Shown here one piece after another: positions 1-64,000 of a stretch of 64,000 nt of DNA. The stretch comes from an uncultured Acholeplasmataceae bacterium. Its GTDB lineage: Bacteria > Bacillota_I > Bacilli_A > ML615J-28 > CAG-698. The position numbers and the translations under genes were made by a program. How positions within the stretch are numbered: position 1 is the first letter of the stretch; every line of letters begins with the position of its first letter. Location: assembly GCA_963542825.1 (NCBI GenBank), contig CAUTZD010000003.1, positions 6,804-70,803 of the forward strand. The letters are read 5' to 3'. Below the pieces are notes generated by a model. The model saw only the letters and a list, made by a program, of their open reading frames with translations, had not been told where the DNA came from and did not search any database.

Positions 1-830
1 AAAGCTATTGAATCGGTAACAATCAGTTCTTCAATGCTTGAATTTTCAATTCTTTTAACGGCTTCACCACTCAATACTGGGTGCGTCGCACAAACATAAA
101 TCGATTTAGCTCCAGCCTTTTTAAGCGCTTCGCTTGCAAGCGTAATCGTTCCAGCTGTATCAATGATATCATCAACAATGATTACGTTTTTGCCATTAAC
201 ATCACCAATAATATTCATAACTTCAGCAACATTTGGTTTCGGACGGCGTTTATCAACAATAGCGATCGGGGCATCAAAATAGATTGCAAATTTCCGTGCT
301 CTCGTTGTTCCGCCATGATCTGGGGAAACAACAACAACATCTTTAACTTTTTTGTCTTTAAAATATTGAACAAGAATAGGCAAAGCCCCAAAGTTATCGA
401 TTGGAATATCAAAAAATCCTTGAATCTGAGCAGCATGTAAATCAAGAGCAATAATCCGTGTCGCCCCTGCCGCTTGTAAAAGGTCGGCAACGAGCTTCGC
501 TGTGATTGGCTGCCTACTCATAACTTTCCGGTCTTGCCGGCAATAGCCATAATAAGGCATCACAATATTTATTGTTTTTGCTGATGCCCTTTTTAAAGCG
601 TCAATCATTATTAGAAGTTCCATATAATGATCGTTAACAGGTTCTGAAGTTGACTGGACCACAAACACATCATAGCCGCGAACCGTTTCCGGAATGTTGA
701 TGTTCATCTCACCATCGGCAAAACGAATTGTTTCACAAAATGAAAGCTCTGTATTCATCTTCCTAGCAATTTCTTCGCCTAATGTTTTGCTAGCTGAAAG
801 CGCAAAAATTTTAAATTTTAAATTCTCCAT
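1..830 (-). CDS. prs: Ribose-phosphate pyrophosphokinase (PRPP synthetase), 3' end truncated by window edge
   Basis: Manual reverse-strand translation from the ATG at 828-830 gives [26 protein letters not shown]...[17 protein letters not shown]...[17 protein letters not shown]...[11 protein letters not shown], the classic PRPP synthetase motifs. The RBS GGGGAGAA lies upstream. The ORF track omitted it because it runs off the window. Confidence 0.9.
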
Positions 831-851
831 AAATTCTCCCCACAATTTCTT

Positions 852-1667
852 TTACATTATACCAGAATTATTCATTATTTTTCCTTTTAATATTTTAACG
901 TTATAAGCCTTAATAATTGTTCTAACTTTGATTTTTTTCTCAACTACTAAAAGTGTTGGTCCCGATCCTGAAAGTGTAATATATTTCGGATTTACTGTTT
1001 TTGTTAATTCACCATAAACCTTGTCTACTCTCTCGTCAGCTAAAGCATATTTTAAAAATACATTTCGATATCGAAACTCGCGGCTTGTTTGGTCTATATA
1101 ATCCCCACAACTATTAAAGTCTTCTTCTTCAATTTTCGCAAACATATCCTTAGTTAAGTAAGAAAAAGGAAAAGTGATTAAATGAATTTTTTTAAAATTA
1201 AATCTAAGCTTTTTAACAAAGGTACTACCAGTTCCTTCTAAAACCACCGGTTCTTCAAAAAGCCCGTAATAAACATCACTCCCGAGCTTTTCAGCAAGGG
1301 CTTTTAGTTTATCTTCGCTTGGTTTCAGTTTATTTTTAGTATAGTAAAGTTTTATAAGCCCAGCGCTGTCCATGCTTCCGCCTCCAAGCCCAGCGCCAAC
1401 TGGAATTCTTTTTATGAGTTTTATCTTGTAGCTTTTGGAATCGTTAAATGTTTCTTTAAGAACTTTTAGGGTTTTGTATAAGATGTTGTCTTCTTGGTTT
1501 TCCATGCCAAGTATCGTTATCACGTCGGTTCTGTTTTCCTTAAGCATGAGCGTATCATAAAGACCTCTGACCTTAATTCTTGCGTTCACCATCAAAAGAT
1601 TATGAAAGCCGTCGCTACGCCTGTTTTTAACATCAAGAAAAAGATTAATTTTAGGATTTATCCGCAT
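852..1667 (-). CDS. ispE: 4-diphosphocytidyl-2-C-methyl-D-erythritol kinase
   Basis: 271-aa ORF with a GHMP-kinase glycine-rich motif (PVGAGLGGGSMDSAG) and a KINLFL N-terminus typical of IspE. Confidence 0.85.
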   Translation of the reverse strand: MRINPKINLFLDVKNRRSDGFHNLLMVNARIKVRGLYDTLMLKENRTDVITILGMENQEDNILYKTLKVLKETFNDSKSYKIKLIKRIPVGAGLGGGSMDSAGLIKLYYTKNKLKPSEDKLKALAEKLGSDVYYGLFEEPVVLEGTGSTFVKKLRFNFKKIHLITFPFSYLTKDMFAKIEEEDFNSCGDYIDQTSREFRYRNVFLKYALADERVDKVYGELTKTVNPKYITLSGSGPTLLVVEKKIKVRTIIKAYNVKILKGKIMNNSGIM

Positions 1668-2481
1668 CTAAAACCTCGTATAATTTATAGATTAGCAAAG
1701 GACTTAATTCTTCAATCCGCGCTTCTTTCTTAATTTCGTTTTCCTCGTAAAACTTTTCGATTGTTTCTGTTTTTTCTTGATACCATCGTTTTAAATTTAC
1801 AAATAGCTGCTTGCGGCGGTTTTGAAACGCAAGATGCACAAATTCTAAAAAATTACCGTTTAAATCGCTGTTTAAATCGTTTTTCTTAGAAGAAACCGAT
1901 AAATAGATACTTTGGACCTTCGGTGTAGGATAAAAAGAATTTTCCTTAACGATGATTTTTTCTTTCAAATCAAATAGTAAAGCAAAAACAACACTCAAAC
2001 TACCATAGAGTTTAGAGCCTTCTTTAGCAAGCAGTCTCTCACCAAATTCCTTCTGTATCATCAAAGAAAAAGAAGTAAAACGAAAAAACCTTAAGACTTT
2101 TAAAATGATGTCTGATGTTATATAGTATGGAAGATTACCAACAATTTTTAAGGACTTATACTCTAAAAAGCTATGAGGGTCTGCCTTCAAAAAGTCTTCA
2201 ACTACAAAATACTTTTCACCATATTCCTTCTTGAGAATCTCACCAAGATTTAAATCAATCTCATAGCCTAAATAGTTCTTAGTTTTTTTAAGGATTTCGC
2301 CTGTTAAGGCACCAAGTCCTGATCCTATTTCTAAGATAAAATCATCTTCTTTTATCTCTAAAGAATCAACAATTCTACTTACAACGTTTTGGTCAATTAA
2401 GAAATTTTGCCCAAATCGTTTCTTAGCTGATATTTGATATTTTTTAATTAACTGCATTTGTGTCATAAAACTTAAGAACAT
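1651..2481 (-). CDS. rsmA: 16S rRNA (adenine1518/1519-N6)-dimethyltransferase RsmA/KsgA. The start is uncertain; the ORF extends to 2538, but an internal Met is preferred.
   Basis: KKRFGQNFLID... and EIGSGLGALT SAM-binding motifs. The 2538 start would overlap rnmV by 95 nt, so an internal Met (MFLSF/MTQMQL) is more likely. Confidence 0.85.
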   Translation of the reverse strand: MFLSFMTQMQLIKKYQISAKKRFGQNFLIDQNVVSRIVDSLEIKEDDFILEIGSGLGALTGEILKKTKNYLGYEIDLNLGEILKKEYGEKYFVVEDFLKADPHSFLEYKSLKIVGNLPYYITSDIILKVLRFFRFTSFSLMIQKEFGERLLAKEGSKLYGSLSVVFALLFDLKEKIIVKENSFYPTPKVQSIYLSVSSKKNDLNSDLNGNFLEFVHLAFQNRRKQLFVNLKRWYQEKTETIEKFYEENEIKKEARIEELSPLLIYKLYEVLDADKS

Positions 2482-2983
2482 CCTCTTTTTTAATTTGGTA
2501 CATATTAAGGCGTTTAAACATGGCCTTACTATTTCCATATCCTAAATGAAAATGCTTCCCGACTTTTTCACGTAAACTTTTAGAACCAGAAAGCCCGAGA
2601 TCAAGATACTCAGAATAACTGATTGTTTCTTTATTTTTTGTTTCTGGAAGCCCTTTTAAAATATCACGAAGCACAGAAACTTTAGCATGTTCAACCCCAA
2701 GCTTTTTCTTATTTTTACTAATTGCTTCATTTTTCTCAATAAAAAGTTCTTTGGTTTTAACGTGCTCGTTAATCTTTTTAGCGATTGCTCTGCCTTGGGA
2801 ATCAGGATCCAAAAACAAAACGATTTCCTCTTTTTTTGCTAAAACAACTAAACTTTCAATAAATGTTTTACTAATGCTACTACCACCAGTAACTAAAATA
2901 TTGAGGTTTTTATTAACCTTTAAAAGTTTATCCTTATCGTGCTGTCCTTCAACTACTATTACCACGCTTTTATTATAGCACAT
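2444..2983 (-). CDS. rnmV: Ribonuclease M5 (Toprim domain)
   Basis: 179-aa Toprim-type protein (VVIVVEGQHDKDKL...LVTGGSS...DPDSQG). The rnmV-ksgA adjacency is conserved in Firmicutes. Confidence 0.8.
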   Translation of the reverse strand: MCYNKSVVIVVEGQHDKDKLLKVNKNLNILVTGGSSISKTFIESLVVLAKKEEIVLFLDPDSQGRAIAKKINEHVKTKELFIEKNEAISKNKKKLGVEHAKVSVLRDILKGLPETKNKETISYSEYLDLGLSGSKSLREKVGKHFHLGYGNSKAMFKRLNMYQIKKEDVLKFYDTNAVN

Positions 2984-2989
2984 AATAAA

Positions 2990-3030
2990 AAAATAGCAGA
3001 TACTTTTTAAAGCATCTGCTATATATTATT
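2990..3030 (-). terminator. Rho-independent terminator after the large lipoprotein gene
   Basis: Inverted repeat agcagat...atctgct followed by a T-run on the minus strand. Confidence 0.6.
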
Positions 3031-5187
3031 TTAGATTTCGCCAGGACAAACAACTACGTATACTGGAAGTTTAAGATCTTTATTTTCGTCTGGCTTGCTT
3101 TCACAAGTAAGACCTTTACGGTGATTGTAATATACTTCACTAACATAACAATAGATGTCTTCTGTAAATTCTTTGCCTATAGGGAATTCGGCAATATTTT
3201 TAAATTTTTTAGGACTAAGGACAAAAGAAACACCATTAAGTGTTACCCGAATATCATGAGTTATACCGTTTTTATCTTTATTATGAGCAACAACTTTAAA
3301 GCCTTTTAAGTTAATACGTTTACCAAGCTGATCAAAAATTGCTTTCTTGATATCGATAGGTTTTGGTTTTTCTGGTATTACATTAGCAAGTTCCTCAGCA
3401 GTAACGTTTGCTACGGTTTCTGGAATTTCAATTCCGTCAGTTTTAGCCTCTTCAGCATTTGCGTACTTTTTGCTAACTTTGGCAGAAGTTAAACGTAAAT
3501 TAATTGTATTGTCGTAGTTTGTACTTAAAAATTTTGTCACACCAAATACAGTTACGATATTGCCAACTTGAACATCATTAAACTCATCGCCATAATTTTC
3601 CACTAGGAATCTTCCGGTTTCATCTTCGATAATCACTGCTTTGAAAGGTTTCATGACAACACGACCAGTAATCTTCGTCCAAATTGTCTTACCAAGCAAT
3701 CCTTTACCAAGTGCTTCTTTATGAGTTTTATAAATTTCGTTAATCTTCAAAGGTTTTGGTTCAAGAACTTTTAGCTTAACAAAACTTTCTTTTTCCTTGT
3801 CGCCTACCTTAACTTTATAACCAAGAGTAACGGGTGTTACTTCTTTTGTTAAAACAACAGTTCCATCATCATTAATTACTGCTTTGTCACTAGAATCAAA
3901 AGTAACAGTGTAATTAATTTTATTATCTTTATTGATTTTGAAAACTAAAGGATTTGTTGGAACTTTTGTATCAGTAACATATTCTGGATATCTTTCTTTG
4001 TAATGTCTTTCAAGAACATAAGCAACATAATCAGCTTTTCTTTGGTTATCCCAAGGTGTGCCATCAATATCAGCATATTTTTTGATAATGTTTGCTTCTA
4101 GTTTTGGATATCCTTCGGGAACGATAGCATCGTCTGGTTTGTCAACAGCTACAAAACGAAAACGTGTTCCGAAGTTGTATGCAATAACAGGTAGTTTATC
4201 GACTTTGTTATTTGTCAAACCATTGTTTTGTGCCATGCCTTTAATTTCTTTGTTTAGTGAAGATTGACTAGCTATTGATACTTTATCAAATGTTTTATTA
4301 TCAAGAACTTCAACCAAATCTTTAGTGTCGTTAGAAGAAGCTAGAATGCCTTTAAGAATGTATGCTCTTCCGTACTCTAGTAAATCTGTATCCCAATCGA
4401 TCTTTGCAAAATCAGAAGGTGTAATTTCCTTAGCACCATCGAAAATGTTTGGTGCCTTTTCGCCTTCAGGAAGGGTAGCAAGTATATCAACAATTCCATC
4501 TTTAATACGCGCAAGCTTATCTTTACTATCGCGTTTACCAATAACAGATACCGTTGTACCAACCGTAATCTTATCAGCTTTTTGGCGTGTCTCAACATAA
4601 AGACGCTTAACAGTTTCATCTACTTTCTGTTCAATAAAGAAAGCCTTAGAATCGTTTTTTTCATATAAAGTGGCAACAACTTTTCCTTCAACGCGGACAA
4701 GTTCATTAGTACCAATACCAATACCTTTAAGAATTTTACTATAATCAGTGGTTAACTCAGGGCGCTTAGCAATTTTTAAATTAAAAGTTCTTTCACCTCT
4801 AAATGATGTGGTTTTGCCTTTTTTGTTAGGGTTAGATACATATTCAAAACGCGCAGTTAAAGTAATTGGTGCGTCTTCTTCGCCATATTTTTTAATGACA
4901 AAGAGCCAAGATGCTTCTTTTATCACATCACGGTCCTTCACGTCTTTGATTTCAACAAGTTCAGGTTTATCGACGCTCCAAACAACATTAATTACTCCAC
5001 TTTCGAGATCAATCTTCCGAGATAATGAAAATTGATCATAAAGACTATTAGGTTTATCGAGACTTTTAACATTAACATATTCATCAATTCTCTTCTCAAC
5101 TGATTTCGCTGTATTTTGACATCCAGCTATTGTTACGCTAACTAAAGCTAAAGCAATAACTGCTAAAAGTTTTCGTAAAAATTTCAT
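3031..5187 (-). CDS. Large surface lipoprotein (718 aa), unknown function, last gene of the ABC/nuclease operon
   Basis: Signal peptide plus lipobox (LVSVTIAGC). Strong RBS AGGAGG 15 nt after the nuclease gene stop. No recognisable catalytic motif. Confidence 0.6.
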   Translation of the reverse strand: MKFLRKLLAVIALALVSVTIAGCQNTAKSVEKRIDEYVNVKSLDKPNSLYDQFSLSRKIDLESGVINVVWSVDKPELVEIKDVKDRDVIKEASWLFVIKKYGEEDAPITLTARFEYVSNPNKKGKTTSFRGERTFNLKIAKRPELTTDYSKILKGIGIGTNELVRVEGKVVATLYEKNDSKAFFIEQKVDETVKRLYVETRQKADKITVGTTVSVIGKRDSKDKLARIKDGIVDILATLPEGEKAPNIFDGAKEITPSDFAKIDWDTDLLEYGRAYILKGILASSNDTKDLVEVLDNKTFDKVSIASQSSLNKEIKGMAQNNGLTNNKVDKLPVIAYNFGTRFRFVAVDKPDDAIVPEGYPKLEANIIKKYADIDGTPWDNQRKADYVAYVLERHYKERYPEYVTDTKVPTNPLVFKINKDNKINYTVTFDSSDKAVINDDGTVVLTKEVTPVTLGYKVKVGDKEKESFVKLKVLEPKPLKINEIYKTHKEALGKGLLGKTIWTKITGRVVMKPFKAVIIEDETGRFLVENYGDEFNDVQVGNIVTVFGVTKFLSTNYDNTINLRLTSAKVSKKYANAEEAKTDGIEIPETVANVTAEELANVIPEKPKPIDIKKAIFDQLGKRINLKGFKVVAHNKDKNGITHDIRVTLNGVSFVLSPKKFKNIAEFPIGKEFTEDIYCYVSEVYYNHRKGLTCESKPDENKDLKLPVYVVVCPGEI

Positions 5188-5202
5188 TTTTCCTCCTTTT
5201 TA

Positions 5203-6597
5203 CTATTTAACTCTTTTAAAATTATTGATAAGATTAAGATCATCTTTCAAAACTTCTTTTACAGGGTCGCCAATTGGTTTGCCATCATTGTCATACTTTT
5301 GAGTTTGTTTTACACGGAAGCATTCTCCCGGTGTTAATTGATATCCTTCTTTTGGTTGTTTAACGATTGCCGCAATAATATCATATTTAACACCTTCTTC
5401 AATTCGAAAGTCTGACCAGTGTAAAGTTTCACCGCCTGCAAGAATTTCATAATCCTGTGTTTTTATTAAATATTGATCCCATTTAGTTTTAATATCGGCA
5501 CCAATATACATATTGAAATCGTTGCCGTCTTTGTCTTTGCATTTGATAATCCAGTAGTAGTTATCGCTGTTCTCCGGCTTCTTGCGAATTATCTCACTTA
5601 CAGTAACACCCTTAAATTTGACAACCCGACCTGCGTATTCTTTAAAATCATCAGATGAAGTAATCACTGGAAACTCAAAATCTTTCATGTTTATCTTGCC
5701 AGTAACAACAGCTTCGGTAACATCGGTAAACTGTGTTCCAAATTCACCTTCGTAATCAAGTTTAGCTTTAACTTTAACCTTATCACCTACGCTTGTAGAA
5801 GCATAGAATCTTTCATCATTAAAGTGACCGTAGAAAAATGCTCCGGCTTTTCCTTTGTGAATTTTTTGTTCACCATTTTCTTCATATGTAAATTCGTCTT
5901 CAATATCCTCAACAAAAACGCCAGTTCCTTTTTTTCGAGTAATTAAACCTTCGATCTCGAAAATAGTTCCTGTTTGCCATTCGTCGCCTTTATCTAAGAT
6001 ATATTTGATTGAACCTTTAATCGTTGTTGTTGCGTAGTTAAAATCAGGATCAGGTTTAGGAGAGTATAGATGAAGTTTTTTACTGCGAGCATATTTATCA
6101 GCTTGAAGCAGTTCCTTACTAAACTCGTCAGCATCACCTCCAAGTTTAGCTTTTGAAAAACCATTCAAAACGATATCAAAGTTTAATAGACGAGGCACTG
6201 TTTCACCTTTAGGGATATACCAAACCCAACCGAGAACCCGCGAACCAGTTGCATCGATTCCGCGACTCTCAACAATAATTTTAGCATCTTTTAAAGCGTT
6301 TTTTGTATAGTCACTAGCCTTCTTACCCCAGGCTTCAACTTTACCAGTTGATTCAGGAGTATCAATACCTAAAAAACGAATCTTATAACTTTTGCCGCTG
6401 CTTGTCACATGAATGGTGTCACCATCCACGTGCTTGGCTAACTCTACTTCGCCAATTGACCCTGCTGTACCATCAAAAACTTGACCAGTATAGTTTTTCT
6501 TAAGCAGAGGGCTCTTTGGCTCTTTGACATTACAACCACCTAAAAGCAGTCCAAGTAGAGCTAGTAGACATAGTTGTAAAAATCTTTTAAATTTCAT
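5203..6597 (-). CDS. Membrane nuclease lipoprotein with a staphylococcal (thermo)nuclease SNase domain
   Basis: Lipobox LLGGC. SNase motif VDGDTIHV...YKIRFLGIDTPE...KKASDY. The start codon overlaps the stop of the upstream binding-protein gene (TAATG). Confidence 0.75.
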   Translation of the reverse strand: MKFKRFLQLCLLALLGLLLGGCNVKEPKSPLLKKNYTGQVFDGTAGSIGEVELAKHVDGDTIHVTSSGKSYKIRFLGIDTPESTGKVEAWGKKASDYTKNALKDAKIIVESRGIDATGSRVLGWVWYIPKGETVPRLLNFDIVLNGFSKAKLGGDADEFSKELLQADKYARSKKLHLYSPKPDPDFNYATTTIKGSIKYILDKGDEWQTGTIFEIEGLITRKKGTGVFVEDIEDEFTYEENGEQKIHKGKAGAFFYGHFNDERFYASTSVGDKVKVKAKLDYEGEFGTQFTDVTEAVVTGKINMKDFEFPVITSSDDFKEYAGRVVKFKGVTVSEIIRKKPENSDNYYWIIKCKDKDGNDFNMYIGADIKTKWDQYLIKTQDYEILAGGETLHWSDFRIEEGVKYDIIAAIVKQPKEGYQLTPGECFRVKQTQKYDNDGKPIGDPVKEVLKDDLNLINNFKRVK

Positions 6598-8273
6598 TAT
6601 TTGGTGCTCTTCTCATGAATTTTCTTAAATTGTTCATTAATTTTCGCTAATTGTTCATTTTCAGGTTTATTAAAAATTTGAAGATCCATCAAAATAGCTT
6701 TTAGATATGTTTCTGAATTAGTTCGAACTTCAGAACTTGTTCCCCAAGCAGGATCAACGAAGAATGTATACTTAACGTTTTGATCTGGACTTTCATAAAA
6801 ATCTTTCATAACGCGAACAACTTCTGTCTTAAGACTTGGTTTTGCTAAAAATTCTTTATATGCAGGAATTTCGTAAACCGACTTACGAACAGGTAAATAA
6901 CCAGTACCCATTGAGAATTTCGCACAGTTTTCTGGCGAAAGAATTGTTTTGATAAACTTCCATGCAAGGTTTCTTTGAAGGTTAGTTCCGGTATTAAACA
7001 TAACAAGGTTAGTTCCTTGCTGAATTACCGTACGCTTATTTTTGTCAGTTCTATATGGAGCTGGAACAACGCCATATTCACCATTAGTATAGTAGTTAGT
7101 ACCACCTGAAGAACCAACATTCAATAGAGTACGACAATTACTTAGTAATGTTGAAGCATATTTTTCTTCCCACTGCTGTGGTACACCAAGTACCGCCTTA
7201 TCAAATAAATTCTTGAAATAAAGAATGGCTTTTTGACTGTCAACATTATCAACATATTTATGAAGACCGCGTTGAACATCGACTTTTCCGTTATTTACAA
7301 TTGCTCCTGTATAAGGGGCATCAGACTGATGCATTGCTGTTGTAAAAAAGTTACCAAGAGAATCATACATTACAGTACGGAAATTTTTGAAAGTTTGCTT
7401 ACCGTTAAAATCTACAAAATTTCCAAACGCTGCGTCAAATTTTTCTTGACCACCAAAATATTCAGGCAAAGATAACTCTGGAACGGGTTTAAGAGAATCG
7501 GCTTTAAGACAATCGTAATATTTCTTTAAAGCCTTAACGATAAAATTAGAGAAATCTTCAATTTCTTCCCAAGTGCGAGGAACTTTGATATGTTTAGCAG
7601 TAAGTTTTCCTTCGCTGTCTCTAACTTCGACTAAGAAGTCTTTAGCTTTTGGAAGATCATCGTCTTCAAATAATTCAGTTTTTAAAGCATTCTTATAATC
7701 GATTGGGAATTGTTCCATGAAATCACGGCGATAATACATAACTTCAGTTGACTTGTTAAATGGAAGTCCATAAATTGTTTCTTTTTCATCGAAGTATCTT
7801 GTTTCTTTTAAATATTCTTGGTTGAAATCGGCGATCTCGTTTTTAATACCGATTTTGCTATCATTAACAAAGCTTGAAAGTTCCTGGATAACACCACTAA
7901 TTAAATATTTAGCGATGTGGTCGGGATAAGCAAGCGATACATGAGGAGCATATTTTCTACTACGTGCATCTTCACGGTTTTTCTTAAGCAAACTGTCATA
8001 ACCTGATTCTTGCTCAAGTTTAACCTCAGCATTATATCCTTCCTTGGCTAATTGTTCATTGAATGGCGCAACAAGTTCTTTCTCAACAACATCATAAATG
8101 TCTTTACCAAAAGAGACGCGGAACTTAATTTGCACTTTACTTTTTTGCTTATTAATTTCTGCTTTTAGATTATCAGCACTTAAAACTGTTAGTTTTTCAA
8201 AGCGCTGACATCCTGCTAAGACTACTGTTAGCACTAAGACTAAAAGTAGACCAAAAAATTTCTTAAATTTCAT
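6597..8273 (-). CDS. ABC transporter solute-binding lipoprotein (family-1 sugar/solute type)
   Basis: Lipobox VVLAGC. 558-aa periplasmic-binding-protein-like sequence immediately downstream of two MalF/MalG-type permeases. Confidence 0.65.
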   Translation of the reverse strand: MKFKKFFGLLLVLVLTVVLAGCQRFEKLTVLSADNLKAEINKQKSKVQIKFRVSFGKDIYDVVEKELVAPFNEQLAKEGYNAEVKLEQESGYDSLLKKNREDARSRKYAPHVSLAYPDHIAKYLISGVIQELSSFVNDSKIGIKNEIADFNQEYLKETRYFDEKETIYGLPFNKSTEVMYYRRDFMEQFPIDYKNALKTELFEDDDLPKAKDFLVEVRDSEGKLTAKHIKVPRTWEEIEDFSNFIVKALKKYYDCLKADSLKPVPELSLPEYFGGQEKFDAAFGNFVDFNGKQTFKNFRTVMYDSLGNFFTTAMHQSDAPYTGAIVNNGKVDVQRGLHKYVDNVDSQKAILYFKNLFDKAVLGVPQQWEEKYASTLLSNCRTLLNVGSSGGTNYYTNGEYGVVPAPYRTDKNKRTVIQQGTNLVMFNTGTNLQRNLAWKFIKTILSPENCAKFSMGTGYLPVRKSVYEIPAYKEFLAKPSLKTEVVRVMKDFYESPDQNVKYTFFVDPAWGTSSEVRTNSETYLKAILMDLQIFNKPENEQLAKINEQFKKIHEKSTK

Positions 8274-8297
8274 TTATACCTCCTTAAAATTTAGAAA

Positions 8298-9257
8298 TTA
8301 TCCTTTAGTTCCACCACGCGTAACTCCACGCATGATATATTTTCTAAGTGTAATAAAAACGATTAAAAGTGGAATTGTTACAAGCATACTCATCGCCATC
8401 CGGAAGTGAAGTGGATCTTTTAAACCGTTTTGGGCGATTTCTCCCGTCATCGGTCTAAAGACACGAATTAAGGCGTTGGATACAAGGAGCATGTTTGGCT
8501 CGTTAGCTACTAAATCTGGCCAAATATAGGCATTCCAAGTTCCCATCATACTAAGGATGAAAACAGTCGTCATCGTTGCTTTTCCAAGCGGAATCATGAC
8601 TTTAAATAAATATTTAAAATCACCACAACCATCAATCTTGGATGCAAAATATAACTCATTAGGAATTTGTTTAAATGTTTGTCGTAAGAAATAAATATAG
8701 AACACACTAACGATAAAAGGCAGTAAGAGTGCCGTATAATGATTTCTTAAATGTAAGCTTGTAATTGTTGAGTAGTTAGTTAAAATGAAGATTTCACCAG
8801 GAACCATCATTGTTCCTAAAAGAATCGTAAATAAAACATTTTTAAGTTTGAAGTTAAGTCGCGCAAACGCAAAAGCTGAAAGTGTTGTCGATATCATCGC
8901 AAACGATGTTGTTAGAAAACCAACCAAAATTGTATTGAAGAACACACGGCCCAAACTAACAGCACCCATCGCTGGCTTAACAGGAAGACCTGCAAGCTCG
9001 TAAGTTCCTTTAGCATATCTTACCGTATCGATAAAGTTTCTAAATTGCCAGTGCTTGGGAAAGAAACTAACTTTTGCACTATTGATTTCTTCAGTTGTCC
9101 GTAGAGCCGTTGCAAACATCCAGTAAAACGGCAAAATGATAAAAATGGCAATGAGGACAAGAAAGGCATAAATTCCAATATTTATTGCCACCGATTTAAC
9201 TTTATAAGCCTTGGCTTTTTTACCTGTTAAATAAAGAGCACGTTCATTTTGATACAT
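8298..9257 (-). CDS. ABC sugar-type permease (MalG-like)
   Basis: Six TM segments. EAA loop ASKIDGCGDFKYLFKVMIPLGK. Confidence 0.8.
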   Translation of the reverse strand: MYQNERALYLTGKKAKAYKVKSVAINIGIYAFLVLIAIFIILPFYWMFATALRTTEEINSAKVSFFPKHWQFRNFIDTVRYAKGTYELAGLPVKPAMGAVSLGRVFFNTILVGFLTTSFAMISTTLSAFAFARLNFKLKNVLFTILLGTMMVPGEIFILTNYSTITSLHLRNHYTALLLPFIVSVFYIYFLRQTFKQIPNELYFASKIDGCGDFKYLFKVMIPLGKATMTTVFILSMMGTWNAYIWPDLVANEPNMLLVSNALIRVFRPMTGEIAQNGLKDPLHFRMAMSMLVTIPLLIVFITLRKYIMRGVTRGGTKG

Positions 9258-9268
9258 AAATTTTCACC

Positions 9269-10291
9269 TTAGTAATGAACCTTTCTTTTGGAAATTTGCT
9301 GCTGAATAACAGTGATAATCATAATGATAATGAAAAGACTAATAGAAGCGGCAGCTGCTCGTGGTTGTCCATTAACCTCATCGCTTCGACCAACCCATTT
9401 ATACACATAGCCAACAATTGTTAAGTATCTATCAGGATTATCATCAGTTCCCATTTTACCGTTAAAGAGTGCCAGTACGCTTGTATACACTTTGAAAGCA
9501 CCAATAAAGGAAGTGATTGAAATATAAGAAATCATTGGTGATAAAAGCGGAACAGTAATCCGCCTAAATACTCTTTCCCGTGGTGTTGAATCGATTTGGG
9601 CTGACTGGTAGTACTGCTTATCAATACTTTGCATACCTGACAAGAATACCATGATCTTAAATGCTAAACCGTGCCATAAAGAGTGAATAATAATAACTAG
9701 AAATCCCGCCATATATTTCGGAATCCGCGATTCGCCGTTATCAAGAATTACCCGGTTAACCCAAGGAATCGCTTCTTTCCCAAGACCAATTCTTAACGAG
9801 TTAATCAAACCGCTTGATGAACCAAAGATTGCCGCAAACGTTAAACCAACGGCAATCGTATTTGTTACATAAGGTAAGAAATAGATTGTCTGGAAAACGC
9901 CTTGACCTTTTTTAATTCCGTTTAAGGCTACGGTAATAAACAAAGCAACCATAATTGTAAGCGGAACGGAAATAACAACAATTAACGCTGTATTCCCAAG
10001 GCTTGTTAAGAAAGTTTTATCTGTCCAAATGTGTTTAAAACTTTCGATACCAATTCCGATTCTAAACGTTGTCTTATTTCCTAAACTGTCGACTGTTTCA
10101 ATGGTTTTCCCAAAATGTTCAAACCAGTTGTAAACAAACGTACTACCTCTTGCAGCTCCATATGTGTATCCATCCATAAAAGCCATTAAGAAAGCTCTGA
10201 TAATTGGATAAATCATAAAAACTGTCGTTAAAAGGAGCGTTGGAAGTAAGACTAAGGTCGCCTTTAAATCGTCCTTTTTATATTCTAACAT
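9269..10291 (-). CDS. ABC sugar-type permease (MalF-like)
   Basis: Polytopic. EAA loop QSAQIDSTPRERVFRRITVPLL. The start abuts the ATPase stop (TAAATG). Confidence 0.8.
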   Translation of the reverse strand: MLEYKKDDLKATLVLLPTLLLTTVFMIYPIIRAFLMAFMDGYTYGAARGSTFVYNWFEHFGKTIETVDSLGNKTTFRIGIGIESFKHIWTDKTFLTSLGNTALIVVISVPLTIMVALFITVALNGIKKGQGVFQTIYFLPYVTNTIAVGLTFAAIFGSSSGLINSLRIGLGKEAIPWVNRVILDNGESRIPKYMAGFLVIIIHSLWHGLAFKIMVFLSGMQSIDKQYYQSAQIDSTPRERVFRRITVPLLSPMISYISITSFIGAFKVYTSVLALFNGKMGTDDNPDRYLTIVGYVYKWVGRSDEVNGQPRAAAASISLFIIIMIITVIQQQISKRKVHY

Positions 10292-12403
10292 TTATAGAAC
10301 CCTTTCACCTGTCTTCTGACTGAAAACATAAAGTTTCTTAAATCCTAGAGAAATTTTTTGACCAACACTTAACTGGCGTCCTTCAGCAACGATAACTCTG
10401 ATTGTTCCTTTTTCCCATTGAGCGGTTAAAGTGATATTTTCTTTAATTGGCTTAATGAAATTGAAGTCTTTTCCATTAAGTGTCCAAGCTCTAAATGAAT
10501 ATCCTGGTCGTCTTGGTAGAATCTTCGGTTCTTCAATTTGTGTTCCCACAGGAACTGTAATTGATGGAACTGGACTTCCACCTTCAACTGCGAAACTAAC
10601 AGTAACCATTTTTGGTGTTTTAGCTTTTGGATCTTTAGGTTCCTCGGAAACAGTTTCTTCAGACTGTTTTTGCTCTTCAAGTTCTAGGGCTTTTAAGGTC
10701 TTCCTCTCAGCAACCTTATCGAAGTTTTCGAAATCACAAATCGCCATCGTATCACGACCAATATGCTCGATATATTTAATGCCTGCTTTCATTGGTCCCT
10801 TTTCATCAATCACAAAGAACTCTGGACGAAGTCCAATAAATACTTCTTGATCATCAGCATCAGCATTTGTTAAAAGTGTGCCATTATTCAAGTAAAGTTT
10901 TTTACCAAGTATATATCCAGCTTGGATATTGATTGGTGGATTACCTAAGAATTTAGCAACAAATAAATTCTTTGGATTATCATAAACGTTTTGTGGTTCA
11001 TCTTCTTGCTGGTGAACACCATAATTCATTAAAACAATCTTATCACTTATACTCATCGCTTCTTCCTGGTCATGAGTAACGAAAATTGTTGTGATACCAG
11101 TAGAATGCTGAATACGGCGAATTTCTTCACGCATCTGCAAACGCAAGCGCGCATCAAGATTACTTAACGGTTCATCAAGAAGCAAAACGCGTGGCTTCTT
11201 AACTAAAGCCCGGGCGATGGCAACACGTTGCTGTTGTCCGCCTGATAGCTGTTGAGGTTTGCGGTCAAGCAAATCGCCAATATGAACAAGCTCTGCCATT
11301 TTCTTCGCCATCTCTAAGGCTTTCTCTTTTGGCACCTTCATATTCTCAAGCGGGAATAAGATGTTTTGTTTAACAGTCATATGCGGATAGAGCGCATAGT
11401 TTTGGAAAACAAGACCAATACCGCGTCTTTCTGGTGGCATTACGGTAACATCTTCTTCATCAAAATAAATCTTCCCATTCGTTGGATTATGTAGTCCTGC
11501 AATCATAAATAGCGTTGTTGACTTACCACATCCTGACGGACCTAAAAGACCAACAAGTTTTCCTGCAGGAATGGAAACGTTGAAATCATTAACAGCAACC
11601 GTTTCCCGTCCTTGCTTATCTGTAAAGACTTTTGTTAATCCTTCCAAACGAACTTCCACGGAATGCATCTTACCTTCGAGAGCTTGCCATAAACTAGCTC
11701 TTTTAGCTAAACTAGGATTTTCGATATGATTTTTGATGCTGATTATTAAATAAGTAAAAGCCTTGAGTTTAAGAATCTTCGTAAAATCTACAATTGTCTC
11801 CGCGTTATAGTCAAGCTTAATATTATCGATAATATTGTAATCAGTAAAAAGCATTTCATTTAACCGGTAAAGAATCGCTTCACTAATAAACTTTAAAGGA
11901 TCGCTCGTTTCAATGCCAAGACCTTCAACAATTTCTTTGGCTTCTTTAATTGTTGGATTCCCTTTAAAACATAACTTGTTTGTAAGCCAAAGAACAGTTT
12001 CTTCTAAATCACGTTCCTCGTTTTCTTTTAAAGGCTTTAAACAATACTTTTCCTTGATTTGATAATTCTCTACCCAAAGAGATTTATCTAGGGTTTTTGA
12101 TTCTTCCTTTGTTTCTTCTGATCCACTTAAAGAAACAATTTTGTTTTTAAGTTCTTCACTGGCATTAAAAAGTATCGCCTCGAATTCATCATTGCTTAGC
12201 AAATCAAGAAACTCTTTAATCTTTTCACCACTAAGGCTATTAATTTCCCGATCTAGCCGCGAAGCAAACTCTGGCTTCATAGCCTCTTGCAAAGCTAATA
12301 ATTTGGCTTTCGATACTTTAGGTTGTTTTTCGTGCCGCCTAAAAAGTCCAAGTAACTCAGAATCAAGGCACGGTTCTAAATTTTGATTTTCCTTATTTTC
12401 CAT
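10292..12403 (-). CDS. MalK/UgpC-type ABC ATPase with a 230-aa N-terminal extension and a Flg_new-like insertion in the C-terminal regulatory domain
   Basis: Walker A GPSGCGKST, signature [15 protein letters not shown], Walker B LLLDEP. The start was reassigned to the ATG at 12401-12403 (RBS AGGAG 7 nt upstream), because the 23 extra N-terminal codons of the tracked ORF are encoded by a terminator hairpin. Confidence 0.8.
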   Translation of the reverse strand: MENKENQNLEPCLDSELLGLFRRHEKQPKVSKAKLLALQEAMKPEFASRLDREINSLSGEKIKEFLDLLSNDEFEAILFNASEELKNKIVSLSGSEETKEESKTLDKSLWVENYQIKEKYCLKPLKENEERDLEETVLWLTNKLCFKGNPTIKEAKEIVEGLGIETSDPLKFISEAILYRLNEMLFTDYNIIDNIKLDYNAETIVDFTKILKLKAFTYLIISIKNHIENPSLAKRASLWQALEGKMHSVEVRLEGLTKVFTDKQGRETVAVNDFNVSIPAGKLVGLLGPSGCGKSTTLFMIAGLHNPTNGKIYFDEEDVTVMPPERRGIGLVFQNYALYPHMTVKQNILFPLENMKVPKEKALEMAKKMAELVHIGDLLDRKPQQLSGGQQQRVAIARALVKKPRVLLLDEPLSNLDARLRLQMREEIRRIQHSTGITTIFVTHDQEEAMSISDKIVLMNYGVHQQEDEPQNVYDNPKNLFVAKFLGNPPINIQAGYILGKKLYLNNGTLLTNADADDQEVFIGLRPEFFVIDEKGPMKAGIKYIEHIGRDTMAICDFENFDKVAERKTLKALELEEQKQSEETVSEEPKDPKAKTPKMVTVSFAVEGGSPVPSITVPVGTQIEEPKILPRRPGYSFRAWTLNGKDFNFIKPIKENITLTAQWEKGTIRVIVAEGRQLSVGQKISLGFKKLYVFSQKTGERVL

Positions 12404-12439
12404 ATACACTCCTGTTTCTTTTTTTATTTTTAACTGATT

Positions 12440-12467
12440 AAAAAAGCCAGACTTTTCTAAGTCCGGC
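12440..12467 (-). terminator. Intrinsic terminator (recR terminator and/or attenuator of the ABC operon)
   Basis: Minus-strand hairpin GCCGGAC-uuagaaaa-GUCUGGC followed by UUUUUU. It lies downstream of a strong promoter and a 32-codon ORF. Confidence 0.6.
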
Positions 12468-12498
12468 TTCATAGCTTCCGGACACCATGAAGTAAAAA

Positions 12499-12597
12499 CT
12501 ACCCCTTGGTGTCAAATTTCTTAATTTTTTTAAATGAAAAGGTTTTTATCGGCATCGCATTTAATAGCTCAATGTTCTTGCTATAAATCATTCTCAT
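12499..12597 (-). CDS. Candidate 32-codon leader ORF (MRMIYSKNIELLNAMPIKTFSFKKIKKFDTKG)
   Basis: AAGGAG RBS 4 nt before the ATG. It sits between a sigma-A-like promoter and the terminator. Speculative. Confidence 0.3.
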   Translation of the reverse strand: MRMIYSKNIELLNAMPIKTFSFKKIKKFDTKG

Positions 12598-12615
12598 TTA
12601 ACTCCTTAGCACTAT

Positions 12616-12644
12616 ATTATACTATATTTTTGATTTTCTTTCAA
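12616..12644 (-). promoter_or_regulatory. Sigma-A-type promoter (TTGAAA-17-TATAAT) at the recR stop, reading toward the ABC operon
   Basis: -35 TTGAAA (complement of 12639-12644), 17-nt spacer, -10 TATAAT (complement of 12616-12621). Confidence 0.55.
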
Positions 12645-13221
12645 GCGCTTTTTTTAATGTGAGGTTATCAACATACTCGATATCAGAACCAAAAGGAATC
12701 CCATATCCTATCCGGTAAACCTCAATATTTAATCCCTGATTTTTAAATTCTTCCTTTAAAAATTCGACCGTTAATTCTTTGTTAATCGTTGAAGAAATTG
12801 CAAAAGTAATCTTTTCAATTTTGTTATCATTAATCATTCGAAAAAGCTTATCACTGCCGATGTTCTCTGGATTGATACCATCAATTGGAGATAAGAATTT
12901 ATCGAGGATAAAATAATAACCATCGTAGATTTTTAAGCTTTCGATTTGGATAATTTGCTTACTGTTTTCGACAATCAGAAGTTCGTTTTTCCGCTTCGTT
13001 TTACAAATATCACATAAATCATTTTCCGTATAAAAACCACACTTTTCACATTTTCTGACGCAATTAAATATTTTTTCAAGATTATTTATAAATAATTTTG
13101 CCTTATCCTTACCGATTTTTTCCAAAGTATACACAGCCATTCGTTCAGCCGTCCGCGGACCAACCCCGGGATACTCTTCAAAAGATCTAATAAGGTCCTC
13201 CATTACCTTCGGGTAACGCAA
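12622..13221 (-). CDS. recR: Recombination protein RecR
   Basis: MRYPKV..LIRSFEEYPGVGPRTAERMA N-terminus, C4 zinc finger (CEKCGF...CDIC) and Toprim. Conserved dnaX-ybaB-recR order. Confidence 0.9.
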   Translation of the reverse strand: MRYPKVMEDLIRSFEEYPGVGPRTAERMAVYTLEKIGKDKAKLFINNLEKIFNCVRKCEKCGFYTENDLCDICKTKRKNELLIVENSKQIIQIESLKIYDGYYFILDKFLSPIDGINPENIGSDKLFRMINDNKIEKITFAISSTINKELTVEFLKEEFKNQGLNIEVYRIGYGIPFGSDIEYVDNLTLKKALERKSKI

Positions 13222-13536
13222 TTAAAATAATCCCCCCATGCCACCAAGAAACGAATTGAAAGGACCCATTTTTTCATCGGTCATTTTTTCGATTTGCTGA
13301 TAGCAATCTTCACAAGCGGCTTGAATCATGTCTGATAACATCTCTACTCCATCTTCTTCGATTGGCAAAAATTCTTTATCAATTTCGACAGATGCTAAAT
13401 GTTTTGTCCCAAACATTTCAATTGTGACAACTCCACCAGCTTTACCAATAAAAATTGTGGAATTGATTTCTTCTTGGGTTTTGAGCATATCATCTTGCAT
13501 CTTCTTAAGTTTGTTGAGCATTGCTTGTTGATTCAT
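13222..13536 (-). CDS. ybaB: Nucleoid-associated protein YbaB/EbfC
   Basis: 104 aa, MNQQAMLNKLKKMQDDMLKTQEEI. Positioned between dnaX and recR. Confidence 0.85.
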   Translation of the reverse strand: MNQQAMLNKLKKMQDDMLKTQEEINSTIFIGKAGGVVTIEMFGTKHLASVEIDKEFLPIEEDGVEMLSDMIQAACEDCYQQIEKMTDEKMGPFNSFLGGMGGLF

Positions 13537-13538
13537 GT

Positions 13539-16500
13539 TTACTCCTTTCTATCGAAGAAACTGGCAATCACTTCACGAGCTTCTTCGACTTCTGTCTTTT
13601 CCTTTTTAAATTTCGTTAAATCAATCAAACCTTCAAATTTGAATGGTTTGAGAATTGGTTTTTGTGTTCCGTTAGCAAATTGATTACGATAATCTTTGCG
13701 GATTATTTCCCAAACTTCCTGAGGCAAAGCGAGGTACTCATAACCGGCTCCAAGAACCCTATACAAAGCTCCTGTTGCTGTCTCATAAAATTCTGGCTCC
13801 ATCACAAGATTACAATTAGTGATATCACCAAACACAAGAATCATCTTGCCATTATTTGCAGCTACTGGGGTACCATTTTTAAGAATTCTCAGGTTACCAT
13901 TACCAGGAAGCGCGACATCGAAATTAGCTCCAAGGTCGCTTTGGAAAATTGACAACACACGCTTTTTCTCATCACGAGCCTCTTGACTACTAGCATCATT
14001 TAAAATCTTTTCAATGTATTTGATGCTGTATTTTTTATAAAACCACAAATCTTTGTTTTCAATGTTTTCTGGTTTGTTATCGGCAACAATTGTCGAGTTT
14101 GTCTTATCTTTAATAACAAGTTCAGAATTTTTAACTATTGGTTTTACAACTTGTTCTTCTTTTTTATTTTCAAGCTCACGCAAGGCTTCAATTGCCTCTT
14201 GTTTACGGGCTTTGGTTTCTTCAAGTTCTGTTTGAATGCGCTCTTTTTCTTTTTCAAGAACTTCAAGCTTCTCCTGCGTCTCGCGTTCTTTTAAAGCTTC
14301 GACTTCTGCTAGTTCTTGTTTTTTCTTCATAAATTCAGCTTCCTGTTTTTCCTTGATTGCTTTTTCTTTCATCTGAAGAATTTCTTCAGCTTTTCTGATT
14401 TCAGCTTCCCTTTGCTCTTTCTCAAGCTGTTTAAGTTTTAACTCTTTCTCACGAAGTGCATTTTCTTCCTCAATGCGCTTTTGCTTTTCTTCGATAAGGA
14501 GCATTTCTTCTTTGCGCTTGATTTCTTCTAAACGCCGTTTTTCATTAAGGCTTTCTTCGCTAGTTTTACTAAGATCACCAAAATTAACTTTAGGGTCAAC
14601 CGCTTTTTGAAATTCACTCAAATTCTCATATTCATTACCACGATTAACAATTGAAGTTTTCCTTGCTTGTTTTTGCTTGATTGGACTATTATCATAAAGT
14701 TCTCCCGAAGCAAAACGATAAAACTCTTTTTCAAGTTTCTGAATACGTTCAAGTAAATCATCGTCAACTGCTGTATTCTCTCTTGATATCTTTACATTTT
14801 TCAAGTCGTTAAATTTTTCTTCGAGCTCATTAATACGCCCATTATACTTATACGTATTGTTGCTATTTGTTTGAATCTGTGATTTCAAAACAGAAATTTC
14901 TGAAAAAAGTGATTCAACTGTTTCACTGTTTGACGCTTTGCTAGCACCCTCTGTTTTTTGGTAGTCGCGTTCAAACCTACCCTCAAGAATCTCAAGACGC
15001 TTATTTAAAAGTTCAAGCTGATCTAGTTTATCATAAACGCTAGTATCTATTTCTTGAGGTCTAAGTTTCAGTTTACTAAGGTCACTATCAACGCCATATA
15101 CTTTCTTCTCGATGATATCGAATTTCTCTTGAAGTAAACCTACCTTTTTATCGATCAGTTCAACTTCTTCGCTGTTAGCATTCGTTATATTTTCGCCAAT
15201 ACTTCCGCGAGACATATCAAAAATTAACATCTTTTGTTCAAGCTCATCGATGCGCCCCTCAAAATAAGCGTTGTTAATCTTCGGACGATTTTCCTCAGCT
15301 ACTTCAAGTTTATGAAGACTCTCTTTTAGTTTAGGTATTTCAAGTTTGTTTAGTTCCTCAACAATCATTTCAAGTCGGTTTTTAAACTCTTCAATTTCTT
15401 CAGAAGATACCTTGGAACCCGTAGTTAACCCTTCAATATCGAGTTTATTTATTTTTTCTTCTAAAGCATTAAGACGCGATATCGTTTCAATTGTTTCCCC
15501 ACGCGCTTTAATCATTTTAACTAGAGCAATCTCAAAATGAATTCGGGGATTTGGTGTCCTCTTAATTTTATACAAAACCTCACTAAGGATTTCGATAAAA
15601 TAAAAGATTTTCGCTTCGGTCTCGTCTTTTGCAAGTTCAATAAACTTATCATAATCATAGATATGTTTATTTTGAATATCCCGCTCGCCATTCTTATAAA
15701 GAAGCATATCACGGTAAAGTTGTATCAAACCATATATTATCTTTGAGATTTCTTTTCCTTCAGCATAAAGCTCTTCAGCAATCGCTAAAGTCTCTTTAGC
15801 GCCACCCCTTGTAATGCTTGTTGCAAGTTTTACAAGTGCCTGGTATTCAACGTTCCCCGTAACAGAACTAACGTCTGTTATCTCAACTGTATCTCCGGTT
15901 GCATAACTTATAACTTGATCAAGAATACTTAAAGCGTCACGCAAAGCTCCTTCCGATGCTTCAGCAATTGCGATAAGTGCTTCATCAGAAACATTTAAAT
16001 CCTCGTTAACGACAATCAAACGAAGCTTTGTAAAAATCTCGTTAACTGTCAAAATCCGAAAATCAAACCGCTGGCAACGCGAAATGATTGTTTTCGGAAG
16101 TTTTTCAGGCTCGGTAGTTGCTAGAATAAAAATAACGTGTTTTGGCGGTTCTTCTAAAACTTTTAGTAAAGCGTTGAAAGCAGCCTGCGTAAGCATATGT
16201 GCTTCATCAATTATATAAACTTTATAATTAGCAGCAGATGGTAAAAACTGAACTTTTTCTCTGATATCACGAATTTGTTCAACCCCGTTGTTACTCGCGG
16301 CATCAAGTTCAATAACATCTGGGTAAGAACTCTCGGCAATTTCTTTACAACGGTTACACTTACAGCATGGCTCGGAATCGCGCGTATCTTGGCAAACTAA
16401 AGTGGACGCAAAAATACGGGCAACACTTGTTTTCCCGGTTCCGCGTGGTCCCGAAAATAAATAAGCATGCGATATCTTTTGTTGCCCAATTGAGTTTTGT

Positions 16501-16580
16501 AGGGTCCTTACGACTAATTCTTGTCCAACGACTTCTTTAAATTTCTTTGGTCTGTAAGTCCGGTAAAGTGCCTGGTACAT
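13539..16580 (-). CDS. dnaX: DNA polymerase III subunit tau/gamma with a roughly 450-aa charged coiled-coil extension
   Basis: N-terminal clamp-loader AAA+ region (GPRGTGKTS, zinc module CCKCNRC, DEAHML, SRCQ). The following 600 aa are E/K-rich repeats plus a C-terminal globular region. Confidence 0.9.
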   Translation of the reverse strand: MYQALYRTYRPKKFKEVVGQELVVRTLQNSIGQQKISHAYLFSGPRGTGKTSVARIFASTLVCQDTRDSEPCCKCNRCKEIAESSYPDVIELDAASNNGVEQIRDIREKVQFLPSAANYKVYIIDEAHMLTQAAFNALLKVLEEPPKHVIFILATTEPEKLPKTIISRCQRFDFRILTVNEIFTKLRLIVVNEDLNVSDEALIAIAEASEGALRDALSILDQVISYATGDTVEITDVSSVTGNVEYQALVKLATSITRGGAKETLAIAEELYAEGKEISKIIYGLIQLYRDMLLYKNGERDIQNKHIYDYDKFIELAKDETEAKIFYFIEILSEVLYKIKRTPNPRIHFEIALVKMIKARGETIETISRLNALEEKINKLDIEGLTTGSKVSSEEIEEFKNRLEMIVEELNKLEIPKLKESLHKLEVAEENRPKINNAYFEGRIDELEQKMLIFDMSRGSIGENITNANSEEVELIDKKVGLLQEKFDIIEKKVYGVDSDLSKLKLRPQEIDTSVYDKLDQLELLNKRLEILEGRFERDYQKTEGASKASNSETVESLFSEISVLKSQIQTNSNNTYKYNGRINELEEKFNDLKNVKISRENTAVDDDLLERIQKLEKEFYRFASGELYDNSPIKQKQARKTSIVNRGNEYENLSEFQKAVDPKVNFGDLSKTSEESLNEKRRLEEIKRKEEMLLIEEKQKRIEEENALREKELKLKQLEKEQREAEIRKAEEILQMKEKAIKEKQEAEFMKKKQELAEVEALKERETQEKLEVLEKEKERIQTELEETKARKQEAIEALRELENKKEEQVVKPIVKNSELVIKDKTNSTIVADNKPENIENKDLWFYKKYSIKYIEKILNDASSQEARDEKKRVLSIFQSDLGANFDVALPGNGNLRILKNGTPVAANNGKMILVFGDITNCNLVMEPEFYETATGALYRVLGAGYEYLALPQEVWEIIRKDYRNQFANGTQKPILKPFKFEGLIDLTKFKKEKTEVEEAREVIASFFDRKE

Positions 16581-16695
16581 AAGTCCTCCCGCTTGAGTAT
16601 CAATTATACCTCTAGATAGTTAAATAGTAAATGAGAAAAACCTAAAACTTTGTTTTCCTCATTTCTATAACATTAAAGCATTCACCTGATTATAC

Positions 16696-16706
16696 CACAA
16701 AGCACG
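16696..16706 (-). promoter_or_regulatory. Extended -10 promoter (TGTGGTATAAT) for dnaX
   Basis: The complement of attataccaca reads TGtGGTATAAT, about 115 nt upstream of the dnaX ATG. Confidence 0.4.
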
Positions 16707-16795
16707 GATCTTTTGTATCTTAAGTTAGAGACACCACTGCTTCTTTTTTTGCTTTTTTACTTTACTTTTTTCTTCTTTACCGGTATTATTTCCTT

Positions 16796-17019
16796 AGAGC
16801 GTTGACGAAGACAGAAACCTTAAAAACTATTTCAAAGGGAGATAAGGATAGTGAGACCTTATTAAATAGTGTAGGCTTTTTGAACACTTCTGAGCTGTTG
16901 GAAGAATTAAGTAGAACCAACCGTTAATTCCTTACGACAAAGGAGAAAATGAGGGCTTTATTGAATTAAGGTGGCACCGCGGAATATTTTTCGTCCTTAA
17001 GTTTTCTTAAGGACTTTTT
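16796..17019 (+). promoter_or_regulatory. T-box riboswitch leader of asnS
   Basis: Conserved T-box sequence AATTAAGGTGGCACCGCGG at 16964-16983, followed by terminator hairpin GTCCTTAAG-tttt-CTTAAGGAC plus T-run at 16991-17019. There is a candidate AAC (Asn) specifier in the stem-I region and a GGAGG RBS before the asnS ATG. Confidence 0.75.
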
Positions 17020-17035
17020 ATACGGAGGTATTTTT

Positions 17036-18403
17036 ATGGAAATTAAAGAATTAAGAAACAATTTAAAAAAGTTAAAGGCAAAAACGGTAACAGTTAACGG
17101 CTGGGTTCGCAACAACCGTAACCAAAAGGATTTTGGTTTCCTTGAACTGAACGATGGAACAACTTTTAAAAGTATTCAAGTAATCTATGATGAGAAACTA
17201 AAAAACTATCAGGAAGTTAAAAAATTATTAACATCTAGCTGTGTCGAAGTAACAGGAATTGTTGTATTAACTCCTGAGATGAAACAACCCTTTGAAATAC
17301 ACGCAACCAAAATTATGGTTCTTGGTCTTAGCGATGAAACTTATCCAATCCAGCCTAAAAAACACAGTCGTGAATTCCTACGTGAAAAAGCACACTTACG
17401 CCCCCGTACAAATCTTTTTTCAGCTGTTTTTAGAGTGAGAAGCTTACTGGCCTTTGCTATTCATAAATTTTTCCAAGAAGAAGGCTTTGTCTATCTTAAC
17501 TCACCACTAATCACCGCTAACGATGGTGAGGGCGCTGGTAACATGTTTACAGTAACTTCTCTCGATTTAAAAAGTGGCAAAAAATTTGACTGGAGTGAGG
17601 ACTTCTTCGGTAAACGCGCATACCTAGCAGTAACCGGTCAGCTCGAAGCTGAGTGCTTTGCTACAAGTTTTCAAAAAACTTATACTTTCGGTCCGATCTT
17701 CCGTGCCGAAAACTCAAACACAACCAAGCATGCATCAGAGTTTTGGATGATTGAACCAGAAATTAGTTTTTGTGACCTCAATGGCCTTATGGAAATTATT
17801 GAACACTTATTAAAATACGTCATCAAATACACTTTAGAAAACGCCCCAGAAGAAATGAAATTTTTCGACGCTTTTGTTGCTCCTGGAAAACTTAAGCAAC
17901 TAGATGATTTCCTCAAAGCAAAAATTAACATCTGTCCATATGAAGAAGTTATTAAGCTTGTTCAAAAAAACAACAAGAAATTCGAACACGTTTTACAGTT
18001 TGGTGATGATCTTGGCAGTGAACATGAAAAGTTTTTAACCGATGAATATTTTAAAGCCCCAGTATTTGTAACTAACTGGCCGAAAGAGATTAAAGCGTTT
18101 TATATGCGCGAAAACCCTGATAAGAAAACCGTAGCAGCGGTTGACCTACTTGTACCTCTTGCAGGAGAACTTGTTGGGGGTAGCCAAAGAGAAGAACGCC
18201 TCGATATTTTAATTAATAAAATGGATGCTTTAAAAATGGACAAATCAATCCTTGACTGGTATATCGATTTACGACGCTACGGCACGTGCGTTCATTCAGG
18301 ATTCGGAATTGGTTTTGAACGCCTTGTGATGTATGTAACAGGAATTGAAAACATAAGAGATGCTATTCCATTCCCTCGCACACCTAAATCTTGTGAACAC
18401 TAA
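17036..18403 (+). CDS. asnS: Asparagine--tRNA ligase (class II)
   Basis: 455 aa with an N-terminal OB fold and class-II motifs (FRAENSNTTKHASEFWMIEPE, GGSQREERLD, GFGIGFERL). Confidence 0.85.
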   Translation: MEIKELRNNLKKLKAKTVTVNGWVRNNRNQKDFGFLELNDGTTFKSIQVIYDEKLKNYQEVKKLLTSSCVEVTGIVVLTPEMKQPFEIHATKIMVLGLSDETYPIQPKKHSREFLREKAHLRPRTNLFSAVFRVRSLLAFAIHKFFQEEGFVYLNSPLITANDGEGAGNMFTVTSLDLKSGKKFDWSEDFFGKRAYLAVTGQLEAECFATSFQKTYTFGPIFRAENSNTTKHASEFWMIEPEISFCDLNGLMEIIEHLLKYVIKYTLENAPEEMKFFDAFVAPGKLKQLDDFLKAKINICPYEEVIKLVQKNNKKFEHVLQFGDDLGSEHEKFLTDEYFKAPVFVTNWPKEIKAFYMRENPDKKTVAAVDLLVPLAGELVGGSQREERLDILINKMDALKMDKSILDWYIDLRRYGTCVHSGFGIGFERLVMYVTGIENIRDAIPFPRTPKSCEH

Positions 18404-18406
18404 TTT

Positions 18407-18441
18407 AAAAGGACGAGACTTTTTAATTCTCGTCCTTTTTT
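18407..18441. terminator. Bidirectional terminator between asnS and the convergent lipoprotein gene
   Basis: AAAA-GGACGAG-actttttaatt-CTCGTCC-TTTTTT. Confidence 0.7.
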
Positions 18442-21390
18442 CTATAAGTAGTATTTTCGATCTTCAAGCCAAACTAAATCAATTTGTTTAGCAGAAATTT
18501 GAATAAGACCAGTTAAATCAAGTAAGTCCATAAACGCAAGTTCAACAAATTCTGGAACATCAATAAATGGATTGCGGTTCTTTTGAATTCCATAAATTCT
18601 GTTATTACGGCTCTTTTCAAACTTATCGACTTTGTCTTGATAACTCCACTTAACAAGATATGAAAACCGCCCCATATATCCTTTTGGTCTATAGTTACCA
18701 TCGTGGTTGTCTTTACCAAGCTTACTAACTTCGTCAGTTAAGATTAACGTTTCTCTATACATAATAAACATATAGAAAAGGATTCGTGCAGCATCGCCTT
18801 TGCAAAGGTCGCCGGGATAAAATCCATATTCTCCATCTTTTCCGCTAGTTAAGTATCCTGTTGTTTGTGGTTTTGGATTTTTTGGATCAACGTATGGATA
18901 GTTGTTTCTTGTTGAATTGATGTTTTTTTCTGCTGCTCTTAAATTGTGGAGATCCGATGCAATGTTTCTTTCTCCAGCACCAACACGCTTAACACCAAGT
19001 CTTGAATTTGGCCATACGTGTTCGCGATTCCAAGGATCTCCCCCTGTCCATTCAGCTTTATAAAGTACCCGGTCATACATACCAAGAACTTTGCCTGGAT
19101 GGTCTGGGTCTTCATCGGTTGTACACAAATCATATCTAACTTCATTATAACTACGTCTTACAAGATTACTAGGGTGCATTAGTTCATTGAGTTTGTCTCG
19201 CAAAGCACTTCCTGTTAAGCCTTTAGTGCCCTGCCAATAAAGGTTAATATTTTCTTCTGATTCAGGTGACATCCCGCCTTGTTTATAAAACTTAAAAGTA
19301 TAATCTCGCGCAACAAAATCAATTTTTTGGTATTTTTTCTGAGTTTCAACATCAACGAATTCGCCTTCACCTTCTTCGTAATAATCGAGGGCATGATCAA
19401 ATTCACTACCATATTTACACTGATACTCTTTAATCAAATCACCAGTTGATTTCTTGAAAGCTATTTTATATACTTTACGTTTATAGTATACTTTCAAAAG
19501 ATTATTAGTTTCAGAAACATTAATAATAAGAATAGCATTGACGTTCAGTTCATCATGCTCAAAACCATCAAACTGCTTAATATCAGCCTGAACTTCTTCG
19601 CCATCCTTATAGTTTACTTTTGTTGTCTTGGTGTCGTCTTTTGTAAAATCAGAATTATCAATATTCTCAAAATAATATTCAGTAGTTACTAAAACTACCT
19701 TTTCCCAGTGTAATGTTATTGTAACGTTTTCTGTTATCGCGTAGCTTTCTGAAACTTGATTCCCGTCAATAAAATAACCAACAAAGCGATAACCAATACG
19801 AATCGTGTTAATGTTAAGTTCGGAAATTTTAGTACCAACCTCAACACGCTTAACGATAGTATTACCATCATAATTATAGTTAATTGTTACATTAACGTAT
19901 TCTTTGGCCTTTTCCCAAACAAGTTTAATTTTGGTATTTACCGATAACGTTAAATCGCCACTAACTTCTTGGTCGTTAATTAGATACTTTTGAATTGTAT
20001 ATCCAGGTCGATTCTCAAACGGAAGATCCTTAATTTTTGTGTATTCTTTAACAGTAACGGTTCTTACAATACCATCATAGTTATAGTCAATTTCAACATT
20101 GATATCGTTAACCTGTAAAGCCCAAATAAGTTTAACAGTTAAGTTTTTTGTAATCATGAAATCAGGATTTTTCCAAATACCATCAACTTCATAACCACGA
20201 TGAACAAAGCCAGCTCTTGTAAACTCACCAAGTTCGCTGAGAGTTGTATCTTCGTTTACTTCTCGTGTTTCTGTGATGCTATCATAACCGTGATCAATTG
20301 TCACTTGATATTTGTTAATAATCTTTTCCCAAATAACTTGGAGTTTAGCATCACTATTAAATGGACTCAAACCGCCAACATATACATCATTAAGTTTATA
20401 ACCAATAATTTTATATCCTTGACGTGGGTCAAGTGTTAGTTCGCCAACAAGCGTTCCTTCGTCAACTACATAATTTTTAACAATGCCGTTATAGTTATAA
20501 TCTACTTCTATTTTGTACTGACGAACAAAAACAACATGGAGTGCTGTTTCTTGTTTGATTTCATAATCATCGGTAAGCTTAACACCATTTAGCGTATAGT
20601 GTGAAAAACGAAAGCCCGGCTTTTCTGGTTTTTCGAGATCACCAATTTTTTTATTACGGTCAATAATTACTGTTTTAAATTCATCAAAAGATAAATAAAT
20701 GAGAACTTTGATTTGCCAAACAACTGTTATTTTAATATTATTTTTAATTTCATAGTCATCAGAAAGAACATTGCCGTCTTCATCAGCAAAATACCCAAAC
20801 ACAAAACCAAGTTTTGTTGGTTTTTTAATTGTGCTGATTTTTGTTCCCCTAGAAACTTCTTCAGTTGTTAGTTCACCATCGTTATCGATTGTTAAAGTAA
20901 CTTTTACAAGTGAATAAACAGGAACAAGATTAAGGTCTTTTTTAACCTTGTCATCTAAACTAATATCTTTGCCTTTTTCATCGCAGAATCCTAAAACGGT
21001 ATTGGTAAAATTAGAAAGTATCTCGCGAAGCGTTTTACCGTGTTCAACTTTATACGTTGTTTGAACACCATTATCAGTAACAGTAATATTATACAATTTA
21101 CCTTTAATTATCTTAACAGTTGTTGAATAACGGTTTCCTTTGAAGAGAATTGTTAGTGTGTGTTCTCCAGCCGCTTTTAACTCCTCAAGATTCGATATCA
21201 CCATATCCTGAGTTAAAGTTTTGGTTTTGGTTTTGCCGTTTTCTTGATACTTTATTGAAATATCAGATAACTTAAAAGTGTTAGCATCATACTCTGCCTG
21301 CTTGTGGATAAAATCAACACGATTACCCCTACAAGCAGCTAGAAAAAAAATACTTAATCCTAATATTAAATAACTAAAAAATTTCTTCAT
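18442..21390 (-). CDS. Surface lipoprotein with multiple Listeria-Bacteroides (Flg_new) repeats and a C-terminal Endonuclease-I-family nuclease domain
   Basis: Lipobox FFLAAC. There are at least five repeats of the form GY[RK]F.GY...G......I..N.T..L.WEK. The C-terminus carries WNREHVWPNS...DLHNLRAAEKNINSTRNN, the hallmark of Endonuclease I (EndA/Vvn/Bsn family). Confidence 0.7.
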   Translation of the reverse strand: MKKFFSYLILGLSIFFLAACRGNRVDFIHKQAEYDANTFKLSDISIKYQENGKTKTKTLTQDMVISNLEELKAAGEHTLTILFKGNRYSTTVKIIKGKLYNITVTDNGVQTTYKVEHGKTLREILSNFTNTVLGFCDEKGKDISLDDKVKKDLNLVPVYSLVKVTLTIDNDGELTTEEVSRGTKISTIKKPTKLGFVFGYFADEDGNVLSDDYEIKNNIKITVVWQIKVLIYLSFDEFKTVIIDRNKKIGDLEKPEKPGFRFSHYTLNGVKLTDDYEIKQETALHVVFVRQYKIEVDYNYNGIVKNYVVDEGTLVGELTLDPRQGYKIIGYKLNDVYVGGLSPFNSDAKLQVIWEKIINKYQVTIDHGYDSITETREVNEDTTLSELGEFTRAGFVHRGYEVDGIWKNPDFMITKNLTVKLIWALQVNDINVEIDYNYDGIVRTVTVKEYTKIKDLPFENRPGYTIQKYLINDQEVSGDLTLSVNTKIKLVWEKAKEYVNVTINYNYDGNTIVKRVEVGTKISELNINTIRIGYRFVGYFIDGNQVSESYAITENVTITLHWEKVVLVTTEYYFENIDNSDFTKDDTKTTKVNYKDGEEVQADIKQFDGFEHDELNVNAILIINVSETNNLLKVYYKRKVYKIAFKKSTGDLIKEYQCKYGSEFDHALDYYEEGEGEFVDVETQKKYQKIDFVARDYTFKFYKQGGMSPESEENINLYWQGTKGLTGSALRDKLNELMHPSNLVRRSYNEVRYDLCTTDEDPDHPGKVLGMYDRVLYKAEWTGGDPWNREHVWPNSRLGVKRVGAGERNIASDLHNLRAAEKNINSTRNNYPYVDPKNPKPQTTGYLTSGKDGEYGFYPGDLCKGDAARILFYMFIMYRETLILTDEVSKLGKDNHDGNYRPKGYMGRFSYLVKWSYQDKVDKFEKSRNNRIYGIQKNRNPFIDVPEFVELAFMDLLDLTGLIQISAKQIDLVWLEDRKYYL

Positions 21391-21420
21391 TTGTTCCCTC
21401 TTAGCTATTCATTATACCCT

Positions 21421-21458
21421 ATTTTCCTTAAAAATAAAAGAAATAGAAGAAAAATTCT
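21421..21458 (-). terminator. trxA terminator
   Basis: Hairpin gaaatagaag...cttctatttc followed by a T-run on the minus strand. Confidence 0.55.
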
Positions 21459-21459
21459 T

Positions 21460-21756
21460 CTATTTCCCACAAAATTTTAGTAATTCATCTTTTGGTAAAA
21501 AGCCTGTGTTAATCTTACTAACTTCGCCTCCCTTAAATAAAACAAGGGTAGGAATTGATCTAACTTTAAATTCATTAGCAAGTTCTGGGTTCTCGTCAAC
21601 ATTGATTTTAACAACCTTGAGCCAGCTTTTTTCTTCTTCCATAACTTGTTCGACAAGTGGAAGTAGCATTCTACAAGGTCCACACCAAGTTGCGAAAAAG
21701 TCAATAAGTACATTATCGTTTGCTTTTACAATTTCATTTAACTCTTTAACTGTCAT
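21460..21756 (-). CDS. trxA: Thioredoxin
   Basis: 98 aa with the WCGPC active site. Confidence 0.9.
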   Translation of the reverse strand: MTVKELNEIVKANDNVLIDFFATWCGPCRMLLPLVEQVMEEEKSWLKVVKINVDENPELANEFKVRSIPTLVLFKGGEVSKINTGFLPKDELLKFCGK

Positions 21757-21812
21757 TTTTTCACCTCTAATGCAATAATACTAGTATTTTGTTTTTCTGT
21801 CTAGTCGTTTGC

Positions 21813-21850
21813 TTTAGTATAAAAGCGTCTCAGAAAACCCAAGACGCTTT
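21813..21850 (-). terminator. ppdK terminator
   Basis: AAAGCGTCT-cagaaaacccaa-AGACGCTTTTT, palindromic with flanking T/A runs. Confidence 0.65.
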
Positions 21851-21858
21851 TTGGTTAA

Positions 21859-24507
21859 TTATTTATTTAACGCTTTTTCGCGTTTTAATTTAATTTGTGC
21901 TTGAGCACCAGCTAAACGAGCAATTGGTACTCTGAATGGTGAACAAGAAACATAATCAAGTCCTACTTTATTAAAGAACTCAATACTATTAGGTTCACCA
22001 CCATGTTCACCACAAACACCTAAGTGAATGTTCTTGCGTGCTTTCTTGCCAAGTTCAACTGCCATGCTTATAAGTTTACCAACACCATTTTGGTCAACAG
22101 TTCTAAATGGATCAAACTCAAAAATTTTCTTTTCGTAGTAGCTTGATAGAAAACTTGCAGCATCATCGCGGCTAAAGCCGAAAGTCATCTGTGTTAAGTC
22201 ATTAGTACCAAAACTAAAGAATTCTGCTTCCTTAGCAATTTCATCAGCAAGCAGTGCTGCCCGTGGAATTTCAATCATTGTTCCTACGTGGTATGTAAGT
22301 TCAACCCCAGCTTCTTTAATAATTTCATCAGCCGTTTTAACAACAACATCCTTAACGTATTTAAGTTCCTTAACTTCACCAACAAGTGGAATCATAATTT
22401 CAGGAGCACTAAAGTTTACTTTTGGATTACGTTTGCGCACGTTGATAACTGCTTCAATTACCGCTCTTGTTTGCATCGCTGCAAGTTCAGGATAAGTGAC
22501 GGCTAACCGGCAACCACGATGACCCATCATTGGGTTAACTTCGTGAAGTGATGAAATTTGATCTTTAACTGTAATAACACTAACACCAGTTTCGTTAGCA
22601 AGCTCGTTGATTTCTTTTTCCTCTTTTGGCAAGAACTCATGTAGTGGTGGGTCAAGATACCGAACAGTAACAGGTAATCCTTCCATCGCTTCATATAAGT
22701 CTTCGAAATCTTTTCTTTGAAGTGGTAAAAGTTTCGCTAAAGCTTTTTCACGTTGCTCTGTTGATGTTGCAACGATCATTTCTCGCATTGCCTTAATTCG
22801 GTTAGAATCAAAGAACATATGTTCTGTCCGGCATAAGCCAATTCCTTTGGCTCCAAAGGCAAAAGCTTGTTTAGCATCTTTAACAGTGTCAGCGTTAGTC
22901 CGAACTTCAAGACGACGATATTCATCGCACCAGCCCATGAACTTAGCAAAATCGCCGGTAATCTCCACAGGGTTTGTTGGAATCTTTTCAAGATATACAG
23001 CTCCAGTTGATCCATCAAGAGAAATGAAATCACCTTCTTTGATTGTGTGCTCACCAATTTTAGCAACACCACCGCCAAAAGTTAAAGTTTGGCAACCTGA
23101 TACACAGCACTTACCCATACCACGCGCTACAACGGCTGCATGGCTTGTCATACCACCGCGTGCTGTTAAAAAGCCTTCAGAAATATGCATTCCTTCGATA
23201 TCTTCAGGAGAAGTCTCAAGCCGTACTAAAACAGCAGGCTCACCACTTTTTACAAATTCTTGAGTCTTTTCGACACTGAAAGCCACACGACCACAAGCAG
23301 CACCAGGGCTTGCTGGAAGTCCTTCAGCTACCATTTTCGCTTTCTTTAGAGCGGCTTGGTCAAACTGTGGATGTAATAAACTGTCAAGTTGAGCAGGTTC
23401 AACATGCAAAACAGCATCTTCTTTACTAATCATCTTTTCATTAACTAAATCAACCGCAATTCGCAAAGCGGCTTGAGCAGTACGTTTACCATTACGTGTT
23501 TGTAAGAAATATAATTTTTCATTTTCAATCGTAAATTCAATGTCTTGCATATCACGGAAATGATTTTCAAGTTTCTTACTTAACTCTAAAAACTGTTGAT
23601 AAACACTAGGCATAATCTCTTTTAATTGATCAATCTTTGAAGGTGTCCGCACGCCGGCTACAACGTCTTCACCTTGAGCGTTCATTAAGAACTCACCATA
23701 AAGCTTGTTCTCACCAGTTGCAGGGTTACGGGTAAAAGCAACACCAGTTCCTGATGTATTTCCCATGTTACCATAAACCATTGACTGAACGTTAACTGCA
23801 GTTCCCCAAGAACCAGGAATACCGTTTATCTTCCGGTAGTACTGGGCCCGAGGGTTTTCCCAAGAACGGAACACCGCGCTTACTGCTCCATATAATTGAA
23901 CTTTTGGATCGGTTGGGAAATCTTCTTTCTTCTCAGCCTTATAAAACTTCTTAAATTTCTTGATCATCTCAAGTAAATCTTCAGCAGTAAATTCGATATC
24001 TTGTTTAATATTACGAGCTTTCTTCATCTCATCGATAATCTCTTCGAACCGATGTTTTGGAAGTTCCATAACAACATCAGAATACATTTGAATGAAACGA
24101 CGATAAGAATCATACGCAAATCGTGGATTATCTGTAATCTTCGCTAATCCTTCGACAACCTCTTCATTCAATCCAAGATTAAGGATTGTGTCCATCATTC
24201 CGGGCATCGAAACACGTGCACCTGAACGAACAGAAATAAGAAGCGGGTTAGCGGGATTACCAAATTTCTTTCCAGTAATCTTTTCAAGTTCCACAACTGC
24301 TTTCTCAATTTGGGCAACAATTTCCTCAGAAATCTTTTCCCCAGCGTTATAGTATTCAGTACAAGCCTCTGTTGATACAGTAAATCCTTGAGGGATTGGT
24401 AGTCCAAGCTTAGTCATCTGACCAAGGTTAGCACCTTTACCACCAACGAGGTTGCGCATTGTTGCGTCTGTCTCTGAAAACATATAAACATATTTTTTCT
24501 TCGCCAT
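21859..24507 (-). CDS. ppdK: Pyruvate, phosphate dikinase
   Basis: 882 aa with a PEP-utilising-enzyme N-terminus (GGKGANLGQM), a phospho-histidine domain (GGMTSHAAVVARG) and a C-terminal TIM-barrel domain. An extended -10 (TGGTATAAT) lies upstream at 24539-24547. Confidence 0.95.
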   Translation of the reverse strand: MAKKKYVYMFSETDATMRNLVGGKGANLGQMTKLGLPIPQGFTVSTEACTEYYNAGEKISEEIVAQIEKAVVELEKITGKKFGNPANPLLISVRSGARVSMPGMMDTILNLGLNEEVVEGLAKITDNPRFAYDSYRRFIQMYSDVVMELPKHRFEEIIDEMKKARNIKQDIEFTAEDLLEMIKKFKKFYKAEKKEDFPTDPKVQLYGAVSAVFRSWENPRAQYYRKINGIPGSWGTAVNVQSMVYGNMGNTSGTGVAFTRNPATGENKLYGEFLMNAQGEDVVAGVRTPSKIDQLKEIMPSVYQQFLELSKKLENHFRDMQDIEFTIENEKLYFLQTRNGKRTAQAALRIAVDLVNEKMISKEDAVLHVEPAQLDSLLHPQFDQAALKKAKMVAEGLPASPGAACGRVAFSVEKTQEFVKSGEPAVLVRLETSPEDIEGMHISEGFLTARGGMTSHAAVVARGMGKCCVSGCQTLTFGGGVAKIGEHTIKEGDFISLDGSTGAVYLEKIPTNPVEITGDFAKFMGWCDEYRRLEVRTNADTVKDAKQAFAFGAKGIGLCRTEHMFFDSNRIKAMREMIVATSTEQREKALAKLLPLQRKDFEDLYEAMEGLPVTVRYLDPPLHEFLPKEEKEINELANETGVSVITVKDQISSLHEVNPMMGHRGCRLAVTYPELAAMQTRAVIEAVINVRKRNPKVNFSAPEIMIPLVGEVKELKYVKDVVVKTADEIIKEAGVELTYHVGTMIEIPRAALLADEIAKEAEFFSFGTNDLTQMTFGFSRDDAASFLSSYYEKKIFEFDPFRTVDQNGVGKLISMAVELGKKARKNIHLGVCGEHGGEPNSIEFFNKVGLDYVSCSPFRVPIARLAGAQAQIKLKREKALNK

Positions 24508-24649
24508 ATTTTTTTGACCTCCTAAAAATATTCATCCCATTATACCACCAACTGATAATTTAAGCCATTTTTTTATTTATACTTGAAGAGTTTTTCTTTT
24601 AGCAGTCATAATAAAAAATATGGCTCTTTAAAAACCATATTTTTGTTGA

Positions 24650-26236
24650 TTATTTATTGAGTGCGTAGTACCAAAGAATTAGTCCAATAGCAAATAAAAC
24701 AATAATCACAGCAACAGTAATAACAACTGTTGTAATATACGCATTCGCGTTTTGACTACGATTTACAGTTTTAGGACTACTATCCTCGCTTACAACTATA
24801 GTCTCTCCCTGTTTTTCTTCTGGGACTTGTTTTAAATCAATAGCCTCGTTATAGTTTTCTACGTCGCTAGATTTTCTTTCTTCACTAAGAAGAGAAAGTT
24901 GTTCTTTTAACTCTCTAATTTCTCTCTCGTACATTGGCTTCTGTTTAAGAAGAACTTCGGCGCGCAAGCGCAAGGAAACAATCATGTCCGTTAAATTCTT
25001 AATTCGTGCTTCTTGATTATAACTAACGCGGGCATCAGTTTTTGCTGATTCTTTGATATTTTTATAATAATTTATTTCTCTTTCAAGTTCATAAATTCGT
25101 TCTTGAAGCGGTTTAACGTCGTTATTGATAGAAACAACAGAAGTATTCTTTTCGTTTAACGCTTTCTCAAGCTGTCTTATCTTTTCCTGAAGTTTTGCTT
25201 CACCAACTGCATCAAGTGACCCACTGACAGTTTTTCCATGTTTGTTCTTAAGTTCGCTTTCAAGTGTTGAAATAGTATCTTGTTGACTCTTAATTTGCGC
25301 CTCTGTCAAAGCTCCCTCTTTTTTATTTTTAGCAATCATTGCCTTAAGCTCTTCATCGAGCTTTTTCTTTTCCTCGTTAAGTTTTTTGATTTGCATCGTC
25401 TGGCGAGGGTTCAAAGGAATATTGCTTCGCGAGGCTAAAATATCATCAGCAAGCAAATTGACTTTCTCAGCTAGTTTAAGTTCAATACGGGCATCAAGCT
25501 TGTTATCGATCGCAAATTTCTCAAGGTCTTCAATAGGTAGTGCCCTTAACTCTTTGATTTTAGCTGATTCCTCTTTCTTCTCGAAAAGCTTTTTTTCTTT
25601 AACTTCTTCAACAACTAAACGTTCAAACTCTTTTTTCTTCCAGCTGTCTTGAAGCCGAACACCATATTTACTTGCAACTTTTTTAACAATCTCTAAGCTA
25701 TTTGTAGCCGTCATGATTTTCTCAAATTCGATTCGCGATACACCATCAATATTCTCGCCTTCGTCAAAAAACACATTTTCTGTTTCCTTGTTGAAAGTTG
25801 AAACCGAAGGAATCGTTTTACCATCAGTCACGATTTTACCCGTACTGACTTTAATAAATGTTTCAAGTAAATCTTCATGCGTTCTTCTGAAGAGTAAATA
25901 CTCCATTAAAACAAGCCATAACTCTTCGTAGTAAACGGTTCTTAATGGCTTTAAATTCATTTCTTGGAAAGTTAGTTCAAGAAGCGTCTCCGAAAAGTTA
26001 TCAAAGTTTTTCCAAATTTCAACCCATTCTTTATTTTTGTTTTCGTTAACTTCTTTAATAACGTTATCCCGTAAAGCTTTTTTAAGAGCTTGCGTTCTAT
26101 CACTTTTTGGAATTGATAGCCCGTTTTCGCTCAAACTATCAGAAAGGTAGTTCCCCGGTATTGTAATTAAATACGGAAGAACATCTTCAACTTTAAATTC
26201 GCGGTTCTTAATGTAAAATGTTGATTCTCTTTTCAT
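24650..26236 (-). CDS. Tail-anchored coiled-coil protein (528 aa), unknown function
   Basis: Long heptad-rich central region and a single C-terminal TM segment (VVITVAVIIVLFAIGLILWYY). Confidence 0.5.
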   Translation of the reverse strand: MKRESTFYIKNREFKVEDVLPYLITIPGNYLSDSLSENGLSIPKSDRTQALKKALRDNVIKEVNENKNKEWVEIWKNFDNFSETLLELTFQEMNLKPLRTVYYEELWLVLMEYLLFRRTHEDLLETFIKVSTGKIVTDGKTIPSVSTFNKETENVFFDEGENIDGVSRIEFEKIMTATNSLEIVKKVASKYGVRLQDSWKKKEFERLVVEEVKEKKLFEKKEESAKIKELRALPIEDLEKFAIDNKLDARIELKLAEKVNLLADDILASRSNIPLNPRQTMQIKKLNEEKKKLDEELKAMIAKNKKEGALTEAQIKSQQDTISTLESELKNKHGKTVSGSLDAVGEAKLQEKIRQLEKALNEKNTSVVSINNDVKPLQERIYELEREINYYKNIKESAKTDARVSYNQEARIKNLTDMIVSLRLRAEVLLKQKPMYEREIRELKEQLSLLSEERKSSDVENYNEAIDLKQVPEEKQGETIVVSEDSSPKTVNRSQNANAYITTVVITVAVIIVLFAIGLILWYYALNK

Positions 26237-26271
26237 ACTTGTATTATAACCTATTTCTCATCTAATGTAAA

Positions 26272-27099
26272 TTATTTATTCTTTTTAGCTTTGTCATAAG
26301 TATCTAAAAAAGAATGTTTAGTATTTCCTTTTTTATATTCAAGGACACAGTTTAAGTTAACATTTCTCCCTAAGGAAAATAGTGTTTTCTCAATATCCTT
26401 ATTAAACGCTTTTAACTTTTCAATAATTTTTTTCGCTTCCTGGCGGTCACTATACATCTTTTCTTCGACAAACTTACAGCCTTTAACAATCGGCACAATT
26501 TCACATTTCTTCATGAAATTTAGAATATCTTTTTCCTTAACTAAATACAAAGGTCTAATAAGTTCTAAACCATTAAAATTTGTTGACCAAAGCTTCGGCA
26601 TCATCGTTTTAAATTCACCAACTCTAATAACATTTAAAAGTGTTGTTTCAATAACATCATCAAATGTGTGAGCTAAAGCAATTTTATTACAGCCGTATTT
26701 CTCAGCGTTTTCATAAAGAAATCCCCTACGCATCCGGGCACACATATAGCAAGGCCTTTCGGGATCAAGTTTTAAGGCAACACTTAGAAAGTTACTATCA
26801 CCTATTATTAAAGGAATCATAAGCTCTCTTGCATTTTTCTCAAGAAGTTTTCTATCACTTTCCTTAAACCCAGGGTCCATCGCAAAAAACACAAGATTCA
26901 CCTTAAACTGATCGTGCCTCACTATCTCTTGTAAAAGTTTGGCAAGAACTAAACTATCCTTACCACCCGATATACAAACAAGTACCTTATCGCCATCTTT
27001 TAAAAGCTTGTAATCAACAATCGCCTTAACAAATGGCTTATAGATAGTTGACCGGTAAGTTGTGAGAATTAGTCTCTCAATTTCTTTGATGTTTAGCAT
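26272..27099 (-). CDS. ttcA: PP-loop ATPase, TtcA-like tRNA 2-thiocytidine synthetase family
   Basis: PP-loop SGGKDS. CYMCARMRRG plus GC motifs parallel the TtcA Fe-S cysteine cluster (CSLCSRLRRG). Confidence 0.7.
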   Translation of the reverse strand: MLNIKEIERLILTTYRSTIYKPFVKAIVDYKLLKDGDKVLVCISGGKDSLVLAKLLQEIVRHDQFKVNLVFFAMDPGFKESDRKLLEKNARELMIPLIIGDSNFLSVALKLDPERPCYMCARMRRGFLYENAEKYGCNKIALAHTFDDVIETTLLNVIRVGEFKTMMPKLWSTNFNGLELIRPLYLVKEKDILNFMKKCEIVPIVKGCKFVEEKMYSDRQEAKKIIEKLKAFNKDIEKTLFSLGRNVNLNCVLEYKKGNTKHSFLDTYDKAKKNK

Positions 27100-28072
27100 T
27101 TTTGTTGTTAAGTGGATGGATTAAACTAACAATAAAACCAACGCTAAAGAAAGCCGATACAACAAAAGTAATTAACACCTGCCACCAAACATATTTCTTA
27201 AAAACATACTTTTGATAACCAATCGCTTGAACGTCGTGGTTTGCCGCCTTAGTAAGTTTTAAAGTCTTATCATTTAACTTTTCAGCAATCCCTGTAAAGA
27301 TAACATCCTCACCACTATTTTCCTTCATGAGGTCAACCTTCTTATCTCCAAGTAGTAAACTAACAATTACACCCTCATCTGATGATTTCTTTTCGGTGTC
27401 GTTTAAGTAGTCAGTTAGTTCTGGTTTTTCATGATTGCCTTCAAAAGCGGCAACCCGCATTGGTGAATGGAATTTTTTGCCGTTCTTATCAGTCTTAGGA
27501 ATAACCGTATTTTCAACCATCCCAAGATAAGTTGTATTTTGATCTGCATAAGAATGTGGCGTTTTAAAAGTCAATTCTCTTTTAAAGTCTGTATTGTTTT
27601 TATAAGTTAAAAGTAGTTTAATCGTTGATGGTGTAATGTCTTTTTCTATCGATAAGTCTTCACCTTTTTCTTGGCGATCTCTTTTATTCAAGAGCTCTTC
27701 ATTAACGTTCTTTAGATAAAAAAACGTTACAATCTCATCACGATTTACTTTAACTGTCTTATTAGATTCTTTCTTTTCCTCTTGCCACTTAACCCGGGCC
27801 CGTTTAGCAACAAGCGTTAGATAACGCTTGCCGTCGCCCGTTAAAACGTCTTTCTCAAAAATTGTTTCCGTTTCGTAGCTATAGCTTTCATATTTTAAAT
27901 ACTTTTCCATAAATTCATCTTCAGTTTGATTTTCTTTTTCTACTAAATAGTGATCAACAAAATACTTTTCTTTGTACCTGTTATAGCCGTAGAAACCTAT
28001 TATTATTGAAAGGATAATAGGAATGATCCCAAACGAAAGTATTATCAAAATTTTAGCTATTTTATTATTCAT
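27077..28072 (-). CDS. Bitopic membrane protein, unknown function
   Basis: N- and C-terminal hydrophobic segments. Overlaps the ttcA-like start by 23 nt. Confidence 0.45.
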   Translation of the reverse strand: MNNKIAKILIILSFGIIPIILSIIIGFYGYNRYKEKYFVDHYLVEKENQTEDEFMEKYLKYESYSYETETIFEKDVLTGDGKRYLTLVAKRARVKWQEEKKESNKTVKVNRDEIVTFFYLKNVNEELLNKRDRQEKGEDLSIEKDITPSTIKLLLTYKNNTDFKRELTFKTPHSYADQNTTYLGMVENTVIPKTDKNGKKFHSPMRVAAFEGNHEKPELTDYLNDTEKKSSDEGVIVSLLLGDKKVDLMKENSGEDVIFTGIAEKLNDKTLKLTKAANHDVQAIGYQKYVFKKYVWWQVLITFVVSAFFSVGFIVSLIHPLNNKNAKHQRN

Positions 28073-28135
28073 CTTTCCACCTCTTGTTACCTGTCTTATT
28101 ATACTGATTTTTTCATTTTTAGCAACAAGGAAAAA

Positions 28136-29485
28136 TCACTTTCCTAGGCAAAAGCGCTTGAACATCTCACTTACTACTGTCTCTTCTGTTTGATATCCAA
28201 GTATCATATCAAGCTCAAGAAGCGCCCCTTTTAAATCGATAAGAAGAAGATCAAGGGGCACATGATTTTCTGTTCCCTCTAAAGTGTCTTCTAAGAATTT
28301 ACTAGCTCTTTCAAGGCACGTTACCTGCCTTGTTGTTCCAAGATACGTTTCATCACTTGTATCGATATCATTTAAGTTAAACAATTCAATAATCTTTTTC
28401 TTAATATTTAAAATATCTTTTTGTTTGAACGTTGATATATACAAATGCTCGCCAACCGCTTTACGATCAATTTTTAAAGGCAGGTCGCTTTTGTTAACGA
28501 TAACAATTCGCTTCTTATTGTGAGTTTCTTTAAGAAGAGAAAGATCACTTTCTGTTAAAGCTATGGAACTGTCAAAAACCAAAAACAAAAGATCCGCTTC
28601 TTCGATAACTTTTTGAGCTTTCGTTACCCCTATTTTTTCAGCCTCAGATTCTCCTGTTCTTAGTCCTGCCGTATCAATAAAATGTAAAGGCAGGCCTTCT
28701 ACCGCAATCTCAGCTTCAACAAGGTCACGTGTCGTTCCAGCTTCGCTTGTAACGATCGCTTTTTGATATCCTAACAGTGCATTAAGTAAGCTACTCTTAC
28801 CAGCGTTTGGTTTACCAACGATTCCCGCGTTTATCCCTTTTTGATAAAGCTGCTTATCTTTAGAATATAAAATGATATTTTTAAACTTTTTTAAAAGCTC
28901 GGTAACTTCTGTTTTAATAAGGCCATTTGTTACCTTTTCTTCATCTTCATATTCTGGATAATCGATGTTGACTTCAGCTTTTAAAATAACTTCTAAAAGC
29001 CTTTCTCGCAATTTATCGATTTCGTTTTTCGTTTCTTTAAAAAGCCCTTTACGACTAAGCTTCAAACTTTTTTGTGATTCCGAAGTAATCGTATCCATAA
29101 TCGCCTCGGCTTCCGTTAAATCGATGCGCCCATTTATAAATGCCCTTTTTGTGAACTCCCCAGGCTCAGCTAATCGCGCTCCGTGTTTTAAGCACTCACT
29201 TAAGACCTCTTTTGTAATAAGGTTACCGCCATGCGTATTAATTTCAACAACGTCCTCACACGTATAACTTTTCGGTTTTCTAAAAACACTAACGAGCACT
29301 TCATCAATATTCTCGCCCTTATCATTAACGATATATCCATACGAAATAGTGTGACTTGGTCTTTTGGTTAAATCAGGTCCTTTGAAAATTTTATTAACTA
29401 TTTCGATACTATCATCACCTGATAGTTTGACAATTGCAATTCCGTGATTAGATAAAGCAGTTGCAATCGCTGCGATCGTATCCAT
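28136..29485 (-). CDS. mnmE: tRNA modification GTPase MnmE
   Basis: G-domain GKPNAGKSSLLNALL, DTAGLR and NKSD motifs. C-terminal CLGK. Confidence 0.95.
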   Translation of the reverse strand: MDTIAAIATALSNHGIAIVKLSGDDSIEIVNKIFKGPDLTKRPSHTISYGYIVNDKGENIDEVLVSVFRKPKSYTCEDVVEINTHGGNLITKEVLSECLKHGARLAEPGEFTKRAFINGRIDLTEAEAIMDTITSESQKSLKLSRKGLFKETKNEIDKLRERLLEVILKAEVNIDYPEYEDEEKVTNGLIKTEVTELLKKFKNIILYSKDKQLYQKGINAGIVGKPNAGKSSLLNALLGYQKAIVTSEAGTTRDLVEAEIAVEGLPLHFIDTAGLRTGESEAEKIGVTKAQKVIEEADLLFLVFDSSIALTESDLSLLKETHNKKRIVIVNKSDLPLKIDRKAVGEHLYISTFKQKDILNIKKKIIELFNLNDIDTSDETYLGTTRQVTCLERASKFLEDTLEGTENHVPLDLLLIDLKGALLELDMILGYQTEETVVSEMFKRFCLGK

Positions 29486-29498
29486 ATATTCTCCTTAT

Positions 29499-32072
29499 TT
29501 AGATATCGTATTTCGTTAAAATCTGGGCAGGTGTTTTTCTCAATAATACATTAATTGGAATCATCCCCGCAATAGCGTTTACTAAGAAGATACCGCCGAT
29601 TGTTACAACAAGATACCACCATTCGTAAGTGATAACTCCGAGCTTATCAAAGTTAACAGCAAACATATATCCAACTAAAACTCCAGGAATTGAAGTAAGA
29701 AACGTAAGTAGTAACACTTCAACATAGAAAAGTTTCTTACAGTCAAACTTCTTAATACCAATTGCTCTATATACTCCTATCCGGTAAACCTCATCAATTA
29801 AACTACCCCGCATAATAAGAACAAGGAAAAGGAAGCTAAAGCCAATTAGAAGAATCGGCATAATTAATAGTGAATATCTCCCGCTCATTCTTTCGCGGTT
29901 GAGAGCTGTGTTTTTATTTAAAGTGTTAAGATTTTGGGCACTTCTAATATCAAAAGCTTCTTGATAGTTTTTAACGTTATTATAAAATAGTAGTTTGTAA
30001 GGACTATTATCTAAAACCGTATTATAAACTTCAGCCATCGTCTTACGACTGACAACATATTTTTGGCTACTTGAGAATCCAATAACCTCGTATTTCTTGC
30101 CTCGCGGCATTTGATAATAAAGCTTTCCGTCTTCAACTGAAAATTCTGAACCACTAAGATTTTCCTTTATATGGTCAAAATAACCATAGCCGTTACTAAT
30201 TGCTGTTGATAACAAAGGAATAATTATTTTATCAACACCTAAAACCGTTTCCTCTTTATCTAGGTTTACTGTTTCAACCTTTTCGTAGTTAACAAAGTTT
30301 GTCGTAATTGTTTGAAATTTTTTAATGTTTTCAGTAATCGATGAATCAAAAGTTTTAATCTTGTCAGCATCATGAAGTGGATAATAGCTTTCCCCAAGGC
30401 TATTTAAAACTTTAATTGGCTTATTGATTTTTTTCTCATTGATCAAATAAAAGCCTATAGCATTTAGTGGATGAACGAAGAAATAGTAATCATCAATATC
30501 AGAAATACCAACAATTTTTAATTTCTTTCCATCATAGCTATATTCGCTATTTATATATCTATCAAGATAATTTTTCGAATTGAATATTTCTTTTTGCCGG
30601 TTGGCATGCTGCTTTAAGCTTTTTTTCGTTACAACAATTTCGTTATCATTTTCCGGCATTCTTCCAGAGCTTAAAGACTTCGCAATTTTTTCTCTTGAAA
30701 AACCACCAATCTCGTATTTACTGTCTTCAATAGGAACAACAGACCCCTTGATCGTTTCCCGAGTGTCTTCGCCAAAGAAAGTTGTCAGCGATCCAATTGT
30801 TTCTTCATAGCCATACTTATAATCATATGGAGCAATAAAGTTTTCCCCATGAAACTTTTGATTTCTGTCTTTAAGATCTTGTAAACTTTCCGACCCTTCA
30901 TACGCATAAGCACTATCAGCAACGCCTTTATAATTATCAGGCTTTCGGTAAAATACTCCCATTAACGAGCTGACAGCAAAAACAGAAACAAATCCAATAA
31001 ATATGAGTCCAAAATACATGAACTTGCGTCCAAGTTTTGGGAAAAAGATGCGTTTAAGTGCCACTTTGAGAGCTTGGAAAAAACTGATTGCTGAACGTTT
31101 TTTAGTCACTTTTAGTGGCTTCAGAGCAAAATCTTTAACTTCTGATTCTGGCTTTTCAGTTTCCACATGTTCAAGAATCTTAATTGAATTAACTTCGTTT
31201 ACAAGAATTGGCTGAGTGTTCGCATTTTTTAAATCGATATATAGATTACCGTTTTTGGCAATCAAACGAATCTTAACTTTTTCTTCGCCTTCGTGATAGT
31301 ATTCAAGATCGATACTAGGGTTACTAAAACTTGATTTATCAAGCGTATCTAAATAAATGTTGTCGGTATGAAGAAGACTTAGCTTTTTATCTTCAGTGTT
31401 TGCTGCTATAGCTTCTGCCTTACCATCGATCATCTCAACTATATAGTCTGAGTAGAAAAGCCCAAGTTCCTTATTATGAGTAACTAAAATAACTAATCTT
31501 GTTTTACTGACAGCTTTAATGATATCCATAACCATTCGGCTGTTTTTATCGTCAAGGTTTCCTGTTGGTTCATCAGCAAAAATAATATCTGGAGATTTAA
31601 CAATCGCTCTCGCAATTGCTACCCGTTGCTGCTGCCCGCCAGACAGCTGTTTAGCTTTTCGGTGTTCAAATTTTTCAAGACCAACAACTTTCAAAGCTTC
31701 AGTAATTCGCTCTTTTTGTTCTGGTTCTGGAACTCTTAAAATATCAAGAACGATTCGCAAATTATCATAAACCGTCTCATCGTTTAAAAGAACATAATTT
31801 TGAAAAACATATCCGATATGCGATATCCTTAGGTTATCCCACTTATTAGCCTGGTATCTTTTGAACATGGCATTATCAATTTCAATAATCCCTGAAGAGT
31901 TTTTATCAAGTCCAGATAGCACATTTAAAAATGTTGTCTTACCACATCCTGATGGACCCATCAAACAAACAAGACCGGTTTCAGGAAACTCCATATTAAT
32001 ATTGTTGAGAGCGTGGACTTCGTTCGCTTTGTTTTTATTAAAAAATTTATTTATCGCATGTACTTTAATCAT
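29499..32072 (-). CDS. ABC transporter ATP-binding/FtsX-type permease fusion (MacB-like topology)
   Basis: N-terminal ABC ATPase ([33 protein letters not shown]), then TM1, a roughly 350-aa extracytoplasmic domain and three C-terminal TM helices. Confidence 0.8.
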
Positions 32073-32074
32073 CG

Positions 32075-34456
32075 TTATTTACCTCGAGCTCCGGCTAATA
32101 GTTTCTTTTTGTTGAGTGAACGGTAATACCTTAGAATAACAAATCCAAAGACAATAAAGCACAAAACAAAGAGAACTAAATAGTCATACCAAATAAACAA
32201 AGCTCCAAAAGCTCTGTACATCTCCGATTCCTTGAAAAACGAAAGCGATAAAAACATCGTCACAACGCAGGCATACGAAATAAGGAAAGTCCAAAGCATC
32301 TCAAAGATAATTACAAACCCAACATTAGATGACGGTAGTCCGAGTATCTTCATGATTTTATACTCAGTATTTTTACTTCGTAAAATGATTCTATAAATTA
32401 AATAGCTAATGTAGTAAACACCAAGGACAATTAAGAAAATGAAGAAACGCAAGAAGAAGACACCAGCTTTATTAATATTATCAAACTCATTATCTCCATT
32501 TTTCACGCTTTGATAAACGAAGCCGTCTTTCAAAATTTCTTCTAAAACTTTCTTGTTCTCGTTTTTAGGATAGAAAATAACTTTATTAACGCTATCAAAT
32601 ATTTCTAAAGCTTCTCCGTATAAACTCTCACTTAAGAAGATCGTTTTGTTACTAATTGTCTTACCTTGAGCACGGAGTGTTTCATAAACGCTTACCTTAT
32701 TAGCAAACATCATTTCTTCCTTAGTTCCATCTGCTTTGGTAATTGTTTTTTTGATTACCGGCGTTACTTTATCTGTATACTCTAGTGTACTTTCATAGCT
32801 TAGATGCCCTAAACTGTTTTTAAAAAGCGTGTAAGCGTCTTTGCTGAAACTAACCTCGTCTTTAGCTAAAAGATTAGTAAAAATGATATTTTCAAATACT
32901 GCCCCCTTAAAAAGGATATCCTGGTTTTGTAGTGGCCCAACGCAGCCCTCATATTCCATCGATACCTTTTTGTCGTTTGCAAGTAGTCTTGCTGACCCAA
33001 ACCGTTCAAAAGCGTAATATTCTTTATAAGCCTCTGGTTTTAGAAAGACAATTGCATTCACCATCATGTCGCTTGAAAGATTTCTCACAACACCTACAAC
33101 CTTAACGGTTGCCCGCTTTTTAACAAGTTCCTGAGTCACCGGGGCATTTGTCCCTAAAATAGCGTGGCCTCCCTTTCCATCAGGCCTCAAATATTGTACA
33201 GGCGTCAGTAAAAGTTTCCCTTCACCTATTAGTTTCCTTTGTTCGTTATTTAACTCATTGAAAAACGCTTCTGATATAACCGCTTCGTCATTTTCAGCTG
33301 GTTTACGTCCATAATAAAGCTGACGCTTGTTATCGTGCTCTTCAAACGGTAATATCATACTAACTACGGCACTAACATCCTCTGCATTAGATAAATCAGT
33401 ATTAGGATCTTTATAAATGAAAACCTTCGAATTATAAACAGTTCCGTATTTTCGGTTATAAACAGTTCCTTTAGTTTTTAGATATTCATAATCTTTACTT
33501 GATAGACTGTTATTTGCTTTCTCAGTTTGTTTATGTCCAACATAATAAGCTTTATCATAATAATTAGTGCTAGAACCAAGAAAAGACCTTCTCGTTGCCG
33601 CGTTGATTGCTCCATAACCAAGCACAATTAAAAAGATTGTAACAAATGCCGTCATGAACATGAAAATGGCTTTTTTGGGCTGTGAAAAGAGATTCGTGGT
33701 CGCAAGTAAAAATCCACGCTTAAGACGTTTAACTTTTTTCTCTTCTTTTAATATTTTAACTTCGCCTGTTTTTTCTGTTTCTTTAGTTTTAACGTCTTCA
33801 ATAATTTTCCCATCGAACAAGCGAATGTGTCTTGTTGAAAATTCTTTCATTTCTTCAAAGCTATGACTAACAACAACAACAAGCTTCTCCTTAGAGATCT
33901 CGTGAAGTATCGCAAGAATAGCATGAGAATTTTCTTGATCAAGGTTCCCAGTTGGTTCATCAGCAACGATAATTTTCGTGTCTTTCGCTAAAACCCGGGC
34001 AATCGCTAAACGCTGCTTTTCACCACCCGATAGCCTACTTGCTTTCGTTTTTATCCGTTTTTCAAGGCCAACACGCTTAATAATATCTAAAGCTCTTTTT
34101 TGATATTCCTTACGACTAAAGCCTTGAATAATAAGAGCCATTTCGACATTTTGCCGAACTGAAAAACTATCGACTAAATTATAGTTTTGGAAGATAAAAC
34201 CAACATTGTTTCTTCGGTATTCTTCCCAGTCTTCTTTCGAGTAATATGTCGTATCTTCACCATCGATGTACATAATACCACCTTCATAGGTGTCGATACC
34301 ACTGATTACATTTAAAAGTGTTGACTTACCACTACCAGACTCACCAGTGATTGTAATAAACTCGTTTTCTGTAATTTCAAGGTTGACGTTATCAAGAGCT
34401 TTAACAACCCCGCTTTCGCTCGTATAGTACTTAAAAATTTTTTCTAATTTTATCAT
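32075..34456 (-). CDS. ABC transporter ATP-binding/FtsX-type permease fusion, tandem paralog
   Basis: [34 protein letters not shown], then a permease region with four TM helices. The stop is 2 nt upstream of the downstream paralog start. Confidence 0.8.
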
Positions 34457-34478
34457 TATAAGCCTCCGCCTCTTAGAA

Positions 34479-34507
34479 ATTATACTTGATTTACTTTTTA
34501 AGTAAAG
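34479..34507 (-). promoter_or_regulatory. Promoter of the tandem ABC-fusion genes with an overlapping palindromic operator
   Basis: -10 TATAAT (complement of 34479-34484). -35 TTTACT lies within the perfect palindrome TTTACTT-AAAA-AGTAAA (34490-34506). Confidence 0.45.
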
Positions 34508-34623
34508 AGAAAGTCCAAATTTCCTGCTTTTTAAGCCTTATAAATACTCTATTTTTATAGCGTTTTTAAAATCTTAAACCGTTTCTACAATAAAGTAAAA
34601 TCTACCTACAAAAATATTTTAAT

Positions 34624-34652
34624 TGCTTTTGCGCGTGTTTTCGACTATAATA
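34624..34652 (+). promoter_or_regulatory. Sigma-A-type promoter of the Fic gene (TTGCTT-17-TATAAT)
   Basis: TTGCTT at 34624-34629, 17-nt spacer, TATAAT at 34647-34652. An RBS GAGAGGTG precedes the ATG at 34679. Confidence 0.6.
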
Positions 34653-34678
34653 TTATCGAGAGGTGTTATTAACAAATT

Positions 34679-35362
34679 ATGGATAAATTAGAAACCCTAA
34701 AAAAAGCTAAAGCTGAGGTTATTCAATCATTCGCGCCAACTAACGAATTTTTAGCAAAATTTATTACTAGTCAATTTGGGTTTGAGGAAGATGGATTAGA
34801 TGAAATTGAAGTTTTGAAAGTTCTCGAAGATAAGAAATCAAAACTTACTGTCCAAATGCAAAAAGGTATTTTAAACGAAAAGGAAGCCTTTTTGAAAATT
34901 TTCGATATGGCTAAACAAGGTGAAGACATGGATGAAAAACATTTAAAAGATATTCACGCAATCTTGCTAAAAGATTTAAATCCTCTTGGAGGACTATATC
35001 GCCAGGTAAATATTAGTGTTAAAGGCAGTTCGTACATCCCGCCTCATTTTTTAAAAGTGTATGATAAAATGAATAAATACTTTGTTGAAACTTTAAATCC
35101 GTTTGGCAATTTATATGAAAACATCAGTTATGCTCACCTGCAGCTAACAAAGGTTCGCCCATTTATTGATGCCAATGGCCGCCTTGCAAGAATTGTACTT
35201 AACTATCATCTCATTAAAAACGGTTTTCTACCAATTATTATTAACCATAAAAAACCTCAAGAATACTTTGCTTTACTTGAAGAGTTCAAAGTCCAAAAAA
35301 ACATTAAACCGTTTGTTGAATATTTAATAAAAGAAGAAGCTCTCGTTTTGGAAGCTTTATAA
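34679..35362 (+). CDS. Fic/Doc-family protein with a degenerate active-site motif (RPFIDANGRLAR)
   Basis: Fic fold signature ...AYAHLQLTKVRPFIDANGRLARIVLNYHL. The canonical HPFx[DE]GNGRxxR has His replaced by Arg and the first Gly replaced by Ala. Confidence 0.75.
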   Translation: MDKLETLKKAKAEVIQSFAPTNEFLAKFITSQFGFEEDGLDEIEVLKVLEDKKSKLTVQMQKGILNEKEAFLKIFDMAKQGEDMDEKHLKDIHAILLKDLNPLGGLYRQVNISVKGSSYIPPHFLKVYDKMNKYFVETLNPFGNLYENISYAHLQLTKVRPFIDANGRLARIVLNYHLIKNGFLPIIINHKKPQEYFALLEEFKVQKNIKPFVEYLIKEEALVLEAL

Positions 35363-35367
35363 TATGT

Positions 35368-35397
35368 AAAAGACACAGGATCATGCCTGTGTCTTTT
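35368..35397. terminator. Bidirectional terminator between fic and the convergent membrane-protein gene
   Basis: AAAGACACAGG-atcatg-CCTGTGTCTTTT. Confidence 0.6.
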
Positions 35398-36391
35398 CTA
35401 TTGCTTCTTCAGTCATTATAATTTCTTTCCTAAGTTCTTCTTTATCTTTCTTTTTCTTGAGGAAATACAAAACAAAATTCGTGATAAACAAAAGACTCAC
35501 AAGAACTGTAAAAACCCATATAGTAATGAAACGACCAAGTCCGTAAATTCTTACTCCGGCGATCAGAAGCACTGCTGGATAATGAATCACAGAAAAACCA
35601 AAGTAAATGATTTCTAAAATGATTCCAATAAATCCTTCCTTTTGCTTCTTTGGATCGACAATTGAACTAGCTTGTAAAGCTAAACCAACCATTAATAAGA
35701 TATCAAGCGCTACAATAAATGAATGATAAAAATGTCTGATTTTTGTTGGTTTGTCTTTAAACGTTTCCGAACCCGGAAACACTTTTTTAAAAAATTCTTC
35801 TAAAGTTAATATTTCATGTAATGCTTGTACATGTAGAAAAAGCACAGCAGCAAGAACAACAAAAATAATAAAATGCGCTTTTTTAAGTTTACTATTAAGT
35901 AAATCCTTATATCTAATAACCTTTTCTTTTTCATCTTCTTTAACTTTGACATGTGTTAAGAAAATATGTAGTACTATATTAAAAGCGATGATTAAAAAGA
36001 ATAATATATAAATAAACGACCACCCAGAGACACCTAAAATAGCAAAGAATTCAACAGCATCAGGAAATACAATATTAATCACAATAAAATCAATAAATAA
36101 CAAGATATTAAAACTATATGAGATTATTGAAAATATAAATCTTCTTTTGTTAGGATTTAAATGCACAAGTGTTAATTGAACACCATATCCAAAGAAAACC
36201 AGAAAAGCTGGCAATATTATAGTCAAAAAAGGCGTTAGGCCAATATCATCAAAGATATATTCTAGAAATTCGAAGTAGTAGTCCACGATAGTAAAGTAAA
36301 AGATTATCGGTAAATAAAAAAGAAGGCAGATGATTCCCGTTAAAAATAGTATCGTAGATAAGATTTTTTTTGTGTTTTTCGTGATATTCAT
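35381..36391 (-). CDS. Polytopic membrane protein, member of a three-copy paralog family in this window
   Basis: Shares GYGVQ.TL..L.PNK.RFIFSI.SY, IFLTH.K.. and a C-terminal FI.RKQNK with the ORFs at 61750-62757 and 62741-63691. Confidence 0.55.
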   Translation of the reverse strand: MNITKNTKKILSTILFLTGIICLLFYLPIIFYFTIVDYYFEFLEYIFDDIGLTPFLTIILPAFLVFFGYGVQLTLVHLNPNKRRFIFSIISYSFNILLFIDFIVINIVFPDAVEFFAILGVSGWSFIYILFFLIIAFNIVLHIFLTHVKVKEDEKEKVIRYKDLLNSKLKKAHFIIFVVLAAVLFLHVQALHEILTLEEFFKKVFPGSETFKDKPTKIRHFYHSFIVALDILLMVGLALQASSIVDPKKQKEGFIGIILEIIYFGFSVIHYPAVLLIAGVRIYGLGRFITIWVFTVLVSLLFITNFVLYFLKKKKDKEELRKEIIMTEEAIEKTQA

Positions 36392-37380
36392 TCGGTAATC
36401 TCTTTACTGATACTTTTAACATTATTAATGAAAACATTGTTCTTATTAATCCATTCTACAAAAACTTTTTTTCTAAGTACAAAAGGAATTTCTGGTGTTG
36501 GTGAATTATTGGCAAAATCTTTCCCACAAAATTTACAATATCTTTTAAAACCGTTATTGACTGTAAAATGCTGCTTTTTGCCGATTTCCTCTCCGCAATA
36601 ACAAATATTTACGTGATATTGCTCGTCATATACTCTATAATAACAATAGTGGCAGTCATCTAAACAACTGTGACTTCCTATGAAAATTTTTTTAAATAAT
36701 TCACACTCAATCATTTCCAATGGTATCATCATAAACATAAAATAATGAATCGGGAAAACTTGGCAATATGCAAACTTAACCAAAGTCACACAGTTAAACG
36801 TTTCAAGATTGTATGTGGTTCCTAGTTTACTCTTCAAATAATTAACGATTATACTTCTTTTGCTATTATCAATGTTTTTAGGTTTGTATATCTCACCTTT
36901 CCGTTCACTGAAACGATATTCATCTAACATCCCATAGCAAACGTTATATCCCTTAGCGTTTTCAATTAATTCTATATAATATTTATTATATCGATAATCG
37001 AATTTAATTCCTGTAATTATTGCCACATGCCCTTGTCCTGCTGCTGCATTTTTTTCATAATAAAGATCTCCTATTTCGACAAGATCAAGAAGATTTTTAT
37101 TGCCAAAAATAGGTGTCGTTTTGAGACCATCATCGATTTTATAATAATTTTTCATCCATTCAGGTGCTTCAGATGAAGACATCGCCTCAAATTCATTTTC
37201 CGTTTCGTGAATTGAATCGAAATTTTCTGTAATTTCGCTTTCAGCAACACAATCCTCGCACGCTTTTATTCTAGCTGAATTAAAGAACGCAAAGAAAGAA
37301 AAAAGAAAAACCAAAGCAATAGCAAAGAAGGCTTTCATTATTTTGTTTAAGCTTCTTTTGTTTAATTTCATAGAAATCAA
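36388..37380 (-). CDS. Secreted or membrane-anchored Cys-rich protein, possibly a permuted papain-like (LRAT/YaeF-type NlpC/P60) domain
   Basis: N-terminal signal/TM. A His block (GQGHVAIITG) precedes a Cys block (ETFNCVTLVKFAY), resembling the NCEHF-type permuted NlpC/P60 order. The C-terminal region has at least 10 Cys (CHYCYY...CYCGEE...CKFCGK). Confidence 0.4.
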   Translation of the reverse strand: MISMKLNKRSLNKIMKAFFAIALVFLFSFFAFFNSARIKACEDCVAESEITENFDSIHETENEFEAMSSSEAPEWMKNYYKIDDGLKTTPIFGNKNLLDLVEIGDLYYEKNAAAGQGHVAIITGIKFDYRYNKYYIELIENAKGYNVCYGMLDEYRFSERKGEIYKPKNIDNSKRSIIVNYLKSKLGTTYNLETFNCVTLVKFAYCQVFPIHYFMFMMIPLEMIECELFKKIFIGSHSCLDDCHYCYYRVYDEQYHVNICYCGEEIGKKQHFTVNNGFKRYCKFCGKDFANNSPTPEIPFVLRKKVFVEWINKNNVFINNVKSISKEITE

Positions 37381-37439
37381 CCTCCTAACTTATTATCCTG
37401 TGTCTTTATTTTTTTGTCAATACAAATAACGTTTTAAAA

Positions 37440-37478
37440 AATCCCCTTTAGTTGCTATCCAACTTTGGGGGATTTTTG
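37440..37478 (-). terminator. jag terminator
   Basis: AAAATCCCC-...-GGGGATTTTT palindrome after the jag stop. Confidence 0.65.
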
Positions 37479-37490
37479 TTGAGATTTGTA

Positions 37491-38096
37491 TTACTCTGCT
37501 TTGGGTTCAATAATTAACTTACGCTCAAGTCCTTCGCCTTCAGAATGTGTAAAGACGTTTTTAGAACGAGAAAGTTTATCATGGATTATTTTTCTTTGAT
37601 AAGGATTAAGATTACTTAATTCGATTTTTTGTTTAGAGGTTGCAACTTCTTTTGCATATTGAACAGCCATCCGTTCTAGCCTATGAATCTGTCTTGTCTT
37701 GTATTCACCAACATCAATTTGCACGATTTTTTGTTCATCAGCATTATAGTAAGAATTGATAATTGTTTCAACAATAACTTGTAAAGCTCGTAAGTGCTGA
37801 GAGTTTTTTCCGATTAAAACGCCATTAAATTCATCAGCTTCGATGTTGAAACTAATTTGGTTATCGCGAACTCTTTTTTCAATTGCTCCGCCCTGCTGAT
37901 TTTCAATTAAGAGCATTTGCAAAAAATCACGTCCTTTTAAAACACCATCAGCTGTTGTCTTAACTTCAACTGTTAGTTCTTTTTTATTGTCTTCGATAAT
38001 ATTAGCTTCAAGATCGTCTTTCTGAATTCCTAAATCATTAGGTGCAATCTTCCAAACTTCTTCAAGTTTTTTAACTGTGTAGATTTTTGATTTCAT
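37491..38096 (-). CDS. jag: RNA-binding protein Jag/KhpB (KH plus R3H)
   Basis: 201 aa. Located immediately downstream of yidC, as in Firmicutes. Confidence 0.8.
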   Translation of the reverse strand: MKSKIYTVKKLEEVWKIAPNDLGIQKDDLEANIIEDNKKELTVEVKTTADGVLKGRDFLQMLLIENQQGGAIEKRVRDNQISFNIEADEFNGVLIGKNSQHLRALQVIVETIINSYYNADEQKIVQIDVGEYKTRQIHRLERMAVQYAKEVATSKQKIELSNLNPYQRKIIHDKLSRSKNVFTHSEGEGLERKLIIEPKAE

Positions 38097-38097
38097 T

Positions 38098-39048
38098 TTA
38101 TATCGTGCCCTCCTTTTTCTTGTTGAGCTTCTCTTCCATTTTCTTTTTCCGTTTTTCCTGTGTTTCTGTACTTAGTATCTGTTGTAAAGAAGAATATATG
38201 TTACCAACAAGCCAGTAAAAACCAAGGGCTGCCGGACGCAGTACAACAAACACAACCATCATTATCGACATACCATACATCATCACATTCATAATGACTG
38301 CTTGAGACTTTTGCTTGTCAGTTTGTTTGGGTCTTCGGTACTCTGGAATATCAGAAACAACTGTTTGTTTTTGCTTTCTTTGGGTGTACTGTGAATAAAT
38401 TACTGTAAAAATTTGCGTTAAACCAACTAAAATGGCGAGAATAATAATTCCCCATAACTGAATTGTGCTCCCTTCACGCCCCTTAAATAGATCGATACTT
38501 CCAATCATGTGGTTCGTGAAAAGACTGCCAGCCCATCCGCCTTTTTCATAGGTCACAGGAATTCGATACAAAGTGTCGAAAAAGCCAATGAAGATTGGAA
38601 ACTGAAGAAGCGGAAGCAGGCATCCACCAATACCAATGCCGTGTTTTTTATACACTTGCCTAAGTTCTAATGACATTCTCTGCCGGGTTTGTGGATCTTT
38701 ACTTGCTCCCGTTGCTTGATACTTTTGGTTAATTTTATCGATTTCTGGTTGAGCGAGCTGCATCTTCAAACTAAGGTCGGTTGTCTTGGCGTAGATTGGC
38801 CAAGCAAGCGTCCGCACAATAATCGTTGTAAAAAGAATCGCTAAAGCATAATTACCAAGACACACCTTACCAACAAGCCACATCAGCCCTGCCATCGGAT
38901 AAACAAAAATATCAAAAAATCCCGTAAATCCTTCGATTGGTCTAGCGCCTGTATCACCCTTTCGACAACCTGCTAAAAGGAACAAAACACCAATGAATAT
39001 AAAAATAGTTAACGTTTTTCGTAAATATTTATTCATGCTTCTTTTCAC
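38098..39048 (-). CDS. yidC: Membrane protein insertase YidC/SpoIIIJ (lipoprotein type)
   Basis: Lipobox FLLAGC. Conserved YidC core. C-terminal basic tail KRKKKMEEKLNKKK. Confidence 0.9.
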   Translation of the reverse strand: MKRSMNKYLRKTLTIFIFIGVLFLLAGCRKGDTGARPIEGFTGFFDIFVYPMAGLMWLVGKVCLGNYALAILFTTIIVRTLAWPIYAKTTDLSLKMQLAQPEIDKINQKYQATGASKDPQTRQRMSLELRQVYKKHGIGIGGCLLPLLQFPIFIGFFDTLYRIPVTYEKGGWAGSLFTNHMIGSIDLFKGREGSTIQLWGIIILAILVGLTQIFTVIYSQYTQRKQKQTVVSDIPEYRRPKQTDKQKSQAVIMNVMMYGMSIMMVVFVVLRPAALGFYWLVGNIYSSLQQILSTETQEKRKKKMEEKLNKKKEGTI

Positions 39049-39362
39049 CTAATTTTCTTAATAAGACCTAATAAATCCTCTTTTTTCGCGAGAAATTCAC
39101 TTTCCAGTGCTTTTTCTCTAACCACTATTAGCATTTGATAGCTCGGCATTTGTTTGACTAGAGGGCGTAAAATTTCCTTAACCACCCGCTTCTCATAATT
39201 CCTAATATTAGCCTTACCAAGCTTCTTTGAAACCGAAACTGCAAGTTTAAATCTTTCATGCTTATAGTAATAAACAATATAGTTATCAGAGTAAAGACGT
39301 TTCTTCTTGCCGACAAGTGTGGCAATATCCTCGTTTTTTTTAATGATGTATTCTTTTTCCAA
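39045..39362 (-). CDS. rnpA: Ribonuclease P protein component
   Basis: 105 aa basic protein. Lies between rpmH and yidC. Confidence 0.85.
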   Translation of the reverse strand: MEKEYIIKKNEDIATLVGKKKRLYSDNYIVYYYKHERFKLAVSVSKKLGKANIRNYEKRVVKEILRPLVKQMPSYQMLIVVREKALESEFLAKKEDLLGLIKKIR

Positions 39363-39423
39363 GTTAATACCTCACACAAAATAAAGGACCTTTTGTTTTT
39401 GCAAACAAGAGGTCCACAGATGT

Positions 39424-39573
39424 CTATGCTGTTAGTTCGTATCTTCCTTTTTTCCGGCGACTAGCAATGACGCGTCTTCCACCGACAGTTGCCATCCGGG
39501 CACGAAAACCATGAACTTTGCTTCTTTTTCTTTGGTTAGGTTGGAAAGTACCTTGTGTTGCGCTTGATCCCAT
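39424..39573 (-). CDS. rpmH: 50S ribosomal protein L34
   Basis: Manual translation gives [59 protein letters not shown]. Not present in the ORF track (under 60 aa). Confidence 0.85.
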
Positions 39574-39596
39574 TTTTTACACCTCCAATTTAAATT

Positions 39597-39625
39597 ATTT
39601 TACCTTATAAATATCTATAGGTCAA
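39597..39625 (-). promoter_or_regulatory. rpmH promoter (TTGACC-17-TAAAAT)
   Basis: -35 is the complement of 39620-39625. -10 is the complement of 39597-39602. Confidence 0.55.
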
Positions 39626-39632
39626 CTTAAGA

Positions 39633-40682
39633 TTAAGCTAAAGTGTTTGGTAACGATTTAATATCGTAACTAAAACGCAAAATCTTTTGTTCTTCGCCTT
39701 CTGCATTATATACGAGGCGACAATAAATCTTACTATATTTACGAGATTTTAAAACCACGTAGTTATCAGTCTTAACTAAGAAATTTTCACGAGCTTCTTT
39801 TTGTAAAGTGTTAGGACGAAGACCATAAACACCATAAAACGGATCCATTGTCCCGTCTTCACGTTCAAGCCATAACTGATAAGAAATGTGCCGGTTTTTT
39901 TCAATATATTTTTCATTATCAGACAATCTTAAACCAAAATTATAATTATCACGTTCTTCAGCTGTTAAGTGCTTTTCTTTACTTTCTTCAGCTGTCAAGT
40001 GTTTACGGCTAATAAAGAAAGTAAAAATCTTCTCGCCATTTGCTTCTAGGAAATTGTTATTATTATAATCTTCCTTTTTTTCTTTTAAATCGCTGAAATA
40101 AAAGAAATGTTTTTCCGCAAATTGATACTTAACTTCAGTTGGTTCTTTAAACTTCTCTTCGCCTTTATATAAATAGCTAATATAGAAATCCCTAACTTTG
40201 TTAACCCCGAATTTATAAATTTTACCATCTTTCTTCATCGCAATATTGCGGGAAGCATCGGAAGTGTACTTAGAACTTAAACTTCGTTCATAATATGTAA
40301 TGAGTGGAACGATACCAAAATTATCAACTTCAGCATTAATATTTAAATATTTAATGTAGCTACTTTTCCATTCAGACGGTTCGTCTTTTTTTGTCCCTAA
40401 ACGCATATACATAAGATGAGCGATAACATTAACTTCATCGGTTTGGCTGTCACGAGCCAAATCGCCTTTCATATGAAGTTCAATTGAAACGTTTCCTCTA
40501 TTATACAGTTCTGTATTCCAATTAATGTAAATGAGCTTACTTCGCTTTTTGAGTTCGATTCTTGTAATCAAAAAACTAATCAAAGCAACGAGGAAAACAA
40601 AACAAATTCCTCCTAAAATAATCCATAAATAGTTTATCTTTTTAAAATCACGATAGTTTTTCACTTCGGCTTTTTGTGTCAT
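39633..40682 (-). CDS. N-terminally anchored hypothetical protein (349 aa) sitting between rpmH and dnaA
   Basis: A single N-terminal TM (LWIILGGICFVFLVALISFLI) and a largely hydrophilic remainder. Contains a 27-bp tandem duplication (KHLTAEE x2). Confidence 0.5.
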   Translation of the reverse strand: MTQKAEVKNYRDFKKINYLWIILGGICFVFLVALISFLITRIELKKRSKLIYINWNTELYNRGNVSIELHMKGDLARDSQTDEVNVIAHLMYMRLGTKKDEPSEWKSSYIKYLNINAEVDNFGIVPLITYYERSLSSKYTSDASRNIAMKKDGKIYKFGVNKVRDFYISYLYKGEEKFKEPTEVKYQFAEKHFFYFSDLKEKKEDYNNNNFLEANGEKIFTFFISRKHLTAEESKEKHLTAEERDNYNFGLRLSDNEKYIEKNRHISYQLWLEREDGTMDPFYGVYGLRPNTLQKEARENFLVKTDNYVVLKSRKYSKIYCRLVYNAEGEEQKILRFSYDIKSLPNTLA

Positions 40683-40890
40683 ATTTCACCTACCTAATTT
40701 ATAACTTAGGTTTTATTATACTTTAGATTAAGCAAAAATGGGAAGTTTTTTACTTATCAACATGAGGATAAAAAACAAGGTTATGGAATACTTTTTCACC
40801 ATTTTATAATCATTTTATGAATGTGGAAAAGTGGAAAAGTTTTTGATGCAAAGATCTTTCTTTTATGGTATATTAAAACGAGACAAAATA
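40683..40890. other. Probable oriC segment / dnaA control region
   Basis: Gene-strand polarity switches here. DnaA-box-like 9-mers: TTATCAACA around 40757 and tandem TGTGGAAAA/GTGGAAAAG at 40822-40839. A further TTTTCCACA lies just after dnaA at about 42311. Confidence 0.5.
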
Positions 40891-42300
40891 ATGGAATTAA
40901 GTTACTACCAAACCCTTTTTAATCAGATAAAAACCGAGCTTATTAAGGAAAAAGAAAAAGTCGATAAGAACGGTCAAAATATCGAAAGCATGTTTAATAA
41001 TGTTTATGGTATATATAAATATGAAAACGGCGTCGTGTTTGTTGAAGTTACCGATCAAGTAGCTCAATTTCGTTTCGATCGTTTCTTTAAAAATTCCATT
41101 AACGACATCGCTGAAAAGTTAACTGGCGAAAAAATTATCTTTAAATTTATCACTTCCGACGAAGTTATTAAAGAAAAATCTGAAGACATGACGTTTTTAA
41201 CTCCTGAAAAAAGCGATAAAATACGGGGTGAACGGCGTCTTCGTGCTGAGTTCACGTTTGAGATGTTTGTTGTTGGTGAAGCTAACCGGTTTGCTTATAT
41301 TAATGCTTTGCAAGTTGCCCAAAATCCTAATTCAACATTAAATCCTCTATATATATTTGGAAACGTTGGTCTTGGAAAAACCCACCTCATGATGGCAATT
41401 GGTAATTATATCCTCGAAAACAACATGCAAACAAACATCATTTATACAACAGCTCAACAGTTTGCGGAGAATTTCTTTTTTTATACTAACGACCGCGAAG
41501 GTAAACAAAAGATTGAGTCTTTCTATAATTATTATAATAGTGCCGATATTTTACTTGTTGATGATATCCAGTATCTTGAAGGAAAAAATAAAACCCAAGA
41601 CGAATTTTTTAAGATTTTCGACCGTTTATACGAAAATAGTAAGCAAATAATTGTAACAAGTGATCGAAAAGCGAACGATTTAAAACTTATGGATCGCTTA
41701 AAAAGTCGGTTTAGCTGGGGTTTAGAAGTTAATATTAATTATCCAGATCAAAATTTACGTGAAAAGATTGTTTATAGTAAACTTTCGACCTTAATTCAGA
41801 ACCCAAAAGACGTCCCTGAAGAAGTAGTAGTTAAAATCGCAAGTCTTTTTACTTCTAATATCCGTGAGCTTGAAGGAGCAACGAGACGCTTTATCACTTA
41901 TTGTGTAGGCCTTGATTTGCCGTTTACTATCGAAAACGCTGAAATCGCTTTAAAAGATATTTTAGCGACAAATAATAATGAGAAAGAAAATTATTATCTA
42001 AGTGAAACTAACGATTTAAAAAAGGTAATTAGTGAATATTTTAAACTCCCAATTAGCGATCTTGAGTCTTCGACACGCAAAAGCGCTGTTGTTTATGCTC
42101 GCAATATCTGTTTCTACTTAATTAGAGAGTATTTTAAGGTTCCTTTAAAGGAAATTGGATCGTTTTTTGGTAACCGCGACCATGCTACAGTTGCACATGG
42201 CATCGAAAAAATAGCATCAGAGATGAAAACAAATCATAATATTAAAAATGATATATCTTATTTGACGAAAAAGGCAAATATTTCTCGGAAAAATGGTTAG
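40891..42300 (+). CDS. dnaA: Chromosomal replication initiator DnaA
   Basis: AAA+ motifs (GNVGLGKTHL, LLVDDIQ) and a C-terminal DNA-binding domain. The start was moved to the internal ATG at 40891 (MELSYYQTLFNQIK). Confidence 0.95.
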   Translation: MELSYYQTLFNQIKTELIKEKEKVDKNGQNIESMFNNVYGIYKYENGVVFVEVTDQVAQFRFDRFFKNSINDIAEKLTGEKIIFKFITSDEVIKEKSEDMTFLTPEKSDKIRGERRLRAEFTFEMFVVGEANRFAYINALQVAQNPNSTLNPLYIFGNVGLGKTHLMMAIGNYILENNMQTNIIYTTAQQFAENFFFYTNDREGKQKIESFYNYYNSADILLVDDIQYLEGKNKTQDEFFKIFDRLYENSKQIIVTSDRKANDLKLMDRLKSRFSWGLEVNINYPDQNLREKIVYSKLSTLIQNPKDVPEEVVVKIASLFTSNIRELEGATRRFITYCVGLDLPFTIENAEIALKDILATNNNEKENYYLSETNDLKKVISEYFKLPISDLESSTRKSAVVYARNICFYLIREYFKVPLKEIGSFFGNRDHATVAHGIEKIASEMKTNHNIKNDISYLTKKANISRKNG

Positions 42301-42374
42301 TTATTAACTTTTCCACACTCATAATAATAAAAGTAATTTTATTATTCAAATTAATAAACAAAAAGGCTTTAAAA

Positions 42375-43502
42375 ATGAAATTTAAAATTAAAACTTCTTA
42401 TCTTTTAAATAATTTAATACCTGTATCTAAAGCTGTATCAAGGAACATTCAAATGCCGGTGCTCACTGGCATTAAGTTTGATGTAAAAAAAGATACAGTC
42501 GTCCTTTCAGCGACCAATAACAGCGAGCTTTCGATTCAGGCAAAACTTCAAGCAAACGAGGATTTAATAATCGAAGAAACAGGAACAACGGTAATATCAG
42601 CTAATGTGTTATTAAACCTTATTAAGAAAATCGAAGAGAAATGGTTAAATTTTAGTTTATTTGAAGAAAAAACACTCAAAATTTACAACGAAAAAGGTAA
42701 TTATAGTATTAATCAGTTTGATCCTGAGTATTTTCCTAATATTTCTTTTATAGCTTCTGATAAAAAACTCAGTTTATCAACAGTCGTTTTTAAAGATATT
42801 ATCAAAAAAGCAACAATTGCTGCTAGTGAAAGACTCGGTGATGGTGTTTTGACTGGTGTTAATTTAACTATTGATAATAAAAAAGTAATCTTTTCAGCAA
42901 CAGATAGTTACCGATTATCGCGAAAAATTATCGACCAAACTGATGAATTTGAAGATGTTAGTGTCGTAATACCTGCAAAATCCTTAGAAGAAGTAGGAAG
43001 GATCTTAGAAGATGAGAAAGGAAAGGTTGAATTATTCTTCAAACCTTCAAACGTTATCATTAAATATAAGAATATTCACATAAAACTAACAGTTATTGAA
43101 GGTAAATATCCTAAAACTGATGTTTTTATTCCTAAAAAATACACAAACGGTTTTGTTGTTAGACGATCAGACTTATTAGCAACGATTGAGCGAATGAATA
43201 TTTTTATTGAATCTGATAGTTCTAAGATGATAAAAATCCAGTTAAATAACCAAAAAGTTCTTGAATTTAACTCTTCAACAACAGAAACCGGAGGGGCACA
43301 AGAAAAGCTTGAACCGATAGAAGTTGATAATGACACGCCATTTATTGTTGCTTTCAGTGCTAAATACTTTCATGAAGCGATAAAAATCTTCGATGGTGAA
43401 CTAATTAGCCTCAAATACACAGGCGAAGTTAAGCCTTTTGTCTTCACATCTGAAGGTGATGAGAATTTTATTCATTTGGTTTTACCAATGCGGCGTCCAT
43501 AA
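42375..43502 (+). CDS. dnaN: DNA polymerase III beta subunit (sliding clamp)
   Basis: 375 aa with three-domain clamp architecture. Sits immediately after dnaA. Confidence 0.9.
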   Translation: MKFKIKTSYLLNNLIPVSKAVSRNIQMPVLTGIKFDVKKDTVVLSATNNSELSIQAKLQANEDLIIEETGTTVISANVLLNLIKKIEEKWLNFSLFEEKTLKIYNEKGNYSINQFDPEYFPNISFIASDKKLSLSTVVFKDIIKKATIAASERLGDGVLTGVNLTIDNKKVIFSATDSYRLSRKIIDQTDEFEDVSVVIPAKSLEEVGRILEDEKGKVELFFKPSNVIIKYKNIHIKLTVIEGKYPKTDVFIPKKYTNGFVVRRSDLLATIERMNIFIESDSSKMIKIQLNNQKVLEFNSSTTETGGAQEKLEPIEVDNDTPFIVAFSAKYFHEAIKIFDGELISLKYTGEVKPFVFTSEGDENFIHLVLPMRRP

Positions 43503-43507
43503 TTAAA

Positions 43508-43533
43508 AAAAGAAGGATTTTTCCTTCTTTTTT
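43508..43533. terminator. Bidirectional terminator between dnaN and the convergent ParA-like gene
   Basis: AAAGAAGGA-ttttt-CCTTCTTTTTTT. Confidence 0.65.
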
Positions 43534-43535
43534 TA

Positions 43536-44345
43536 TTACTTAACAACATTTTTATTTGGTTTAAATTTAAAACGACTGTAAATATCTTCTAAATCTTTCT
43601 TTAATTCTTCAAACATGCTTTTATCATAAGGTTTTAAAGGGAGATTATCATCATAAACACTCCATCCTTCTGATTGAATGTTTTTAATTATCGATTTATC
43701 ACGTAAAGCTGGTAATAAAACTGCTTTTTTCGTGAAATCTTTAACTTGCTGTTCCAAATGTTCTAAGGAAACTTGTGGAGCTCGTTTGTTTTTAGCGTAT
43801 CCATTAGGAACAACATACTTTACTTTGTCTAAATCGAGGTCTTTATCCACAAAATACTGGATAGTGTTAAAGAATCCATCAATTCCTAGACTATCAAGAC
43901 CAACAACAACAATGATTTCATCACTTATTTCTAATAAAACTTCAGTTAAACGGCAGCCAGAAGGTGGAAAATCAATAAAAACATAATCAAAACCATTAGC
44001 ATATTCCTTAACCGCTTCAATAACTTTCTTTTCGTAAGGTCTATTTAATGTTATTTGCATAGAAATCTGATCTGTATTGAGAGTTTTAATTAAATATAGG
44101 TCTTCACGAGCTTCAATTAGGATGTCTCCTTCATATTTATCACCAGTTAATAGGTGTTCAAAGAAATTATCGACGTTTTCGTCGATCTTTTTTTCAACTC
44201 CAAAGACTTTAAAGACACTATTTTGGTCATCTGAACTTAAAATTAGTACAGTATTTCCTTTTTTAGCGAAATAATGAGCTAAATAACTAAGAATTGTGGT
44301 CTTTCCGACCCCGCCTTTTCGGCAATAAGCAGATATAATTGGCAT
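43536..44345 (-). CDS. ParA/MinD-family (Soj-like, short type-Ib-like) P-loop ATPase
   Basis: Deviant Walker A CRKGGVGKTT, A-prime ILSSDDQ, Walker B YVFIDFPPS. 269 aa with no N-terminal HTH. Confidence 0.8.
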   Translation of the reverse strand: MPIISAYCRKGGVGKTTILSYLAHYFAKKGNTVLILSSDDQNSVFKVFGVEKKIDENVDNFFEHLLTGDKYEGDILIEAREDLYLIKTLNTDQISMQITLNRPYEKKVIEAVKEYANGFDYVFIDFPPSGCRLTEVLLEISDEIIVVVGLDSLGIDGFFNTIQYFVDKDLDLDKVKYVVPNGYAKNKRAPQVSLEHLEQQVKDFTKKAVLLPALRDKSIIKNIQSEGWSVYDDNLPLKPYDKSMFEELKKDLEDIYSRFKFKPNKNVVK

Positions 44346-44347
44346 AA

Positions 44348-44674
44348 TTAGCGTCCTTCTCTATCTAATTTCTCACGACAAGCTTCTTCTATGTAGTCAG
44401 AAATCTGTAAACCATAGGTTGCAGCAGCAATTTTGAGCCTTCTTCGTAGGTTTACGTTCATAGTTGCGGTGTATTTTTCCCGAATTTCTCCACTATCCTT
44501 TATAGGTTTTGTAGCTTTAACGGGTTTTGGTTCAGGATTTTCGACCTTTTGTGTGAAAAAAGGCGGGTCTTGCTCGATTTTTTCGGGTGTAACAGCCGTT
44601 TTTTCGATCGTTTTTTGGATTTCATTCTCCATTGGGTTTGATCTTTTCTTAAATGGTAGGGGTTTATTAGCCAT
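44348..44674 (-). CDS. Small ribbon-helix-helix (ParG/CopG-like) DNA-binding protein with a disordered K/P-rich N-terminus
   Basis: C-terminal 40 aa YTATMNVNLRRRLKIAAATYGLQISDYIEEACREKL matches the beta-strand/helix/helix RHH pattern. Stop is 2 nt before the ParA ATG. RBS AGGAGG. Confidence 0.55.
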   Translation of the reverse strand: MANKPLPFKKRSNPMENEIQKTIEKTAVTPEKIEQDPPFFTQKVENPEPKPVKATKPIKDSGEIREKYTATMNVNLRRRLKIAAATYGLQISDYIEEACREKLDREGR

Positions 44675-44734
44675 TTTTTTGCCTCCTTTTTTAGGTTAAT
44701 AAAATTTTGATCATTTTTCTTTAAAATGCGTATA

Positions 44735-44826
44735 TATACATAAAACCATATTTACGTATATGTTCTTATACATAAATAAATATATAAATATATACATATT
44801 TACATTTATACATAAAACCATATTTA
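44735..44826. repeat. Two exact 20-bp direct repeats TATACATAAAACCATATTTA (44735-44754 and 44807-44826) immediately upstream of the RHH gene
   Basis: Read directly from the sequence. Related inverted TATGTATA / AAATAAAACCACTTTTATTTA copies occur at 45090-45165. Confidence 0.7.
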
Positions 44827-45169
44827 TTTTTTGATTCTAAAGCGCCTATTTTTTCAAAAAACAAAGTAAATTTTTGCAATTTTTGTGTTTTGATCAACAG
44901 ATTTTGGGTATTTCATCGGAAAATATCTTCTGATTTTAAAAATTAGCCCGAAAATCGCTTTTTAAATCGCTTTTTTCGCCAGTGTAAGAAAATTACTCAG
45001 GTTTGAGGCTAAAAATTATCACAGAGCCCGAAAGAAAGTTTGAATTTTTTGCAAACAGCTGTTAAAAGAAGATTTTTTGTTTTATTTACATAAATATGTA
45101 TTTATGTATTTATTGTTTTATGTATATAAATAAAACCACTTTTATTTATTTACACATAGCCATAATACC

Positions 45170-46270
45170 ATAAAAAAATACCCTGTCAACAGTTAATTTT
45201 TGGTGGTTATTTTAAGATCATAAACAAGAGGTTAAAAAAGTACCTAAAAAATGGATAAAAAAGCCCGTTTTTAAGCATTATTAAGCAAAAACAAGCAAGA
45301 ATCGGCTTATTTAATAAGAATTTTCTCAAAAATTAACAGTTCTTAAAAATACTCTTCCTTATATATATACAAAAAAGGCACAAAAAAGTTAAAATGCCGC
45401 TTTTTTGTGTTTTTTAGCTCTAAAACAACCAAAAAATATGAAAAAACATAGCTTTTTACCCGTTTTAAGGCTGTGTTTGCCCCTTTTTACTGGTTAAAAT
45501 CAATTTAAAATATAAAAAATGCTGTTTTTTATTAAAAAATCTCTCTTTTTTAGCAGAAAACCATCGAAAAAACAGGCGAAAAGTAGTTAAAATACGATTT
45601 TTATCACTAAAAACACAAAAATTGCAGAAAAAATACGACAAAATCATCATATTTTTGCCTAAAAACGATCTTTTTTATGTTAAAAAAAGGAAAAATAATA
45701 AGAAATGCCTAAAAAGCAGGTATAAAACACAAAAAAAGATGCGAAAATTTAGCAAAAACAAGCGTTTTTTTGTTAAAAAATGGCCAAAAGAGCAAGAAAG
45801 CAGCTGTTTTTAGATCTAAATAACAAAAAACGCCCAAATTTACGCAAAAATCCAGTAAAAAAGTAGCTGGATTAACTTGAAAAAGTTTAAGAAAACCAAA
45901 ATCATTAACCAGTAACTAATTTTTTAAGTGTTTTTGACTAAAAAATCCAAGAAAAGTACATAAAATCATCAAAAAACACTGGATAAAGTATAAGCAATTG
46001 GATTTTAAGAAGAAAATGCTGTTTTAAACACCAAAAAAGCTTAAAAAAGAGGATAAAAAGTGTAAAAATGTTAATAAGTTGTGGAAAACTAGCTACTTTT
46101 TAGTATGTTTTAATAATATTAAAAAATACGCCCCAAAAAATCCAAAAAATTGCTGATTTTTGAGAGAATTTATGGTAAAAAACAGCCACAGAAAACCATT
46201 TTTTATTAAAAATGAGGAAAACTTTCAAAAACTAACGTTTTAAGGCTTAAAATCACATATTTTTATGGAA
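45170..46270. repeat. 1.1-kb gene-free array of helically phased A-tracts (degenerate 21-bp period), strongly A-rich on the plus strand
   Basis: A4-A7 runs recur every 10-11 bp, for example starting at 45557, 45567, 45579, 45589, 45608, 45617, 45628, 45640, 45661, 45682, 45691. There are recurrent words AAAAAATACG(A/C)C, GAAAATGCTGTTTT and GAAAACCA. One DnaA-box-like TGTGGAAAA lies at 46081-46089. Only low-complexity K-rich ORFs are present. Confidence 0.6.
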
Positions 46271-46325
46271 AAAAGTGAAGATTTATAGTAATATGATATA
46301 TATAAGGAAGAAAAGGACCAGAGGA

Positions 46326-46535
46326 ATGAAAGAAATAAAAATAACTACTGAATACATTACTTTAGGTCAATTTCTAAAGTTTTCTGGTGTCATTTTAAAT
46401 GGTGGCGAAGCGAAAAATTTTATTGCCAATAGCACAATAAAAGTCAACGACCAAATCGTAAAAGAACGCGGGAAAAAGCTGAGAAATGGTGATTTGATAG
46501 AAATCCATAAGGAAAAATATGTCATCAGAAACTAA
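46326..46535 (+). CDS. yaaA: S4-domain RNA-binding protein YaaA
   Basis: MKEIKITTEYITLGQFLKFSGVILNGGEAKNFI... (69 aa). In the B. subtilis-like dnaN-yaaA-recF position. The start was moved to the internal ATG with an AGAGGA RBS. Confidence 0.7.
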   Translation: MKEIKITTEYITLGQFLKFSGVILNGGEAKNFIANSTIKVNDQIVKERGKKLRNGDLIEIHKEKYVIRN

Positions 46536-46536
46536 G

Positions 46537-47604
46537 ATGTATCTAAAATCTGCGAAAATTGTTAATTTTCGTAATTATTTTGATAAAACATTCGATTTTT
46601 CACCTAAAATGAACATAATTGTTGGCGAGAACGCCGTTGGGAAATCGAATTTAGCTGATGCAATCAGCGTTTTAGCTTCTGCCAAGAGCTTTAGATCAAT
46701 AAAAGACCCGTTTTTATTAAAGAAAGAAATGCCTTTTTATCGTTTAGAAGGCCATTTTTTAAGAAATGGATTAGAATCTAAAAGAATTGTTATGTTTGAT
46801 GGCGAAAAAAGGATTCAAAAAGTTAATGATAACTTGTTAAAAACTAGTGAATATCTTGGAGAAATAATTCCCGTTGCTTTTACCGCTGATGATTTGTTAA
46901 TAATTAAGGGAAGTCCAAGTGAAAGAAGGCGGTTTTTAGATTTAATTTTGTGTCAAATTGACAAGGAATACCTGAAAAACCTCGTTCACTACCAAAAAAC
47001 TCTTAAAGAGCGCAATATTTTTCTGAAAAACCCCGGAAAATCACCATATAATCGTTCTTTTCTTGTGAGTTTGACAAAATACTTGCTTACAACCGCAAAG
47101 CCTATAATCGAGAAAAGAAAGGTCTTCATTAGTGAGTTAAACGAGGAAATTAAGCCGTTTTTACAGGATTTAGCTATCGATCAAGACATTTTTCTTGAAT
47201 ACTTACCAAATATCGTAGGAGAAAACCTAGAAAATTATCTAGAAACGTTGATTCAGGCAGACATTTTAGCGAAAAAAACGACCTTTGGTATTACAAGAGA
47301 CGAGCTTAAAATTGCGGACGCTAAAGGTCTTGTTATGAATGTTGCTAGTCAAGGGCAAATTCGGGCAGTTGCTTTGGGATTAAAACTGGCAGCTGCGAAG
47401 ATTTTAGAGAAGAAAAACTATGAAATTATTATCATTTTAGATGATGTTTTGAGTGAACTTGATAAGGTTCGCCAGGACAATGTTCTGAAACTTATTCCAA
47501 AAAACGTGCAAACATTTATTACAACAACATCTACTAATGAAATAAATGATGAAATACTTAAAAATAGCCATCTAATATATATCGAAAGAGAGGAAAACAA
47601 ATGA
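46537..47604 (+). CDS. recF: DNA replication and repair protein RecF
   Basis: [14 protein letters not shown]..., Walker [11 protein letters not shown]-terminal signature region. Start at the ATG 1 nt after the yaaA stop. Confidence 0.9.
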
Positions 47605-49520
47605 GTGTAAAAGTAGAACAACAGTATAAAGCAGATGATATTCAGATTCTTGAGGGTTTGGAAGCGGTTCGAAAGCGTCCCGGAATGTACATTGGGTCGA
47701 CAGGACCACGTGGACTCCACCATTTAGTCTGGGAAATTGTCGATAACTCGATCGATGAGGCGTTAGCTGGCTACTGTAGCGAAATTTTAGTGGAAATTTT
47801 ACCAGGAGATATTATTAGAGTTACAGATAATGGCCGGGGAATTCCGGTTGATATTCACCCAAAAACGAAAAAGAGTGCCCTAGAAGCGGTTTTTTTAACA
47901 CTTCATGCCGGCGGAAAGTTTGGCGGTGGCGGATATAAGGTTTCTGGTGGTCTTCATGGTGTTGGTGCGAGCGTTGTTAATGCTCTTAGTGAACAACTCC
48001 GAGTTGAAGTATATAAAAATGGAAAAATTTATGCGCAAGAGTACACGCGAGGGAAAAAACTTAACGAAGTAACAGAAATTGGTGAAACAAAGCTTCAAGG
48101 AACGCGTGTTACATTTAAACCAGACCCAGAAATTTTTAAAGATACAACTGTTTTTGATTTCGAAACTTTATCTTTTAGGTTGCAACAATGTGCCTTTTTA
48201 AATAAAGGTTTGTGTATAACTTTAAATGACACAAGAAAAGAAGGAAAAGAGAAAAACGTCAAGTATCGCTATGAAGGCGGTATTAAAGAGTATGTTGAAC
48301 ACATCAATAAGGGTAAAAAAGTTATTCATCCAGCAATTATTTATGTAAGTGGTGTGATGGAAAATATTGAAGTCGAAATAGCGATGCAGTATACGGAAGA
48401 ATATAACAGTTCCATCCTTTCGTTCATCAATAATATTATTACTCCAGAAGGTGGAACTCACGAAGAAGGTTTTCGGTTGAGTCTTACGCGTGTACTAAAT
48501 AATTATGGTAGGCAAGCCAAAATATTTAAAAAAGATGAGGGTTTGTCTGGAGATGACGTCAGAGAAGGCCTTACTTCGATTATTTCTGTACGCCATCCCG
48601 ATCCACAGTTTGAAGGACAAACAAAATCAAAACTTGGAAATACCGAAGTCCGGAAAATTGTCAGTCAAATCCTGAGTGATGGCCTTGAGCGTTATTTAAA
48701 TGAAAATCCCCAAGATGCGCGAAATATTGTTGAGAAGGCTTATATTGCTTTACAAGCGCGAAACGCTGCCAAAAAAGCGCGTGAGGCTACCAGAAGAAAG
48801 AATCCGCTCGATGCCCTCGATTTTGCTTCGAAACTTGCTGATTGTCGAAATAAAGATCCAGAACTATGTGAAATTTATATCGTTGAAGGAGATAGTGCGG
48901 GAGGTAGCGCAAGACAAGGAAGAGATCCCGAATTTCAAGCCATATTGCCACTTCGCGGTAAAGTTTTAAATGTTGAAAAAGCTCGTCTTGATAAAGCGTT
49001 AAGTAACAAAGAAATCATTTCGATGATTAGAGCTTTTGGTTCGGGTATTAGTGATGAATTCAATCTTGAAACACTAAGATATCATAAAATCATTATTATG
49101 ACTGATGCCGATGTTGATGGTGCACACATTAGAACACTACTTTTAACTTTCTTTTACCGCTATATGAAGCCGCTTGTCGAGCAAGGGTATGTTTACATCG
49201 CTCAGCCGCCACTTTTTAAAGTGGTATTTAATAAGAAAATTTATTACACATATACAGATGATGAGATGGAAAGACTGTTAGCGTCGTTCCCTAAAAACGC
49301 CCGTCCGGCAATTCAACGCTATAAAGGACTTGGTGAAATGAATCCTGATCAGCTTTGGGAGACAACAATGAATCCAAAAACGCGGACACTTCTTCAGGCA
49401 ACCGTTGCTGATGGGCTTGAAGCCAACATGGTTTTTAGTATGCTGATGGGAGACGATGTTGATCCACGGCGTGATTTCATCGATAAGAATGCGAAATTCG
49501 CAAGCAATATAGATGTATAG
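47601..49520 (+). CDS. gyrB: DNA gyrase subunit B
   Basis: GHKL ATPase and Toprim motifs ([40 protein letters not shown]). Confidence 0.97.
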
Positions 49521-49530
49521 GAGACATTAA

Positions 49531-52185
49531 ATGGCGGTAGATGATAATATAAAAAACGAAGATCACGATTTTGAAGAACAAAAGTTTGATGAAATCGACG
49601 ATTCCGAACTAGAACGTGACCAAAAAGAGCGCGAAGAAGGCGATCTTGGGATCAAAGAAGTTGATATCTGCCGGGAAATGAAGAACTCATTTTTAAGTTA
49701 TGCGATGAGTGTTATCGTTTCGCGGGCGCTTCCTGATGTTCGTGACGGCTTAAAACCTGTTCATCGGCGAATTCTTTTTGGGATGAGTGAACTAAGTGTA
49801 TTCCCCGACAAACCGTATAAAAAGAGCGCGAGAATTGTCGGTGAAGTCATGGGTAAGTTTCACCCTCATGGTGATACAGCAATATATGATGCGATGGTCA
49901 GAATGGCTCAGGACTTTAACTATCGGCATACTTTAGTTGATGGTCATGGTAATTTTGGATCACTCGATGGTGATGCGCCGGCAGCGATGCGGTATACCGA
50001 AGCACGCCTTAGTAAAATTGCGATGGAGATGCTTAGGGATTTACAAAAAGACACCGTCAATTTCATCGATAACTATGATGGAACCGAGAAAGAACCAGAA
50101 GTTCTCCCTTGCCGTTTTCCAAACCTTCTTGTCAACGGATCAACAGGAATTGCCGTTGGTATGGCAACGAACATTCCTCCTCACAATTTAGGAGAAATTG
50201 TTGATGGAATTCTCGCTTTAATTGACAATCCAGGAATCGATGTTGATGGGCTCATGAACTATATTAAAGGTCCTGATTTTCCAACAGGTGGGGAGATTAT
50301 GGGGCTTGCGCAAATTAGGCGCATGTACATGCAAGGTGAAGGAACACTTGTTGTCAGAGCGAAAGCGGAGATTCATCAGCTTGCTTCTGGAAAGTCAGAG
50401 ATTATTGTTACGGAAATTCCCTACCAAACAAACAAAGAGCGACTTATCGAACGGATTGCCGAATGTGTTAAGGGCAAAATCATCGACGGAATTACTGATC
50501 TACAAGACCATTCCGGAAGACAAGGAACGCGGATTGTTATTGAACTTAGGCGCGATGTTAATCCAAATGTTGTTTTGAATCAGCTATATAAGCACACGTC
50601 ACTGCAAACAACTTTTGGGGCGAATATGATTGCTTTAGTTAACAACGAACCAAAAACATTGACGCTTAAGGAAATGCTTGAGTATTACTTAAAACACCAA
50701 ATCGAAGTAATAACAAGAAGAACGCAGTTTGATTTAGATAAAGCTGAAGCACGAGCCCATATCGTCGAGGGTCTTTTGATTGCTCTTGCAAGTATCGATG
50801 AAGTTGTAGCTGTTATCAAATCAAGTAAAGACACAGAAACAGCTAAGCGTGGTCTAGTTTCAACATTTAGGTTAACCGACATTCAGGCGCAAGCTATTCT
50901 TGATATGCGCTTAAGTAGATTAACTAGTTTAGAAGTTGATAAACTTCGTGATGAACTAGCTGAACTTAAGAAATTTATCAAAGAGTGCCGTGATATTTTG
51001 CGTAGTGAAAACAAAAAACTTAAAGTTATTGTTGGTGAACTTACAGAACTTAAGGAACGCTTCGCTAATGAGCGTAAGTGCGAAATAAACCTAAAAGAGT
51101 TAACAGAAATTGCCGATGGTGATCTCATTCCAGTTCAGGAGACGCTCATCACAATCACAAACACTGGTTATATTAAACGCTTAACTGCTAATACGTATAC
51201 TAGCCAAAACCGTGGTGGTAAAGGAATTACGGGAGCTAAGCTTGTCGAAGATGATTATGTGCAGCAGGTTATTTTTACATCAAGTCATGATAATTTATTC
51301 TTCTTTACGAATATGGGGTCGGTATTTAAACTTAAGGCTTTTCAAATCCCTGTCTATTCACGGACGAGCCGCGGGACGCATATCAACAATCATTTGAATA
51401 TGCAAAAAGGTGAAAAACTCAATGCAGTTTTACCAATTCCTGATGACCTTGAAAAGGATCATTATCTTGTATTTATTACCCGCAAGGGTATTATTAAAAG
51501 AACACCGCTCAGCGAGTTTCAAAATATCCGTACTAATGGTATTAGGGCGGTCAATTTAAATGAAGGTGATGAGCTCTTTAAAGTTGGTTTAACCGATGGT
51601 GATAAGGATATCATTTTAGGAGCATCAAACGGTAAAGCTATCAGATTCTCTGAAAACGATGTGCCATCGATGAAGCGAGTAGCGGCTGGTGTTAGAGGTT
51701 TAGATCTTTTTGAAAATGAACAAATTGTTGGTATGGCAATTGTCACAACAGATGGCGATGAGATTATTATTGTTACTGAGTTCGGTATCGGCAAGCGTAC
51801 CCCTGTAAGTAGTTTTAGACTACAAAAGCGAGGCGGGCGCGGCTGTAAGTCTTTAAGTATCACCGATAGGAGCGGTTCAATGGTTGCTCTTGAAACTGTT
51901 CGTGGTGACGAAGATCTCTTCATCGTTAGCGATAAGGGAATGGTTATTAGAACTCCGCTATCGCAGATTTCAACTTTTGGACGCGATGCTAAGGGTGCCA
52001 AACTTATGGAACTTAATGAAGGACAACGCGTTAGTCATATTGCTATCGTTCCAAGTGAAGAAAAGATCAATGAATTTGAAAATCTTCAGCTCGATAGTGA
52101 TTATAAATTCCTCGATGAACGTGACCAAGAAGATTCTGAAGAAGAAAATCATGAGCAAGACGAAGAAGATTATAATTTACTGTAG
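49531..52185 (+). CDS. gyrA: DNA gyrase subunit A
   Basis: Active-site region [11 protein letters not shown]-terminal beta-pinwheel repeats. Acidic tail [23 protein letters not shown]. Confidence 0.97.
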
Positions 52186-52193
52186 GTGATATT

Positions 52194-53477
52194 ATGTTAG
52201 ATATAAAACTATTAAGAGAAAAACTAGATGTTGTTATTGCCAATTTAAATAAACGCGGTGGTGATTTTAGCTATTTAAAAACGGTTATTGATAAAGATAC
52301 AGAACGAAGAAAAAAACTTGTTACCGTTGAAGAGTATAAAAATAAACGCAACACTTTAAGTAAAGAAATTGGCGTTTTAAAAAGAGAGAAAAAGGATGCA
52401 ACAAGCGTATTAAATGAAGTTTCTAAACTTGGTTCAGAAATTGAGCGCCTAGATAAGGAAGTTAAAGAACTTGATGAATACATTAAGTCAGAACTACTTA
52501 AAACCCCAAACATGCTTCACGAGTCAGTTCCAGTTGGTAAAGATGAAACGGAGAATAAAGTTTTGAAAGCCCAAAAGCCTACGAAATTTTCGTTTCCTGT
52601 TAAGGCTCATTATGAGCTTGGTGAGGAACTTGGAATTCTTGATTTTGAGCGAGCTGCCAAAATTTCTGGGGCGAGATTTTGTATATACAAAGGTTTAGGA
52701 GCACGTCTTGAAAGAGCACTTATTAATTTCTTTATGGATGAGAATTATAAGGCTGGATATACCGAGGTTATGCCACCATACATTGTTAATAAAGATTCGA
52801 TGTATGGAACTGGGCAGCTCCCAAAATTTGAAGATGCGGCTTTTAAACTGGCCTCTGAAAACGAGTGGTATTTAAACCCAACTGCTGAAGTTCCAACAAT
52901 CAATATGTTTAGAGGAGAAACGGTTGATTACAGTAAACTACCTATGTCATTTACAAGTTACACAACAGCATTTCGTAGTGAAGCAGGTAGCGCTGGTAAA
53001 GATACACGCGGACTCATTAGAATGCATCAGTTCAACAAAGTTGAACTTATTAAACTAAGTAAGAAAGAAGACAGCTATAAAGAACTTGATAAGATGATTG
53101 AGCAGTCATGTTCACTTCTTGAAAAACTAAAACTTCCATACCGGCTTGTTAGTTTGTGTTCAGGCGATATGGGTTTTGGGATGGCCAAAACAATCGATAT
53201 CGAGGTGTGGCTGCCTTCACAAAACACGTACAGAGAAATTGCAAGTATTAGTAATGCTGAAGATTATCAGGCGCGAAGAGCTAACATCACAACGCGCCCC
53301 TATAACGAAGCTAAACTCGAGTATGTCCATACGTTAAATGGATCAGGTCTTCCTGCCGGAAGAACCGTTGTTGCGATTATGGAAAACTATCAACAGGAAG
53401 ATGGAAGCATTAAAATTCCTGAAGTCTTAGTGCCATATATGTTAGGAATAAAAGAGATAAGAAAGGAAAACAAATGA
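52194..53477 (+). CDS. serS: Serine--tRNA ligase
   Basis: N-terminal coiled-coil arm plus class-II core (TGQLPKFE, FRSEAGSAGKDTRGLIRMHQF). Only 8 nt after gyrA. Confidence 0.95.
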   Translation: MLDIKLLREKLDVVIANLNKRGGDFSYLKTVIDKDTERRKKLVTVEEYKNKRNTLSKEIGVLKREKKDATSVLNEVSKLGSEIERLDKEVKELDEYIKSELLKTPNMLHESVPVGKDETENKVLKAQKPTKFSFPVKAHYELGEELGILDFERAAKISGARFCIYKGLGARLERALINFFMDENYKAGYTEVMPPYIVNKDSMYGTGQLPKFEDAAFKLASENEWYLNPTAEVPTINMFRGETVDYSKLPMSFTSYTTAFRSEAGSAGKDTRGLIRMHQFNKVELIKLSKKEDSYKELDKMIEQSCSLLEKLKLPYRLVSLCSGDMGFGMAKTIDIEVWLPSQNTYREIASISNAEDYQARRANITTRPYNEAKLEYVHTLNGSGLPAGRTVVAIMENYQQEDGSIKIPEVLVPYMLGIKEIRKENK

Positions 53478-54913
53478 AGAAGAAAACAGTAGTTATTGGA
53501 CTTTTTGAAGATAGTAAAAAAGTTAAGGTCAATCCAAGTTTTGATGAAAAGCTTGAGCTTTTAATTAAAAGAAAACAGTTAAAGCTTGGACTTGGTGAAG
53601 TTAATAAAGTGCCAACATTCCAAAAAGACGTCGAGCTTATTTGGGTTGTTGGGCTTGGTAAAGAACGCGATTATGATATGAAAGCCTTGCGCAAGGCTGC
53701 AAGTACAATCACAAGTAGTTTAGGTGAAGACTTTGAAGTTATCGTCAGTACGTTTTTAGGAAAACTAAATGAAGAAGAAGGCTTAAAGAAATTAGTTCTT
53801 TTTGCTAATGATTACAATTATGTATTTGACCGTTACAAAAGTGACAAGAAAGAAAATAAGAAGCTTGATATTTTGTGGACAACTGAACGGTCTTTCAAGA
53901 AAGCCCCACTCATCATTAATGAATACACAAACGTTAGTGAGAGTATTAATATGACAAGAGATTTAATTAATACGCCACACTGCGATCTTAATTCTGAAGA
54001 TTTAGCGGCTTTTGTTAAAAAGACGTTTAAAGAGCTTAATAATCCAAAAGTTGAAGTGAGTGTACTTGGGCGCAAGGAAGTTACTGAACTTAAGATGGGA
54101 GCGTTTCTAGCGGTTAATAAAGGTAGTAAATACGAACCACAACTTATTCATCTTAAATTTATGAACAACCCTGAATCTGAAGAAGTTTTAGGACTTGTTG
54201 GTAAGGGGTTAACGTTTGATACTGGCGGGTATTCTTTAAAGCCATCACAGTTCATCAATGATATGAAAATGGATATGGGAGGAGCTGCTACTGTTCTTGG
54301 AGCTTTTAGAGCTGCTGTAGCTAACAACTTAAAAATCAACTTACAGCTTGCTGTTGCGGCTACTGATAACATGGTAAACGAAGCTGCTTATCTTCCTGAT
54401 GATATCGTTACTTCAATGAATGGCAAAACAATCGAGATTATTTCAACAGATGCGGAAGGAAGATTAACACTTGCTGATGCTTTAACTTATATCCAAAAAC
54501 AAAAAGTTACAAGGGTCATTGATATGGCGACTTTAACAGGAGCGGTTATCTATGCTTTGGGGCACTATACAACAGGAGCGTTTGGCAATAACAAAACGTT
54601 CACAAATGATATCATTAAAGCTGGCGAGAATGAGCTTGAGGAGTTATGGGAACTTCCGATCAACGATTCAACGAAAAAAGGTGTCAAAGCAAGCAAAGTC
54701 GCTGACCTATTAAATGCAACCGGAAGAAGTGTTCCCGGAGCCCAAGCAGCGGCTGCGTTTTTACAAGAATTCATCAACAAAGGAATTAAATGGATTCACC
54801 TTGATATTGCAGGAACTGCATTCAGAGGCACACCACTTTATGGTGAACATCCAGGAGCAACCGGAGAATGCGTTAAAACGCTTTATCAGTATTTTAAACA
54901 AAACTCTAAATAA
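53474..54913 (+). CDS. pepA: Leucyl aminopeptidase (M17 family)
   Basis: NTDAEGRL signature (ISTDAEGRLTLADAL) and VGKGLTFDTGG. The ATGA overlaps the serS stop. Confidence 0.9.
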   Translation: MKKKTVVIGLFEDSKKVKVNPSFDEKLELLIKRKQLKLGLGEVNKVPTFQKDVELIWVVGLGKERDYDMKALRKAASTITSSLGEDFEVIVSTFLGKLNEEEGLKKLVLFANDYNYVFDRYKSDKKENKKLDILWTTERSFKKAPLIINEYTNVSESINMTRDLINTPHCDLNSEDLAAFVKKTFKELNNPKVEVSVLGRKEVTELKMGAFLAVNKGSKYEPQLIHLKFMNNPESEEVLGLVGKGLTFDTGGYSLKPSQFINDMKMDMGGAATVLGAFRAAVANNLKINLQLAVAATDNMVNEAAYLPDDIVTSMNGKTIEIISTDAEGRLTLADALTYIQKQKVTRVIDMATLTGAVIYALGHYTTGAFGNNKTFTNDIIKAGENELEELWELPINDSTKKGVKASKVADLLNATGRSVPGAQAAAAFLQEFINKGIKWIHLDIAGTAFRGTPLYGEHPGATGECVKTLYQYFKQNSK

Positions 54914-54940
54914 AAAAAGACGGCTTAGCCGTCTTTTCTA
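54914..54940. terminator. Bidirectional terminator between pepA and the HIT gene
   Basis: AAAAAAAGACGGC-ttag-GCCGTCTTTT. Confidence 0.7.
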
Positions 54941-55342
54941 TTTGGTAAGTTTTTCGTGAACTTTTTTGATTTCGTCAAGTGGATGGGGATTAGGATCTGT
55001 CTTTCGCGAGAAAATTAATTCTTCTTTAGTGTATCTTGGAATAATGTGGATATGGCAGTGGAAAACAGATTGTCCGCTGATCTCACCAATGTTTGTTAAA
55101 ACGTTCGCTCCTTTAAAATTTAATTTTGTTTTAAGAAGTTCTAAAACTTTTTTAACTGTTTCATTTAGCTTTTGATTGATGCTAAAAGGGAGTACTATAA
55201 AATTATCATAGTGCTTTTTAGGAATAAGAATGGTATGTCCTTCGGAAATTGGAGAAATATCTAAAAACGCCAAAAAGGAATCATCTTCATATACCTTAAA
55301 GTGAGGAATTTTCCCTGCGACCATTTCACAAAATAAACACAT
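54938..55342 (-). CDS. HIT-family (histidine triad) hydrolase
   Basis: VFHCHIHIIPR histidine triad. 134 aa. Confidence 0.85.
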   Translation of the reverse strand: MCLFCEMVAGKIPHFKVYEDDSFLAFLDISPISEGHTILIPKKHYDNFIVLPFSINQKLNETVKKVLELLKTKLNFKGANVLTNIGEISGQSVFHCHIHIIPRYTKEELIFSRKTDPNPHPLDEIKKVHEKLTK

Positions 55343-55438
55343 TTATATCACCTCAAAATATTTTACCACAAAAGTAGTATAATGCATAAATTGAAATTTT
55401 ATAAAATGTGGGTATAATAAAAGAAGTAGTAAATAACG

Positions 55439-56911
55439 ATGAACGAAAAGCAAAAAAAACGAAAAACTGGTGATCAGTACATAATATTAGGGGTATATTT
55501 AGCATTGGCTTTTGGTCTTTCTTTTATTGATCGCACGATATCAGGACATGTTTTACCAATGCTTCCTGGAATCAGAGTCGGGATTGCTAATATTGTCGTT
55601 GTCATTGTTGTACTTGAATACTCATTTATCGAAGGTCTAATGTTTGCTGTTTTAAAAGCTATACTTACGACTGTGCCATTTGGTGGACTCATGAGTTTAG
55701 CAATTGGTGGTACTGCAACAATCGTTAGTTTTCTTATCATGGAAGGGATTAAACATAGTTTAAAAAAACATGTATCACCAGTTGGCATTTCGCTTGGTGG
55801 AGGAATTACTCATATTCTAACGCAGCTTTTAGTAATTGGGCTTCTCTATAAAATCATGAGCGTATTGCCATATTATGGATTTTTCTTAGTACTTGTTAGT
55901 TTTGCTACTTCAATCATTGTTGGTATCGTAGACATTCAAATAATTAAATTTTTAAAGAAAGAAGGAGATAACGAAATGGAAAAATTAGAAAAAAAGATTT
56001 TAAACAAAATCAAAGAATATGATAAGATTATTATCCACAGGCACAAGCTTCCTGACGGGGACGCTTATGGTTCACAGCTAGGACTTAAAAACGCTATTTT
56101 AACAACGTTTCCTAATAAGAAAGTTTATGCTGCCGGGAAAACCTCAGAGCGTTTTAGTTTTTTAGGAAAGATGGATAATCCTGAAAACTATACTTACGAT
56201 AACGCTTTAGTAATCGTTACTGACACAGGAGCTACGCACCTAATCGAGGGAGATGATTGGGTTAAAGGCGAATATAAAATCAAAATTGATCATCACGAGC
56301 CTGTTGAAGAGTATGCTGATTTAAATTACGTTAAACAGGACAACGTTAGCGCGGCATCCGTAGTTACGGGACTTGTACGCAGGTTCAAATGGAAAATCAC
56401 CAAAGAAGGCGCTAATTGTTTATACACAGGAATTACTACTGATAGTGGGCGTTTTTTATATCGCGGAGTTAATAAGGAAACGTTTGAAGAGGCGGGGTTT
56501 CTTATGGAACAAGGTGCTGATATTGAATACATTTATAGAAATCTATATGATGAAGATTTAAACCTTAAACTGTTGCGAGCTAAAATGACTCTAAAATTTG
56601 TAATTGAAGATCGTGTTGCTTATATGATTAATACCAAAGAAGAAGTAAAAGAATCGGGTTTTGATTTTTTCACGATTTCAAGAGGTATGGTTGGTGTGAT
56701 GTCAGGAATTAAAGAAATTGACATTTGGGCAAACTTTACGGAAAACGAAGAAGGAAATTTCATTGCCGAGCTAAGATCTAAAGATAAGACAATTGTTAAT
56801 GTTGCACAGGAGTTTGGTGGCGGCGGACACGCACTTGCTTGTGGGGCTACTTTAAAAAATAAAGACGAAATTAAGAAAATGGTCGATAGGCTAAAAGAGG
56901 TGCTTAAGTGA
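55439..56911 (+). CDS. nrnA: DHH/DHHA1 phosphoesterase (NrnA-like nanoRNase / pAp phosphatase) fused to an N-terminal 4-5-TM membrane domain. An internal in-frame start is possible at 55976.
   Basis: DHH motifs IIIHRHKLPDGDAYGS, DHHEP, and DHHA1 GGGHALACGA. N-terminal 175 aa are hydrophobic. GGAGAT plus a 6-nt spacer plus ATG lies internally at 55964-55978. Confidence 0.75.
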   Translation: MNEKQKKRKTGDQYIILGVYLALAFGLSFIDRTISGHVLPMLPGIRVGIANIVVVIVVLEYSFIEGLMFAVLKAILTTVPFGGLMSLAIGGTATIVSFLIMEGIKHSLKKHVSPVGISLGGGITHILTQLLVIGLLYKIMSVLPYYGFFLVLVSFATSIIVGIVDIQIIKFLKKEGDNEMEKLEKKILNKIKEYDKIIIHRHKLPDGDAYGSQLGLKNAILTTFPNKKVYAAGKTSERFSFLGKMDNPENYTYDNALVIVTDTGATHLIEGDDWVKGEYKIKIDHHEPVEEYADLNYVKQDNVSAASVVTGLVRRFKWKITKEGANCLYTGITTDSGRFLYRGVNKETFEEAGFLMEQGADIEYIYRNLYDEDLNLKLLRAKMTLKFVIEDRVAYMINTKEEVKESGFDFFTISRGMVGVMSGIKEIDIWANFTENEEGNFIAELRSKDKTIVNVAQEFGGGGHALACGATLKNKDEIKKMVDRLKEVLK

Positions 56912-57870
56912 ACACATTTAAAGAGATTCTTGAGACGATTAAAAGTTATGACACAATCATCATTAAACGCCACTTATTTCCTGATGGAGACTGTATTGGC
57001 AGTGGTCTTGGGTTAACCGAAATTTTAAAGGCTTCTTTTCCAAGTAAGCGTATCTTATTTGATAGTCCAAACGACTCGAAGTTTTTAGAGTTTTTAAATG
57101 AAGGTGACGAGGTTACTGAAGACGACCACAAAGGGGCTTTAGTAATAACAGTTGACACATCTGTCAGTAAGCGCGTTTGTAACTGGAGCGATAAGGGCGA
57201 TAAAATCATTAAAATTGACCACCACATCGTTGAAGAAGAGTTTGGTGATTTAAATTATGTTGAGGAAGAAAGTCCTGCCTGCGCTTTGATTATTTTTAAG
57301 TTTTATGAAGCGTTCAAAGATGTTTTAAAAATAACGCCAAAAGCTGTTAAAGCTTTGTTTGTTGGAATTTATACTGACACTGGCGGTTTTCGCTATGGTA
57401 ATCCCGATGGGGAGTTTTTTGTAATTGTTGGTAAACTTTTAAAAGCTGCACCAATTAATCTAACAAGTGTTTATCGTGACCTTGAAAAAGTTGAACTTAA
57501 TTCGGTGCGAATCAAAGGATATGTAGCGTCCCATTTTAAAATCTACGATAAGGTTGCATATTTTTATATTTCACAAAGAACAATGAATAAATTCAAAGTA
57601 TCACCAGAAGAAGCACGTAACACAGTTTCTGTTATGTCGGGGATTAAAGGCGTTGAGGCGTGGCTCTTTTTCTGTGATGTGAAAGATAAAATTATGATAC
57701 GGTTCCGGAGTAAGAATACAGACGTAGCCGCGGTTGCCAATCTTTTTAATGGCGGCGGACACCGTTTAGCTAGTGGGGGCACGATTTATAAGAAAAGTGA
57801 CATCATGAAAGTTGTGAAAAAGACAAACGAAGCTGTTTGGAGAATGTTAAATGAAAATTCTCATAACTAA
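56908..57870 (+). CDS. nrnA: Second DHH/DHHA1 phosphoesterase (soluble NrnA-like paralog)
   Basis: IIIKRHLFPDGDCIGS, DHHIV, GGGHRLASGG. Overlaps the upstream gene stop by 4 nt. Confidence 0.8.
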   Translation: MNTFKEILETIKSYDTIIIKRHLFPDGDCIGSGLGLTEILKASFPSKRILFDSPNDSKFLEFLNEGDEVTEDDHKGALVITVDTSVSKRVCNWSDKGDKIIKIDHHIVEEEFGDLNYVEEESPACALIIFKFYEAFKDVLKITPKAVKALFVGIYTDTGGFRYGNPDGEFFVIVGKLLKAAPINLTSVYRDLEKVELNSVRIKGYVASHFKIYDKVAYFYISQRTMNKFKVSPEEARNTVSVMSGIKGVEAWLFFCDVKDKIMIRFRSKNTDVAAVANLFNGGGHRLASGGTIYKKSDIMKVVKKTNEAVWRMLNENSHN

Positions 57871-58564
57871 TGATGATGGCTTTGATAAGTTTGGAATCGC
57901 TGAGCTTGCAAAAGCGGCCACTAAATATGGCGAAGTTTTAGTTGTTGCTCCCCTTACGGAGCAATCAGGAACAAGTCACTCCTGTAATTTTCACAAAGCA
58001 CGAAAACTAAATTTAGAAAAAGATATTGTGAAAGGCGTTAAAACCTACTCATATGATTCAACACCTGCGGACTGTGTTAAGCTTGCATGGTACTATTTAG
58101 GGTATGAGTTTGATCTTGTCTTATCTGGAGTTAATAATGGATATAATGTCGGCGAAGATATTTCTTACTCCGGAACAGTCGGCGCAATTATGGAGTGTGG
58201 AAACTTTTCACGCCCAGGGATTGCTTTTTCTGTTGAAAGAGGGCACAAAGAAACGGTTGAAGAGAATCTAGAGAAGGCACTATCGTTTGTTTTTACAAAT
58301 GATTTACTTAACAAACATTTATACTGGAACATCAATATGCCTAGTATAATAAGTAAAGGGGGCCGCTTTTCTAAGCAAGGAAACCTCCACTACGAAAAAA
58401 TCTTTACAGATAGGGATGGAGGGATTTACCAAACAGGTGTTCCTCATCCTGAACTTGATAAGGATGAAAAAAGCGATATCCGTTTAGTTATTTCAGGCTA
58501 CACTAGTTACATGCCTTTAGTAACTAATAAAACCGCTTTTGATGTTTTAAATAAAATTAAGTGA
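57851..58564 (+). CDS. surE: 5'/3'-nucleotidase SurE
   Basis: MKILITNDDGFDKFGIAELAKAA...SGVNNGYNVG. Confidence 0.9.
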   Translation: MKILITNDDGFDKFGIAELAKAATKYGEVLVVAPLTEQSGTSHSCNFHKARKLNLEKDIVKGVKTYSYDSTPADCVKLAWYYLGYEFDLVLSGVNNGYNVGEDISYSGTVGAIMECGNFSRPGIAFSVERGHKETVEENLEKALSFVFTNDLLNKHLYWNINMPSIISKGGRFSKQGNLHYEKIFTDRDGGIYQTGVPHPELDKDEKSDIRLVISGYTSYMPLVTNKTAFDVLNKIK

Positions 58565-59085
58565 AAGAAGTAAAAAAAGAATCACAGTTAGTTTATAAGG
58601 GAAAAATAATCGAGGTTTTTAAAGACCTAGTTTTTGTTGGCGGCAAAACTTTTCAGCGCGATGTTGTACGGAAACAAAAGGCTGTTGCTTCTTTAATATT
58701 TAACGAAGATAAAACTAAAGTTTTACTTGTTTCTCAGTATCGTTATCCAATCGGCAAAGAAACAAAGGAACTTCCGGCTGGAAAAGTAGAAAATGAAGAA
58801 ACACTTGCGGAGGCTATGATAAGAGAAACTGAGGAAGAGACAGGCCTCTTTCCTACTAAATATGAGGAGCTAGGAACTTTTTATACTTCTGCAGGGTTTT
58901 GTGACGAGGAAATAACTTTGTTTGTTGTTTGGGAATACAAAGAGTCAAAACAAAAGCTAGAGGATGATGAAAAAATAACTCTTATGTGGGAAAACGTTCA
59001 TGATATTATGAAGGAAACAAAACACTTTGATCCTAAAGCGATGCTTGCTTTAAGTATGTACTGGAGTAAGTATGGTAAGAATTAA
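58561..59085 (+). CDS. Nudix hydrolase (ADP-ribose pyrophosphatase-like)
   Basis: Nudix box GKVENEETLAEAMIRETEEETGL. Confidence 0.8.
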   Translation: MKEVKKESQLVYKGKIIEVFKDLVFVGGKTFQRDVVRKQKAVASLIFNEDKTKVLLVSQYRYPIGKETKELPAGKVENEETLAEAMIRETEEETGLFPTKYEELGTFYTSAGFCDEEITLFVVWEYKESKQKLEDDEKITLMWENVHDIMKETKHFDPKAMLALSMYWSKYGKN

Positions 59086-60406
59086 AAAGTTTCCACCTCT
59101 ATTAACAATTGTTTTAAGTTTTGTCCTGGTTGTCTTTTTAGGATCATGTTTACTTATTCTGCCGATATCAGTAAAGGAAGGAGTTAGAATAAGTTATCTT
59201 GATGCTCTGTTCACATCAGCTAGTGCTACATGTGTAACAGGGCTTGTGTCAACTCCGCCTCTTGCTACGACGTTTTCAGTTTTTGGAAAAGTAGTTATTT
59301 ATTTTCTCATTCAAATTGGTGGGTTAGGAGTCATAACGATATCGATTGCTATTCTCTCAATTTTTGGCTATAAGTTTGGAATAAGCGATCGGTTCTTAAT
59401 GAAGGACGCTTTAAACCAAAACGGCATCAGAGGAATTGTTAGACTCGTTTTAGCAGCAATTATTATTAGTTTTAGTTTCCAGTTTGTAGGAACGATGGTT
59501 AATTTAATTGTTTTTACGAAAAGATATTCATTTGGTAAGGCTTTACTGATTTCTTCGTTTCATGCAAGTAGCGCTTTCAACAATGCTGGTTTTGATATCA
59601 TTTCATGTGACGGATCTAGTTTAATGAGTTATAAAGATGATATCATTTTGAATCTTAATACGGCTTTTCTCATTATTTTCGGAGGACTTGGATTCCTTGT
59701 TCATTACGAAATTATCACAAGAAGAAGCTGGAAGAAATTTTCATCACACACGAAGATTGTTTTGAAGATGACATTTTTCCTTTTAATATTTGGATTCCTA
59801 CTTCTTAAAATAATTGCGTATAATAAAGTCAGCTGGCTACAAGCGTTCTTTAGCTCTGTTAGTAGTAGAACTGCCGGATTTCAGACGGTTGATTTAAATG
59901 TTATGGTTCCAGCGTTTTCCCTTGTAACTATAATTTTAATGTATATAGGTGTGAGCCCCGCATCAACGGGTGGAGGCATTAAAACAACAACACTTTATAC
60001 AATTCTAAAAACAACTGCTGCAACGGCAACTGGTCGTCCTCCACTTATCTACAATAAGCGGATTAGTCAAACAAGCATCATTAAAGCTTTAACCTTGATT
60101 GTGGCAAGTCTTGCGTGGATTATGTTTGTTGTGGTTATTATATCATCGATTGAATATAATAACGTCAAGCTTGACCATAGTGATCGCTTCGTTGAGAAAA
60201 TCATTTTCGAAGTGTTCTCGGCATTCACAACAACTGGTAAGAGTTTTGGGATAACTGGAAGCCTTCATCCTGTTAGTAAACTATTTTTGATATTATCGAT
60301 GCTTATTGGACGCGTTGGTCCAATCACTTTCATTTCGATTTTTGCGAAACGACTTCACCAGTTTGAAGAGAGTTATTATTTAGAAGATACGATTATCGTA
60401 GGTTAG
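59072..60406 (+). CDS. ktrB: TrkH/KtrB-family K+ transporter membrane subunit
   Basis: Four MPM repeats with selectivity-filter-like GGLG/TGG motifs. 444 aa. Confidence 0.85.
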   Translation: MVRIKKFPPLLTIVLSFVLVVFLGSCLLILPISVKEGVRISYLDALFTSASATCVTGLVSTPPLATTFSVFGKVVIYFLIQIGGLGVITISIAILSIFGYKFGISDRFLMKDALNQNGIRGIVRLVLAAIIISFSFQFVGTMVNLIVFTKRYSFGKALLISSFHASSAFNNAGFDIISCDGSSLMSYKDDIILNLNTAFLIIFGGLGFLVHYEIITRRSWKKFSSHTKIVLKMTFFLLIFGFLLLKIIAYNKVSWLQAFFSSVSSRTAGFQTVDLNVMVPAFSLVTIILMYIGVSPASTGGGIKTTTLYTILKTTAATATGRPPLIYNKRISQTSIIKALTLIVASLAWIMFVVVIISSIEYNNVKLDHSDRFVEKIIFEVFSAFTTTGKSFGITGSLHPVSKLFLILSMLIGRVGPITFISIFAKRLHQFEESYYLEDTIIVG

Positions 60407-60415
60407 GAGAAAAAT

Positions 60416-61075
60416 ATGAAAAAAACATTTGCCGTCATTGGACTTGGGCGCTTTGGTCTTTCAATATTTAAAGAACTGGTAGCAACAAACCAAGACGTTA
60501 TTGCTATCGACATTTTGCGTGACAATGTTAAGAAAGCTTCCGAATTTTCTGATAAGTGTTTTATTTGCGATGCTACTGACAAAAAAGGACTTGTTGATTT
60601 AGGAATTAAAAATGTTGATCATGCCATTGTCAGTGTTCCCTCAGATTTACAAGCTTCAATTTTATCAACAATTATTCTAAACGATCTGAAGATTCCCCGA
60701 ATTACTGTTCGGATAGATGACGAACTGTACCGTCCAGTTTTTTTAAAGCTTGGGGCAACAGATGTCATAAATCCTCAAGAAATTATTGGAGCCCGGCTTG
60801 CTAATAACATCGTTAGTAGCAATCTAACCGATTACTATAAAATTGATAGCGACTATGGTGTAGCAGAAATCAAGGTTGGCGAGAATTTTACAGCCATCGA
60901 TATCGAAAAGTTTAATCCTCGTAATAATTATAATGTTAACGTTATGGTTGTAAGAAAAGGAAACAAAGCACTCATTGCTAATCGTAAGACGATGATCGAA
61001 AAAAACGATACGCTAATTGTTTTTGGTCGCAAGGAAGATCTTATTAAACTAGGAGTAATCCTCAATAAAAACTAA
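60416..61075 (+). CDS. ktrA: TrkA/KtrA RCK-domain regulatory subunit
   Basis: Rossmann GxGxxG (VIGLGRFG) plus a C-terminal RCK_C domain. Confidence 0.85.
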   Translation: MKKTFAVIGLGRFGLSIFKELVATNQDVIAIDILRDNVKKASEFSDKCFICDATDKKGLVDLGIKNVDHAIVSVPSDLQASILSTIILNDLKIPRITVRIDDELYRPVFLKLGATDVINPQEIIGARLANNIVSSNLTDYYKIDSDYGVAEIKVGENFTAIDIEKFNPRNNYNVNVMVVRKGNKALIANRKTMIEKNDTLIVFGRKEDLIKLGVILNKN

Positions 61076-61123
61076 TTGCGGTTTTTAGATTGTTATGATA
61101 GAATGAATAGAATAGGTGAAATA

Positions 61124-61648
61124 ATGGACGAAAAAGAAAAAAAGAATATTAAACCCTCAATGCTTAACAAAGCATTTGAATTATTTGAGACCCAAAAAAG
61201 ACCCAAGAGTTTGACTTTTCGCAGTATCGTGAATAGTGTTTTTAAAGACACTAAACAGCCATCAGAAGAAAAGATTGCTAGGTTCTGGGCTGATTTTATG
61301 AACAGCGGTCTTTTTGTTTATTGTGGTGATAATTCTAAGGGTGAACAGGTTTGGGATCTAAAAGCTCGTAAATCAGTAGCGATACTTGATAAGAGTAGTT
61401 ATGATCTTGAATATATCGACAATTCTGATGACGAACAAGAAGCACTAACTAATGAGCTTAAAGACGGAATTAATGAGGAAGACGATATCCTTGAAAGAGC
61501 TCGCAATTACGAAGAAAGCGAAGATGACACCGATGACACTGATTTTGATGATGAAGATGTTGAACTTGACGCAACAGGAGAAGATGTGAATATCACACTC
61601 GACGATGCTGATTTCGGTGATGAAGATATTGAAGATACAGACGAATAA
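61124..61648 (+). CDS. rpoE: Probable RNA polymerase delta subunit (RpoE-like) with an acidic C-terminal tail
   Basis: Basic/globular N-terminal 100 aa followed by a D/E-rich tail (DDTDDTDFDDEDVELD...EDIEDTDE). The start was moved to the internal ATG with an AGGTGA RBS. Assignment is by architecture only. Confidence 0.55.
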   Translation: MDEKEKKNIKPSMLNKAFELFETQKRPKSLTFRSIVNSVFKDTKQPSEEKIARFWADFMNSGLFVYCGDNSKGEQVWDLKARKSVAILDKSSYDLEYIDNSDDEQEALTNELKDGINEEDDILERARNYEESEDDTDDTDFDDEDVELDATGEDVNITLDDADFGDEDIEDTDE

Positions 61649-61656
61649 ATAGTTAT

Positions 61657-61690
61657 TAAAAGAACTTTTTAACTAAAAGTTCTTTTTTAT
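61657..61690 (+). terminator. Terminator after the rpoE-like gene
   Basis: AAAAGAACTTTTT-aactaa-AAGTTCTTTTTT. Confidence 0.7.
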
Positions 61691-61749
61691 TTTGGTTTTT
61701 CTTTGATTAATTTGCTTATTGTAGTACACTTATTACATGGAGGACAAAA

Positions 61750-62757
61750 ATGTCTATATCTGTTAATCAAAAAAGAAGCTTAAACGTTATTCTTTTCATA
61801 ACGGGAATTGTGTCTTTATTCTATTATTCAAATCTTGTTTTTTTGTATAACATCATAAGCTGGATGGGCTATGGAGAGCTACATAATTTTACTAATAATT
61901 GGTTCTGGTTTACTGCGTTAAGTTTGCCTTATCCTTTATTAATAATGGGATATGGAGTTCAGTTTATATTAATTTTTCTAAAACCGAATAAGAAAAGATT
62001 CATTTTTTCAATAGTATCTTATTCGTTAATTGCTATTCTTTTCGCAGAACTTATTTTTGTTTATGATATTACTGCAGAAATCGGGATTTTTTGTTTTTCT
62101 GAGACTATTGGTATCGTTCCTTGGTCATTTACACACTTACTATTTTTATTAACTATCATGGTTAATTTTGGTTTAGCGGTTTTTCTTACACATATCAAAA
62201 TTAGAGGAGAACAAAAAGAAGAAAGTTTACATGACGAAAAGATTATTAAAACTAAAATCGGAATAGCTTATTTAGTTATTGCAACAGTTTCTTTTACACT
62301 GATAGTTTTTTATATAACTAGTGTTTCTCAAATTATGGGTGTTTTTCTTCGCGAAAAACTGAGAGGTTATGAATTTAAAAATTTTATATATGCAAAGAAC
62401 ATTGATGAAATATTACTTTCCGCTGTACTTGTATTTCAAGTAATGCTTATGATTGGAGTTACTCTTCAGATTGTTTCAATAATTGATAATAAGAAAAGAA
62501 AGCAAGGATTAACAGGAATTATTCTTCAGGCAACAAGCGTCATATCTTCCCTTCTATATTTCCCCTATTGTTTCAAAAATGAATTTAAAGAAATTAAAGC
62601 TGAAGAAATTTCTTATATAATATTATACTCTCTAACTATTGCCGTTTTTATTAGTTGTATGGTCATGTTTTTCATTTTTAGAAAGCAGAATAAGTTAGCT
62701 GAAACCAGGAATATTAGGATAGAACAACAAGGAAAAAAGAATGATTATATCAACTAA
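61750..62757 (+). CDS. Polytopic membrane protein, paralog family member 2
   Basis: See 35381-36391. Shares GYGVQFILIFLKPNKKRFIFSIVSY and FLTHIKIRGEQKEESL with member 3. Confidence 0.55.
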   Translation: MSISVNQKRSLNVILFITGIVSLFYYSNLVFLYNIISWMGYGELHNFTNNWFWFTALSLPYPLLIMGYGVQFILIFLKPNKKRFIFSIVSYSLIAILFAELIFVYDITAEIGIFCFSETIGIVPWSFTHLLFLLTIMVNFGLAVFLTHIKIRGEQKEESLHDEKIIKTKIGIAYLVIATVSFTLIVFYITSVSQIMGVFLREKLRGYEFKNFIYAKNIDEILLSAVLVFQVMLMIGVTLQIVSIIDNKKRKQGLTGIILQATSVISSLLYFPYCFKNEFKEIKAEEISYIILYSLTIAVFISCMVMFFIFRKQNKLAETRNIRIEQQGKKNDYIN

Positions 62758-63691
62758 ACAAAACAAAGCTTTATTATCGATTTTATTTATAACGGCTATT
62801 TTATCGTGGTTTTATTATTCGATTCTTGTCTTTCCATGGAATTCTATAAGTTGGGATTTCTTTTCGACTGTAGATTTTTTTGACAATTATATTTTCCTAG
62901 AACTACTAGATTTTGTTGTGCCGTTTCTTTTGCTAATAATAGGATATGGCATTCAGTTAACGCTAATATTTTTAAAGCGAAATAAAAGAAGATTTATATT
63001 TTCAATAATTTCATATGTAGCGACAATTCTTCTTTTTGCTGAGCTTATTTTCATTTATAGTGTTGATAATGAAGTTGGAATTTTTGATGTTCCCGAGTAT
63101 ATCGGTATTGTCCCTTGGTCGTTTTTGCATTTACTCTTCTTGCTAATAATAGTATTCAATTTTAGTTTAAAAATATTTCTGACACATATCAAAATTAGGG
63201 AAGAACAAAAAGAAGAAAGTTTAGATGACAAAAAGATTATTAAAGCAAAGACCGGGATAGCTTATTTAACAGTTTCGACGATTGCTTTTGTATTCATAAC
63301 ATTTTATTTAACTAGCGCTTCTCAAATTGCATTACATTTCTTTTATGATAGATTTAACAATCACAAAATAAAAGATTTACACAAAATATTATCTTCATTT
63401 GTACTTATGTTTCAGGAAATTTTAATGATCGGGGTAATTCTTCAAATCGTGTCGATGATTGATAGTAGTAGAAATAGGTTAGGATTAACAGGAATTATTT
63501 TACAGATTGTGGGTATCGTTTCTTCCTTTGCATATATTCCATATGCTTTAAGCACCAAATATAAAGGATATGTTATTAGTCTAATATTTTATCCCTTAAC
63601 TATTGTTGTTTTTATTAGTAGTGTAGTTGTGTTTTTTATTTTTAGAAAACAAAATAAACAAAGTCAAATGGAAACTCTTAAATTAGAATAA
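62741..63691 (+). CDS. Polytopic membrane protein, paralog family member 3 (tandem duplicate)
   Basis: About 60% identical to member 2 by eye. Overlaps it by 17 nt. A terminator hairpin AACAGCGGTGTG-aaatta-TCACACCGTTTTT follows at 63702-63733. Confidence 0.55.
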   Translation: MIISTKQNKALLSILFITAILSWFYYSILVFPWNSISWDFFSTVDFFDNYIFLELLDFVVPFLLLIIGYGIQLTLIFLKRNKRRFIFSIISYVATILLFAELIFIYSVDNEVGIFDVPEYIGIVPWSFLHLLFLLIIVFNFSLKIFLTHIKIREEQKEESLDDKKIIKAKTGIAYLTVSTIAFVFITFYLTSASQIALHFFYDRFNNHKIKDLHKILSSFVLMFQEILMIGVILQIVSMIDSSRNRLGLTGIILQIVGIVSSFAYIPYALSTKYKGYVISLIFYPLTIVVFISSVVVFFIFRKQNKQSQMETLKLE

Positions 63692-63809
63692 AATAAAAAA
63701 CAGCGGTGTGAAATTATCACACCGTTTTTAACTGGGTAAAACAAACTTATAAAAAAAGTCGTTCTTTGTTTTCTTTTTTTGGTATAATTAAAGCGAAAGG
63801 AGGAGAGAA

Positions 63810-64000
63810 ATGAAAACAAACCGTTCAGGAATAATTGCATTTTTATTAAACATTATTACTTTTGGGATTTTTGGTATCGTTTTAATGTTTCAAAAGGCAA
63901 AAGAAGTCAACGTTACTTGTAAAGAAGATGGCGAGCACACAAGAAACCCTCTTTCTGCTTTTATTATAATGCTACTTCTTAGTTTGGTTGGTGTTGGTCC
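63810..64000 (+). CDS. Small membrane protein, 3'-truncated at the window edge
   Basis: Extended -10 TGGTATAAT at 63780-63788. RBS GGAGGAGAG. The N-terminal TM helix is IIAFLLNIITFGIFGIVLMF. Confidence 0.4.
   Translation, partial: MKTNRSGIIAFLLNIITFGIFGIVLMFQKAKEVNVTCKEDGEHTRNPLSAFIIMLLLSLVGVG

Follow-up and report, generated by a model that had tools for sequence, protein, structure and literature searches.

Beside the probable replication origin of an uncultured Acholeplasmataceae bacterium, about 1.1 kb of non-coding DNA carries A and T runs that keep to one face of the double helix for approximately 100 consecutive turns. The array is placed between the predicted promoters of a partition operon and of the gyrase operon, and weaker versions of it occur in related genomes, which makes it most likely a structural DNA element rather than a gene. 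It represents an enlarged spacer within a conserved hub that combines regulatory and putative centromere elements, and the role we propose for it, with a probability of roughly 40%, is to support the partition complex near the origin as a scaffold of pre-bent DNA. The features of this region are collected in Table 1; the window refers to the whole 64-kb stretch of DNA that was analyzed.

Table 1. Features of the array and its neighborhood, in positions of the window.
Feature	Position	Strand	Characteristics
Probable oriC flanking dnaA	40754..42317		DnaA boxes, AT-rich stretch, GC-skew switch
Small Walker-type ParA ATPase, 269 aa	43536..44345	-	Pfam AAA_31 8e-23, CbiA
Ribbon-helix-helix (RHH) protein, 108 aa	44348..44674	-	Putative centromere-binding protein
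Cluster L, 8-bp TATACATA/ACATAAAT repeats	44725..44829		Putative operator and centromere site
Conserved non-coding element, ~190 nt	44907..45088		Phased A/T tracts, GC-rich center
Cluster R, 8-bp ACATAAAT/ATTTATGT-type repeats	45064..45172		Inverted relative to cluster L; putative RHH sites
Predicted promoter, left boundary of array	45162..45189	-	TTGACA, 16-nt spacer, TG-n-TATTAT
Helically phased A/T-tract array	45190..46265		86 tracts, period 10.35 bp, G+C in antiphase
Predicted yaaA-operon promoter, right boundary of array	46266..46294	+	TGGAAA, 17-nt spacer, TAATAT
yaaA (S4_2 domain)	46326-46535	+	
recF	46519-47604	+	
gyrB	47601-49520	+	
gyrA	49531-52185	+	

Across positions 45170-46270, the plus strand contained 45.5% A, 28.9% T, 13.0% C, and 12.6% G, corresponding to a GC content of 26% and an AT skew of +0.22. 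The strand is A-rich, as the initial annotation had claimed, but at this skew the asymmetry is moderate and not extreme. Runs of at least four bases numbered 60 for A and 26 for T on the plus strand, the longest being seven bases, and 61% of the tract spacings fell at 9–12 bp with another 11% at 19–23 bp. Formal Fourier analysis of AA/TT dinucleotides bore out the 10–11 bp period that had been read from the A-runs, with a peak at 10.4 bp and a normalized power of 67.5, compared to a 99th percentile of 13.5 and a maximum of 18.4 in 300 dinucleotide-preserving shuffles. Over positions 45230-46270 the best period was 10.35 bp (power 122). The AA/TT phase stayed between 66 and 119 degrees in each 208-bp block, meaning that the periodicity is coherent for about 100 helical turns (~1,050 bp). 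A+T peaked at 95% on the tract phase and G+C at 55% in antiphase, and such coherent 1-kb phasing with opposed G+C is a classic design for maximal curvature or wrapping. The 15 most periodic 300-bp windows in the 64 kb all lay within 45251-46300, and no comparable periodicity was present anywhere else, consistent with the earlier view that the array goes beyond ordinary AT-rich DNA.

Curvature was predicted using three static wedge models. The predicted bend was 15–17 degrees per turn in the array compared to 6–7.5 in control segments, in agreement with the strong curvature that had been expected of phased A-tracts, and the predicted radius of gyration was 15–28 nm compared to ~80 nm for the controls. 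With an A/T run on the same face and G+C on the opposite one in each of ~100 consecutive turns, the bare DNA would be expected to coil. On these models the array should behave as sequence-encoded curved DNA with approximately 4–5 loops of ~210–230 bp and a radius of ~12 nm; the predicted handedness of the coil varied by model, with a writhe between −3 and −5 in two of them and of +2.3 in the remaining one. A/T runs of 4–7 bases at the helical period, with ~17 degrees per turn predicted, are shared with the bends of kinetoplast minicircles, bacterial "A-tract clusters", and the curved DNA upstream of promoters. Known bacterial examples of bent DNA are ~50–200 bp long, whereas the array remains in phase over the ~1,050 bp given above and is unique in its 64 kb.

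The phasing is not accompanied by repeated sequence. A degenerate unit of ~21 bp had been described, but the Fourier spectrum lacked a peak near 21 bp, TRF reported one 2-copy repeat of that length, and each of the recurrent words named with it occurred just one to four times. The suggestion of an iteron or tandem-repeat array likewise failed, as TRF found nothing in the array beyond 2-copy fragments and the in-phase identity of 0.357 equaled the 0.355 expected from phase-specific composition alone. A 93-bp (nine-turn) super-period, hinted at by autocorrelation lags of 93, 185, and 279, was rejected as not significant against the phase-composition null; the highest lag identity (0.404, at lag 93) was under the simulated 95th percentile of 0.409. 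The idea that the array contains iterons, or RHH sites in degenerate form, was also discarded, with ACATAAAT-type matches at chance level (2+2 seen with at most one mismatch, compared to 2.4+1.1 expected). Aside from a mild enrichment of AAAT[AG]C (9 compared to 2.0 expected), no constraint was found on the DNA between tracts. This lack of homology between turns, together with the unconstrained inter-tract spacers, indicates that the shape has been kept and not a motif. In BLASTN searches of plasmids and phages the array had no match.

Coding function was examined in the same region. The longest open reading frames in the array were 61 and 63 aa, neither matched a Pfam family above threshold, and the 3-bp coding periodicity was absent (power 1.4 compared to 8–15 in neighboring genes). 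These results rule out a coding gene or a decayed pseudogene and agree with the initial annotation, which had dismissed the reading frames as artefacts of the A-runs.

The genes to the left of the array form a putative partition operon. The ParA ATPase lacked an N-terminal DNA-binding domain, its nearest solved structures were Soj/ParA, its identity to plasmid ParAs was at most 27%, and its exact sequence had no match on record. The RHH protein is laid out as an N-terminal PFKKRxNP peptide, a variable linker, and a C-terminal R-x-KYTATM strand followed by two helices, which an AF2 model placed at residues 74–87 and 93–106 (pLDDT 75–84). Pfam RHH families matched the protein weakly, under their cut-offs; a profile built from the clade matched the RHH protein 2kel with E = 4e-8. 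A Foldseek search with the AF2 monomer found no structural match, and a search of plasmids for the RHH protein found none either. The R-x-KYTATM strand, the PFKKRxNP peptide, and the DNA motif were conserved clade-wide. By these sequence features the hub would be type Ib-like, having a small ParA and, next to it, a small RHH protein whose N-terminal tail is flexible. The conserved basic peptide of that tail resembles the tails by which type Ib centromere binders stimulate ParA.

Two clusters of 8-bp repeats, L and R, were conserved clade-wide, and in the window the repeats were confined to those two places. Cluster L sits just upstream of the RHH gene; its equivalents in relatives showed super-periods of 32 and 40 bp, and the commonest 8-mers of the relatives' intergenic DNA came from the ACATAAAT-type motif. 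Using nhmmer, the ~190-nt element was found in 22 of 25 intergenic regions, on one strand throughout. It contained short palindromes in several loci. As the single non-coding block that could be aligned, it was folded with RNAalifold, which returned zero pairs and no consensus RNA structure. Promoters were called by consensus match and conservation. The leftward predicted promoter matched the consensus at 11 of 12 positions plus an extended −10 and faces cluster R, the conserved element, cluster L, and the RHH-ParA operon, and a counterpart, TTGATTT-N14-TGTATAAT, stood at the equivalent position in 16 related loci. On the other side, relatives carried a conserved CT(A/G)GAAAA...TGTGGTATAAT ~55 nt upstream of yaaA, to which the match in the window was weaker. 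The array occupies the gap between these two predicted divergent promoters. A centromere had been among the initial suggestions, and for the neighborhood this was a good guess, since the array lies ~3–5 kb from the probable oriC and adjoins an RHH-ParA locus with its repeat clusters; the array itself is not enriched in ACATAAAT-type repeats.

Related genomes showed the same arrangement. Gene order was compared in the related loci from genomes, and all 30 of them had the order gyrB-recF-yaaA-[0.8–3.2 kb non-coding]-RHH-ParA-dnaN-dnaA. The gap between dnaN and yaaA is short in Bacillus subtilis and ordinary Firmicutes, which indicates that the long spacer accompanies the RHH-ParA insertion. The spacer equivalent to the array ranged from 0.1 to >2 kb in the relatives, where spacers evolve by tandem duplication of 126–189 bp units. 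In three loci (L003, L026, and L030) only ~110–160 bp separate the two promoters, and the spacer is therefore dispensable for partition within the clade. The arrays were not alignable across relatives and showed no sequence conservation. After masking of the repeat motif, 10 of the 13 long spacers nevertheless retained a peak at 10.3–10.5 bp (power 14–36), a sign that DNA shape may be under selection. This phasing was weaker than in the array of the window and held even in spacers of 41% GC. When ~20 kb per locus was scanned in 600-bp windows, the strongest periodicity fell in the intergenic region, ~10% of the locus, for 16 of 24 loci. No relatives close enough for substitution and indel patterns were found in genome and metagenome scans (best ParA identity 61%), and the one near-identical contig (L061, ~96% at the nucleotide level) ends within cluster R.

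The spacers of the relatives contained RHH-type sites at 4–19 per kb. In one locus, L002, about 12 composite sites were spaced at multiples of ~10.5 bp, placing them on one helix face. Both observations indicate that the spacer belongs to the partition locus. Helical phasing of the motif clusters was convincing in L002 alone, and no correlation was found between motif density and periodicity across the relatives (rho −0.11).

The position of the array also raises the possibility that it belongs to the origin of replication, either as a DNA-unwinding element or in the form of an iteron origin. The GC skew switches at 41–46 kb, with the cumulative minimum at 45–46 kb, and the low GC content of the array would suit such a role. 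However, the array contained one DnaA box (at most one mismatch) and no iterons. The boxes are instead concentrated at dnaA, with a cluster at 40754-40830 and a further box next to an AT-rich stretch in the 74-bp dnaA-dnaN gap (42309-42317 onward). The same distribution was seen in 17 relatives, in which DnaA boxes numbered 12 per kb in the dnaA-dnaN gap, 5.8 upstream of dnaA, and 0.8 in the large intergenic region. The array was accordingly rejected as an oriC or DnaA-box cluster. A-tract DNA is also rigid and makes a poorer unwinding element than TA-rich DNA. We regard an origin function, which the initial annotation had named among several possibilities, as barely credible.

The downstream operon has the A-rich strand as its sense strand in every relative. 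This strand asymmetry falls outside the explanation given by the scaffold model and would fit an A-rich non-coding RNA, or an extended 5' leader belonging to the yaaA operon, transcribed across the array. A weak rightward promoter-like TTGAAA/TAtAAT within the conserved element could serve such a transcript. We nonetheless consider it very improbable. Rfam searches of the window and five relatives, at gathering and permissive thresholds, returned nothing in the intergenic region but chance-level E-values. No terminator was found in the array, promoter-like sites were fewer than in shuffles, and the RNA folding z-scores were only −1.8 and −2.8. The yaaA gene has a conserved predicted promoter of its own directly upstream, and sequence conservation is lacking among the relatives. 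Moreover, phasing at 10.35 bp with opposed G+C is a property of duplex DNA and not of RNA.

The array could alternatively have no present function, being a decayed array of RHH sites or an old minisatellite in which A-runs are kept by mutational bias. The tandem duplications and the very variable length of the relatives' spacers fit this explanation, as does the excess of A over T, which agrees with the leading-strand bias of left-arm intergenic regions. However, the GC skew of the array was ~−0.02, compared to +0.15 to +0.19 in the flanking right-arm DNA, which argues against replication or transcription strand bias as the cause of A>T. Neutral substitutions and indels would erase phasing as fast as homology, and the phase was kept for ~100 turns without residual repeat homology. 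The recurrence of helical phasing in the unalignable spacers of relatives also counts against neutrality, and we judge an absence of function to be decidedly improbable.

The main rival to the scaffold concerns the two flanking promoters. The curved kilobase would pin or store the negative supercoils generated by the divergent promoters and thereby shield the presumably supercoiling-sensitive promoter of yaaA-recF-gyrB-gyrA from that of the partition operon, or it would sense supercoiling and activate transcription as an extended bend. The array exactly fills the interval between a leftward promoter of near-consensus sequence and the conserved promoter of yaaA, both predicted, and constraint was seen on shape only, free of any motif. 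In most relatives phased A-tracts are kept immediately upstream of the yaaA −35, and the phased segment often reaches up to the yaaA promoter, an arrangement as compatible with a role at the promoter as with a scaffold. Precedents exist in the curved DNA upstream of the gyrA promoter of S. pneumoniae, another low-GC Gram-positive lineage, whose intrinsic bend is a supercoiling sensor and activator (PMC4096756), in the inhibition of PgyrA by divergent-promoter supercoiling (PMC6170449), in the pinning of plectonemes upstream of promoters by intrinsic curvature (PMC6301789), and in kilobase-long 10-bp periodic DNA of C. elegans that is proposed to be a mechanical or topological insulator (bioRxiv 10.64898/2026.08.08.743475). 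The S. pneumoniae bend lies within 126 nt of the start site, whereas here ~1.1 kb precedes the operon yaaA-recF-gyrB-gyrA, and 1 kb is about tenfold the length used by known bend-dependent promoters. The closely spaced promoters of the three short-spacer relatives and the RHH-type sites that populate the spacers of others also speak against this rival, and supercoiling sensitivity of the yaaA promoter is an assumption. We view a role in promoter topology as unlikely.

A nucleoid-associated protein, for example HU or one that bridges or wraps DNA, could also use the array as a nucleation or binding platform and organize the origin domain independently of Par. Narrow minor grooves on one face at each turn, with G+C outward, would be expected of protein-wrapped DNA, and the array is near oriC. 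Across genomes, A-tract periodicity correlates with DNA-bridging nucleoid proteins (PMC3940949). However, no candidate protein was found in the window, and the position of the array is tied to the RHH-ParA hub in all relatives; we find this explanation quite improbable.

For the scaffold, which remains our preferred reading, we envisage that the RHH protein would bind the repeat clusters and would then build a wrapped, spreading nucleoprotein complex in the manner of other RHH centromere binders. The pre-bent kilobase would serve as an architectural scaffold that compacts and shapes this origin-proximal complex for ParA. The RHH centromere binders SegB, omega, and ParR form superhelical complexes by wrapping or spreading, with SegAB producing arcs and rings 30–35 nm across (PMC8682754). 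Any contact of the RHH protein with the array would necessarily be non-specific, since ACATAAAT-type sites occur there at chance level. In ParR-parC of R1 and pSK41, an RHH protein on helically arranged sites forces the centromere DNA into a superhelical scaffold, using exact iterons of 10–20 bp over ~100–160 bp and the actin-like ParM; here the bend is predicted to be encoded in the DNA and the motor would be a ParA.

The locus shares several properties with type Ib systems (ParF-ParG/parH of TP228 and delta-omega/parS of pSM19035) and with archaeal SegAB. In each, the gene for a small Walker ParA adjoins that for a small RHH protein whose N-terminal tail is flexible and basic, and clusters of short direct and inverted repeats border the operon promoter region and overlap it. 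Unlike these systems, the module described here is chromosomal, lying between dnaN and yaaA beside oriC and conserved in the 30 genome loci. Its gene order is RHH then ParA, its repeats are 8 bp, its proteins differ from those of plasmids (ParA at most 27% identical, RHH without a match), and a kilobase of phased A-tracts without specific sites is attached to it. Our literature search found no description of a clade-wide chromosomal RHH-ParA module.

Kilobase-scale clusters of A/T with a 10-bp period are also known as PATCs in C. elegans, where they act via DNA mechanics and not a motif and have been proposed as supercoil-responsive insulators of neighboring genes (bioRxiv 10.64898/2026.08.08.743475). 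PATCs belong to eukaryotic chromatin and derive from Helitron minisatellites, whereas the array lies in a bacterial origin region and has no detectable repeat ancestry. More speculatively, the array might be a sequence-encoded solenoid of about five turns, a mechanical part without site-specific recognition that acts as a spring or spool for the ParA/RHH centromere and as a supercoil capacitor between the partition and gyrase operons. We treat this as a doubtful extension of the scaffold; if true, it would be a prokaryotic counterpart of the PATC "mechanical insulators".

In prokaryotic chromosomes, the function of helically phased A-tracts is still called unclear (PMC3940949), and the evidence so far has been mostly statistical and genome-wide. 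This locus provides one extreme and sharply bounded natural case, with ~100 coherent turns, set in otherwise non-periodic DNA, at a defined address beside oriC and between the partition and gyrase operons. The >50 related loci offer a natural gradient that starts at the absence of a spacer, passes through spacers rich in sites, and ends in this purely curved one. The analysis also reveals an RHH-ParA module carried on the chromosome throughout the clade, and the locus makes the role of sequence-encoded curvature in bacteria directly testable.

The plus strand of 45170-46270 was composed of 45.5% A, 28.9% T, 13.0% C, and 12.6% G and contained 86 tracts of at least four bases (60 A-runs and 26 T-runs), with 61% of tract-to-tract spacings at 9-12 bp. 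The AA/TT Fourier spectrum of this array showed a single dominant peak at 10.4 bp with a normalised power of 67.5, compared to a 99th percentile of 13.5 and a maximum of 18.4 in 300 dinucleotide-preserving shuffles. The initial annotation had proposed phased A-tracts with a 10-11 bp period, and the signal proved stronger than could be known from reading the sequence; the ~21-bp unit described there found no support in the spectrum. Over 45230-46270, the best AA/TT period was 10.35 bp (power 122), and the phase of successive 208-bp blocks always fell at 66-119 degrees, which shows that coherence extends across ~100 turns. G+C was in antiphase to the tracts (A+T of 95% at the tract phase, G+C of 55% half a turn off). 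When the 64 kb were scanned, the 15 most periodic of all 300-bp windows were inside 45251-46300, and the median power in the remaining DNA was 3.5.

Three static wedge models predicted a bend of 15-17 degrees per turn in the array vs. 6-7.5 degrees in controls, in line with the strong curvature anticipated earlier. Predicted total turning was 1550-1750 degrees (4-5 circles), and the predicted radius of gyration was 15-28 nm vs. ~80 nm for controls of equal length; coil handedness differed between models. The array period of 10.35 bp is close to the helical repeat reported for A-tract-rich DNA, so its curvature may be nearly planar. A platform for a nucleoid-associated protein, which such bent DNA might provide, ranks among the lesser explanations.

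The array was rejected as a tandem repeat: TRF returned 2-copy fragments only, and the mean in-phase identity (0.357) was that given by phase-specific composition alone (0.355). An apparent 93-bp super-period lacked significance. Coding DNA was also rejected, as the only ORFs, of 61 and 63 aa, matched no Pfam family, and period-3 power was 1.4 vs. 8-15 in neighbouring genes, which agrees with the earlier view that no real ORFs are present. Copies in plasmids had been suggested as a check; BLASTN of the array matched no plasmid or phage. An A-rich transcript is a lesser alternative. Promoter-like sites were rarer in the array than in shuffles of it, its RNA folding was just slightly better than shuffles, no terminator-like sites were found within it, and Rfam searches of the window and relatives matched no family to the array or gap.

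The window covers the origin region of a chromosome, in which GC skew changes sign at 41-46 kb and a 1651-bp non-coding gap separates yaaA from the gene for a ribbon-helix-helix (RHH) protein. The dnaA-dnaN gap (74 bp) contained one DnaA box and an AT-rich stretch. Across 17 relatives, DnaA-box density was 12/kb in the dnaA-dnaN gap, 5.8/kb upstream of dnaA, and 0.8/kb in the large gap. Because DnaA boxes concentrate around dnaA in both the window and these relatives, oriC is probably at dnaA, 3-5 kb from the array. The array, which holds one DnaA box (≤1 mismatch), is a lesser candidate for an origin element. No soj/spo0J was found beside jag-yidC-rnpA in the window. A Fic/DOC-family gene (34679-35362, +) was the sole plus-strand gene of the minus-strand block left of the origin, adjoined by two ORFs of 330-336 aa with no Pfam family.

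Features of the origin region in window positions
Feature	Position	Strand	Remark
yidC, rnpA		-	
DnaA-box cluster	40754-40830		immediately upstream of dnaA
dnaA	40831-42300	+	
dnaN	42375-43502	+	
RHH-ParA operon	43536-44674	-	between dnaN and yaaA
Small ParA	43536-44345	-	
RHH protein	44348-44674	-	108 aa
Cluster L	44725-44829		8-bp TATACATA/ACATAAAT repeats, immediately upstream of RHH gene
Conserved element	44907-45088		~190 nt, between the two inverted repeat clusters
Cluster R	45064-45172		TATACATA/ACATAAAT repeats, inverted vs. cluster L
Predicted leftward promoter	45189 to 45162	-	near-consensus; TTGACA, 16-nt spacer, TG-n-TATTAT
Phased array	~45190-46265		between leftward and yaaA promoters
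Predicted yaaA promoter	46266-46294		right of array
yaaA (S4 domain), recF, gyrB, gyrA		+	beyond gap

Given its position, the array is the spacer separating two divergent predicted promoters, all promoters here being called from consensus and conservation alone. In relatives, the predicted leftward promoter recurs as TTGATTT-N14-TGTATAAT (16 loci), ~200-280 nt right of the conserved element. The RHH start lies ~500-700 nt downstream, a distance at which the transcript would traverse both repeat clusters. A hairpin and T-run follow this promoter in L008 and L009, a possible sign of a short transcript or attenuator. The predicted yaaA promoter recurs as CT(A/G)GAAAA...TGTGGTATAAT with A-tracts before it. 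Clusters of the ACATAAAT-type motif were confined to the gap, with none elsewhere in the 64 kb. Using nhmmer, the ~190-nt element was identified in 22 of 25 related gaps, on the same strand every time (alignment A2: window 44907-45088, L023:9293-9490, and 19 others). Its core reads AAAATTTCG-n-TT-n-AAATCGATTTT ... GGTAAA-n-TTATTAG, followed by a GC-rich, often palindromic stretch (CCCCCGGGGG) and then AAAACAA; several loci carry the 10-bp palindromes CGAAATTTCG and AAATCGATTT. The element has phased A/T tracts of its own, and neither a consensus RNA structure nor an Rfam match was found for it. One possibility is that a further dimeric regulator uses the element as an operator; alternatively, it could form the apex of a loop.

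A ParA protein scan with one genome per species recovered 30 loci (ParA identity of 53-60%), all from metagenome-assembled genomes labelled Acholeplasmatales, Mollicutes, Tenericutes, Bacilli, or 'Coprobacillus CAG:698'; a metagenome scan added 28 loci with a close ParA relative (53-61%). The operon (~9600-10790 in L001-L030) was kept in all 30 species-level genomes of this Acholeplasmatales-like clade, in the common order gyrB-recF-yaaA-[0.8-3.2 kb non-coding]-RHH-ParA-dnaN-dnaA. The ACATAAAT/TATACATA motif supplied the most frequent gap 8-mers in essentially every locus, including genomes of 45-51% GC. The clade's RHH proteins contain an N-terminal PFKKRxNP peptide, a variable linker, an invariant R-x-KYTATM strand, and then two helices, and their profile matched the solved RHH protein 2kel (E = 4e-8). 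The structures nearest to ParA were Soj/ParA. ParA shared ≤27% identity with plasmid ParAs, and the RHH protein had no match among plasmid proteins. Combined, the shared gene order, motif, element, and homology identify a putative chromosomal, type Ib-like partition module that is a long-standing resident of the clade's origin region, not a recent plasmid insertion. In the literature covered, which was incomplete, we found neither this module nor a comparable bacterial array described.

Spacer sequences were not alignable between genomes, and inter-promoter distance ranged from ~110-160 bp (L003, L026, L030) to >2 kb. In some spacers, units of 126-189 bp, each with repeat motifs, had recently been duplicated in tandem (intergenic-region coordinates: L001 724-971; L006 797-1077; L009 821-1219), and amplification of such units appears to be how the spacers lengthen. 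Of 13 long spacers, 10 had an AA/TT peak at 10.3-10.5 bp (power 14-36), which persisted after motif-site masking. In 16 of 24 loci, the gap, ~10% of the ~20-kb locus, contained the 600-bp window with the strongest periodicity, and several metagenome loci showed like periodicity (power ≤52). Helical phasing is thus a spacer property conserved without sequence conservation, a pattern that favors selection on DNA shape over a non-functional relic, a lesser alternative. The window's array is the extreme, its power of 105-122 exceeding that of every relative about two- to fourfold. Genome and metagenome scans yielded no close relative of the array for a direct reading of selection. L061 (Logan SRR30995285, 924 bp) matched 44300-45122 as a sister strain at ~96% nucleotide identity from a public sequencing run; its contig stops within cluster R, short of the array. 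Separately, the RHH gene and 5' part of parA (44250-44700) had an AA/TT period of 10.5-10.6 bp (power 20-27), and in L008, L009, L013, L016, and L017 the most periodic window fell within parA. This may be an amphipathic-helix codon signature rather than DNA shape.

We favor the array as an architectural part of an origin-proximal partition complex, tentatively and with a probability of about 40%. The RHH centromere binders SegB, omega, and ParR build superhelical complexes by wrapping or spreading, and SegAB arcs and rings measure 30-35 nm (PMC8682754). A pre-bent coil ~25 nm across, lying next to the clusters of repeats, would suit such a complex as a scaffold. RHH-type sites usually occur at 4-19/kb in relatives' spacers. 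In L002, ~12 composite sites ATACATAAATACATAAATATGTATA (8000-9100; intergenic-region positions 850-1800, window orientation) are spaced 33-116 bp apart, nearly all at ~10.5-bp multiples (Rayleigh R = 9.2, N = 15), and would all share one helix face, a site-based counterpart of the window's A-tract design. Against a partition scaffold, the window's array has the lowest site density of all (1.9/kb, chance level), and L003, L026, and L030 manage without the spacer.

The main rival, a topological role, is unlikely by our estimate and compatible with a partition scaffold. The array lies where two divergent predicted promoters would make negative supercoils, one of them driving gyrB and gyrA. Four precedents support this role: an intrinsic bend at S. 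pneumoniae PgyrA is a supercoiling sensor and activator (PMC4096756), divergent-promoter supercoiling inhibits PgyrA (PMC6170449), curvature pins plectonemes upstream of promoters (PMC6301789), and kilobase-scale 10-bp periodic DNA is a proposed mechanical insulator in C. elegans (bioRxiv 10.64898/2026.08.08.743475).

The strand asymmetry stands apart from curvature, which does not require A-runs to outnumber T-runs (60 vs. 26). AT skew was +0.22 over 45170-46270, whereas GC skew was ~-0.02 vs. +0.15 to +0.19 in flanking right-arm DNA. The asymmetry is therefore a feature of the tracts themselves, and strand biases of the usual kind, from replication or transcription, do not adequately account for it. 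The A-rich strand was the same in all 15 related spacers, and a polar function of the array is conceivable.
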